Shown here in pieces: positions 1 through 64,000 of a DNA stretch of 64,000 nt. The stretch's first letter is position 1. Each line of letters begins with the position of its first letter. The notes beneath the pieces are model-generated. The model did no database searches. It saw only the letters and a list, made by a program, of their open reading frames with translations, and had not been told where the DNA came from. Source of the stretch: Podarcis gaigeae. Lineage: Eukaryota. The stretch lies in NCBI GenBank assembly GCA_964106915.2, contig OZ066923.1. One strand, given 5' to 3'. The position numbers and the translations under genes are program-made.

Positions 1-375
1 AAGGGAAAAAACCCACAAGTGAATGGAAGCTTCTGACATTACTTGCTTTCAGAATGTGAGTGTACATGCCTGCCTCTTAAGCAGCGTTCAAGTACCACAT
101 AAGAAAGATAATGGTTTTTGGTCATTTTGCCAAAAAACAAAATAAAACCCCAATCTCCACTGGCAGATAAATGCAGGAATGCTGTAAAACACACATGATA
201 TATTTTAATTAGACTAGAATGTTTATATTCTTATTTTAATTAGTCTGCAATGTTTACATTTTTCCTGTATGATAGAGCTTTCATAAAATTTCTCCCGCTC
301 TGTGTTAAAATGATTTAATGGCATGTCAACATTATTATTTTTTAAAGCTGGATAAGAGACAGTATTATTGCATAC

Positions 376-486
376 ACTAGTTAGGCTGAAGTAGTTGAGT
401 TTAAGAGTATTTTCTACATTGGGGCTGAATTGGCTTAAATCCACAGAGTCAACTTTGACTGGTTGGTGGACCAGGCTGTTAGGAAC
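376..486 (-). CDS. Internal coding exon (111 nt, phase 0-0) of an unidentified minus-strand gene: VPNSLVHQPVKVDSVDLSQFSPNVENTLKLNYFSLTS
   Basis: Acceptor ttttgcttgccttccttaatcatacag|GTT at 487/486 and donor AGT|gtatgc at 376/375. Only frame 0 is open, and it is in phase with the two upstream exons. Confidence 0.65.
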
Positions 487-1365
487 CTGTATGATTAAGG
501 AAGGCAAGCAAAAGGCATTTTGGTTTCACTGAAAGCTTGGAACACCTTTATCATTTCATTACTCCCTTCAGCTCTACAACATGAAGGAACAAAAATCTCC
601 TTTGATTTTGGCAAGATTTAAGGCCACCTCCTGGTTCCCAACCAAAGTACATCTGTGTATTATTAAGACTGTGCCCAGTAATTTAGTTCTGGCACTGCTT
701 ATGTAGGTATGTTTGAATCTCAAAGTATATACAGTGGCTGGAGATTACGTTGGAGACAAAGTTTCTTTCCAAATCATTATTTGTATATATTAGTCATTTT
801 TTCCTTTATAGGTCAGGAGACTACAATAGCGTCTCATATTTATGTGTTTGTAGTTTCTATTGGAATCACTTATTTATGACTGGCCAACTATTTGAAATAA
901 TCAAACAGGCTGGACTGAAGGTGTTTCCTCAAATATATTACCAGCATTTCCTTTTTAATTAAACCTTCTGCAGATCTTTCTGCCATTTTTGAGCATTCCT
1001 CATGAAAGGAATATCCATATTTCCAAATTTAATGTAATATATTCTTTCAGTAATTTAAGATCAATAACATACACACACACACACACATTGTGTGTATTAT
1101 TTGTGTTCATGGTGTTGTCATGGTGGTTATATATACAATCATGCTTCCAGTTCCATATGCACCTGCAAAGGTTTTGAGATGGCTGTACATCTACACTTGA
1201 AATACCTGCATGTCCTGTAGTCTCTTGCTAAAATCCTACAACTTTTCACCTACAAATGTTCCAGTGAAATGCTGTCTGGGTTGTGCAATATAACTCCAAC
1301 AGTAATGCACTATTATTGCATCAATGGCATGGTGCAGAATACAAGACCCTCGGCCTCATGTTCAC

Positions 1366-1408
1366 CCTTCCTTCCTTCCTTCCTTCCTTCCTTCCTTCCT
1401 TCCTTCCT
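1366..1408. repeat. (CCTT)n microsatellite
   Basis: Direct tandem repeat visible. Confidence 0.95.
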
Positions 1409-1744
1409 ATTCTAAGATTCTTAAGAGAAAAAATGTGTGGGAGTGATGATCTTAAGAGAGAAGTGGAAAGTGAGGCAGTGATTCTACCGCTCCTCACTAT
1501 CTTCATGCAACCCTGAGAATTCCCCCCAACCCTGTTGTAGTTCAAGGATTTGGCCTCTTTCAGCCTATCCTCTCCTTGTCCTGTAGTCTTTCTCTAAGTT
1601 AAATTTAATTGTAAGCTTATTGTGGGAGGGATCTGCCTTTTTCCTTATGTGACTAGACAAAGCATCATACACATTGCTAGCAGAATATAAACAGCCATTA
1701 TCAATTGGTAGTTTGGTCACTGGCAAATATATCAGAACAAAATG

Positions 1745-1885
1745 CAGGTAAGGTGCTTGGCATCACAAGTGGGGAGAGCCCTGTTGCACTCAGGTTCTGC
1801 TTGTGGGCTTCCCAGAGGTAAACATTGGCCACTGTGAGAACAGAATACTGGACTAGACAGGCCAGGGCTCTTCTTATGTTCTTTT
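1745..1885 (+). mobile_element. Decayed CR1-type LINE 3' end
   Basis: Ends ctggactaga...ggctcttcttatgttctt; the same tail occurs at 39500-39575. Family assigned from recalled consensus. Confidence 0.5.
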
Positions 1886-1896
1886 GATGGGTCACG

Positions 1897-2039
1897 TAAG
1901 GTTTCCATATGTCCTCTTTTTCGAGGACACATCCTCTTTTTCATGGGCATGTAAAAGGAGAGTCGTCCTAGTGATCCATAGTTAAAAGTAGAAGTAGGCA
2001 AATGTGTCCTTTTTTGCTCTTCAAAATATAGTAACCATA
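1897..2039. mobile_element. Decayed hAT (Blackjack-like) MITE
   Basis: Termini taaggtttccatat ... atatagtaaccata resemble TAGGGTTACCA TIRs; internal tgtcct motifs; TSD not convincing. Confidence 0.4.
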
Positions 2040-3200
2040 GGTGGGTGGGTGGGTGGGTGGGTGGAGAATTAAAATCTCAGTTACAATGAGAAGATTGGAA
2101 TAATCTGTGATAAAAAAATAACAGATGAATCCTGAAAATTAATCATCATTGAGCTAGTTCAAACATGCATGCCTATCACTTGCTAACTGCAGTGTTACAT
2201 TTTTTAAAAAAAATAACTTTTTTAGTCTTTATTAGACCCTTTCCCTTGTGCTTCCAGCAATGTCCCCCTTCCCTTCAGCACAGTCTCTGCCATTTCAAAT
2301 CCGCCATAGAAATTCCTCTCATTAAAAAAAAAGTGTATTTTTTTTTAAAAAATGAGACTTATAAATTTCCAGCTGCAGGACACACAACAAAGAAATAAAT
2401 AAGCAGGGAAATCCAACTGGGGGGGGAGGTGAAATGAAAGAAAAATGGAGCGGGGAGACAGAATAAAGAGGGAAAAGAGGAAAAGAGAAAACAGATGATC
2501 CTCAATAAAGCTTCATTTCTATTCTGCCAAGATTTGCACAAAGCTTCCATATATTTCCTTATACTTTACCTCCCTAGGACAGTCCTCTCTTTTATGGTCC
2601 AAATCTGGCATAAAGAGACAGAGCCATATGAAGGGAAAGAAGCAGGGACCTCAGATGTGTCCATCAACAGTTAACAACTGCTAACAGACACACAGGTTAC
2701 TTGGTCATAGTCTTCCCTATTATGGTGAGATGCGTTACATTTCTATTTAAATTATAGTAATTATTTCTAAATCTGCAACTATACCTGCGAATTGGCACGT
2801 GCAAATGTAATGGCAACCTGCATCCTCTTTAGCGATGCGCATCTCCCTTTTTGGCAATGCATATGTGGCCATCCAGCCTTAATTTGTAAGCAGTGAGGCA
2901 GTCAACCTGTCATGGAAACTTAGGCTGCAGTCATTTGCTCTCTTCCTTAGAACTCAATGGCACTGGAGCACTTTCAAACAGGTCTCCCTGTTTCAACAAT
3001 GCTCTCCAGGTGTGTGAATTCTGATGAGGACTCAAAGCTCATTTGGCAAAATGTTGCAGCATCAAGGGCTTCTGTTCAGGGTTCCAACCAGCCAGACATG
3101 TCCCTTTTTAGGACACTCCTTTCCATTTGTCCTACCCTTAGTTTTCATTTTTCCTCCTAGCTGACACTTACAGAGTGGAGAAAATAAATATTGTTATGTG

Positions 3201-3380
3201 CAGTGCTTTTTTCTGGGGGGACGCAGGGTACGCATACCCCTAAACATTTTGTGAATCTTTGTACTTTTGTCCATTTACTGTATTTATTTTTCTCGATTTG
3301 AACTATAAAATGGTGATTTTCTTGAGTCAAAATGAGAGCAGCCCTAAACATTTTTTTTTTGGGGGGGGGGGGAAGCACTG
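3201..3380. mobile_element. hAT-type MITE
   Basis: TIR CAGTGCTT...AAGCACTG; 8-bp TSD gttatgtg/cttatgtg (7/8); a related copy lies in the opposite orientation at 31265-31431. Confidence 0.8.
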
Positions 3381-4234
3381 CTTATGTGTATCTTATCTTG
3401 TTTTATATAAATTGGAGAGAGAGAGAATGAATAAAGAAATGTTAACCAAAAATGACTTAAATGTGCATAGCCCTTTTACTTCCTTTTATGTGGCAAGTCA
3501 GAAGCACAGAATACTAGCATGATTAGTGGTTACACAGTATGCAGATCACCCACCCCAAGTTGCCTGGACCATAGATTTCTAGTGCAAGCCTATGCATTCA
3601 TATTCAGAAGTAAGCATCACTGAATTCAGTGGGACTTACTCCAAGGTATATATATAGGACTGCAACCTTAGTTACTATTTTGGAAATGTGATGAGTCTAG
3701 AGGCAGAGAATCGCTAAAGACCCAGCTTGTCTATGCGGAGAATGTCAACAACCAGAAGGGGCAAGTTCATTTGCCAAACACTAGATATCCCAATCTTTCA
3801 ACAGCAAAATGTAGGTTAGGTTGGGGGGGGGATACTAAATGTAGAAAGATGTGAAAGAGCTTAAACATGGGAATCACCTTTCCTGAGGAAGAATAAGCAT
3901 GGAGAAGTGGAAAGCTAGCTGTTCACCCTAACATACTTGTACATCTTCATGAACAAGCTAGAGTCTGCATGAGACAACCAATCTCAATTCTCTTGGACTG
4001 TCAGGAGAAACCAAGACCAGAGTCCCCCTTACCTAAATACCACCTGTTGTTGCTCTTCAACTATGGGATGTCCTCATTCACCACAACCTTTGAGATGTTC
4101 AGCTTGCTTCCCCACCCTTTTGATTTTTTTCTTTTTTAAAAAAAATATTCTGGGTTTTGTTGAACTGTCCCAATCTAACCGAAAAAAATGATGACAAATG
4201 ATTCCTCTTAGAAATACACTAACTGGTGCCTCAC

Positions 4235-4256
4235 CTCAGAGAATACATGATTACTT
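4235..4256 (-). CDS. 22-nt coding microexon (phase 2 to phase 0), encodes (R)SNHVFSE
   Basis: Strong acceptor cgtttctccttttcttcag|A and donor GAG|gtgagg. Its 3n+1 length exactly bridges the phase-2 end of the 5497 exon and the phase-0 start of the 486 exon. Confidence 0.65.
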
Positions 4257-4824
4257 CTGAAGAAAAGGAGAAACGTGGTACAGATAAATGATTGTATTGC
4301 TGTTTTACCTGCTCTCTCATTTTATTGTATTGGGAATATTGTGTTTTCAGCTGTAGGTTATTGTACCCTGCTGTGAATGAAAGAATTGAATGAATGATAC
4401 ATCTTTACAAGGTTTGGGGAGCCCTGGAGAGGATGCCATTCTAGCCCCCTTCATCCCATATGGGTGGATCTCCTTGGCAGTTATGGTTCTGATGGGCATC
4501 TTTACTTTCCTAAAACACAATGCTCCAGAAATTCATTGTTCCAGCTCTATATGGGTGAAAATTATAGCTTCTGGCTGAGGTGCCCTCTGGTGGCCATTTT
4601 TGCATGTGGCACAAGTCATGTTTCCTTTATTCAGAATGTATCAGAACTCAAGGCATATTGCATTTGAGAGAAATACTGTAACGAAGCTGTTAAGCACACT
4701 GAGGGGATCAGAACAAGGGAACATTTACCTGACCATGTCTTGCAGTGACACTAGACCTGACTTTCATTACAGAGTCATTGGAAGGGATGATAAATATAGA
4801 AAGCTCTTTGAAAACTTTAGTACA

Positions 4825-5095
4825 GAGGTAGCTAACATGGTTCCCGCCATATGTTGTTGACTTTTTTTCAGTTAGAACATGCCGGAACTCATTTCTGGCC
4901 CCTCTCAGGTGGGTGCCATTGCCATTCTAAGAGAATAAGGGAGGTGTTCCTGGTGAATTCCAGCACCTCTTTTTCTAGAAAAATAGCACTGTTGGGTTAC
5001 ATCGATCATCATCCCTGATCAATTGCTATATTGGCTAAAGCTGACAGGAGTTCTTGTCCAATAACATCTGGAGGGCCACATGTTGGTGCCCCTAC
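4825..5095. mobile_element. Palindromic squamate MITE interrupted by a second MITE fragment (about 4861-4991, ending aaatagcactg)
   Basis: Halves ccatatgttgttga ... acatctggagggccaca flank an element ending in the CAGTGCT-type TIR. Confidence 0.5.
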
Positions 5096-5496
5096 TCAAG
5101 TGCTAGAACTTGTTGTTGTTGTTGTTGTTGTCATCCCAATGGCGAGAAGCACATAAACATTGTCACCTCACCAGAGTGAGGGACATAATTTGGGGCTGGG
5201 TGTAAGTGGACTGCAAGGCTCAGTATAAGTGCATCTGATCCCCACAGATTTCTGACATGCCTCATTCATTCCATGGTTTATAGTTTATTTTCTTTTTTTA
5301 AAAAAATAGTTTAATGCATTGGACAAGTTTTCATGTATCACTCAGCTTTCTGCCAAGTGTGGTCCTGGGTTTATCCTGTTTGTTGCTCCCTCCATTTTTA
5401 GAGACCATTAAGTCATTTGGGAGAGCTACCTTTGGCAAGGCAAGGAGCTGAGGTCTTATCCAAACAGCCAACAATCATAGCTGGCTCGCCACTTAC

Positions 5497-5665
5497 CTAT
5501 TAATGCTCCAAGTTTCATCATCCTGATAGGCAGCGAAGGAGCTGTACTCAGAATGGAGTTTCCATAGCAAAAGCCCAAACAGCAATGTCTCCACAGGACG
5601 CATTATTACCAAACGCTCAAGGAACACTCCATCAGATATGACATAGTGAACATTTACGAATGCCC
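5497..5665 (-). CDS. Probable first coding exon (ATG at 5603): MRPVETLLFGLLLWKLHSEYSSFAAYQDDETWSIN(R), a signal-peptide-like N-terminus
   Basis: Acceptor ttttttcctacag|GGG at 5666/5665 and canonical donor AG|gtaagt at 5497/5496. The ATG has A at -3 and is followed by the hydrophobic core TLLFGLLLW. The frame is also open back to the acceptor. Confidence 0.7.
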
Positions 5666-6327
5666 CTGTAGGAAAAAAGGGCTGCATTTAAAATAAAAGT
5701 GACCACTTCAAGGCTAAAGGAAAGCCAACCCTTCTATCTTCAGATCTTGCATACTGATCACCTTCATTTCTGGCCTATTTATTTATTTGTCATGGGCAAA
5801 CCTTTCTGATGTGGAGGGTTCAGTCTTTCACTGGCGCTTTGCCATAACCAAGTTGGAGCCATAAAGCTTCAGCCATATACGTGGCTCCTTGGCCTGTTAT
5901 TCTTTTATTTTATTTTTGCAGAGAAACAAGAGTGAATTCAATTTTAACAACAGTAACCCTTACATTAACTTTCAGCTACTTTTGTTGATATTTTCCCCTC
6001 TTGTTTATCTCTTGCTCTCTCTTTTTTACAATGCCATTCCACAATGCAGCCTCTGTTATGGTTGGGTGGAAACTATGAGAGACCTGGTGAATGCGCTGAT
6101 GCCAAGAAAGTAGTTTCCTTGACAACCGGAATGAAGCAACAAATAACAAGAATGCAGCCCTCAACTTGGTTCACTGATCTGTCTAACTCTTGGTGCCTAC
6201 TGAGAGCTCAGAAATGACTTTGCAATGTGTCCCTACAAGGATAAGTTGGCCAGTGCTTCCCATCAGAAAAGAACAGTGAGGAGCTACTGAGGCCCAGACA
6301 TAATAGTTCTTATTTTACAAGGAGGTA

Positions 6328-6539
6328 CAGTGGTACCTTGGTTCTCAAACTCAAGCCATCCTGGAAGTCCCTTCGACTTCCAAAACGTTTGAAAAACAAG
6401 GCACATCTTCTGATTGGCTGATTGGCCCTGGAAACAATGCCAACAGCCGAAACGGACATTTACACTTGCTTCTGGGTTTGCAGTGTTTGGGAGCCAATTT
6501 GTTCATCAGCTAAGCCATTCAGGAACCAAGGTACCACTG
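6328..6539. mobile_element. Tc1/mariner-type MITE
   Basis: TA|CAGTGGTACCTTGGTT ... AACCAAGGTACCACTG|TA: perfect 16-bp TIR with TA TSD. Confidence 0.9.
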
Positions 6540-6713
6540 TACGTTGTGATTGGGAAGAAATATGCTGCCGTACATGGTGCATCCATGTATTCAAACTGAC
6601 TGTGTGAGATGGAAAGGCAATCATCCTGGCATAAATATGGAGCAAGTGTGTGTTTGGCAAAATGTGAAGGTTTGTTTCAAAAGAAAATTGATCTCTCATC
6701 CATATCACATATA

Positions 6714-6917
6714 CAGTGGTACCTCTGGATGTGAACGCAACCAGCGTGCGCGGGTCACGATTTGCTGCTTCTGCACATGCGCATGATGTCATTTTGACCA
6801 TCTGCATATGCAAGAGCAGCGAAACCCGGAAGTAACATGCTCCATTACTTCTGAGTCACCACAGCGGGCAACCCGCAAATACTTATCCTGAAGCTACTTC
6901 AACCCGGGGTATGACTG
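6714..6917. mobile_element. Tc1/mariner-type MITE, different subfamily, degenerate right TIR
   Basis: TA|CAGTGGTACCTC ... ggggtatgactg; CpG-containing interior. Confidence 0.65.
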
Positions 6918-6963
6918 GTATAGTACAAGATCACCATTATATATCATCATACAATCACATATA

Positions 6964-7205
6964 CAGTGGTACCTTGGGTTACATACGCTTCAGGTTACAT
7001 ACGCTTCAGGTTACAGACTCTGCTAACCCAGAAATAGTACCTCAGGTTAAGAACTTTGCTTCAAGATAAGAACAGAAATCATGCTCTGGCGGCATGGCAG
7101 CAGCAAGAGGCCCCATTAGCTAAAGTGGTGCTTCAGGTTAAGAACAGTTTCAGGTTAAGAACAGACCTCCAGAACGAATTAAGTACTTAACCTGAGGTAC
7201 CACTG
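6964..7205. mobile_element. Tc1/mariner-type MITE (about 240-bp family)
   Basis: TA|CAGTGGTACCT ... AGGTACCACTG|TA; internal ttcaggtta repeats; near-identical copies at 21532 and 30974. Confidence 0.9.
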
Positions 7206-8829
7206 TATAGTGATGAAGTGTGAGGAGAGGTCAGTCTGAGGGGTCATCTCTGGTGTGTTGGCAGTCCAGCTGGAAGGTGAGCTACTTGGAAGGTGAGCAA
7301 CACTGTTCAACTTGGCAGAGCATAACAGGAGGGCAAGTGATGTACTGAATGTGGTACCCAGCCACCAAGAAAGGGAAGGGAACAGGTTCTTGTGAGTGAG
7401 CATGAAATGATGGAGGAGGAGGAAAGAGGAGAGACCCAGGTAGTAAACAGGAGGAAACAAGGGAAAGTAACAAGAGATGAGAAAAAGACACAGACCAAAG
7501 CAGGGGAAGGGGGGGGGGGACATTATCACTTGTGATGAATTAAGAGAGGAGAAATTACAACTGAATAAAGGGGGATAGCAAGCATTACTAAAGAACAAGG
7601 AAAAAGAGAAAGGAAGTCTGTAAAGTCTGGGGCAGCCTACACCAGCTATTCATTCAACTGTGTCTTGTTTTGGTCATTTTATTTGCAATTCCCCACCAGA
7701 TGGTGCTCTTCTCACACATGCAAAATAATAAATAAGGAATGGAAATTAGACTGGGGGGAATCAATGAAGCTAACATGTTATAATTTACATATTGGAGCTT
7801 AGCCAAATACAAGGAAGCATTAAACCATTTAAAGATGCTTAGTTTTGCAGAATTTATCCTAATCAGAAACCAAAAAGTTTTTATCCGGGACCTCGGCTTA
7901 TGCATTATAGCAACAAATAGTGGTCAAGATTTATATAAGATTTGCTGTGGATTGGCCAGTATATAACCAGTTGGATAGTAGATGGGGCTGATTCATAAGC
8001 TTCTTTGATAACACCGGAATTGAAGGAACCATTCTCTCCCCCCCCCCCTTCCCGCCAGCTTTTTGCTATTGGAGACTGTGTTAATCTTTGGGGTGAAGCA
8101 GAACTTGCAGTGTTTAGTCCCAAAGCTTCTCATTGCTCTCATTAAATGTACTTTTCCACCGTTAAGTATACAAAGCTGTCATTTCCCCATTAGCCAAGGT
8201 AAGATAGGGATCTGAACAACATGAGCCAAAAACAACTTGACTTTCTTTGAGTACCAGAGTCAACAGAATTTGAAAAATGACTCCATTCTATACAGATGGG
8301 ACTTTGTGGGGAGGAGATTGTGTTCAGGGCATCACAGATGTGGTGCAGTCTACAGAACTGCAAGAGGACCAGGGGGGACTCAGACTTATTAGGCATCAAA
8401 AGGGCCTCTTTAAATGTTACATTCCAGTACTCATGTTTTGAAAATTTCAGCTGCTGATTAAATTGGTTTCCATTCTATAAGTGTGTGGGAGAGTGAACTC
8501 AGAGTATATAAATGACACCGTGTCAGTCCAATGAACTATCCAAAGAAAGTATGTTTGTATATACATGCAAATATATCTATATTCAAATAAATAAACTATG
8601 TGTGTAAGTGTGCACATATATAACACACCTAGGGCTGCATTCTACATAAGTCCAACTCAGGGTGTGGGACCCAAAGAAATTAAGAAACATTACTAAATTA
8701 ATTTCAATGGGTCTATTCTGAGTAAAATTTAGTTGAATACAACACATAATAATTGTGTTGTGATTTTACGTTTATCACTGTTCACTATTACTGAGGGGCC
8801 TTTATATTTGTTAGGTAAAGTAATGCAAC

Positions 8830-9010
8830 ACTCATTGTGGTTTAGGGGATGCAAGTCTTGGACAAGGTTCTGGGAGACCAGGGTTCAAATATTCATTCAG
8901 ACAGTCACTGTCTTTGAGCCTAACCAACCTCACAGGATTGTTGTGAGGATGAAATAGGATGAAATTGTGTATGCCACCTTGAGCTCCTTGGAGAAAAGGA
9001 AGGAAATAAG
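8830..9010 (+). mobile_element. Old MIR/CORE-type SINE
   Basis: tRNA B-box-like gggttcaaat followed by CORE-like cctcacaggattgttgtgaggatgaaat. Confidence 0.55.
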
Positions 9011-9137
9011 TGAAAATATTGGTGAGTTGTAATTTTGCAAATCAGAAATGTGCCTGGCGAAATTGCAAAAAGCAACATGCCTACACAGTATTTTTATTTA
9101 TCTGCTGTGGGCTGTATAAAATTATGAATCAATCTGT

Positions 9138-9143
<6 letters not shown>

Positions 9144-9198
<55 letters not shown>

Positions 9199-9205
9199 TG
9201 TGTGT
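9144..9205. repeat. Compound (CT)n(GT)n microsatellite
   Basis: Direct tandem repeat visible. Confidence 0.95.
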
Positions 9206-9546
9206 TTCTTTCTCTGAATCAGTCAGAATGCAATTGTTGTTCACATTGATATAGAGGACTTTGAGTAGCCTGTCAGTGAAGTCTTCTGCTGCCCTCCAGT
9301 GGTACCATTCCTAATATATTCTTGCTCACCTGTTTTGATAATGAAAGACAGTAGATCACACCATATATTGGCAATTGTCTGAATTTCGAAATGCCTGCAA
9401 TCAAGATCAAGGGTATGTATACTGTGAAAAGATTTACAAGTCCCGTGCTGACTTCCATTTAAATCAAGAAAATTTAAAGTCCTAAATTCTGCCTAATTTG
9501 TGTCTGCCAGCTTGCACATTGATCTCCTTAGTCACTCTTTTTCAGA

Positions 9547-9670
9547 TGTGGGGAATGGATGCTGCTGAACTACAACTCCCATCATCCTTGATAATTGGCT
9601 GTGCTGGTTGGGACTGATAGGAGGTAGAATCCAACAACATCTGAATGGCCGCAGGTTCCCCACTCCTGCT
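9547..9670. mobile_element. Palindromic squamate MITE, probably hAT-derived
   Basis: gatgctgctgaactacaactcccatc ... gataggaggtagaatccaacaacatc hairpin; related copies near 11690, 18890, 36270, 43850-44170 and 59820. Confidence 0.6.
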
Positions 9671-9949
9671 CTAGTTCATCCTGATTTATTTTTGTCTTAA
9701 AGTCAACACAGGACTTATTCAAGTGCAAACCGTCATTAGTGCATAGTAACAAGACAGTTCCTTCGCTGAGCACCTGTACATGACATTGATTTAAGAGGCT
9801 TTGCAGCAAGCCTACCCAACCTTTCAGTATTTCCTATTGAGCATCAATGGTTCAAAATATGTTGTTGGCTACCTGCAATAGATGACATCACCTTGGAGGG
9901 TTTGCACCAAAGACCCCAGAGTTTTTTCTAGTGCTGTAATAGTAAAGGT

Positions 9950-10323
9950 TAGTGTGACACGGGTGGCGCTGTGGGTAAAACCTCAGCGCCTAGGACTAGC
10001 CGATCGTATGGTCGGCGGTTAGAATCCCCACGGTGGGGTGAGCTCCCATCCTTCGGTCCCAGCCCCTGCCCACCTAGCAGTTCGAAAGCACTCTTAAGTG
10101 CAAGTAGATAAATAGGTACCACTTTATAGCGGGAAGGTAAACAGCGTTTCTGTGTGCTGCGCTGGTGCTGGCTCGCCAGAGCAGCTTCATCACGCTGGCC
10201 ACGTGACCCGGAAGTGTCTCCGGACAGCGCTGGCCCCCGGCCTCTTAAGTGAGATGGGTGCACAACCCTAGAGTCGGACATGACTGGCCCGTATGGGCAG
10301 GGGTACCTTTACCTTTTTACCTT
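9950..10323 (+). mobile_element. Sauria SINE (Squam1), full length
   Basis: tRNA-like head ggtggcgctgtggg...ggttagaatcc, central tgcaagtagataaataggtacc, (ACCTTT)n tail; 13-bp TSD TAATAGTAAAGGT at 9937-9949 and 10324-10336. Confidence 0.9.
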
Positions 10324-10329
10324 TAATAG

Positions 10330-10603
10330 TAAAGGTAAAGGGACCCCCAACCATTAGGTCCAGTCACTGCACAGCTTCTGGGTCATGTGGCCAGGATGAC
10401 TAAGCCACTTCTGGTGAACCAGTGCAGCGCACGGAAACGCCATTTACCTTCCCACTGGAGTGGTACCTATTTATCTACTTGCACTTTGACGTGCTTTGGA
10501 ACTGCTAGGTTGACAGGAGCAGGGACCGAGCAACGGGAGGTCACGCCATCACAGGGATTCAAACCGCCGACCTTCTGATCATCAAGCCCTAGGCTCTGTG
10601 GTT
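10330..10603 (-). mobile_element. Sauria SINE (Squam1), internally deleted
   Basis: aaaggtaaagg tail, ggtacctatttatctacttgcac core, and B-box reverse complement gggattcaaacc. Confidence 0.88.
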
Positions 10604-11001
10604 TTGCTTTTTATTTCCTATTTTAATGGTGCATTTCCTAAGACATATCACTGTGTTGTAATCTTTCATTAGTATTAAATGTTACAAAGTCACAAGTAGT
10701 CTTTTGAGGTCTTTGAGAATTCACTATCCGGCTGGATATGAGACAAATCGTTGGGCAGCAAGTTAGAAACGGTTGTGCAAACCCAGTTGGTGCAAGACAC
10801 TTGGTGCAAGACAGATTGCAAGGTGTACCAGGGGCTACCATGATGAAAAGATATTTTTGAAACTCTAATACCTAGTAGCTGCACAGTTCTATCTCTAGCC
10901 TTGATTGAAACACCCAAGTCCATTGTAAAGCGAGGCCCACCAATGCAGCAAAGTCTGGTAGTATTGCTAGATATGGCCAAAGATTAACTCTATGTGGTAC
11001 A

Positions 11002-11507
11002 CTAGTAGCAGCATCTTAAAAAGCAGAGACATCACCTTGCCAGCAAAGGTCCGTATAGTTAAAGCTATGGTTTTCCCAGTAGTGATGTATGGAAGTGAGA
11101 GCTGGACCATAAAGAAGGCTGATCGCCGAAGAATTGATGCTTTTGAGTTATGGTGCTGGAGGAGACTCTTGAGAGTCCCATGGACTGCAAGAAGATCAAA
11201 CCTATCCATTATTAAGGAAATCAGCCCTGAGTGCTCACTGGAAGGACAGATCCTGAAGCTGAGGCTCCAATACTTTGGCCACCTCATGAGAAGAGAAGAC
11301 TCCCTGGGAAAGACCCTGATGGTGGGAAAGATGGAGGACACAAGGAGAAGGGATGACAGAGGACGAGATGGTTGGACAGTGTTCTCGAAGCTACCAGCAT
11401 GAGTTTGACCAAACTGCGGGAGGCAGTGGAAGACAGGAGTGCCTGGCATGCTCTGGTCCATGGGGTCATGTAGAGTCAGACACGACTAAATGACTAAACA
11501 ACAACAA
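11002..11507 (+). mobile_element. Bov-B (RTE) LINE 3' fragment
   Basis: ORF 10992..11402 ILKSRDITLPAKVRIVKAMVFPVVMYGSESWTIKKADRRRIDAFELWCWRRLLRVPW matches the Bov-B RT C-terminal region; frameshift near the end; (CAA)n tail. Confidence 0.95.
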
Positions 11508-14500
11508 TAAAGCAGCAAAGTCAATGGCCAAATTGAGAAGTGCAGACTAGTGGCTAGAGTGCATTGTAACCTCCCTCCAGTTAAGTCCCTTCTAGTCCTA
11601 AAAGACAGGCATTCTTCTTCATGCCACCACAAGCATTAGCAGGATGGGGTCAGTACTGCTATGAGGTCAGCATGCTTGTCGACCAGCCTATGCCAATATC
11701 CATGCTGGTTGGGGCTGGAGGCAGTTGCAGACCAAAACATCTGGAAAGCCCTGGGTAAATGCTGACTGGAAGTGCTGACATAGTGTGAGGCAAGAGGTTA
11801 GTCAGCACAAGAGACAAGACCACCTAAATCTTCTGCAGGCTGTAGCTGCTTTCCTAGAAAATACATTCAGCATACAAATATGGAGAAATTGTAAGATTTA
11901 AGAGACGAGGGGCCAGGGTCAAGTTGAAGACCTTTGGCGCAAGGATTAGATTTCTCCAAGCATTTTGTCTGTGCAGCTATGCAGATGTTAAAGCAAAGCA
12001 GCTGAGGCCAGTTCTCTGTCAGTCCTCCTGAATGGACCTTGGGGGATAAGATTATGTTACCTTCATAATGTGAACCTTACAAAGTTCATTCACCTCAAGT
12101 ACGAATGGCAGCCAATTATAGGGTTATAATTGCTGCAGAGGGGATTTGGAATTAGCCTTGGATGAACTGGCTCAAATGATGTATAAAATGTATATGGGAG
12201 CATGTGACTCTGAGCAGGGGCTAAATGGAGATGTATTAAGCCTCTGAATATACATAGTTTTAACCGGACTGCTAATTGAATGGAGATAAAATTGCCTGGA
12301 AATTCAGCCAGTTTTCAGAGCTGTGAGGAGTGTTTTGGGGGTTTCTTTCTTTTTAAGAAGCAGCAGGAATCTGCTCATAGTTTGACCAGGAAGACCAGAG
12401 CTGGCTATGAAACTGCTATGACAACTCTGAAGAAGTGACTATAATTTAGCCTCAACTTTCAACATGAAAAGTTAGAGTCATAATCCTTAAACTGCTAGAT
12501 TGCTGTAAGGATCGGGGAGACAGAATTGTAAAGCATCTTGCCCACTGAAAGATCTGAAAGGTATATTCCAGTTTTGAAAAAGCAACCAGAATAAACCGTT
12601 TCCCTTCTTTGTAAAATTATTTGATGGTATACCTGTATCTGACATCACTCGTTTCCTCACTCTCCCAAATACCACAATATTTTGATGTTTCACATTCCTG
12701 TGCACTTCTGTGCTTCCTGACTCCTGCTTTTCTGGAGATCTGTCTAGTGCAGATATATTTATTTGCAGATATATTTTATTAGAGAGCTGCTGAAAGGGGC
12801 TGTATATCTAGGCTGCGTCTATCATCCACAGCTGCTTTGTAAGACACTACTGGGTCAAAGACAAATAACCAAGTCAGATTAATGGACTGAACGACAAGAG
12901 TAATGCTGTGCATATTATAGCATCTTGCAGTGTGTGAATTGGCCCTAAAAAATGCATGTCGATTTTTCAATCTTTTGGGGGTAAAAATATACCCTATTCA
13001 GATATCTGGAGTTGTAACAATAAGTGGGAAGCACAGGTAGGTGTATCAAAGATGGCGAAATAGTTTCACTATTAGGACAGCTATTAACTTTGAATCAAAT
13101 GAAATGTGTTGACAGAACAGGCTGTCCTATAGATATGTTTCATTTGACTGACAGATGGTGGTGATGATGACACCAATAAATATATTATTATTTTCTTTCA
13201 TTTAAGAATCAGTTCCCATAATGCACCCTGAAGAAATTTACAGTATAAGAACATATATTTTTAAATTTACAGAATTGCATACACAAAAACATTTTTTGAA
13301 AAAAAATATAAATATAAAAACAATTTAGTCACATATGCATAAAATCACATCAAACCAAAAAACAGGTAATAACAGGGATACAAGTTTCAGAAGAATACTT
13401 GAAATAATAGTAACAATATATCAATTATAATTAAAGGGATAAAGCACTTAATGCCAAATACAAGTTTCTAAGTGGTTCACGTTGTATAAAAATCAGTTAC
13501 ACAAGCATGTAAATATATAAATACCCATAGAGTAGAAATGATGACAGCACACATTAAAACAATAATTAAAACAATGCTTGAATTAAAACAAGAGCCTCAG
13601 GATAAAAGCAATGAAATTCCTTGAAAATAGGTGCTGTTACCTAGTTATGTGCACCTAAAGGGCTTCTGCTGTTGTCATATAGCAAAAGTAACCCCTTTGT
13701 GTCTTATGGCAAAAAAACAGCATGTGATATGGCATGGGCTTCTGCTTTTCTGAGAAATTTAGTGACAACTCCCTTGGATGTGTCTAACATTATAGTTTTT
13801 TGAACACTAGGCAAAATATATTGTTTCATACCACCCCAGTCTCTGAGATTCCAAGGGTTCCATGTGTTTACCCACGGTTTGATTTTATTGGAATCAGGCA
13901 CAGTGATGTCTTTATCATATATGGTTTACCTACACATATATACAACCTGAGCCTACAGTGATGGGGCTCAGAGCAGTAACACCCCGGAAGATCTTGCTTC
14001 TCCCATAGTCAAAGCCTTGGAGTCCAGCAGAACTCAAGCTGGGCTCTATATCTCCAATTGCTGCTGCTGCTTCCAGCTTACACACACACACACACAAACA
14101 GCTGCACCCATTGTCTTTCTCACTACCACCCGGGTGGGGGGGCACCCATCTGCTTTCTGGCACAGAGCAGCTTCCTTTGTTATACTAACGACCATGCTTA
14201 GGAGGTAACTAAGGCCCTTGCCATTAGACTTTTAACCTTGCTGGACCCAGGACCCAGACGTCATACAGGCTAACCCCCAAACTCACAATATTATGCATGG
14301 AAATCTCTGTGTTGAGCTGGTGTGAGACATACACAAGTTTTTGATTCAATGTTTCTCTTTCTCAGCTTCCTGACCAGCTTTTCCCTTCCATGTTCCAATG
14401 GTGGAACATCGGCTTTTACATCCAGAAGTTTCCAGTTTCAATGCCCAGCATCTCCTGGTAGGAAAATCTGAAGACCTGCTGCTGGTCCATGGAGAACATA

Positions 14501-15729
14501 CTGAGCTAACTAGTCTGATAAGGCAGGTTCTGGCAATCCTTTTCGTCATGTCAGTTATTTCCATTGTAGATCTGCAGGCAGGCATTGTTGTTGATCTTTG
14601 TTAGTGGGAGAGGACAACATGGCTGTGCTGCTCACCCAGATGCCCTCCAGATGAGTTGCAGCTGCATACTGGGGATAGAGAGGAGAATGGAAGTAGGAAG
14701 CAATGAGGACAGAGGTCAGGTGAGTGGTGCAGGCCTGCCATGCCTTCTGCCACTGTTTCTTGGCAGAGACTGCCTGCTGATTCAGAAGTTGCAAAAGCTG
14801 CTGGAAAAGTTTCCATGTGGCAGCAGGGTGGATAATTTTAGAAAGACTCGCCAATATCAGCTTGCTGGTGTAGATATTCTTCTCCGATAACGGCAATCCA
14901 GGTTGCAAATGGGTTTTGATAAATATGCACCTTTTGGAAAGAATCTTCTTCTTTAAATACCATTCACAGGATTTTATTAATGGTTGGGTTGTGTTTTAGT
15001 GGCCTAATGACACATTTCCATTAGATAGCCTGACCTTTCTTAAGGTGCAGTATTTAGATCTTGAATCACTACAGTCATTCACAAAAGTTTTACATTTTTT
15101 TATTTCCAGCATCTAAATCAAATGAAAAGGCTACACTGGCCAGGCTGCAAATTTTCTCACACAAACAAATGTCTCCCTTTCATTTTTGATCTTGTATGAA
15201 CATCATTCTCAATATATATACCCCAGGCTAAAAGATGTTCCTGATTACGGATTGTAAAAAAATGCCTTCAACATCTTTCAGAATGATAATGTGTTCCACT
15301 GGATTTCTGACTCAGTTTTTGCATTCTTTAGGATCCATCAGGGGGCATATTATCACTTATTAATTATTCCCTGTTGTTTTCCTTAACTGAATTAAAGCAT
15401 CCCTGTTTCTCTTGCAAAAAGTCATGATCATTACTTTATGCTGACACCTAGTGGGGGAGGAGGGAGAGACACTGGCGTGTAAATATTTCACCATTATAAA
15501 TCTGAAATGTAACATACTAAAGCTATGCAAGGCTTTTATTACAAAACATGAAGCTGCCTGGTATCAAGTTTCATTACTAACCCCAAATGTAAGACAGGTT
15601 CACTGAATGGCTTGCAAAAAGTTCACTAATCCTCGAAATAAGCTGGGGTCACACTTCAAATAAGCTACTTCCTGTCCCAAACCATTCAGAAATAAAGGTT
15701 ACCTTAGCATTGACCTAAGGGAAAAACTG

Positions 15730-15730
<1 letters not shown>

Positions 15731-15785
<55 letters not shown>

Positions 15786-16078
15786 TGTTTCTTGAATTTG
15801 TATACTGCCCTATACCCATAGATCTCAGGGCAGCTCACAACACAAAATGACAATATAAAAAAACCCCCACAAAATACATAATAAAAATAAAAGCAAAGGC
15901 AACTCAATAATCTCCTCCTCCACGACACATTTTAAAAGGGCATTTGATGTCAATCGGCCAAAAGCCTTGTTAAAGGGGAACATTTTCACCTGGCACCTAA
16001 AGGTTTATAATGAAGGCGCCAGCCAAACCTCCCTGGGGAGAGCATTCATTCCACAAATGGGAAGCCACTGCAGAAAAG
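15731..16078 (-). mobile_element. L2-like LINE 3' end with (AAT)n tail (15731-15782)
   Basis: (ATT)n microsatellite followed by tatactgccctatacc...cagggcagctcacaac and gggagagcattc...ccac...gccactgcagaaaagg, typical of an antisense squamate L2 3' end (recalled consensus). Confidence 0.65.
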
Positions 16079-16083
16079 GTAGG

Positions 16084-16837
16084 TGTCAGGGGCTCAGGAG
16101 CAGAAGCACAGGTAATGGAGAGCGAAGGGGAAGAATCTGAGGGCAGCGTAGGAGAAGACGACAGTGGCCCGAGAGATTCCATGAGCCTCTCCAGCGAATC
16201 GGAAGATTCACAGAAGGGGGCGCCGATGGCCAGGGCAAGGGGGGTCCCAGGGGGGATGCGCCAGGAGCAAGGGGCCAGCGGTGACTCCCAGAGCAGCGGC
16301 TGGAGATCAGGACCAGCTTCCCCACTAGAGCGCAGTGGGGGGGAAGAATCCCAGGTATCAGGGCCAGCGTCTCCTCCAGGAGGGAGAGAAGATGAGTTAG
16401 GGATGACCACGCCTCCATCGGGGAGCGAGGGAACGGTCAAAAGGAAGGTTGCCGACTGGGCGCGCACGCCAAGTTCAAATGTACAGGTGAGCGGCACAGC
16501 AGGTAGCCCGGATAGGGAACCAGGTCCTAAAGCCCGCCGGAAGGTGGGGAGTGAATCCGGGGACTCAGCGTCAGAAGAGTCCAGAAAGGGTGAGACCCCA
16601 GCGGGCAGGAGGGCCCAGAGGAGGAAGGAGCTAAGGAAGAGGTGGAGCAAGGCTAGAGTCTTAAACTGGTGTGGAAGGGGAGGAGATTCAGACGGAGCTT
16701 CGGCGGTCTAGGGTTTAAGACGTAGAGCTGCACGCTACGGCTTTGAAATGGAAACTGAACTTCAATAAAGACTTTTGTATATAACGACGATCTGGCGTTG
16801 GTCCTCTGTGAGCTGGGACCTTGGGGCAGCTCTGACA
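16084..16837 (+). mobile_element. Solo LTR (754 bp) of an LTR retrotransposon or ERV
   Basis: Starts TGTCAG and ends CTGACA (inverted termini, TG..CA); exact 5-bp TSD GTAGG at 16079-16083 and 16838-16842; AATAAA at 16764-16769; GC- and CpG-rich against an AT-rich background. Confidence 0.88.
16115..16711 (+). CDS. Uninterrupted 198-aa ORF inside the solo LTR (acidic/Ser-Gly-rich, basic C-terminus); hypothetical
   Basis: gtaATGG good Kozak context; MESEGEESEG...RRAQRRKELRKRWSKARVLNWCGRGGDSDGASAV*; stop about 50 nt before AATAAA; no evidence of expression. Confidence 0.35.
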   Translation: MESEGEESEGSVGEDDSGPRDSMSLSSESEDSQKGAPMARARGVPGGMRQEQGASGDSQSSGWRSGPASPLERSGGEESQVSGPASPPGGREDELGMTTPPSGSEGTVKRKVADWARTPSSNVQVSGTAGSPDREPGPKARRKVGSESGDSASEESRKGETPAGRRAQRRKELRKRWSKARVLNWCGRGGDSDGASAV

Positions 16838-17608
16838 GTAGGTTTTTCTGAGTTCCTTTGTGAAGATTTGTCAATATCAGAAGACCATATTTGTCATAAA
16901 GGCATCTCTTCCACACACTGAACTTAAGAACTAAGAAGCTAAAACTACATCTGTACTCCTAGAGGACCATTTTTAATATAATGGTTCACAGATAGGTTTG
17001 TGTCACAGAGAAATTTCCAATATTCCTTCCTACTGCAACCTCAATGCAAAGAGTTGTGCTACTGCTGGGAACCAAAAGGCCCTGTAATGGGTGCCTGTAG
17101 TCTAACCTTTCCTAAGAGGGCCTCCTTACTACACATACACAATATATGGCATATATGGGAATATCTAGTCCCTCAAGTGGAGTGCTAACATTAGTTGGGA
17201 CTGCATCAGCCAGAAGTCTTAGATTCAACTCATAAGAACCCCGATCTAAGAGTAGATATTCAAGATTTTGGCTATTGTTGTTGCATATCCATGACATCTC
17301 TGTCAAAAGACAAACATGCATTTCCTCCTGGAGAGAAGGGAGTTTGCTCCAGATGTGCCAACAGCACAGATATCTCTTTGTGGGGCAAAGAGGCAAGGGA
17401 GCACAATTCAATCTGGTTTCCTCTCCGAGATTTGTTTCACGTTTCTAAAAGACATACATTGTTCTCCTTGTAACATGACTCCAGACATAGGGCAGTGAAG
17501 CTTTGGACCAGAATCCTGGTCAATCTTCTTGGATAATGGTGGGCAGAGCAATCCAAAAAAAGAGGAAGCCTGTAAATTATGACAGGGAAAATTATGCCAG
17601 TGCAATTT

Positions 17609-18137
17609 GTTGTTGTTGTTTAGTTGTTTAGTCGTGTCCGACTCTTCGTGACCCCATGGACCAGAGCACGCCAGGCACTCCTGTCTTCCACTGCCTCCCG
17701 CAGTTTGGTCAAACTCATGCTGGTAGCTTCGAGAACACTATCCAACCATCTCGTCCTCTGTCGTCCCCTTCTCCTTGTGCCCTCCATCTTTTCCAACATC
17801 AGGGTCTTTTCCAGGGAGTCTTCTCTTCTCATGAGGTGGCCAAAGTATTGGAGTCTCAGCTTCAGGATCTGTCCTTCCAGTGGGCACTCAGGGCTGATTT
17901 CCTTAAGAATGGATAGGTTTGATCTTCTTGCAGTCCATGGGACTCTCAAGAGTCTCCTTCAGCACCATAATTCAAAAGCATCAATTCTTCGGCGATCAGC
18001 CTTCTTTATGGTCCAGCTCTCACTTCCATACATCACTACTGGGAAAACCATAGCTTTTACTATACGGACCTTTGCTGGCAAAGTGATGTCTCTGCTTTTT
18101 AAGATGCTGTCTAGGTTTGTCATTGCTTTTCTCCCAA
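17609..18137 (-). mobile_element. Bov-B (RTE) LINE 3' fragment
   Basis: ORF 17620..17949 RVPWTARRSNLSILKEISPECPLEGQILKLRLQYFGHLMRREDSLEKTLML; (TTG)n tail; possible caattt flanking duplication. Confidence 0.95.
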
Positions 18138-18887
18138 TTTACCCCATTCCAAATCCTGTTCAGGAGCGGGGCTACTGCCAACTGAGCTGGCCCAAGCCTG
18201 ACAGAGGGAAAACAAATCTTGAAAATAGAGTTGAACTTACTGTATCCTTTTTGCTGTGTGACTTCCTTGGGTTGCACAGTCATGTGACCAAGCTGAATTG
18301 AGTTTGGAATGCAATTAAGTCTCCTCTTGCTCCATCCCACCCACACCTCTTCCCCAGAATGCCCCATCTTCAGAAACTTCCCTGGCCTCTGCTCAGTGGG
18401 ATGCACTGCAGCTGAACTAGAATGGAGGACTTACACTGGTATATCACCAACTGAGCCAGGATGCTATTCCAAACTGCACTCCCAGTGCAGTTTGGGTTTG
18501 GATTGCTCCCCAAGTGCTCTTAAGAGTCCAGCCTTATGAGAACAAGCAGCTCCGAGAGACAGACTCACAACAAGGGGAGGAAATCACAGCCATTCATTCT
18601 CATTCATTTTATCAGCCTTCAGTAGAGGTGCTGGTCCGTTCCAGACCAACTTGGGCAAAAGGTGATGCTCTTGAAAGTCAAACTTCCTGGACACTGAACA
18701 GGAAGTAGAAGATTTCATGGAAAGGCATTCCCAAGCTCTCCTAATTTCCACTATAATTTCAAGTTTTTTAAAAGGCAAACCAGATAGCATGAATATATAT
18801 ATACCTGCATTTTCATATTTAATATTGCAACATAAAATTGAATCCCTCCCATTTTTTTCTTCTTTTACAGCAGTAGCATCTAAACCA

Positions 18888-19018
18888 TGAGTAGCTAACA
18901 TGGTGCCCTCCAGATTTTTTGGACCACAATTCCCATCATACTTAATGAGCATGGCAAATGATGAGGGAGGATGGGAACAGTAGTCTGAAAATCTGGGAGG
19001 CACCACATTGGCTACCCC
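18888..19018. mobile_element. Palindromic squamate MITE
   Basis: gtagctaacatggtgccctccagat ... atctgggaggcaccacattggctac inverted ends. Confidence 0.65.
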
Positions 19019-19303
19019 TTATATAAAGGATAACACTCAATTTGGGCTTTCCTGAATGCTGTTAATAGGATTTCTCCATGCCTTTTGACATTATTCTTTG
19101 GCATCACCCCTCCCCCGCTTCCTGGCCTTGCGTTATTTCTCACAATGCAGAGGACTCAAGTATTTTAAGTCACTGGAGGCTCACTCCTCACTTCCATCAA
19201 CAAAATAAACGCACATAAAATAATAGACTGGTGGTTGAAGGTTTAACAATTATGACAAGCAACCTGGATACAATACTTATCATCTCACTCAACCTCAGAC
19301 GTT

Positions 19304-19435
19304 NNNNNNNNNNNNNNNNNNNNNNNNNNNNNNNNNNNNNNNNNNNNNNNNNNNNNNNNNNNNNNNNNNNNNNNNNNNNNNNNNNNNNNNNNNNNNNNNN
19401 NNNNNNNNNNNNNNNNNNNNNNNNNNNNNNNNNNN
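19304..19435. other. Assembly gap (132 N)
   Basis: Run of N. Confidence 1.
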
Positions 19436-21101
19436 CTGTATTAGTGTTCTAGGAAACAAATCGGGCACAGCACACAGGCCGGCTGGAAGCACAAAGCTAA
19501 AGGAGAGAAAGAATTCTCTCTTTTTTTACTTTTCTTTTTTTGAAATCAGACCCTCCGATCTCTAAATCCTTTCAAATTCCTGAAGCACATTAGCTTTACT
19601 ACTGCACGATTTTCGCGGTAGTATTTCCCCTAATGAAATCTGACTAGAAGTTTAAATGAGTTTAATGCATGAAATGTATAAATAAAATGTGGCCTTGATT
19701 AAATTTAGACTTGATACATAACTTAAATGGGTAGCACAAGAGCAGCTTCGGTATCATGTATCCGGCTTATTTTTGACCATGCTCTGTTAAAAGGAGCGCA
19801 AGCTTTTACATTCCACATACCTTCCAACAGGAAGACAATATAACGGAGAAGGTTGCCTCAGACACAAAGTGCTATCACTCTGCTCACAATCAGGTAGATG
19901 CTCTCTGTTATTTTCTAATGCTAGGGGAAAGAATATCGGATTCTAAATACATATATCAAACCTTTTTTAAAACCGTGGCTGGAGATACTTGATGCTTGGT
20001 CTCACCAACACCATCATTCAGGTACTAAGAGAGCAAGGGTGGTTTCACTGCAACTTTCCTGATATTACCTCACTAATGTATCAGACCCCTGACCTAGAGA
20101 GACCATTTCTAGGTTTGCAGGCATCTCAGTTTCCATGTCCATTAAATTATTGGCCTCATTCCAAATGTGGCAACTTGGAAAGAAGGATTTGTGATCCTGA
20201 CAATGAGGAGTACCAAAAGGAAAGATATTTTGTTCCCCATATTATCTCAAGATGATGAAACAGATCGCCCATGCTTGAGAACAGTTCTTGAAACCAAACA
20301 TAAAATCCATCGCCACCAGAATGAAGATGCGAAAGAGATGTTCGTTTATTTGTGATTTAAAATTGCCCGTGCATTTGTTGGGATGTATTTGTGGAAGGGA
20401 AATACCTAACTGTCGGCCATCTTTAGTCTTGTAGAAGTCAACATGGGAACGAGTATGTGGTGACCTTTATTGTTCTACAGTTAGTGGCCCTCCTAAAAAA
20501 AAAAATCAAATTCCTGAGCAAAATAGCAATGGCACTCAGACATAGTTATAACTTTCAAATATATATCCTGAATGTTTTGTCTGAAATGGAACTCCAGGTC
20601 ATTTGCAAGTTCTTATTTACTGAAGTACCACAGAAGGCAGATCATGCATTAGGAAAAAAAGCTGTCCCTTTCATGGGAAAAGAAAGAGAGAGAAACAACC
20701 ACTTTATTCATTATAGTGGGGCGTTTAAACTGATTCTTTTCATTGTTCGGTGAGGTTCAGCCAAAATCAGTGAGTCAGTGCACATGGTCATATTCATCAT
20801 TTGGTAGCTACATCACATATTGACCCTTTCAGGGATCTGCAATGGTCGCCAACTTCAAGGTGTTACTATTGAAATGTAAAGCCCTTAACCAACTTGGGAC
20901 CAGCTTTGTGCAAGATCACCTTGCTCATTTATCTCCACCTGACTGCTTCAGTCTACAGAACTGACCCTGTTGAGGTTGCCACATAATATATGTTATGCAG
21001 TTGTAACAAATTGATCTTTAGTGTGGCAACACACTATGGGTCTCCCTGCCTATTGACATCAGGAAGTCACCTTCACTGCATTATTTTTGGTGCCTGCTTA
21101 A

Positions 21102-21355
21102 AAGAAGAAGAAGAAGAGTTTGGATTTGATATCCTGCTTTATCACTACCCTAAGGAGTCTCAAAGTGACTCACAATCTCCTTTCCCTTCCTCCCCTACAA
21201 CAAACACTCTGTGAAGTGAGTGAGGCTGAGAGACTTCAGAGAAGTGTGACTAGCCCAAGGTCACCCAGCAGCTGCATGTGGAGGAGCGGAGACGCGAACC
21301 CGGTTCACCAGATTACGAGTCTACAGCTCTTAACCACTACACCACATTGGCTCTC
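21102..21355 (-). mobile_element. Squam3-type tRNA/CORE SINE, full length
   Basis: Reverse complement begins gagagccaatgtggtgtagtggttaagagc, with B-box ggttcgcgtc, CORE ggtgaccttgggctagtcac and a (TTC)n tail. Confidence 0.85.
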
Positions 21356-21531
21356 CACATTTTTGTTCAGGCAAGCCTATCCAAACATGCAGATGTTGAT
21401 GCATTTTAATCTCTTTTTTTTACTGTTCATCTGAATTATTATAAAACATTTAAATTGTTTTTACTGATAGCTTTCGATAATTTCAATATTTCTTATCAAC
21501 CACTTAGAAGTTTTATTACAATTAAGTGGTA

Positions 21532-21773
21532 CAGTGGTATCTCAGGTTAAGTACTTAATTCGTTTCGGAGGTACGTTCTTAACCTGAAACTGTTCTTAAC
21601 CTGAAGCACCACTTTAGCTAATGGGGCCTCCTGCTGCCGCTCCACCGCCAGAGCACGATTTCTGTTCTCATCCTGAAACAAAGTTCTTAACCTGAGGTAC
21701 TATTTCTGGGTTAGCGGAGTCTGTAACCTGAAGCATATGTAACCTGAAGCGTATGTAATCCGAGGTACCACTG
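21532..21773. mobile_element. Tc1/mariner-type MITE (same family as 6964, opposite orientation)
   Basis: TA|CAGTGGTATCTC ... GAGGTACCACTG|TA. Confidence 0.9.
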
Positions 21774-21799
21774 TATATCATTTTTGTTAAATAAATTTT

Positions 21800-22005
21800 G
21801 AAATTTGTATTTCATTTTAATATCTGCTCCGCCTTTCCTTCAAGGAGCTCAAAGTAGCACTTATGGGTCTCCTTTTCCCCCATGTTATCTTCACAAAAAC
21901 CCCATGAATTAAGTTGGCAGAGAGACAGTGACTAGCCTAATGGCACACAATGAGTTTCATGGTTGTTTGGTGATTTTAACTCTGGTTTCTTAGGTCCTAG
22001 TCTGC
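21800..22005 (-). mobile_element. Old MIR/CORE-type SINE
   Basis: cctttccttcaaggagctcaaag...ttatcttcacaaaaaccccatga...cagtgactagcctaa is the reverse complement of the element at 8830-9010. Confidence 0.55.
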
Positions 22006-22156
22006 ATAATATCACTAAATTTTATTCCACATTCTGGGGGGGCAGATGTAGAAATGAACAATATTTTCCCACAGGTCTAGAAAAATTCCCTTGTTAACAA
22101 CCCTTTGTGGTACCTTTAAGACTAACCAATTTAGGCATGAGAGGACAGAGTTTTGC

Positions 22157-22436
22157 TGTGATGTGACCTAGAAGAAAAGGTGGCAGGCTAGAAAGACAGA
22201 GAGATAGAAGGCCAAGGCTGATTTCTTGAATCCAGGGTTGTGACCATGGAGTCTTAGTGCTGTAAACCCCTCCATCATAGGCTCAGGTTATATATGTGTG
22301 TAAATAAACCATATATCCTAAGGACACCACAGTCTCCACTCACTCTGACCCATTCTCAAAAGGAAACATGAAGCCTGCATAAGAACCTCAAATCTTGGAA
22401 TCTCCCACTGCTCGGAGACTAGGGTAGTGTGCAACA
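22157..22436 (+). mobile_element. Possible decayed LTR
   Basis: tgtaaataaacc polyA-signal region followed by a U5-like segment ending gcaaCA; TSD not found. Confidence 0.35.
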
Positions 22437-22649
22437 TTATGGTTATTATGGCATGAATCCACACTAGACATTGTGATAGCAGGGACTCATTCTCAACCAA
22501 GATAAGACACTTGGGTCCTAAGTAGTAATAAAGCTACAGTGTTTAAGTGTACACACTTCCTTTGCAAAAGAAGAGGATAGGGAGGGAATCAGAACAGGTG
22601 GGAAAGACACAACTTTTCTCCCAGAGGAGAAGCAATAAAAAAGGGAATT

Positions 22650-22799
22650 GACAGTGATAGATCAGTCAGTAGAGCATGAGATTCTACATCTCAGGCTCAT
22701 GTATTTGAGCCCCAAACTGGGCAAAAGATTCCTGCATCACAGTGGGTTGGAGTGGATGATCATTGTGGTCCCTTCCAACTCTATAAGTCTAGGATTCTA
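22650..22799 (+). mobile_element. tRNA-head SINE with CR1-derived tail (Squam2-like)
   Basis: tagatcagtcagtagagcatgaga (tRNA-Lys-like) ... gtggtcccttccaactctat CR1 3' terminus. Confidence 0.6.
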
Positions 22800-23619
22800 C
22801 TTAGCCCTTGCATGGCCCGTAGACATGATATCCCTTTAAAATCTTCCATATTTCCCATCAGCAATCAAAGCTCTTCCTATGGTGATTTATATGACACCAG
22901 GCTGTGGAAGTAGCTGTTTAATGATGTTCAACCATGTCAGTGATCTCTAAGGTTCTCCACCTTTTAAAAAAGTCATACCAAAATTCTGCCACTTCTAAAA
23001 CACTGAAGACTGTAAAATTGGATTTGAAAATGCAACATTAAATCCCCTAAAATCTGATCCTTCTGTCAGGACCTGGAATAAATTAAAGTGATGTACATTA
23101 TTTTTAAAGAAAGGGAAAAAAATATGGGAAGCGGTTTTCAAAGCCTGAAGGCAGAGGACAAAACAAGTTAAGCAGGTGATACAAACCATCTTATTTTCAT
23201 TCTTATAATGATTTTGCTGCTTCCATATGGGGGCTTGGGCTGGAAATAATTCATAGAATGCAAACTGAAACAAAAAAGTAAAACAGCTTGAATCATACCC
23301 TTCTGAAAATATCAGCTGAGTTTTCATAACCAAAATACTGCTAAGAATTTCCTGGAATTCGGAGCAGATTGAAACCTGCCGCAGCACAGTGGCAGGGCAT
23401 TTGCCTTTCATGAAGAAGGTCACAGCATCAATCCATGGTGTCTCCATGGAGACTCCTGCCTCAGACCCCAGAAAGCCGCTGTCAATCATTGTAAACAACA
23501 CTGAGCTGGATGGACCCATGGTCTGACTCAATCGGACAAGTAATGGATGGTAGGGTGGAAATGTGCTACTCACCAGATCTCCAGTTGGACACAATACACA
23601 GTTACATATAAACATGTTA

Positions 23620-24004
23620 AAAGGTAAAGGTAAAGGACCCCTGACAGTTAAGTCCAATCACAGATGACTCTGGGGTTGCAGCACTCATCTCACTTTACAG
23701 GCCGAGGGAGCTGGTGTTTGTCCACAGACAGTTTTTCCAGGTCATGTGGCCAGCATGACTAAGCCACTTCTGGCGCAACAGAACACCGAAACCAGAGCAG
23801 CACATGGAAACGCTGTTTACCTTCCCACCAGAGCAGTACCTATTTATCTACTTGCACTTTTTGGCATGCTTTCGAACTGCTGGGTTGGCAGGAGCTGGGA
23901 CCTAGCAATGGGAGCTTACCCCATCACGGGGATTCGAACTGCCGACCTGATCTGCAAGCCCAAGAGGCTCATTGGTTTTGACCACAGTGCCACCCGTGTA
24001 CCTA
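23620..24004 (-). mobile_element. Sauria SINE (Squam1), full length
   Basis: (AAAGGT)n tail, cctatttatctacttgcac core, gggattcgaact B-box reverse complement; 10-bp TSD AAACATGTTA at 23610-23619 and 24005-24014. Confidence 0.9.
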
Positions 24005-24122
24005 AAACATGTTACAGTAATGCAAAGTTACACACACAAACATATCTGCACTAATATATATATAGTTTAGATAGAAACTTTATTTGCATTAGCCACTAGC
24101 CATAACAATAAGATAAAATATA

Positions 24123-24352
24123 CCACCTCAGGCGAAGAGAAGACTCCCTGGAAAATACCCTGATGTTGGGAAAGATGGAGGGCACAAGGAGAAGGGGACG
24201 ACAGAGGACGAGATGGTTGGACAGTGTTCTCAAAGCTACCAGCATGAGTTTGACTAAACTGCAGGAGGCAGTGGAAGACAGAAGTGCCTGGCGTGCTCTG
24301 GTTCATGGGGTCACAAAGAATCGGACACGACTAAATGACTAAACAACAACAA
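24123..24352 (+). mobile_element. Bov-B LINE short 3' fragment
   Basis: Matches the 3' ends at 11280-11507 and 17609-17840; (CAA)n tail. Confidence 0.92.
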
Positions 24353-27224
24353 GAGATAAATAGTTAGCTATATGAAATACATTCTGGAGGTTTGCATTTC
24401 CCAGAGGGTCCACAGGATGGGATCCAGGCCCGTTGCCCCAGAACTCACAGATATTTCTTCACTCTCTGTCATCGCCTCCTCCTCCAGCTGCTTTCTCATT
24501 CAGTCCAGCTTTCTAAGCCTAAACTGACTGCTATGTTTTAGAGTGCTCCGTCTCCACGCCGGGTTTACATGCTTGCTGTCATCAAGGTATATCTGGGCAT
24601 CTGCATAGAATCGTGAATGGGCTTTTTGTGCCTGCTTGGCCTGTCAAATTCTCAACCAGGACCTTCTGTTGTACATCCCTTCCTTCCATGGAAAGTACAA
24701 TGCCAAAGTACAGGCTTGATCGGAGTTCAACACACCTTTCTTCTCAATGGCTTTGCATATTTTTGTCATCTGGAAGGAACCAAAACCTAGATCCCAAATG
24801 GGCATGGAAGCTGCTTTCTACCATTGCCTGAACCCCACCCCTCCCAAATTTCTAAACCAGCGCAGCACAGAACTCTGGTTAACAGCTAATAGTTGTAGCA
24901 GGGAATGGTTACTGCAGTAAACACTGTAGAAATATGCCTACATTTCATATACATTCCAGGAGAAACTTCCCAGACTGATTTGCCATGCTGTCATGTGTCA
25001 CATCCTATTACCTTTGTGACTTCGTGTTATGATACATCAAGGATGTGACTAACATTAACCACATGTAATGTTGCACAGTACCATCTTGTCTGCCAAGGAA
25101 ATTTAGAGCAGCATGTCTTTCAAAAAGCAGGGTTTCCATTAGAATTATTGGTTTCCGTGCTCGTGTGTGAGCGAGAGATTAACTCATCAGTTAAACTCAG
25201 TTTTCAAGTCACGTGCTTGAATACAAAACCCGCAGCCCTTACCCTACTAATTAACAGAGCACAAAGGAAAATCTGGGAGCCAGCCTTCTTTCTGTTCCAT
25301 ATAGTATAGTACAAAATTGGGTGGTTGGGTTTTTGTTTTTGTTTTTCTTTTGTTTCAAACAGGGCTGCATAGACCTTGGCACCCAACCACTGCACTCTCA
25401 ATGTTTGGAAATGCTTTCCAGGGACAAAGAATGCACTAATTAGAAATCAGGATCCCAGGTAGATGAAATGCAGAGCCATACAGTAATTTGTGTTTGTGAT
25501 CAATTTAATAGCTGCACTCTGGAGAAGATTGGTGATCTGGGGAGCAGCCGCTGGGGTACAGGAAAGGGCTCTGAATTTACGGTACAACAGTTCTTGCTCC
25601 TCACCTACACGGAGGGTGGCAGTGTTGACCAATTGTAATTGGATTTTTAAATTCTAACTTTTTTAAACAGTTGTAACCTGGCCTGAGTGACCTTAGGGTG
25701 AAGGGTAGATGGTTAATAATCATAATCATCATCATAATAATAACTGTGGGTATATTTTGATAAACTTTTTTAATTGTAAATGACTTAGAAGTCATTTTGG
25801 GGAATAAGCAGCATATAATAATATAATGATGGTGATAAAATTTTGAGATAGTTGCATATGAATGCATGTAGAGAATGAAGCATTGTTTGCCATTATTTTA
25901 TCCTGAAGTTATGATCATCTTGTACTGATGGATTCATGTGAGTAGGAGTGTTGCATAGAAGGCTTTAAAAGGCAATCTGACCACACTTAGTGAGGGGCCA
26001 ACCTGGCTCCATTTCATGCCATTGAGGGGTCATTTTGTCCATCTCAGTCAGCAAAATGTTTTGGGGTGTCCGTGACTCAATGTGAGACAAAACTACAATA
26101 ACTTGTTCAAAGGGGGGGGTTCGTATAATCTTGTTTGCATTGGGTATGCATATTCCTGCTCCTCTATTTTGCACCCTGAACTCAGGAAGTGTTCCAGTAA
26201 GCGAGACAAAAGGGTTTGTTGTGAGCTATCTTTCTACTAGATATTTCCAGTGAGATAAGTTGCTAATCTCAGCAATACTATTATTAGCAGTCTGGATTGA
26301 GGCTCTGTGTTCCATTTAATATGTTCCTCATGCAACGTAGCATCCTGAATTGTCGCTTTCCCTTTGAAAAATAATAATTAGCAAACAATTGCTGTTATTT
26401 GGGTGCATAAATTTATGGCAGAAGTTTGCCTCTGAAGTGCATGGAAAGTCTTTTCTGATTAAAACTTCATAAGGTTCCATGCTGTGCACTATTGTTTCGC
26501 CTTTTGTGCTTAAGGTGTCAAAAGGGATGGAATAACAGAGGAGCAGAACTACAATTTTGTAAAATCATATGCTCCACATTAGAGTTTTAAGGTGTGGAAA
26601 GAATTAAGAATAGGGCTGAATAAGTTAGGAAGCACAATGGCACCACACACACAAACACACACCAAGTTCTTAACTGTGCAATCACTGAAATGTTTATAAT
26701 ACATCGGATGAGCTTCCATGTGCAGCTCTAACCACTTAGTGATGGCAGTGTCAAGTGATGATTTGCATGTGTAGAACAGCATCACAGATAACAAGCAACA
26801 GGCAGGACCTTCTGATCACAACACCTTCTCCACTTTTGTTTCCAGTAACGGAGACAGTTCACTCATTCAACTGCAACATAATATGAGTGATGAGATGTCA
26901 GGTATCACTGTATCATTGAGTGATGCACATGTAATATTTTTTCAACAGATAGTTCCCACCTACATGTTGATCACTTGATAAAGGCCGTGTCAAGTGTTAT
27001 CCTACATGAAAATAGCTGTTTACTTGGCTGTTTTCCTATGTCATGAAGGCTGAAATTTCAATTCAGTGGAGCAGGGTAAATATATTAACTGATATGCATG
27101 AAATTTCAGATATAGCTATATAATCCCTAGTGTAGTAAGTGTAGTAAGATAAGACCTTTGGAGCAGGCTTTTTTTAAAAAAAGTTTTTTATGAACCACCC
27201 TATTGGATATATGATCATGTATGA

Positions 27225-27315
27225 TTTAGCTGAGATTCCTGCTTTGCAGAAGATTGGAGTAGATAACCATCAGTGTCCCTTCCAACTATACAATTCTATT
27301 CTTCTAAGATTCTAG
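27225..27315 (+). mobile_element. CR1 3'-terminal fragment
   Basis: gagattcctgctttgcag...gtcccttccaactatacaattctatt. Confidence 0.55.
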
Positions 27316-30300
27316 GTAACCCATCTTTCCATGGAAAATGAAATCACAACACAAATTCATTCTTTTGATAAATGCCAGCATTATTCTTAGCCGTGAATGT
27401 GTATTTCATCCTGCCACTCATATTATTGCATTTGTAGGGAATTTACAAGAGAAATTCATCACGACAGAGATTATTTATGGCACAGTTGGTGACAGTGTTT
27501 TGTAAGTAGGTCCCATTGTGACCAATGCAGCTTACTCACACTTATTGGTCACTTTTCCCCCTATTTTACAAAAGGCAAGCTCAAAACTACATAACCACTG
27601 ACTGAATTTAATAGGCCTTCAGAGTGAATTAGGTGTTATAACCAAAACAGTCCTGATACAGAAGAAATACAAAGCAAACATTATGAATATCAAATAAAGC
27701 CATATTTTATCATATTTATTGGCCTATCATATTAGTAACAAATGGCTGCCGCAAATGGAGGCAAAATCTGTAGGTTTATGTGCACACCATGATTTATAAG
27801 TCAATTTCTTAGAAATGAGAGTAACATTGTTGAAGAAAATATTTAAAGAAATTCCCAATGACTCCTGTGATAAGCCCTGTGATATGGTAAACGAGCAGCT
27901 CCTAATAGAAATATTATAAATGGTTTACGTGTTAAGGTGTATATTTGATCATAAAAAGTTGATAGAAGACACAGTTGGGGCTTAAAGTAATCAGTATACC
28001 TATTTTTTCCCCCAGAAATTTAATTCCTGACCTCTTCTCAAAATTTGTACACAATGTAGTCTCTTGTGAATGTACTTTATTTTCCAATGTAATGGCTGTG
28101 AACCCTTTTATTTTTGGTACAGTTTTTTGTACAGTTTTTTCCACCTCCCTTTTTATTTATTTTATTTCATATTTCTGACTGGATTGTTATTTTAACTTCA
28201 TATTAAAGGCTTGGAAATGTTTTCTTAAAACAAAAGCAAAATGAATTCAGTTAGGATTGCTCTGTTAATCATCCCCTCCCCCTTGTCTTCTTCATCTTTT
28301 AAAGGAGGGGAAAATTTTCCCCAAACCTTAGTAATTGAAAGCAGGAACTATTTCTAACCAAGAAGGGACAAATTAAGAAGTCAAATGAAGTGAGGGGAAA
28401 ACACACACACACAAAATAAGTCTATGGCTTGTGCCTTCTATTGACACAATAAACGTTCTTGCAGATACAAAACTGACACCTTTGGTGTTATATTTCACAA
28501 GTTATCAGTTAAAGACAAATAAAGGATTTGTAACACTGGGAAGCCCTGTCAGTCAGCTGTAATTAGCTCATTGCATAGCAAAAATTAATCTCTCGTTTTA
28601 AAAAAACAAAAAACTATTTTTGTACCTCCCTTCGCTGCAGTGTACAGTGAAACAAAGTACAATACAGCACAATACATAATATTTCCTATAGAAATAAAGA
28701 GATGTCTTTTGTCAAGGGTTTTCTCCAGTACTAGAACATCATGCAATGCAATGAATGTATTTCCCTTATCTCACATATGAGTTAAGCATATATGGTTGCT
28801 CAAACTGAACAATCAAAACAACTTGACTGCGGTTAGTAGTTCAAAGTTCAGCATCTTCTGGGTTATTTCGCCCACCAGGTGTAACCTTTTCTAGAAAGAG
28901 TCGGGCAGCAAAAGAAAATACCTACATTTCATCATCAGATGATGGGTAGGGTAGATTGCAAAGTAAGGAAACGAAATCCAGAAGACTCAATATACCCATT
29001 TCAGTCTCCTTTTTCATGGAGACTCTGTAATGTGAGTGCAGGGTGGCCATTTAGGTATCACCAAATGAGAGGAAATGGAAGAGGACACAAATTTGATCCT
29101 GTTAAAGTTACCCTCTTACCTTGTTGCATACTAGCAAAAGTAGTGAGGATCAGAAATAGAGACCTTAGGAAGAAATCTTCCAGGCTGTTTTTCTTTGTCT
29201 CCTTCCTTCTGAGGGCCCTGCTTTCCAGCTTCTTCTTAGCAAGAAAGAGTAATGATCCTAACTGCACATTTGCAGACTCCTTAAGGCATGAGCCTAAGTA
29301 TAATATTTTGTGTCAGTCCTGCCTCCATTTTTATGTTAAGTTGAAAGTGTGTCTGGTATACATTTGTAATGAATATTATCACTGCCTGCAGTATTAATCT
29401 CCTCTGTATATCCTGCATAAAGACTTTTCCTGAATTGCTTTTAAAAAAAATTCTGCTGAAAAAATAAGCAGTAATTTGAAGTCTAATAAAACGGCAACCG
29501 TAATCCACACACATAGGTTCCCCCACCTCCAATGTGGAACATGATTCTGCTCTGGCATCACCTGAAACATATTTGTGCCTCATTAAGATGCACACCAACA
29601 GCAAGCAAAAATATGAGTTTGAAATTTGTTTTCTCCCAGATTTCCCAGTGGTGGTGAATATTCTTTCCTCGCTTGCATTGTAAGGGCTTTGAGTATTACT
29701 CAGCCTCCTTGGAAAGTAGAGCTTGCATATGACTTTTCACACCAGGGAAAAAATAACCCAAACCAACTCATAGTTGAATATTTGTTTTTAATCCAAGCCA
29801 TATTTCATCTGTTCCCCCTATTCTCCAGAATTTCATAATATCCATATGGTCCACGGCAGTGTTCACATTTATTAAAATATGGAGCTGAGCTGTGGTTTTA
29901 TATTCTGTTCTCTCTTAATTGTCAATATTTTACTGGCTGTGACAATAGATGGATAAAAGCCTGTTTACCCTGCATGAGGGCCTGAAGTGACAATGTAAAC
30001 TAGGGCATAGAAAAATGTGGCATATCTAAGGAAGGGTTCATACAAACTTGAATGCCCATTGCCAAACAGTGTTCAGCTTGTGATTCGATAAAATACACTA
30101 GGAACAAATGGGCATTGTCTGTATTAGGTTTTGGAAGGGCCTTGGGCAAGACGCCTCCTGCAGTGTGGGGCCCCCTTCCTCCTTGCTGCCATTGGCTGCT
30201 CCCCATCACTGTGTCTTGCTTGCCTGCCAAAGAGAAAGCTGGCTAGCAAGAGAGTGTTCAGGCAGTAGCTGCCACCATTGTTCATCCTCTCTGGAGCAGA

Positions 30301-30973
30301 AGGGAAGGGTGTGCAAGTGGCAATAACAAGAAGCACCAGGAGCCAGAGGACTTCAGCAAAGGGCCTCCAGCCGTGTCAACCTCTGACAAACCTAAAAAAA
30401 GATCAAGCTTCCTTTTCCTAGTGTTTATGAGATGATGCTTTGGAGAAATTCCTCCCGTGGGAGGAGGACAGTCTGTGTATGCTCTTTGAGCTCAGTCTTC
30501 TACATTTGTGGTGCTGTGGTTGGAGTGTTGGACTAGGCCCTGAGGAAGCAGGGTTCAAATCCCCACTCAGCCATGGTGATTTTGGGCCTGTCACTGTCTC
30601 TCAGCAACAACACTTGTACAGTACACATGTCAATATTTGGGGGGAAGCTCTAGGTGCATCCGATATCAACAGAAAGGTTACCAGATTGAATGATAAAGGG
30701 TGTTCCATAAATGATGCTTGGTGAATTGACTTTACTTTGTGTGGGTTTTTTATTATTACAGTTGGTGTTTTCTTCTTTTTTTAAAACTCACTATAATCAT
30801 ATAAACCAGTAGTTCCCAAATAGCTAATTGCTGAGAATCCCCTGTTTTCCAAAGCCGAGCCACAGACCCCCTACTTTTGAAAAGTTTGATAACTCTATGG
30901 TTATTACCTCTGCAAAGCAATTTTTTGAACAAAATGTGGGGTAGCCTATAATAAGCAAAGGATTTTAGGTATA

Positions 30974-31212
30974 CAGTGGTAGCTCAGGTTACATATGCTT
31001 CAGGTTACATACGCTTCAGGTTACAGACTCCACTAACCCAGAAATAGTACCTTGGGTTAAGAACTTTGCTTCAGGATGAGAACAGAAATCGTGCTCCGGC
31101 GGCGTGGCAGCAGGAGGCCCCAATAGCTAAAGTGGTGCTTCAGGTTAAGAACAGTTTCAGGTTAAGAAAGGACCTCTGGAATGAATTAAGTACTTAACAA
31201 GAGGTACCACTG
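30974..31212. mobile_element. Tc1/mariner-type MITE (same family as 6964)
   Basis: TA|CAGTGGTAGCTC ... GAGGTACCACTG|TA. Confidence 0.9.
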
Positions 31213-31228
31213 TACTAAAAAAAAAAAC

Positions 31229-31960
31229 AAGGGCTGAGCGATATTTTCAATATTGGGATATACCCAGTGCTTTTTTTCTTTAAAAAAATGTTTAGGGGTA
31301 CTCTCGTTTTCCTACTCATATTGAAATACTGCCCCTCAATGAGGCCAAACTTAGATTCACAAAATGTTTAGGGGTATGTGCACCCCTGTGTCCCCGTCAC
31401 CCCCCCCCCAAAAAAAAAAAAACAACCACTGGGTATATCAGCAGGTAAACATTGTGATATTCCTATATATCACAATGTCTGAAATTGGAAATCAGGTGTG
31501 GGGATGAGGGAAAGGAGAGGAAGCAGAGTCACCTTCACCACATGATTTGAGTGGGAGGTGATGGGGATAGGGGTTGCATCAAGCCACTGTCAGCAGCACA
31601 GCCAGCGGTGGCAGCCAGTGAAGAAGCACATATAATATGGCTGCTGCTGCTTTCCTGCTGACTGAGAAAAGCTGCTCTGCTTCAGTGCCTGGGGAAGGTA
31701 GTCCCATGTTGCCTTGAAGTGAGGGCGATCAGCTGCCCTGTTTTCCCTCAGCGTGAGGGAATGCTGCAACATTATTGGCTGCCTTGGTCTCTCTCAGCAG
31801 CGTTATCGGCTGGGCTCATTGTGCGATATCAACGGTGCCTTGAAATTGTCTGCGCTGCTCTCCCTCGTATGAGGAGCCATATATTGCTGTGTATTGCTCA
31901 GTCAAAATCGTTATTGCGGTGTGATTTCAAAACCAATTTTGGCCAAATCGCACAGCGCTA
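31229..31960. mobile_element. hAT-type non-autonomous element (AGGGCTGxGCGAT termini)
   Basis: agggctgagcgatat ... aaatcgcacagcgct inverted termini (12/15); flanks aaaaaaac/aaacagac (6/8); subterminal gatat/atatc motifs. Confidence 0.6.
31265..31431. mobile_element. hAT-type MITE (family of 3201-3380)
   Basis: CAGTGC...CCACTG ends, gattcacaaaatgtttaggggta core; flanks gatatacc/ggtatatc (6/8). Confidence 0.75.
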
Positions 31961-32986
31961 AAACAGACCATAAAATGTGTGATATTACCATGCAAAAATG
32001 ACAAAAAAATTAGTTGGAGAGGATGCAAGGGAGGGGGCTGCGGACCCCCCTGGGTGCGTTCCCCAGGGATCCCCAGACCCCTAATTGGGAACCACTGACA
32101 TAAACGTTTTCCACACAGTTTTAAGCCTCTCCCTCCTCCATTCCTCCCACTTACCTGGGAATTGTTTCTGCACAGCCATGCATACAATAGCATTGCAATT
32201 ATTTTATAACCAATCAGCTTTGGTGAGCATGTTAGGAGCATTCTTCCCCCACTTAGGTACATGTATCCCATTTTTTTTAACCCTCTGAATTTACTCATTT
32301 AGGTGCTAGACTTTTCATTTCGCCTCCACCATTCTCTATTAAGAACATTGCCCCAGAAAGAAGCTCCTTGTTTGCATATATAAACTTGCTGTCAAGTGAC
32401 CTAGTTTATTTTTATCCCAAGTTGAGATTTTGTTCCAACTCAGAAGATAGATTTCCAAGGACTTTTAATTAGAACTGGAGTGGGGGTGGGGGGGATATGC
32501 CGATGGTGTAATTGATTTTGTAGTTAGGCTCTGTTTAATTTAACTTCCTGGCTTTGTCACATCATTTTACTTCTTTTGAAGCAACGAAGGCAATGTAGTT
32601 TTTCTTCCGTAACAGGGTGATTCGTAGTAATAGAGTGAGTGAGATGGGTCTTGGACTGTTCTTTCCTCAGTCCTGTCTGTCTTCACATCATCACATTTCC
32701 TGGAAGAAGAATTGGCTGAAAAATGGCTCTAAGCCCAGCTTACGCTATTTCAGTGAAGAACTTGAAAGTGACATTATAGTATCAGGCAGCTGAACTCCCC
32801 TCCTTTTTTTTTTCTTTCAGCCAGATGCAAAAGGCAATGATATGAAACTGAAAGAAACCACAACTCAGTCGTCTGCCTTCCACTTAATTTTTCATACAAA
32901 TTTAAGGTCAGGTTGTGGCCCAGCAACCCATGAGGTGTGTGTAACATTAGAAGGCCTGTAGCAGGTCTTGGGAAGGGTGGGGGGAA

Positions 32987-32988
<2 letters not shown>

Positions 32989-33040
<52 letters not shown>
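32989..33040. repeat. (GA)n microsatellite
   Basis: Direct tandem repeat visible. Confidence 0.95.
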
Positions 33041-33042
<2 letters not shown>

Positions 33043-36000
33043 TAAGTGTGACTTTTCATTCATTTAGTAGCATGGGTATAAATCCAGAGTTGCGTCATTA
33101 AAATCTGTCCAATTTATCTAGATTCATTAATGACTTGCTTAAGGGGTTAAAGCACAACACTTGATCTTGTTGTCTTCAGGACAACATTACCAGCACTTAG
33201 AAATGGGAGACTCTGATAATTTTAGTTCTCTCAGTTTCTCATGTTTTTTTTTCAAGCTTTTAATTCCATTCTCCACATTTTTGCAGCAATCTGTGGATTG
33301 TTGTGGGGTTTTTTTAAAAAAAGGGGGGTCCATGAAAATCCACCAGCATGTCAGTGCACATTTCTCTTAATATACATATTTTGCCTGCAATTTCCCCTAA
33401 AATAAATAATTTTTTGTGTTATTTTCATGTATATCTGCAGTTTTATGGATGCATTACTTGGTTGGAGTATATGCAATATGCTTTTGTATATGTTACTTGA
33501 CTGGAGAAAGGGATTGCAAAATTCAGAGAAGTGCAAATTTCAAAGGTGTGTGCATTTTGGCTTGTGTATTGTTTTGGAAATGGTCAGTTAGGCAAATTCA
33601 CTTTAAAATGCTTACTGAATTGAAATTCTCCTCCATCCCCACCTGCAACCCAATTAAGAATTTTAGAAAATTCATATTTCCTTTTTTATTATTATCGATC
33701 ATTGTCATTCAGGAAGGACAATAAGAAAAGTCCCCCCAAAAACAGTCAAATATAAGGCGTGTGCATGTGATAATTAAGACTCCTCAATACAAGAATGTTT
33801 TTTTGGTGGCTATACAGTATCTGTTCTTTTTACTAGTCATATTGTAGAAAAGAGGTGAAGTTTCATTGAAAGGAACATATTGAAAACGTGTGCGTCCCAC
33901 TTTGTCACATCTGTGTCAAGCCCCCCAAAAGGCAATTGTTTTTACTTTCCTTTTAATCTTGCAAAGAAATTTAAAAGTAGAAGAACTGACCCCATGTTCA
34001 AAGTCATTGTCAGAGACAATGAAGTCATAGGCTTCTGGTTTTAATAATGTCTTGCAAAACACTCAACATCATTAATCATATTCAGAGAATAAATGACACA
34101 CAGATTTTCTAGCTTCAAGTCCTCGTGAACAGCATTTCAGAGTCTTGAAAATTCATGGAGACACCTTCCCTGCAATGCTGCTCAGAAGGAAAGCTGTGAA
34201 GGAAAGTTTTTTTAAATATATATACGGTAATCATTAATTTCCATTAAAAACCTGCATATTCTGAGTGAAAGACTTTAAACCTCCAGAATCCTATCAGTAT
34301 TTTCTACACTGAAACTGCAATATATTTCCTTCAGAACAGTTCAGAAAAGAGGAGCACTCAAAAAAGTATGATGTGGATTGTGAAATGTTGCAGTAATTTT
34401 GCTTGATTTAATGACCACTTTCATTCATCAAATTAAAATAAACTGCTGATCCATCAGGTGAGCAAGTAGAATGCAGACAGTCATGACTGTGGTCATATCT
34501 CTCTGATGTATATATGAGCGGCGATAGCTGGTGATTTGCCTCTTTCCCACAAAGCTCAGCAATTTCCTGCAGACACAGGGGCATCGATTGACAAAATCTA
34601 TGGTTTGCCCTGAAAATTTCAACTGAGGGAGTGTTTCTGTACAGGAAAAGCACCTCTGAAATCAAAATGATTGTGGCAACCTGGCTCCACATGCAAATAT
34701 AAACTGATTGTATCACACATATCTCTTTAAATGTGTGTCTTTAATTTATTGATTTTATGCAAAACAGTGCAATAAACATTAAGATACTAGCTAAAGCAGA
34801 ACAAAACTGGCCTCGCATTAATCATTGTACATCAATATAATTTAGGAATAAATGCAAGTGGTTGAGCTAGCAACATTTGCAGAAAGAGTATCATCTTATG
34901 TCTCCTCCACAGGACCCAAGTTTAATACTGGACAATTGCACATCCTCAATAGAAGTGTTAATAAAAGATACAAATGTGGCCATGCTGTATCAAACACAAC
35001 AGATTTGGCTTGATCCACAGCCCTGCACAAATAATGAATTAGCCTTTCCATCTGAGCTCAGTGCCAAGCACGCCTATGCCAATTACCAGCTTCCTGCTAT
35101 GGTTGACTAAGCTGCCACTGATGGGGGGGGGGATTGAGGTCTTTATGGAGCAATTTAGGCCATGTGAAAAGAGATGGAAGAGCTAGAGAACCAAATTTTG
35201 GCACTGTTTGGTTGTTAGTTTGAGAAATTTTACAATTTTACAAACTTTGTGGGGGATTTTGACTTAGTAATTTTTGAATTTGGCCTGGCATTTGGTGCTG
35301 TTTAGATATAAGTTTGAGTATAATTAAGTTTTTAATAAATCAGTGCTCATCTTCTAAGCAGAGCTTACAAAGTCCAGGAAGCTTTGATGCTGGGGTGTTG
35401 AGATTTTGTGCTGGACCACAAATCTCATTCTCTCTCATGTTTTAAACCTCTCTGCTCCCGTTGTGTATTTGGCAAAGCACAGTCCCAGTGTCACCATCTT
35501 TATTTGCCCAGAGACTTAAATTGTCATTGGCATATGCCTTCTTGGGCTGCTTTGGAAGGGCAGGATATAAATTTAATAAATAAATACGCACGTTTGTGTC
35601 ATAGGCCTATGTCCTGAGTCTTTTTGTCCCTGTTGGACACTTCTTTAAAACTTAGGGTTAGGTTTAGGCTTGCAAGACCTATTTTAGGGGTTTTTTTAAT
35701 TCATATACTGGGATCTAACAATCTGAGCCAGGCGCAGAAAACATATATGGAGAATGAGAGAATTCTTGAGCCCAGGAATTCATTCTAAATACCAGAAATG
35801 AACTGAGCTCACAGTCCTTTCACATAAAAATATATTTCTGATTACCATCTCCCCCATCCTAGATTCTTCATTTCAGCAATATAATGATTGTGGGTGTAAG
35901 GAGTCATTGTGGGTGTAAGGAGTTGCTTCCCTTGCTAAAAAAAAATTGGGAGTCAGAAATCCTTGCAAATCACTTGAACTACCAGTCGTTCCTGATTTAC

Positions 36001-38440
36001 CTTCTGCCTATCCCTGCTTTAACCAACCATAAAAGTAAGTCACATTATGTGCTTTTTTATTGCGATCCCTGGTGGAAATTATGCTGTGGTATCCCATAGC
36101 ACATCTGGAACAGGGAAGCTTTTCCCCCTCATTTCAAGGGGCAAGCTCCACAATCATATTTCAAACAGTACTGCTTAAGAAGATCAGGTCATTTTTCATC
36201 CAATACCAAATGCAAGATACTTTCCATAATTGTCATGATCATCCCCAAGAATACTTTAGAACAGCCTTTGCCAACCTGGCACCTTGCAATACAGCTGGGG
36301 CTGATGAGATCTGTAGCCTGAAACATCTGGAAGTTGCCAGATGTTGAAGGTTGCTTTAGAAAATATACAAGGGGAAGCCTAGCTCAGCAATCAAGCAGAA
36401 TATATATGCTTTGCCTGTAGGAAAGTCTAGGTTCCATCTACCACATTTGCAGTGGGAAAGATCAGGTAGTAAGAAAGAGCCTCTGAGAACTGCTGTCAGT
36501 CAGTGAAGACCGGGACTGGTCAATGTGGTGCAGTTCACATGCTGTTGGACTACAGCCATAATAACAGTGGATGCTAGGAATCCAGCTGTTGGACCAACAA
36601 CATCTGACTATCCCTGATGAAGACAACACTGGGATGAATGGACTGTCGACCCTTGTATAAGGCTGATTTCTATATGTAAGCTTGTATATAAGCTTAGAGA
36701 CCAAGCTCTCATTGCTAGAATACAGTCTGTGACAATTTTATAATAAACACGAACTTCCCATCTAGTAAACAATAACGTGTATAAGGAAGGTGTTAGGCAA
36801 ATGTACAGGAAAGTGTCGTGATGTCACCTAACCTCCCCATGAACAAATCAGAATTAATGCTCAATAAATAGGTCATCTGGAAGTTGAAGACCGGGTGAAA
36901 TCAATGGTCACAACTAACTTGTCCATTGATTTCAACAGGTCTGCTCTGAGTATGTCTCAATCACACACCCTCCAAGAATTCTGGAAACTGTAGTTTGCCT
37001 CTCAGAGAGCTCCAGTTCCCAGCACCCTTAACAAACTATCATTCCTAGGATTCATGTGGGGGCTGCTTTTAATGTATGGTGTGTATGCAGCCTCAGAAGG
37101 ATATAACCCGCTCTCCAAAAGCACAATTCTCTCATTATGAGATTTTGAAAAATCCTAAATTATTTTCAAAAATATATAAATAAATAGTCTCCTTCAATTT
37201 GCTGTGTGAGCAAATCTGGGCTTAGGTGTCAGTCTAGCGCTGGTTGCCTCAGTACGGCACGACAAGATGTGAGGTTTGCCATGATGTTGCCTTCAAAAGC
37301 ATTCATGCAACTGTTTGAAATTTAAGTGGCAGTAATATTCATCACATATGTAATGAATAAGTTAATATACATCAAACCTCCTTCTTTCCTTAAAACATGT
37401 GGGCCCTTTAAATACACCCCCACTTATCTGAAGACAGGACTGAATCAAGATTAAATTTTATTTGCCAATTATGCCCATACTTCAAGCCAAAAAGAAGGGG
37501 GGGGGGGATGCTTGAGTTGGACTCAACAATAAAATTAGAAGTCAAAATTCCTTTAAATACCCTCAGTGCTTAACTTTATTTATAGCAGACGACAAGAGTA
37601 TATGTTTTCAATGTTACAGTGGTGTTTGCTGCCTTTTTGAGGTTAGTTGCATTTCCACATTTTCACAGATAAAGAAAACCATGATTTTTAAACAACCTGC
37701 AGCTTTGTTTATTGGATTCAAATATGGCTTGGTTAATTTTCTTCTTCTTCCATTGCTGCTTTCACTATAAACATTTTAGCACTAGTTACTGATTTCTCTG
37801 TTACCTGCACCATATAAATTGGCAAATCCTATTTGAGAGCTGAAGCATTTAGCAATGCAGAGCAAAACATCTGTCTTTAGAAAAACTGTAAATTAGTTTT
37901 ATAAAGAGGCAATTCAGCAGAACTAATACAAATGATTTCACGCTTTTTCCGTGAGCAGCTGGCTTTTCATTCCTATGCACAATGAATTAGCGACCTCTGG
38001 AATCTGTTTCATAAGAATAATTCTGCAAATCTAAAAGAGATGGCGGTGGAATATGAAGGTGTTTGGTGCATAAGATGGCATGTCCATATCAGCGGAGAGT
38101 GTTTATTATTATAACTCAGTTGAACTATGTAAAGCAATAGGATGTCTGCACTCATGGAAAATATTTCCAACAGCTGGATCCTAAGACTTACTGTACAAGG
38201 AACACAATGCTTAGGGAATAATGGCTACCCTTGGGCAAAATGTCACAACCAGAGCCAGGGCTGTGTTTTCCCCTGCAAAGGGCATAGAATATGATATTAG
38301 CTATAGAATTCAGCATCCCAGGAATTTGACTTTCTTTGTAAAATGAAATGAAAAAAGTTTGTAATCCCTATGGTTTTGAAGATATACTTAAAACCTCTGA
38401 AATCAGAGGATCCATGGAATTAAATTTCCATGCTTAGAAA

Positions 38441-39419
38441 CAGAGCCAGCTCAAGACATTTCACTGCCTGAGGCAAAGAAAAAATAATCCCTGCTCCTTT
38501 TCATATTTAGAAACCTTCTTGCCTAGGAGCTAAATCTTACTTCAGGACTGGTGTAATGGCAGCATTCTCCACTGCACCTGATGACAGCAAGCTGGTTTAG
38601 GGGGTGACAGGAAAGGCAGTGGGGCACTTATATTAGGGTTACCAGACATCCCCGTTTCCCGGGGACAGTCCCCGGATTTGTGAATAATTCCCCGGACAAA
38701 TTACATCCCCGGAATTTCCCCAGATTTCATCTAATGTTCCCAGGAAATGCAGCAGTGGCAGTCTCAGCAGCCCAGAGCAGTTGGCTATGGCTGGCTTCAG
38801 GAGCTGCTCGGAAGTACCCATATGATGGTGGTGCAGAGGCTCTAAGATGCAGCTTCCGGGCTGTCTCCACCTTCCCTGACCCCAGCAACTAAGCTGTGAA
38901 GAAAGGCTTCATGCTGCCTATCGGAGCAGCCTCCCAACTCCTACTTGCATGCAAGGGATCTCTCAGTTAGGCAATGGGAAGCCTCCCTTCCCAGCTGAAG
39001 GATCCCAATCCCTGGGATTGGGGCTGCTCCGTTGGGAAAGGAGGCATCGCGCTGCCCAAGCCTCACTGCCACCGCCACTCTCGGCCCTCCTTCTCCGCCT
39101 TCCATGCCTGACCCACCACGCACCGCTTCTCCACCACCACCAAAGAACCAACAACTCAGGGGCTGCCCAGGCTCATAGAGAAAGGATATAGAAGCCTCAG
39201 AGGAAGGGGAAACATGGCAGTTGAGGTCAAGGCAGATGCCGCCCCTCTGCCAGTGCCATCGCTGCAGCATCAACATCCCGAACGTATAGTGATTAATTAA
39301 TTAATTAATGTGTCCCAGGATTCATTGAAAAAAGTCTGGTAACCTTAACTTATATGCCCCTTGAGCATCTGCCATCTGAGGAGGCAATGCCACTTTGTCT
39401 AATGGTAGGGCCAGTCCTG
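38441..39419. mobile_element. Older hAT (Tip100-like) element hosting a nested insertion
   Basis: cagagccagc ... gggccagtcctg termini; flanks cttagaaa/gttagaca (6/8); a similar 5' end occurs near 54400. Confidence 0.5.
38634..39347. mobile_element. hAT (Blackjack-like) non-autonomous DNA transposon, 714 bp
   Basis: TIR TAGGGTTACCAGAC ... GTCTGGTAACCTTA (13/14); perfect 8-bp TSD ACTTATAT at 38626-38633 and 39348-39355; subterminal TCCCCGG repeats. Confidence 0.9.
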
Positions 39420-39499
39420 GTTAGACAGCAGACCTTTGCTGCCTTAGTGCCAACAAAGTATGATGTGTGGATGCATGTTACGTATCTCTTTTTAAATTG

Positions 39500-39575
39500 G
39501 TTGGCCACTGTGAGAAGAGGATGCTAGACTAGATGGGCCACTGGCCTGATCCAGCAGACTCTTCTTATGTTCTTA
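39500..39575 (+). mobile_element. CR1-type 3'-terminal fragment
   Basis: ggccactgtgagaa...gactagatgggccactggcctgatccagcagactcttcttatgttctta. Confidence 0.55.
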
Positions 39576-40364
39576 ATTGCTAATTGAGAAAAATCTGCAA
39601 ACATTTAACATCGGCAGGTTTTCTAAATTAGCCATTCAGATTAAGCCTTTCCAATAGCTCTGTTTGGTCCCTAGTTTTGCAGTGCAGAAGTCGACTGGTG
39701 TTGCTGCGGGTCTCTGTTTTTCCAAGAGATCAGCTGCCAATTAGATGTATGCTAATGAGAATTTCAAAACTGGATTAAAGGCATTAGCACGTCCTTTCAC
39801 AAGTGGGAAGCCGTGCTGAGTGCTCAGTGGCAATCCTGGAATGAAAGGAGGTGTCAAAATATTTGTTGGGTGACTACCTGGGCTCAGCAGGCCATCATAT
39901 TCTTCCTGGCTTTCCATTAAGATTAGTTGCAATTACAGGAGGAAACTATCATTGCCCTTAATTCACTAAGAAAACACTAAGGAGTGTCTTCTAATTCATT
40001 TCAGGCAAAAGTTAAACACCACCTGGGAGGGATCTAATATACCACCCCCAGGCCTGGATAGACTGCATGCTCCTGTGGGATGTGGTTCAAGCATTCTCAA
40101 GGGACCACTAATGTGAAATATCTTATTACACATATTAGCAGCCTCTACTACCAGAGAAAACAGGATACAGTGTTTGTAAAAGAAAGAACAGTTTAAAAAA
40201 TCAATTCAAGAGTAGGGAGGCCTAGTTGGCTGAATCCAGGACATTACAAAATCTCCCTTCGTTAGATCACATCTCAAAATCAATTCATTTGGTATCCTAC
40301 TGTGTTCTAGTTTTCTTGCTTATCAACCTCATGCAGTGGGATCCTTTGGGAAAGGTTCTAACAC

Positions 40365-40500
40365 AGGCTTCCTCAACCTTGGCCCTCCAGATATTTTTGG
40401 CATACAACTCCCATGATCCCTAGCTAGCAGGACCAGTGGTCAGGGATGATGGGAATTGTTGTCTCAAAACATCTGGAGCGCTGAGGCTGAGGAACAGATG
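40365..40500. mobile_element. Palindromic hAT-derived MITE
   Basis: ttcctcaaccttggccctccagat ... atctggagcgctgaggctgaggaa inverted arms. Confidence 0.7.
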
Positions 40501-41269
40501 ATGGGCTCTATGGTCACCATGCATTCAAAATATTGGTTGGTCAATGTGGAACAGCTACTGAGTTAATAGTGTCTGGAGGGGTAGCCATGGATGCAGTGGT
40601 AGACCTTGGAGTCTCAAATTTCAGTAGCACCCAGTGTGATGCCAAAATTCTGTGCCCCACCTCTCCCCTTCCATTCTACCTACAACTTGTAGAGCCCCCT
40701 GAGGCACCCCAAGATTCCACTGGTTTACCAGTGCGACCAAACCAGTCACACTCCCCTAAATCCACCTTTGATAGAAGCCTGTTGCAGCAAAACCAACAAG
40801 GTGTCTTAGGCTGCAATTCTATACATTTATCTACTTGAGCACCACATTCCCACACAGGCAATCTTCCAGGGGCCGCATGATGAACAGGGGCTCGAGGCAA
40901 AACTGACAGGGTCAGAACCCAAAAAGTGGGCAGGGTGAGGATACAGCTCTTACTGTTTTGTACAGTAGGCTATATTACGGCCTTGAGAAAATCTGAGATT
41001 TCTACTCATCTCTCTATCTTCCATCCAGGCAACGGAGATCAATAGGACTTATACCTAGATCCATGTCTGTAGCAGAGGTGGGGCACATAGAGGCTGAACA
41101 TGCCCCTCCAGGGTTCACTATCTGGCCCTAAGGGTTCTCACCAGGCCATGACCCTCACTGATCCTGATCCACACCCTCTTGACGCTAACTCCCATTGGCC
41201 TCAGTGAGGCTGACTTCTGATTAGACATGCACAGGATTGCCCTGACGTTCCACACCCTTACAAGAAATT

Positions 41270-41545
41270 AAGCAGACTTCCTCAGAAGGTGGTGGACTCT
41301 CCTTCATTGGAGGTTTTAAGGAGAGGTTAGAATCATAGAGGTTAAAGGAACCTCAAGGGTGATCTGGTTCAACCTCCTGCAATGGAGGAATTTTTTGCCC
41401 AACATGAGGCTCAAACCCAGGACCCTGACATTAAGAGTCTCATGTTCTACTGACTGAGCTATCCTCACACGGATCCTGTCATGGATGCTTTAGTTGAGAT
41501 TCCTGCATTGCAGAATGTTGGACTAGATGATTCTATCGTTCTATA
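41270..41545. mobile_element. CR1 3' fragment (+) interrupted by a Squam2-like SINE (-, about 41330-41464)
   Basis: ggtggtggactctccttcattggaggttttaag...[agaatcatagag...tgactgagctatcc]...gagattcctgcattgcag...ggactagatga. Confidence 0.6.
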
Positions 41546-41718
41546 AGCCCTGTTGAACACCATGTGGTTTCTTTCTGAGTGAACATGCATAGCACTGCCC
41601 AGCACAGTCACCATAAGTACTGAGAAATGCATTATAGCATAAACATAGAGTTCACTTCATCATATAATGATGATGATGATGATGATAACATTTCAGGCAT
41701 CTCTAATTCATGAAAGTA

Positions 41719-41742
41719 AATAATAATAATAATAATAATAAT

Positions 41743-41783
<41 letters not shown>

Positions 41784-41990
41784 ATTTTATTTATATCCCA
41801 CCCTCCCCAGCCGAAGCCGGGCTCAGAGCGGCTAACATCAAATGTATAACACATTAACATAAAATCAGACAATCAATTAAAATACATCCTCAAATCAGAT
41901 CAGGATCAGAATCCAATCAGATGGCAACCCGCAGATTAGGGTTGGGGACCTTAAATGCTCACCAGGCCCAACTGTTTGTGTTGAACTTAT
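41719..41990 (-). mobile_element. (AAT)n(AAC)n microsatellite (41719-41783) forming the tail of an L2-like element
   Basis: Microsatellite followed by tttatttatatcccaccctcccc...gctcagagcggctaaca. Confidence 0.55.
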
Positions 41991-43849
41991 ATGGGCCTGT
42001 GAGAAAAATTGGGAGGCCACTTTCATGCAAGTTCTTATGAAAGGGGAGAGGGAGTCAGACTGAACCCCAAATACATGCCAAAATAAATTTGTCAGTTTTT
42101 ACCCGCCACAATTGTTGTTTATTAGTTTGTTTTTGAGTTAATTGTGCATTGGACTTTCTGCACAAAACCAGATCCCAGTGGCGACTGCAAACATTATACT
42201 TTTGCCATTTTAAAAGGTGCCAGCCCTCTAAAAAAAACAACAGACCTTTAAATTCCAAGGCTGCAGCTCATTATGCAGATATCTTTTCCTGCAAAGAACT
42301 GGCATTTGTTATAGCAATAGTTCTCCCATTATGTTTGCATGTATTTTCAAATGCAAGTGTAATTCAAGAGAGTGCTCTTCAATCACTATGAAATCTCAAG
42401 GACATCAAATAAATCCTTATGAAATCAACAGAATTTAAATGCATGGTGAAGTGCATAAATCCCCTCAGTTTTTGCAGCAGGTAGCGAGCATGCCGAAATC
42501 TGTCTGGAGAGCATCCAGAGCTTTTTGCCTGACTAGGCCTGGATGAGCTATTTATGATGCATACTATATTTACTTTTGATAATATAAATCATGGTGTGTT
42601 GCCATCCAACATATTCCAAGTACATAGAATTTCTCCCTTCTCGAGGATTGACAAAATTAAACTAATTTTTCAAAAAAGACAGTGTAACCAACATTTGCCT
42701 GCATAGTAAGCTGCCCATATGGTCCTCTCTTACAGTACGAAGAGATTTATTTATTTTTAAGCAACAAATTATGGACCAATATCAACTGGACAGTGTTGTA
42801 GTTGTTGTCCTCATATTGAACTCAATATTCTCCTGAAAATAATTCCAATGGTAGCTGTGGTTTCCTTTTCACAGCTGAATTGGTTGTACTGCAGATTTGA
42901 ACTGATGGTTTATTGAAATAATATCCATGGACACATCGGATTGTATCCAATACTGCAGCTCTGCTGGCACAACAGAATTTCTTCTTCCTCTCATGTCCCA
43001 CCACCCACCCACCCACCAGCGCCAAATAGTTGAGGGGACCCCCAGAGCAGAAGTTTAAGAAACTGAATTCCTATTACGTGAGTAGAACCCTGCTTGCAAA
43101 GAGATGCTAGATGTACAGTCTACCCAGTTCAACCTCTGCTGATATGAGCCTTCTGACTTGCTAGTATCTCATGATGCCTTATATTGGGTACAAGAAAACT
43201 GTGTCACTAGAGAACAGGCTAATGTATATGGACTAAATACCAGCAGGCCTATGCAGGCTATTAAGAGAACATCCCCCACAGTGGTCTACTGATGTTTGTT
43301 TTTAATTTCTTTCTGCATCTAAACTATCTGTGGCGTGACATCTCTTTCGCTTGTTTTTATTTTTGATTCAGATTTGTCACAGTCAACAGCTAGTACAGTA
43401 AAGTTATTTGAATTGGATTGGATAATTTTTTTTTACTTTTAATGTTTCTCACTGTTTTTATGATTATATTGTTTGGTTTTATTTTTTTATATTGCTGTAA
43501 ACGACTGTGATTTATATTTTTATGATACATCAGCATGTAAATATTTCATTTAATAAAAAAAAAATCAACCCATAGACTAGAAGGAGAAAATATGGGTCCA
43601 GAAAAAATGTATGGAGGATGCACAACTCACATTCTTTTCAATTAAATATGTACAGGAGACACACCCTTTGGGTTGTGCTGTACTGGGGAAATGGTTCAGA
43701 TGAAAACAATGATGAAAGATCTAAATCAATGGAAAGAGAAGACATCTCCAAGTTGCTTTCTTGCTCAGCAAAGCATAGGAACATGCTTCGTACCAAGTCA
43801 GATCATTGGACAATGTCACTCAGCATTGTCTCCCCCAGGAATAGGAAAG

Positions 43850-44170
43850 CTGCGACTCTGGAATGATGGAGGTTGTAGTCTAGCAACATCTGTAGTCCAG
43901 TCACCTCTGGTTTACACAAACCTTCCCCAACTGACCTGGCCCCCTCTGGTTGTTTTGGATTACAACATCCATCATTTCTGACCATGCTGACTTGGAGCTG
44001 GAGTTCAACAATATGAGGAGTAGACCATCTCCTTGGTCTACAGTAGGAGTGGCCAATGTGGTGTTTTCTAGATGTTGTGAGCCACAACTCTCAGAAGCCC
44101 TTACCAGCAATGGTCAGGAAAGATGGGAGCTGTGGTTCCCAACATCTGGAGAGCACCATCATGGCTATCT
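43850..44170. mobile_element. Cluster of decayed palindromic MITEs
   Basis: Repeated agatgttg...acaactc / gggagctgtggttcccaacatctgga arms. Confidence 0.5.
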
Positions 44171-44286
44171 CAGGTCTACACTGATGGACAGTGGAATCCA
44201 AGATTTCAGAGTGGGGTCTTTCACAGAGATGCCATGAAAATTGAACTTGTAGCTTTCTCCATCCAAAACATATACTCAACCACTGA

Positions 44287-44291
<5 letters not shown>

Positions 44292-44363
<72 letters not shown>
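44292..44363. repeat. Compound (CT)n(AC)n microsatellite
   Basis: Direct tandem repeat visible. Confidence 0.95.
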
Positions 44364-46149
44364 TTCAGCAAGACAGAATAAAGAGTCTAAAACACTTATT
44401 TAAAAAACCCAATTGAAACTCAGAAAAGCCAGATCCATCAGCATGTACCTAATGAAATGCTCAAATGAAACATGTAGGTTTCCACAGATGGAAATTCCAT
44501 TCCCAAAGGAACCGGAAATAAAGAATTCTGCAGTCTGAATGAAGGCATAAAGCTGACCCTTTCCCCCCTGTTTTCATTCTTCTCTCAAATTTTAGAGACC
44601 ATTTGAAACTTTGCCCAGCAGTCTAATTTGACCCCTGGTAAAGCAGAGTTGGGATACGCTATCGAATAACAAATACAGAAAAATGTTTTCATATTGTTCC
44701 TTTTCATTCGGCTGTGGGCACAAAGCCATATACTGATGTTAACTCCCAGCCTCCAGAATGAGACAGAGAGAGAGAGAGATTTTATCTTTATTTTTATTCT
44801 AACCAATACCTGCACACCGCTATTTGTCTTCAAACCTTTACTCATACAGTAGCGCTCTGTGGTCCTTGACACCATCTTTTCCTTCTAATGACTTTGGCAG
44901 GTGCAAAATGCTGACTTTGTCTACCCAAATAGATAAATAAATAAACTAGCCAGGAAACATATGGTAGACTTTCTATTTATAAATTTAAAAAATCCCCTAA
45001 ATAACCCAAAAATATGTTTCCACCATTTCAGCCAAAGATGAGTCTACCACAGTCACAATATCATCTGTAGCCATTTTGAATTACATAAAAGTTCCAAGAC
45101 ATCAACAGGTTTGTCATCTTGATAATATTTGTTTCATTTAGATTTGCCAATTGATTATTAAACCAAGCAAATTTGTTCCGTTTGGTTCATCTCTCAAGGA
45201 GTGAATATCATATGAAAATATGTTCTGTGCCTTAATATATGGCATATAATAATGTTTAGAAATGAAATGGTTGAAGAGTTTAAATTACATTGGAAAAGTG
45301 CAGTTCAATATATAAAATAATTTGCTAACAGCTGAATTGCTGGGGGTGAGGAAGATCTTCCCTGAAAGTGAGCATCAGAGCATCTCATTGCTCTGCTTGG
45401 TGCCCAGAATTGCTATCATTTGAGGCCCCTAAAAAGTGCTCTAAAGACTTGCCTAACCCAGAGTCCAGAGGGAGAAAATACACTCAATCTTGCAGCTCTT
45501 GGCTGGGTCATGGGGCATCCTGCAGCCCTAGAATTTGGATCTGCCACTGGCAGGGTTGCCACCAAAGGGGAAACAGTCAAAGGGAGTCATCCCTTCGGGT
45601 GTCCCTTGGGGAATGCCAAAACTCAGGGCATTACCCTCCTATTCCCACCATCACCAACTTGGATGAGGTTGGATAGTGGGGAGTGCCTACAGGGGTCAAC
45701 TTCTCAAAAACTTTGCTGGGGCCTGACACAAGGTCCAGATGTCATGTGCACAACACCGCACAACGTCCTCATGTCACACAGAGCCAGGGGGTGGAGGCAG
45801 AGGCAGCACAGCCCCAGTGGCCGGTGGCCCCCATCCTTCCTTTCCCCTTGCCACGCAAAGAAAAGATGGGGGAAGCTTCCCCCAGCAGTGGCAACAGAAG
45901 CAGGAACCACCAACCACTGAGCCATGCTACACCCAGCTGTGTGTTCGCCCTCTGAACAATGGGGGCCACAGACCACCTCAAAAACATTGAGGGGTCAAAA
46001 TGCCTTGGCCCCTAGGAGTTGGTTGTACTCCCCCTAAAATAGTAAGTTCATAGTCTGGTTCTCCTGAATCCATCTTTATCACTAGAGGCTTCGGTGACCT
46101 CAGTAACTAGGTGTGTCATCTTAGGGTGGTGGAACAGCTACAGATGTTT

Positions 46150-46315
46150 CTGGACTGGGATAGCCTAACCACTTTCACCAATGTGCTAGCAACCTCTTGT
46201 CCTGATTACTGTGTGGCGCTACTTTTGAAGTTGGTCGAGAAGCTGCAGCTGTTGCAAAATGCCGTAGCTTGACTGCTCACTGGGGCAGATTTTCCTCCCC
46301 AGCGGGTCACTCCTA
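46150..46315 (+). mobile_element. Decayed L2 LINE RT fragment
   Basis: gattactgt...aagctgcagctgttgcaaaatgccgtagcttgactgctcactggg resembles the L2 motif DYC...KLQLVQNAAARLLTG. Confidence 0.6.
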
Positions 46316-46383
46316 ATGGAACTCAAAGCAGATAGGTTTTGTTCCTATTTTATATGTTGACTCATACACAAGGAGCATGCTTT

Positions 46384-46609
46384 AGGTCACAACCACACCA
46401 CACACTTAAAGCACAATTACCACACATCTAAAGCATATGGCTTCCTTCAAAGAATCCTGGGAACTATGCCAAATAAGCCTGGGAGCTGTACTTTACAACC
46501 TCACAGAGCTATGGTTCCCAACACCCTTAACAAACTATAGTTTCCAGGATATTCTGGGGGCAGCCATGTGTGTTAAATGTGCTCTGAATGTATGGTGTGC
46601 ATGTGACCT
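46384..46609. mobile_element. Non-autonomous DNA element with AGGTCACA...TGTGACCT termini (Harbinger-like?)
   Basis: 8-bp inverted ends plus internal aagaatcctgggaactat/atagtttccaggatattct arms; partial copy at about 36960-37095. Confidence 0.5.
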
Positions 46610-48618
46610 TTGTTTCTGCAATTCTGCTTGGTGTAGGAAAGGGTGAAGAGAAAAACAGATTTTGTCTGTGTCCTTCAATCTCACTGCAATTTTTTAAAGG
46701 AAAAAGCACAGCTCTTGACTCAAGTCCTGCATGGAGGAAAAGCTTCTGCTTTGTTGGGAAATGCTGGATCTCAAGTGTTGCGGTCTTGGCTCATCTCCGA
46801 AGACTGGAGCTTTTCAATGGAAGCAGCATGAAATCATTGCACAGCTGAAACGTTATCTGTGGCAGGAAAGGAAGGACGGTGTCCCGACCAATGGATCACA
46901 CTGTTTCTATAATTCACAGCCTGTTTTTTATATAAGCAGGATAATTAGAATCAAACGAATCACTATCAACTGTAATTCTAATGCAAAGAGGAAATTTGGC
47001 ACAAGAACAAGTCGAGTAGAATCGTCAATTAGGTAAAGACATAATATCCCGACCACAGGATTTGGAAATTATGTGCTTCTAACCAGTTTTCATTCTCCTT
47101 TTTATTGGCAATGGTTTATAATCCTATTGCCGCAGTCAGCAAATATCAAAAAATGATGTTATATTTTGGAAGTTTGCTTGAATGCCAGGGATTCAGATTA
47201 TTATTTCCTGGCAACAACTAACCTACCATATATGCAATGTGGCATGTGGAACTATGTCCAACAGAAGATGCAGGAAACCAAAAGGAGAAGTTATGGGGGA
47301 AAGCAAACTGGGTACTGATTTAAGTAGAACAAGATGTAGTTTTATGACCTGTTTTCCAGCTAACATATTCTGTTTAGGCAACAGGGCATGTTTTACCCAT
47401 TATCACTTGCACAGAAAATTTAAAATATCCTGCCACAAGCTGAAAATTAATATGCAAAAAAATGCATTCACTATTATGTTGAAACCAATAGTTCTGAGTT
47501 TTGAAGAAGAGCTCTTGAGAGTATTTAATGGTGTGAAGTTCACTGTACTGTATAGCCTTTCTTTGGACCAATTCCAAAATTATATTATGCAATTTCAAGG
47601 TAAAACTGAAATTTTGAGGAATTTTTTAAATTGATCCAAAAAATTAAATTTGGATTATTTATTTTTTAAAAACATTATTTCCAAAATACGAAAATAAACA
47701 ACAACAAAATACAAAATAGACAGAATTTCATCTGGTGACTGCTAACAGAAGGTAATGCATTTAACATATTGTTCCTCTGATCCAACTTTGAGATTTTCTG
47801 TATAATTCATCACAATTTTACAGCTCGTAAAATTATCTGAGGGAAGACTTTGACAAATGTCACTGCATACATCCCTGATTTGTATATAAGATAAAATCAT
47901 ACCACTGTATACAATTTGAAATCTGACCTCAAAAGTTTGACTTTTTAAAAATAAACTGGAAAAGGGAAAGTAGCCTCTTGACTGCTTGGCTTTTCTCAGC
48001 TCTCAAATACAAAATATTGTTCAATGTTATGTATCAAAAACTGTTAGAATCAAACACCATTGCATTATGCCTACCTAAATCTTAAATAGTTGAGAAACAG
48101 CTTTCTCTGCTTCTGGTACAATATTGTGTCAGGTGTTATAATCACATGACCTCTCTGAAAAAGGCTACTCCCCAGACGAAAAACGGGAGTTGAACAGCAA
48201 CAGAACAATATTACACAACTGTGAGTCATCTCTTATGAGTGCAATGTATATTTTCATCTAGCAGTGGCTCCCTCTAGGAGCTGTAGGGTTTGAAACACAC
48301 CCACACCATGCTGGTCATCCCTACCATATAGAGAGTCCCAATCAGTGCTGTCCTGAAAACCAGAAGTTACCAGTGATGTGGTTCATTAGGTGAAAGTACC
48401 AAGGCAACAGAAGGGGAGAGGAAATCCTGCCCTTACCTGTCAGTATTGCAGTGTTTCATTCTCTCATTGCTTAGTGTGACATGGTGCCTTTAATTGCTTA
48501 ATTACCTAATGTATTGTTGTGTGAGAATGGGAGCTCTTTAAGTGTCTCCTCCCTCTTAATGTTTCCCGGCCCTGCCTGCCTTCTTCCCTTTTGGAGATTG
48601 GCTTTACGGGTGCGTGAA

Positions 48619-48836
48619 TTGTCGTTGTTGTTGTTTAGTGGTTTAGTCATGTCCGACTCTTCATGACCCCAAGGACCAGAGCACGCCAGGCACTCCTGTT
48701 TTCCACTGCCTCCTGCAGTTTGGTCGAACTCCTGTTGGTAGCTTCGAGAACACTGTCCAACCATCTCGTCCTCTGTCGTCCCCTTCTCCTTGTGCCCTCA
48801 ATTTTTCCCAACCTCAGGGTCTTTTCCAGGGAGTCT
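48619..48836 (-). mobile_element. Bov-B LINE short 3' fragment
   Basis: ORF 48647..48841 DSLEKTLRLGKIEGTRRRGRQRTRWLDSVLEAT; (TTG)n tail. Confidence 0.93.
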
Positions 48837-49254
48837 GTCACTATGTTGATTTATTATTTTCCTTTGTAAATAAACCTTGATGCTGCATTTCAACCACAGT
48901 CTGCTTCTGCTATACTCTGCTACTAAGGGCTAAGTCCCTGACCTCCAGAATAGAAGGGGAGTGTCTCAGCCCACATGACCTTCTGTGTCAGGGCGTGTGC
49001 CACCATGAGCACTATGAAAGTGTGTGGTTGTTGAACGTACAGTATAGTCACCTTACTGGTGTCAGCAGTACCAGGTCAACCACCTACTTGCATGGTATTC
49101 ACTGCAGCATCTGCCCCGCAACTCCACCGCTGCCTGCCAGTGCCAAAAAGTGAGCCCTAATTCCCTCTTCCTCACTGTTGTGATGCAGCAGGTGCTGGTG
49201 GCATCACCTTGTGAGCTGCCTCACCAACCACTGCTGAAGAAAGTTCGTAAGAAC

Positions 49255-49436
49255 ATAGCCTAGTAGGAGAGTAACTGCTTTGCATGCACAAGGTTCAATC
49301 TATGGCCTCTCCAGATATAGCTGGGAGGAGAGACTCCTATTTGAAACCCTGGAGAGCCTCCACCAGTCAGTGTAGACTGTACTGAGTTAGACGGACCAAT
49401 GGTCTGTCTCAGTAGAAGGCAGCTTCCTATGTTCCC
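49255..49436 (+). mobile_element. Old tRNA-derived SINE with CR1-like tail
   Basis: tgctttgcatgcacaaggttcaatc ... gaaaccctggagagc ... ggaccaatggtctgtctcagtagaaggcagcttcctatgttcc; related copies near 14440, 23390-23535 and 36375-36530. Confidence 0.6.
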
Positions 49437-50529
49437 TTGAGTGTATGTTTTGAGAAATTTTAAGTCTCTTGGGGCACCTACATAATAAAAATAATGATCA
49501 TCATATCTAATAGTAAGAACAACTCACATTCTCTGAGCTGGGAGGAATTTTAGAGGCCCTCGGCAAAATAGGTTGAAACACTCAATTTGAACCAGGTCTT
49601 ATTCTATAAAGTTCATCATACGCTTAACCTAAAAGCCCTGAATGTATACAATTGATGTATTGCCAGGGAATATTTTCTCTATTAGGGTAAGAAGCTGCAC
49701 TGGGGAAGTTATCTTTCATCAGTCTATTCAATGCGTCACAGGAACAATACTGGAATTATACTGAAAAAGAAGTTACCATATTAACTGCTGAGAATATGGA
49801 TGATAGGCAAAACAAATGGTCACTTGCAATCACTACCAGCAGATGGTGACGTGGCTACTGTGGTTATTAGAACTGAACTTTCTAGGGAAGTATAAGTTTG
49901 GGGGGGTTAATTAAAGAAGATAAGGCTTCTGACATTGTAAGGGATGTATTTCAGGATGTGGTTTAGAGTGTGATCACCCCAAAATGCATGCAAAGATCAC
50001 CCCTGTGTTTTCACACCATGCATGATCATTCCAGGGAAGAACCAATATTTCTCACCAACTCACTGGTTTTCACACACTGAGCAACTCTTAATATAAGTAG
50101 TGAAGGGTGTCCAGGGGTCATAAGACATAATCCTCTCTCAGGGTTTTTTCTTATAACGATGCTCACTGGTACAGAGTACCACCATCTTTTTTCGCTGCTC
50201 ATGGCAGCCATTTTGTGCTGCCACCCATGACACCCTTATGAATATCAGCACTTCATTTTTTTATTAAAAATAAAAGCACTGTTCTCTTCAATGGTATCAG
50301 AGACAGAACTTCTGTTTTGCACTGCTGCTCCTTATTACTGCTTGAAGCCACTGATGGCCTGTTCCAACTGATTTTGGAGCTGTAATGCCAGTAGGGCCAA
50401 AAGTGGTTTCCCCCTTTTGCAACATTTTTAGAAGAGGACCAGCAAGTGGTTGAGGCCCTAAGGTTTCCCCTACGTGCCTGGAAACTGTGGAGAGATATAC
50501 ATAGAACTGGGCAGCACAGATATTCAAGA

Positions 50530-51009
50530 ACTGGGCACCACAGTTCAAGAAGGACACTGACAAACTGGAACGTGTCCAGAGGAGGGCAACCAAAATGGTC
50601 AAAGGCCTGGAAATGATGCCTTATGAGGAACGGCTAAGGGAGCTGGGCATGTTTAGCCTGGAGAAGAGGAGGTTAAGGGGTGATATGATAGCCATGTTCA
50701 AATATATAAAAGGATGTCACAGAGAGGAGGGGAAAAGGTTGTTTTCTGCTGCTCCAGAGAAGCGTACACGGAGCAATGGATCCAAACTACAAGAAAGAAG
50801 ATTCCACCTAAACATTAGGAAGAACTTCCTGACAGTAAGAGCTGTTCGACAGTGGAATTTGCTGCCAAGGAGTGTGGTGGAGTCTCCTTTGGAGGTCTTT
50901 AAGCAGAGGCTTGACAACCATATGTCAGGAGTGCTCTGATGGTGTTTCCTGCTTGGCAGGGGGTTGGACTCGATGACCCTTGTGGTCTCTTCCAACTCTA
51001 TGATTCTAT
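50530..51009 (+). mobile_element. CR1 LINE 3' end (ORF2 C-terminus)
   Basis: ORF 50595..50939 [40 protein letters not shown]...[14 protein letters not shown] is a classic CR1 C-terminus; ends ccaactctatgattctat. Confidence 0.95.
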
Positions 51010-51134
51010 ATGCTTCTGAGTGAGTCTTAAATCTCCACTTCAGCTTCCTTGGGTAATGTTATAACAGAGGGAGAAATCCTATTCTCTATTGACTTTCTCT
51101 ATACCATGCATAGTTTTTTTAAAACTTCTAGCAT

Positions 51135-51225
51135 GTCACAAAAATCCCAAACCCTGCAACCGTTCTTCAGAGAGGAATTGCTCCATCCCCTTCATCATTT
51201 TGGTTGCCCTTTTCTGAACCTCCCA
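51135..51225 (-). mobile_element. Decayed CR1 fragment
   Basis: ccccttcatcattttggttgcccttttctgaac is the reverse complement of the VQKRATKMMKG motif. Confidence 0.6.
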
Positions 51226-51436
51226 CTGGCTTACACAAGTGAAATATAAAATGTCAAGCCTTTGAGTAGCTTTTGTCAAGGAATTTTTTTATAAAAAAAA
51301 AAACCACTCCCTCATATACTATGGAACCATCCACCCTTCTCCAGGAAGATGATTTGTTTTGTTCAAAGGAGCAGCCTTTGTAACATTTCCCTAAAGAAAG
51401 AATTAAAGAGGGAGAGATGACAATCTCCTAACTCTG

Positions 51437-52007
51437 TTGGAAGATACAAGATTTACCCACGCTGGAGGAATGGCAGACGCAGTTGATGGATTATATGGAA
51501 CTGGCTGAAATGACTGGCAGAATCCGAGACTTGGGAGAGGAAACAATGGAAGAGGACTGGAAAAAATTTAAGGACTATTTGCAAAAACATTACAAGTTGT
51601 ATGAATGTTAAGGAAATGCATGATTAGGAAATTTAAGCTTCAGCAACTTGATTAGGCGAATTGAAAATTAAGGTACAAGAAATAAGAGGTGGAACTATGA
51701 AATAACTTTATTATGTCTATTTTAAATATATAAGAATTGGGATATAACACTGTGAATCTAGAAACATGATAAACTGAAAGATACAGTAAGTTATGAAACA
51801 AGGTAACAAATTGCTGACGTTTTTATCACAAAGAACGCAGGGTTTGGAGGATGTGGGGAAGTCCAGTTGGATTGTTAAAAAACATTATGGAAAGTTGGAT
51901 TTTTTGTATATTCTTTTTTCTTTTTTTCTGTTCTTTTTCTTTTCTCTTTATTCTATATATCTTTGACTGTAAGAAAAGAAACTTAATAAAAATATTATTA
52001 AAAAAAA
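51437..52007 (+). mobile_element. 5'-truncated L1-clade LINE (ORF2 C-terminus, 3'UTR, polyA)
   Basis: WKIQDLPTLEEWQTQLMDYMELAEMTGRIRDLGEETMEEDWKKFKDYLQKHYKLYEC*; T-rich 3'UTR, AATAAA, A tail; perfect 18-bp TSD GACAATCTCCTAACTCTG at 51419-51436 and 52008-52025. Confidence 0.9.
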
Positions 52008-55000
52008 GACAATCTCCTAACTCTGGAGTTTCACATGAACAACCTTGCAGCACCAAACATGTGCTTTACTTCTGCACTGAGATGACAAACACAAGTCAGA
52101 TGAAATGGGCACCCCATGGCCAACAGATGGCTTTAGGCAAGATTCATTCTTCTATCACGTGCCTTTCAGAGCAATATGCAGCACAGCACTTCCAGAATTC
52201 TTCAGAATCTAGACATGTCTTTTAGCCCAGGACCGGACCCCATGGAAAGGACACAACCATAACTAATGGACACATTCTTCTTAAAACACATTCAGATCTA
52301 TCAGCAATTTTGAGATATTGAAAACTCTAGCTACAGGGAAACCCTCTTGCATTAATATCAAAAGCATGTATCCTGATATTATGTGATTGATTAAGAAAAT
52401 GGGAAAAAATATTTCTGTAAGATAGTGACAAGGACAAAACTGTGATTATTCTGACTGGCCAAAGAACTGATACTACAGAGGCGGCATGTGGATAAAACGG
52501 AATGTAATTTTTCAGTAATAGCTTCTCTATGAAGAAAAATGGTGCATGCCATTCCATTGACATCATGCTACCCTAAGATCAGCAGGGCAGTCTTTAAAAC
52601 ATCATTCCAGTGGGTAAGGCTTACATGCTTCATTTTTATTCCACCCTTTGTCCAAGGTGTCCATGATGCTGAACACATCTCCACATACGCTGCCATAACC
52701 CCTTTACCCCCAGAACAACCTTGGAATGAAGGTTGAGATGTTGTGGCTGCTTCATGTATGGAATACCCTTCCCTCTGCCACACAGAAAGAAGTATCCATC
52801 ATTTGCTTCAGATGTCTTATTAGGACTAGATATCTGTACAGGCTTTCCCTGATCCATAAGACTGTATCCTGTGCCACTGTAATTCTGGGTGGCATTTTAA
52901 TCTTTGGTGTGTTTTTTACAGTATTATCATAGTGTCTTGATGTTGATTTAGGACCCCTACAGATTTCCTGTTTATTGGATAGTCATCTGGATTTGCTTGC
53001 ACAAAGTTTATGCAGAGGTTGAAGTATATCTGGTCTTCAGTGATTTGTTTGCAGGGCAAACATTGGGCATCCATCTTTCATGAATCCTGATTTGCTTGCC
53101 ATATGTTTGTACATCTTCCCACTGGTAATTCCTTCATCCCACACTTTTCACTGCATTTCTCCATCGCTTTCCAAACTGCAAAGAAGTCTTATTCTTTTTT
53201 AAAAAGATTATTTGCTGCATTTGGGCAACAAAGTGCTTTAATCCACCTTAATTGCTCACACTGAAATTTCCCAGTATGCACTTGAGTCGCTCCTACAAAA
53301 TAGTGACATCCTTACACTGAAGTACACCACTTCAACAATTTAAAAATATCAAGCAGGTTAGGAATACTATAAATTGAATAAAATAAATGTCAGCTCACGA
53401 GCTTCAAGACTGAATATGCATGCCAACTGAGTCTTCCTAGTCCAATGCTCAACCCAGTGTACAATGCTTAGGAGGCATGCATCCCATGACTGAGGAATAC
53501 TGGTCATGTATTATTTACACAAAGTTACGCACTACATGGTGCAATACTAATATAAACATATATCAGCACTCAGAGATTTATCTCCTTCGCTGGAGTCTGT
53601 AAAGCTCTGGGAGACCCACTCTTCTAGCAAACAATGAAATCATCACCTTAATGATGAACAGGGAACAGGTTTTTCCCCTTGTAAAGCTGGCTACATAGGA
53701 GATGGTGGTTTCAATCCTTCAAATGGCTGGATCGAAGCCCTTGGTGACAAAGAATGCCATGATTAAGTATTTGCAAAACATAAAGCAGACGTATCAAGGA
53801 GAGTCATTAAAAGCAAAGACAATTAGTCAGACTAGAAAAACAATATGCAGAGATATATATGTCTAGCCTAGATACACACAGTAGCTACAGTCTGGAATCA
53901 TTTACTCGTGGATTACTTTTTATCTATTAATAACATTTGAAAAATGACTCCCCGCCCTAAGCCTTGTTTCATGAGACAAGTATAATGTACAATGCGGAAT
54001 GCAATCTTGACTATTCTTAATTGCCTTCCCGTGATCATAGTCCTTTAAAGCCTCTCTAAGCCTCTCTGTTTCAATGGGTGCTTTGCAGGACGGGGGTTCC
54101 CATCGAGTTTCAAAAAGGAAAATATAAAACATAGCCCTTTTTTTGACAGGAATGTACCTGCAGATTGCTGGGCTTTTGCTTTTGGTCTTTATGCTCTGGG
54201 ATACAAGAGCCAGGTTGATCAATCACACTTCAGAAACTTCCTTCATATGCTTTTATAGAAGAAAACGATAGCCACAGTGAATCGATAACAGGTGTGGAAA
54301 ACATGCAGCACAATGTCTATCTGGTCTGAGGCTTACTTTCTCTGAATGGAGTGGTTTCTGCCTGCCCTGATTACATCTTTTGCTGCCTCCGATAATGCTG
54401 GGTCAGCTCAAGATATTTTGCTGCCTGAAGCAGATAAGAATCCTCCTTCCCCACAATTCTACATGCAGAAATTGACTGGGCTGGGAGCACTGCTAAAGGT
54501 AAGGATGAAGTAGCTAACAGGCTATCCAGTTCCACAAGTCACATGCATTTAAAAAAAAAAAAACCCAAGACCAAAGGAGAGTGCATAAATCAAAGGGCCC
54601 TCCCAATTTGTGCCCCAGACATTAACGTGGGTTTTATTGCAACTCTGCTTTGTGGTGTTCCATAAAAACAGCATCTGCTGAACTAGCACCAGCATGTGAG
54701 CCATAAGCCATCTCCTAGGGCAGCACACTTTCGGAAAGAAATGTGCTCACTATCAGGCAGCCTGAACCATTGAACTTGCTTTACCACATTTTAGAAGGGC
54801 AGGGGGAAATATGTTCTCTGTAATCCAATCATTCCCCAGCCCCTCTTTTTTAAATCAAAAACAGGGCCAGTGCATTAGAAAGGGAAGTGAGAGGAAAATA
54901 TGAGAGCAGAGACAGTAGCCAAAGCCAGGCTCCATAATATTTACATTAATTGGCTAATTATAGCCTACGAGGGCCCGATCCTACCAAGCTCTCCTTTCAC

Positions 55001-58000
55001 TGAATAAGCCTTTCTCACAAATTTATTTGCATGGACTTTGCTTGTAGCGAGGTAAGGATACTGGTAGGTGGCCTTTGGAAGGTTACATGGCTGGAGTATT
55101 CGTGTGCTAGGGACCTGGGTTGCTGAGAAGCAAGCTTATATAGGAGACACACCCAAGCCTTACCTGGGAAATAATGTATGGCACATGGCAAAGCAGTTGT
55201 GATCAAGGACCAGCAAGGCAAAGGGCTCAAATGAGCCCTAATATGATTCTTTCCTGTGCCCACAGCTTGTCCTGGGCACTCAGCATGCTTCATTTTTAGA
55301 CACTGGATTTTTAGCAGGGATGCTGTGTTTAACTGGCTGGTTAGGTTGAACAATAGAGGATGGAAGCAGGGAAGAAAGCCTTATTGACCTCAATGGGATT
55401 TACTTCTGAACAACATCTACAGGATTGCACTGTACGTTAACCCTATATGTGTTTACTCAGAAGTAAGTTGGGCAGAATATAAATAATAAATTATTAAATT
55501 ATTATTATTATTGCACTCAGTGGCGCTTACTTCCAGGTAAGGGTGTATAGGATCCCAGACTTAATTTGACTAAAACAGTGCTCTGATTATTTGGGTAGAA
55601 CATTTAATAAACAAGCAGCATTTTCAAAGAGACATTTTTCCTCTTCTGTCTTTCTAGTGTGGTTGCTGAGAGGTCTTTTTCAACACCTGTAATCAAATAA
55701 GTGTGTTTCTAGCTACAGTAAAACAATTTTATCCAAACAATTTTATGCAAACTTATTCAATTTTATGCAAACTTGAAAAAACATGAATTGGGTTACACCC
55801 CTGATTTTTAGATGAAGATTACAATTTGATGTTAAATTCATCTCGAGTTTTGCATACTTTTACTTGAACTTAAGCCCTGAATGTTTGTAGTCGGACTTCA
55901 ACAAAAATGCATGGTTCACGATCAAAATTTATATGGTTCTGTTGTATCTCATGACAATTGTTTGCTAGAGAGATTCTGCTTTTCTCGTCTAATGAGGTGC
56001 ATTAGTCAAGAGCCAAAGGACCTCTGACCCTAAGATCAAGTGTCTACTCTGGAGGGAGAACACTTAGTATATGAGAGTATGATTTGACAGCAGGCAGCTG
56101 GAAGGAATCACTGAAAATTCACAGAGAGTAATCCTTAAAAATCTGACTGAGAGTATGTGGAAGTAACAACCACGTCATCTACTGAAAAGTCTTACAGAGT
56201 TTGCTGGAAGCAGGAAAGAGCTCTGGTTTCACTGCTCAGTCTACTTATGTTATAAGTACTCCCGTCAACAGGGAGCGAGTAAAAGGCTTAATCGATGGTC
56301 AAGGGACACAATCCACCACCTGGAAGTTCTTCTTCACATTCCCTGTTATAATGAATGGAACAGTGCAAAAGAATTCCTGTGGGTAATAAACCCAGCAGAA
56401 CTCCGCAGAAAATGTCATGTTCTATGCCCTAATACCAGTCAGGCAAATACAATTTTATGCACAAAAAAGAACACACACCAAGACTTTGCTGGGGGTGACA
56501 GTACTGTGATTGAGAGATGGATTGCAGGAGGAAACAGCTCTCAAATCAATTACAGTATTTTTTACAGCAACTTGTGATAATAAAATGATACATTGTATAT
56601 GTATAATAATAATAATTCTGTGTTTTTATTTGCAAGGTAACTTAGATCATCTGGAGAAATTGTACTTGTGGTCCCACACTCTACAGAACAGGGTAGTGAT
56701 CCAGAAATGAGGCTTTTCTTCTATTTGATTCTGCACCCTGGGATGCCCTTCCCTATGCCATACAGGAAGCACCATATCCATCATCTCCTTCAGGTGTCTC
56801 ATAAAGACATAGTTTTTCATCCAGGCTTTCCCTGAGCTATAAGATTTGGCCTTTTTATTACTAGATTTCTGTTTTTATCACACTGTTTCACTGTTTTTAT
56901 AGATGCACTTTTGTACACTGCTTATCTGTTTTCAATATTAAGTGATCTGGAAATGCTTTTAAATAAATAGGACAATGCACACAAATGCATTTCCTATTTA
57001 TGTAATAGCAGAAATGCATATATAATAATATACCCTGAAAACAGAATAAATGAACACTTATCTTATTGTACTTAACTTACTTCATTGACCAACAATTTAC
57101 CACCAAACGTCTGCAATGCACTCTGATCGCCTTATATCAGAACACAGCAGAGTCGGAAGAAGAAGAATTATATCGGAATCAAATCATATTCTATCAATTG
57201 AAGAGAATTATCTGGAAATTATCACTAATAAATTTGAAGTGGAGCACAGTCATCAGATCTGCGATTGAATCCGGAATGACGCTATTAAAGTTGGTGAGTC
57301 TATCCCCCTGTTCATGCGTTTAGTCACATGTAAGCAGCAGGAACACAGAGATCTGAGAAGGGAATCCCTCAAAACTGTACATTGCTGGTATTTGACCTTT
57401 GGGAGGGGGTCAGCAGGTTGCTAGAAAGAAAAATGGCTCTCAGGGTCTCCTAATTTGAAAACAGAGAGGCTGACTGACATAGAAGGTGCATAAGGTGGGT
57501 CTCTGAAAGCAGGGAAACAGAAAGATAGCAGAGAAAAACCTAAATGAACAATCTCTATCATCCAGCAAGAAGTCAGAGAAGGTAAAATGGGAATGGCTGT
57601 ACAGAGCAAAACTGTTGAACGCACCAAGCAATACTTCTCTTCAACATGATCCCTGTGAACTGGCAGGAAATGGCTACTTTCTCATGCACGAGAATTTCAT
57701 CATCCCAACTCTCTCATCCAATCCCCAAATTTCAAGTATTTTCAAAACACAATCAGGTTTTTGTCTGGAATGATAAATGGCCATCCAAAGCAAAGCAAAC
57801 TTGTTTTGTGATAATCCTTAGAGATCAACGGCTGCCTTGTTGTCTAGCTTACATTGGCTGAAGAAACCGAAATGCAAACATTCACTCCCCCCATCATTTA
57901 TAATTGCGGCAGTGAAACAGATCCTGCCTCCCTTCTGGAGGAATAAAATAAAGCTTTACCTGGGACCCATATTTTATTTACAAATACAACAATCACATGA

Positions 58001-58484
58001 TCTGCAACGAAATAAATCTTACATGCAGTGCAATGATTCTGTTTATTATAAACTGGAGATTGCCTTTAAAATGCACTCCAGGGAAAAATTCCTGGACATC
58101 TGGCTAGATGAATGATTTTACCCATGAAATTTGGGCTTTTACTTTTGAAGAATGGGCATCAGGCAGCTCACATAGCCAACTCCGGGGGCAGTGATGGTGC
58201 AAATGAAATGTAGAGCTTCAAAGCAAATAATTGTTTGTAAACAAATGGCTTGCATTGACCATACAAGGGGCTATTGCAGATATTAATATTGTGCCATGTG
58301 AAGTGACTGGATGCATTAAAACTGGCTCCTTTTGGAAATAAAACATTGTTGTGTGAGGTTTTAGGTTTTGATTTCACCTATTTTATTCTGCATTGGGACA
58401 ATGGAATCAGGTTGACTTTTTAGACAGGTGGTGTTGGCTACTTGGGCTTGTGTTCCATAAGACAAATGTGCCTTTACTGCTGCT

Positions 58485-58518
58485 GTTGTTGTTGTTGATG
58501 ATGATGATGATGATGATT
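58485..58518. repeat. Compound (GTT)n(GAT)n microsatellite
   Basis: Direct tandem repeat visible. Confidence 0.85.
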
Positions 58519-59821
58519 ATGTATACCTTGCCCATCTGATTGGGTTGCAACAACAGCTACAACAAAGATATTGATAGTGAACCTGAGATCATATGCAGAC
58601 CTATCATATGCTTTTCAACAAAGCAATGAGTCTCCCTACGAGTTGACATCTATTGGCACCCAAATCCCTGATATGTATTTTTCATTAACATCATGTTTAG
58701 GACATTAGACTTCCCCAGCCACTCTAGGCGGCTTCCAACAAAAGAGTAAAAATACATTAAAATCCAGAAGAGGCTGCTCTTTGCTCGGACATTCAATCTG
58801 TGTTTTTAAATATTTTCCTTTCCTCAGTTGTTTCATTTATTTCCTCTGCTAAATATAAATTTCTCTGGTGTGCGGGGATTGGGCTTCCTTCATAATCTCT
58901 CCTGTTTTTATATGCTTTTCCTTTGGTTTAACTTATCGGGCTCTGATGTCAGGGCAGCTGCAGTTTTCAAAGAGGAGCTCATGCCACTTCTTGCTCACAG
59001 TTCATCCATCATGCTCAGCTGGAACATGATGAGGATTAAAAATGCAACATGATAGTGGACCGATCTTTCGCCTTCCCAGCCATAACTGTGCGGACGCTGG
59101 CACACAAATTGAGGCTGACGAGGAATGATATATTTCTACGAAAACCCTCGAGAAATGTGTGAACTGGCTTTCCTGCTGATTTGGATTATGTCACAGGAGA
59201 TGAAGTGCCAATTTTTGCATGTCCCGACGAAACCAGAAACCAGCGCACAAACCAGAGGACTCGTGGCTCTGTGGTTCCAACATGTCATACCAACAAGGTC
59301 TGGTAGATTCCTTACACCAGTGTTTTAAGAGTGGTATTTATAAGGCAGTTTCTCAAATAATCAAAAGTCCTTTCTTTAGCATGAATACATTCCTATTGTG
59401 GGCTGGATCAATGGTTTTGAAATTGTTTCCTTGGGAATCTTGAAGCAAATAGGGAGCTTTTTATGTGTTCTTTCCTTTGTTTATATTTACATTATTATAT
59501 GGCTCCTACAGTGGTGCTCATATTTAAGCGGGATCAGTACGACTTGTCATTAGATGAACATTTTAGGCATTTTGTATTCTACATTGTTAAATGTTGTCGT
59601 TTTAATTGTTTTTAACTATGTTTTATTTTGATGATAACCAGAATGCAATGGGAATTTTGTATTTGATTTTTTAAAAAAATCAAATTTATTTTAAAGATTG
59701 TTTTATCATACATCATGAGCCATGATTCCACATCCCTTGCCTTCTCCACAACCATCATGCCAAATCATCCCCCACGCCATCCTCAGCCCAAATCCATTTC
59801 TATTATCTGCTGAAGGCAAAT

Positions 59822-59952
59822 CTGGGAAGCCTTGCCCCTCCAGATATTGTTGAGCTACAACCCCAGTCAGCTTCAACTAGCATAGGCAATGGCCAGGGAT
59901 GCTGGGAGTTGTAGTTCAGTGCACCTGGTGGAACAAAGGATTCCCACACCTG
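59822..59952. mobile_element. Palindromic squamate MITE
   Basis: ccctccagatattgttgagctacaacccc ... gggagttgtagttcag...ttcccacacctg. Confidence 0.6.
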
Positions 59953-62451
59953 GCTTAGGAATTACCACGTAACCAGCTTTTCTGCAGAAAATTAGTAAAA
60001 GCAGTTTAACTTATTTTAAGGTGGATTTTCCACCACTTTATAGCCATTGCCATGTCATCTTGCTAACTGTAATTGGGATTGGTTTTGTTTAAATATCTAC
60101 CATTTTTAGCCTGGTTTGATTGCATTTTTGCTTGGTTTGGTTTTGCCATTGTCAGCCTCTAGCTGTACTGGCTGGAAGCATACAAATTTTGAGTACGGAT
60201 TACTGTGTTATATAAACTTTATAGAAGGGGGCAGCTGCCAAACCCAGTTTTCAAATATGTGCGAGGTTTTCTCCACTCCCACAAGGTAAATCCTAACCTC
60301 TGGTTTCGCTAATGGAAAACATGTCTATAAAGTAGAGATGGGGAAAATCAACTCGAGAAAGGAACTAATCTCTTTCTTTTTCTTTAATATCCAAGCCTAA
60401 CAATAAGTCTCTCTGTGTGTCAGGCCTTTCGAAGTCCTTGTGTCTCCCTGCCTCTGTTAATGACTGCAGCACATTGTGAAGTGTCTAAGAGCTTCATATG
60501 AGACACAACCCAGAATCTACATCCAGGAGGTAACCATTTGCACACATGCTTCCATTCTCAGAGTTCATTGCTTTCGTGAGCCATATTGCACCCTTTCCAA
60601 TCACATGTCAGAGATTTGATAAGGTGAGAAATCTTTCTCCTCTGCCTTCTGCAGCAGCACCAGCCAGGAGGAGATGAGGAACCGGGAAGGCAGAGTGCTT
60701 GATCATCCTGAGGAACAAGGCAGGCAACAGTATCCAAAGATTATCACGGCAATGTGGCGTTAGTTGTTACAGGAGTTAGAGCTCAGGATCAAAGGCTCAG
60801 AAGAAAGCAAAATTTGACCAGGGGGGAAAAATCAATCCATTGGGAGTGAGGGTCATTGAGCTCAGGATGAACAAAAGAATAAAGAGCCCATTAAAACATC
60901 TGCAAACTGCTCTGGAGAGGGGGGAGAATAAAGGAGGGAAAGGAAGGAAGCCTCCTCCCCCACATGCTAAATGACCTGTATGCAGAAAGCTACATTTATA
61001 TGTGTGCCGTTCCCTCTTTGATTCTTGTCCACTGAAAGAGAGATAACCAAATTCCAGCAGAAATCTCCCCCCCCCCCTTCTCTGTAACATTTTCAAAATG
61101 ATGTGTTTCAAACTCTGGTTCCTGGATTTGATTGCAGGGGGTCGGAGGTGCCGAAGATCTAACACTCTGCACTCCAAATAATTTCACGTGTCAACATTTG
61201 CTGCTTATTTTTTAGAGCTTCCTCAACCTTGCTTTACTGTTACTCCAATGTCTTCCCTGTTCCACTCGACTTGCTCACACGCAAAAAAAGTTTCTGCTGT
61301 TGGAGACATATACATATATATGTGTCTTTATCTAGAGATTTTCTTGGACACATGTTTCATTCAGATGTGCCACCTATTTTTGTGTGCTTGGAACCGAGTC
61401 TACACTGGTCCTCTACACCACAGCAGTGGTTGAGAACTTCCAGCCTGCAGACCTATATTGGCCTACTAAAGGGTCCAAGTTAGCTCTCAAGGCCATTTCT
61501 CCAAAACCACAGTCATCTGTTCATCAACTGGCATCATTGGATGATATCAGCTGATGGTGAGGACAGTGGGCTTCAGTCCTCCTGGTCTCTACTTCCCCAA
61601 TGCAGTCCATCTTGTTAGGAGAGAGCAGCATAGGCTGTGCAGTCCACACAGTCTAGCTTACCATCTCATCCACCATTTTGATCAAGCCTTTATCTTAACC
61701 CTTTAGTTCTTATTCTCCACTGAAACTAAAACTTATACAACTGCACCTGTGATGGGGTTTTTGAATGCAGGCCTCACCTAGAGAGGGTGGGTGGACGGGG
61801 ATTCCATCAGCTGCAGATTTAAATGCCAATTAACTCAGTTTGCACATTCTGAAACAATGCCTGAACCGAAAACAGCATCCAGTTGAAATGTAGATTGTAG
61901 TCTCACAGATGCAAAGAGCTTCCTTGCCTCTGTTACCTGTAAAGTACCATTTGCAGGGTTGCTGCTGGAAAAATCAATTCATCATTGCCATCCTAGTGGT
62001 TTCCTGTCCCACAGCATGCCTTTTTAATGAAGGAACTCCTCTAGAATTGCACAGTGCTCAATGGGGAACAAGAAAAACTTCCACAGAAACCATGTGTGCC
62101 TCTCGATAGAAGCTTAAAAGTGCAAACCAGTCCTTGAGAGATCACAAACCGGTAATTGGCAATTTTGTTTTTAACTTACAAGATTTACTGAGGTGGGGGA
62201 TACAGGCTGGTATCTTGATGCTGTGTGGCTTATGTTTAAAAAATGGGGAAGCACCCAAGGTCTTTGTAGCATAGATTCAGTTTGTAATGTATAGAGCTTG
62301 AACAATATTACACCATCTTCATTCATCCTTATTCCCCCACCCTTTTCTCTCTCACAGTTGTAAGGTTGTAGCTACACTTCAGCATTTGAAGTGCTGTGGT
62401 TATTATCTTTCTAAAAGCTTCTTTGCAGACATCACTTTGCAAGTGTCCATA

Positions 62452-62817
62452 AGGTAAGTAAAGGTAAAGGTACCCCTGCCCGTACAGGCCAGTCTTGCCA
62501 GACTCTGGGGTTGTGCGCCCATCTCACTCAAGAGGCCAGGGGCCAGCGCTGTCCGAAGACACTTCCGGGTCACGTGGCCAGTGTGACATCGCTGCTCTGG
62601 CGAGCCAGAGCTGCACACGCAAACGCCGTTTACCTTCCCGCTAGAAAGCGGTCCCTATTTATCTACTTCCACCCGAGGGTGCTTTCGAACTGCTAGGTTG
62701 GCAGGCGCTGGGACTGACCAACGGGAGCGCACCCCGCCGCGGGGATTCGAACCGCCAACCTTTCGATCGGCAAGCCCTAGGCGCTGAGGCATTTACCCAC
62801 AGCACCACCCGCGTCCC
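62452..62817 (-). mobile_element. Sauria SINE (Squam1), full length, CpG-rich (young)
   Basis: (AAAGGT)n tail, gggattcgaacc B-box reverse complement, 5' end reverse complement cccgcgtccc; 13-bp TSD GCAAGTGTCCATA at 62439-62451 and 62818-62830. Confidence 0.93.
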
Positions 62818-64000
62818 GCAAGTGTCCATACCTGCACCCTAAGCAGACAGCATGAGCAGCTGTTGAATCATTGTCATCTGCACGCACAGAGGGTGTGTCC
62901 TCTGTGGTTAATGTGCATTCCCCTGCTCCTTCCCCTGTCAACACCCATCATGTTCCTTTTAATAACATTTTTTAAATCCTGCAAAGTTATTGATACACCG
63001 GCAGTCTGGTAGGACGTGCTGCACAGCCTCAGTTAGTTATATTGCATTCAGGCTTCCTACCACGCAAGCAACTTCAAGTTTACATTTCTCCAGAGGGCAG
63101 GCACTCTGCATTGTATACGTCTAACACCTACTCAGAATAGGCCCTTTAAAATTAATATCCCTGAGTTAGCTATGTGTGCTTATAAAGGAACACCAATACA
63201 CATGGGTCAGGATGGCTTTTTCCTCCTGCTTTATAAAGCAGAAAGAATGCAACAATCAGTGCAGTTGCTTACTTTATTCACAGTTGCTCCAGTCCAGTAA
63301 GGGAGATCTGCTCAAGGAAGCAGTCTTTCTTCTGTTTGCACAGCTGCTGCAGATACAGATACACATCTAGAGGCAAATCCCCACCCTTATCACAATACTC
63401 ACCCAGGCCCCACTGGATTAATTACATAAGGGTAAAGATGAGCATCTTTCAAGAGAACGGCTCACCTGTAAGATTTGAAGCGTCGCACAGGCACACGGAT
63501 ACAAGGTCTCCAAGCAACTTGCAACATAAGTAAGAGCATAATCAAAACATATTATGCAGGACCCACTTGCGCAAGAGACAAGCAATTCCTAAAAGATACA
63601 CAGAAACAACTCCCAGCCTTATTATTATTAACATAGAAAAAATGAAATGGGGGCAGGGCAGGGTTGGTGTGGTGCAAACATGCCAGCAGAGCCAATCCAG
63701 CTCCCATAGCAGTGCACTCGCACCATGCTGACATTTCCACCACCTTGTCCCTCCCGCTCCTCATCCTTGTGTAGAGCAGGCCCCCAGGGGGAGGAGGGGA
63801 GGGGTGCAGCCCTGCCATGCCATCCACTACTCAGAGTATGTTAACTCCCATAAAGCCAATTTGAAGTGGAGTTAAGCCCCAGGGTAAAATTTACTTCTGG
63901 AGTCTTTGTAATGTGGTTTGGCTTGTGGGTTTGGTTCATAATAGAGGATGTACTGTGGTGGGCAGGGGTAATGCAAGAATGGAACAAAAATCTACTCCAG

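Follow-up and report, generated by a model that had tools for sequence, protein, structure and literature searches.

The locus considered here poses a simple question: why should a solo long terminal repeat (LTR) carry an intact open reading frame (ORF) across nearly all of its putative U3 region, and is that frame a gene? The LTR lies at positions 16084 to 16837 of the window, which means the whole stretch of 64,000 nucleotides of Podarcis gaigeae DNA that was analysed. A first-pass annotation, made from the sequence alone, had proposed a disordered accessory protein that would be dispersed with every solo LTR. The comparison of related copies leads, with good confidence, to a different reading. 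The LTR would be the solo remnant of a self-priming type of chromovirus whose pol frame continues through the PPT and the whole of the likely U3, and the ORF would encode the predicted disordered tail of the integrase.

The solo LTR and its open reading frame

The TGTCAG..CTGACA ends and the exact GTAGG target-site duplication (TSD) described in the first-pass annotation are both present, the latter at 16079-16083 and 16838-16842, and the element measures 754 bp. Contigs of two other public runs (X18 and X19) connect position 16078 directly with 16838, and because this empty site skips exactly 759 bases, the LTR plus one TSD, the boundaries are confirmed. The LTR has a GC content of 59%, and 37 CpG dinucleotides are observed against 61 expected from composition. 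The features referred to below, all on the plus strand, are as follows.

16079..16083, plus: left TSD, GTAGG (sequence; empty site in two other runs)
16084..16837, plus: 754-bp solo LTR, subfamily A1 of a Ty3/Gypsy chromovirus (DNA search; paired copies flank gag-pol)
16085..16711, plus: last 208 codons and stop of the pol (integrase) frame (frame continuity; selection)
16115..16117, plus: ATG, coding for an unconserved internal Met of Pol (missing in A4/A5/A5b)
16307..16375, plus: two copies of SGPASP, in the middle of the tail, where constraint is weakest (dN/dS 0.61-1.40 for the segment)
16607..16669, plus: basic stretch with L-x-W motif, predicted NLS or nucleic-acid/chromatin contact (low-confidence helix in model; family B counterpart)
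16660..16666, plus: CTTAAAC, TATA-like candidate in codons V-L-N, some 30 nt upstream of the likely start
16690..16700, plus: 11-nt putative self-primer, which is complementary to the PBS that follows the 5′ LTR, within codons S-D-G-A-S (covariation; fold)
16724..16731, plus: 5′ arm of a second stem, U5-IR-like, pairing with 16826-16833 (covariation)
16764..16769, plus: AATAAA polyadenylation signal, in R (also kept in A4/A5)
16826..16833, plus: second stem, 3′ arm, within U5 (fold; covariation)
16838..16842, plus: right TSD, GTAGG (sequence)

The frame is open for 208 codons from base 2 of the LTR and for 198 codons from the ATG at 16115, with its stop at 16709-16711, and translation reproduces the ORF as annotated. 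The SGPASP motif, which occurs twice, the basic NLS-like stretches and AATAAA are also as described. Two caveats had been attached to the ORF, that GC-rich DNA yields long frames by chance and that the opposite strand is open too, and both are borne out in the window's LTR. When the bases of the LTR are shuffled, 249 of 5000 sequences contain a frame of at least 208 codons, so that the length of the ORF is weak evidence by itself, and the frame is judged to be real from its conservation and its continuity with pol.

To the left of the LTR, window positions 15820-16078 belong to a high-copy repeat whose depth is far above single copy in four runs, and the right flank is single copy from about 16870. 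The window also contains fragments at 17620-18301 and 10970-11485 that we take to resemble BovB/RTE LINE ends, and a run of 132 Ns at 19304-19435.

The parent element

A DNA search of the 1.5-Gb genome with the LTR gave 2874 candidates, of which 40 were scored, all of them 93-100% identical to the LTR. Among thirty LTR copies that were fetched, 18 are solo and flanked by a 5-bp duplication of their own, 12 border on internal sequence, and the frame is open in 21. Paired LTRs of this family, designated family A, are 98.4-99.9% identical and enclose gag and pol. Here, gag encodes a Ty3 capsid and a CCHC knuckle, and pol encodes reverse transcriptase (RT), RNase H, integrase, a Tf2-type SH3 domain and a weak chromodomain. 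In Pfam the SH3_Tf2-1 match has an E value of 4e-13, and the Chromo match only 0.013, below its cut-off; the closest solved structure is Ty3 Gag-Pol (E 1.6e-129). The full-length copies examined have the order PR-RT-RH-IN between TG..CA LTRs, and no env was found in them. These full-length elements, which the first-pass annotation had wished to see found for classification of RT and integrase, identify the LTR, on its sequence features, as that of a lacertid lizard's Ty3/Gypsy chromovirus, one that is young, present in many copies and without env. Where gag and pol overlap, 14 of the 15 full-length copies (L031-L034, L117, L217-L223, gag end) have the motif GGGAAAC, the likely -1 frameshift site for Gag-Pol.

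Several observations concern the distribution of copies. A single contig (G000:C32; 29.5 Mb, 2% of the assembly) accounts for 27 of the best 40 matches to the internal region; it is probably a W-like chromosome and also carries segmental duplicates of one copy with a common stop. The best 12 protein-search matches (L189-L200, mostly A4; G000 contigs C2, C8, C9, C15, C17, C24, C25 and C31) gather at contig ends, with 9 of the 12 within 0.5 Mb of an end against 0.19 expected, compared with 5 of the 54 others against 0.69, and telomeric (TTAGGG)n arrays adjoin 6 of 24 distinct loci. Subtelomeric duplication may account for part of this clustering, since some contig-end loci have flanking sequence in common. 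Copies that combine an A1-like internal region with an LTR about 63 nt longer (232 codons; L042, L055-L057, L062, L064 and L065) suggest recombination between subfamilies. In the TSDs of 74 solo LTRs, position 1 tends to be a purine, position 3 A/T and position 5 other than A, which amounts to a weak palindromic preference.

The open reading frame as the end of pol

In full-length copies the frame starts about 1,300 codons upstream of the LTR, as pol, and crosses the PPT into the 3′ LTR at a D/V junction. Copy L034 has a single stop-free frame of 1331 codons that passes from RT through integrase, chromodomain and PPT to the LTR stop, and copy L117 has an unbroken frame of 1528 codons to the same stop, which settles the earlier question of whether the ORF begins upstream of the 3′ LTR. 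Because pol continues without a break through the chromodomain and the PPT, enters the 3′ LTR and stops where the ORF stops, the ORF is, as judged by frame continuity, the last 208 residues of Pol and not an accessory gene.

A common frame joins the chromodomain to the LTR stop in 12 of the 15 full-length copies of family A, and 6 of the 15 are unbroken from the protease onward, many of these copies having been chosen by protein searches, which favour open frames. The same bias applies to a hand count in which stop-free frames of at least 1500 codons hold about 55 of 101 protein-search matches. Among UniRef proteins, P0001 and P0002 of Podarcis muralis have the same ending, with 55-60% identity over the tail region, and P0001-P0003 carry Thr at the position of the ATG. 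Pfam recognized 0 families in the LTR peptide. A representative-protein search with the tail gave 10 matches, of which the named ones are all from Podarcis; no fish, amphibian or snake relative of the tail was among the 10, an absence that says little where the region is of low complexity.

A sample led by DNA gives a less favourable count. Thirty 3′ ends were fetched, and removal of 6 duplicates and 1 without an anchor left 23, of which 12 have the chromodomain and LTR in phase. The other 11 are short by 1-2 nt, always in runs of G or C and scattered over the tree, with the G-run just before the PPT as the site of loss in 6 of the 11, on several branches; UniRef P0006 likewise ends in a frame shifted at this G-run. 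Slippage or assembly error may be responsible for these losses, and the out-of-phase ends leave room for a dispensable tail.

A second family with the same layout

A second chromovirus family, B (copies L137-L158 and L227-L231), shares 58% RT-IN identity with family A and has no DNA similarity to it in the LTR. The family B LTR is 411 bp long (range 409-435 bp), and pol extends into it by about 102-114 codons, in the same phase as in family A. Its tail ends in a basic and LLCW segment similar to that of family A, in which the L-L/F-C-W codons change in DNA and the residues are mostly kept. Family B is also self-priming and has two FxGF motifs. PF00385 is recorded for the family-B-like proteins P0151-P0153, and a PDB sequence search with the motif region of family B gave 0 matches at E<=10.

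Selection on the LTR-encoded tail

Retention of the ORF and dN/dS between subfamilies, which the first-pass annotation had proposed as a check, were measured on 151 distinct family-A LTRs, of which the 119 intact ones fall into 16 clusters. Tail length is 208-232 codons across subfamily groups, and the part after the stop is near-constant at 123-127 nt. Differences common to two copies of each subfamily were counted as fixed, in the intact copies only (119 of 151), so that the finding of zero fixed stops is partly by construction. Between subfamilies, dN/dS is 0.27-0.54 in 9 of 9 pairs, which are not fully independent, as recombinants are visible. For five pooled pairs pN/pS is 0.39-0.44 (P<1e-6), and four other frames give 0.92-1.66. 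In the antisense frame with common third positions the ratio is 0.50-0.54, with 4 stops, this low value being a shadow of the shared third positions.

Fixed and private changes differ in kind. The ratio of synonymous to nonsynonymous changes is 68:73 among fixed and 44:94 among private differences (P=0.007), or 55:65 and 29:71 for non-CpG changes (P=0.012). In 60 DNA-selected copies the private changes (44 synonymous, 90 nonsynonymous and 4 stops, with 28% synonymous expected) look neutral, and 15 of 15 ORF indels are not multiples of three; solo and other individual copies thus decay neutrally. A control on private mutations in intact copies gave pN/pS of 0.50-0.70, and since such copies are intact and partly protein-selected, the DNA-selected copies were used instead. 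Indels fixed between subfamilies are 3, 9, 24 and 63 nt long, with one ambiguous pair whose 5+1-nt gaps in the first 31 nt are a multiple of three only together with a neighbouring insertion. The first-pass annotation had named a lack of 3n bias and a dN/dS near 1 as the contrary outcome; what is found are 3n fixed indels, a low pN/pS and purifying selection in every pair compared, as in a real coding frame. The tail is under moderate purifying selection, with dN/dS of about 0.3-0.5.

Constraint is unevenly spread. The tail has an overall dN/dS of 0.34-0.45, with 0.14-0.35 in the first 60 residues, 0.61-1.40 in the middle and 0.14-0.62 in the last 35 residues; the integrase core, at 0.07-0.18, is under stronger constraint. 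A possible, if somewhat unlikely, account of this pattern is that the tail is translated in Pol but is mostly tolerated read-through, selection keeping the frame and the promoter and primer DNA while the LTR-coded residues have no specific binding role. The near-neutral middle would agree with this, as would the variable length of the tail (102 codons in family B to 232), the recurrent frameshifts before the PPT, and the overlap of the conserved C-terminal codons with the TATA candidate and the self-primer. Constraint on promoter and primer DNA may explain part of the C-terminal conservation, since the spacing from W to the primer is identical in families A and B. Such an account does not predict the low ratios at both ends of the tail, the blocks ESEGE, SEDSQ, SSNV and EPGPKAR that are invariant in 11 subfamily representatives, or the family B L-L/F-C-W residues retained through codon change; moreover, the easy alternative, a stop right after the chromodomain, is fixed in no subfamily group (intact copies only). 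It is also conceivable, though improbable, that the tail is made in Pol and then cut off by the protease of the element as a separate small protein, for example a nucleic-acid-binding or nuclear one. Polyprotein processing is the rule in Ty3/Gypsy-type elements and a long disordered linker lies behind the chromodomain, but no cleavage site was identified and there is no sign of a separate product. The reading preferred here is that the tail stays part of the integrase.

Self-priming and the likely transcription start site

The end of the ORF overlaps the putative self-primer. Complementarity between the self-primer and the PBS is found in 22 of the 26 full-length elements examined, the remaining 4 having yielded no LTR pair or PBS. 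Of 11 possible Watson-Crick pairs 9-11 form, and the site keeps a constant distance from the end of the LTR. Across families A and B there are six covarying primer/PBS variants, and the site appears in 0 of 5000 shuffles. The second stem is a perfect 7-8 bp in 10 of 11 subfamily representatives, with four compensatory variants; the overall fold of the LTR has a z-score of only -1.2.

Passages on Tf1/sushi self-priming describe the 5′ part of the mRNA as the primer (PMC4600332, PMC6317226), and from the position of the self-primer we therefore infer that transcription likely starts at about 16690, the U3/R border, within the last 7 codons of the ORF. The TATA-like candidate upstream has the same spacing in A and B, but reads CTTCTTTG in several B copies. 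The TTTAAG motif that had been read as TATA-like is present at 16714-16719, but it was rejected as a TATA box: it lies in R, downstream of the likely start, and is unconserved in A4/A5. Contigs of four presumed-RNA runs from relatives cover the element, but are of a kind that cannot show starts, strand or level, and were given no weight here.

If transcription begins near 16690 in the 5′ LTR and runs to the poly(A) signal of the 3′ LTR, only the 3′ LTR of a full-length RNA would provide a template for translation of the tail, and since the likely start lies within the last codons of the ORF, the promoter of a solo LTR would not transcribe it. The suggestion that the product is spread and expressed with every solo LTR thus loses its footing, the more so as individual copies decay neutrally. 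An independent accessory gene that begins at ATG 16115 and can be expressed from solo LTRs is very improbable. The ATG has a purine at -3 and G at +4 and is retained in 20 of 20 A1 and 47 of 48 A3 intact copies, but it is missing in 22 of 22 copies of three subfamilies (A4, A5 and A5b), and Met is wholly absent from 13 of 13 A5/A5b tails. The frame is joined to that of pol, the likely start is downstream of the ATG, and the neutral private mutations of DNA-selected copies include the 4 stops; a separate protein from this ATG is accordingly not upheld. A chance open frame in GC-rich, T-poor DNA, for which the shuffled sequences and an antisense frame open in 18 of 20 A1 copies might speak, can be dismissed as next to impossible in view of the frame-specific synonymous excess, the fixed indels of 3n length, the continuity with pol seen in both families and an antisense frame that is closed in all 75 copies from six other subfamilies. 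The antisense ORF itself was rejected on this last count, together with the origin of its low dN/dS in shared third positions.

The chromodomain and the FxGF motif

In an AlphaFold model the chromodomain alone folds (residues 1-60, pLDDT 67-88), and the rest is of low confidence; there the basic C-terminal segment shows a weak helix. The highest-ranked Foldseek matches are chromodomains with E of about 0.003, none of them reaching 0.001 or better, and the ESM Atlas returned only chromodomain clusters for the P0001 tail (0.78), which is a lead only. Presumably this is a chromodomain that has lost cage residues. Predicted disorder and the basic C-terminal stretch, plausibly an NLS, agree with the disordered nuclear or RNA-binding product first proposed; its status as a separate protein does not stand, since the frame continues pol. 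By analogy with Ty1 integrase, the model suggests a disordered integrase tail that carries short motifs.

One such motif, F-x(7-9)-FxGF with a Ser/Thr/acidic spacer, directly follows the chromodomain in families A and B; it is upstream of the PPT and therefore outside the solo LTR. The pattern F-x(6-10)-FxGF occurs within 85 residues of the chromodomain start in 20/27, 24/25, 19/20 and 15/15 loci with a chromodomain match (78/87 in total), and a like pattern occurs once in the 127,996 six-frame residues of the window. Between A1 and A4, 22 of 27 residues of the motif region are identical; elsewhere in the linker 47 of 100 are. The spacer is 7-9 residues long and 57-88% D/E/S/T in 13 segments that had been selected by the motif. 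The monomer model has no helix before the spacer, where pLDDT is below 50 and helices may form on binding.

According to a review of TND-interacting motifs (TIMs; PMC9987994), these consist of a helix, an 8-16-residue acidic/Ser/Thr linker and an optional FxGF, and FxGF is found in all known LEDGF and HRP2 partners. The helix is a short, obligate one, and CK2 phosphorylation enhances the binding of such motifs to a TND. The lizard motif resembles these LEDGF/HRP2-binding TIMs and is a putative tether; genes with the LEDGF domain (PF11467) are present in the same genome. Tentatively, the one or two TIM-like FxGF motifs could bind the TND of LEDGF/p75 or HRP2, so that the element would reach chromatin via the host reader used by HIV-1 integrase, by mimicry of the linear motif of host partners, with nearly the whole U3, promoter and start site made coding.

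Comparison with known systems

Vertebrate Sushi-type elements, whose primary description is reportedly that of Butler et al. 2001, are the natural point of comparison. The lizard element has Tf1/sushi-type features, namely gag-pol order without env, SH3 and chromodomain, and self-priming, and its assignment would be by features and not by tree. Passages on V-clade Tf1/sushi chromoviruses (Sushi-ichi, Amn-ichi/ni/san) describe the same gag-pol order, chromodomain integrase, absence of env, self-priming PBS and 5-bp TSD (PMC6317226, PMC2774666), and AATAAA near the LTR's 3′ end (PMC3601003). In contrast, pol here enters the LTR by 208-232 codons in family A and about 102-114 in family B, over the likely promoter and start, an extension that the passages on Sushi-type elements do not mention (PMC6317226, PMC2774666); also, Sushi LTRs are described as T-rich, and the U3 here is purine-rich and coding.

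Extension of the polyprotein into the 3′ LTR is known from the plant CRM group A and Beta Bingo1-4/7, where, in the passages concerned, the frame similarly runs through the PPT and the LTR-coded part is a putative targeting region (PMC3059260, PMC3605345). The same passages give CRM elements tRNA-Met priming and group A a CR motif in the LTR that replaces the chromodomain (PMC3059260, PMC3605345), whereas the lizard element has a chromodomain about 200 codons upstream of the LTR, a self-primer and a reptile host. Membership in CRM group A was rejected on the chromodomain upstream of the PPT, the self-complementary PBS and the absence of a Pfam match in the LTR peptide. Coding sequence also overlaps U3 in MMTV sag and lentiviral nef, which are separate genes with their own start and a spliced mRNA. 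The lizard ORF shares the position over U3, but is the end of pol and lacks a conserved start of its own. No report of a vertebrate pol frame that enters the LTR was found in the literature searched; Repbase, supplements and most subscription journals may hold one.

Ty1 integrase offers a functional parallel in its long disordered tail, a short segment of which contacts a host complex to steer integration (PMC8487063). Ty1 is Copia-type, however, its tail is not LTR-encoded and binds Pol III, and no sequence relation is expected. In the TIMs of IWS1, KMT2A, JPO2 and others, hydrophobic residues, an 8-residue Ser/Thr/acidic spacer and FxGF recur, and some host TIM proteins carry two or three motifs, as family B has two (PMC9987994). 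Here, by contrast, the motif is in a retrotransposon integrase, and the family A spacer, mostly Ser/Thr, would need phosphorylation. Lentiviral integrases bind LEDGF through a folded interface. They are the only integrases named in the passage on viral mimicry (PMC9987994), and a TIM in a retrotransposon was not found in the literature searched, subscription journals and supplements being outside its scope.

Proposed mechanism

Frame continuity, purifying selection, ATG loss and PBS/primer covariation are observed, and a start site, RNA span and frameshift consistent with them are proposed. Transcription would start near 16690 in the 5′ LTR, and the genomic RNA would reach the poly(A) signal of the 3′ LTR. 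Gag-Pol would be produced via a -1 frameshift at GGGAAAC, and ribosomes would come upon the tail only in the 3′ LTR of this full-length RNA, the ORF of a solo LTR being a silent passenger upstream of the promoter. The tail likely helps the integration complex into the nucleus and onto chromatin. It would do so as a disordered scaffold of motifs, comprising the degenerate chromodomain, F-(Ser/Thr/acidic)-FxGF and the basic NLS-like C-terminal segment, and would work like the targeting tail of Ty1 integrase.

Implications

ORF-bearing LTRs of this kind are to be reread, as thousands of candidate solo copies would hold a piece of pol and not a gene. Young vertebrate chromoviruses would show dual coding, with an integrase tail laid over promoter, start site and self-primer, an arrangement that in the literature found has so far come from plants. 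If true, mimicry of LEDGF/HRP2 partners would be a route to chromatin not found in the literature searched, and the conserved LEDGF/HRP2-type FxGF motif adjoining a degenerate chromodomain offers a testable lead on how vertebrate chromoviruses may choose their insertion sites.
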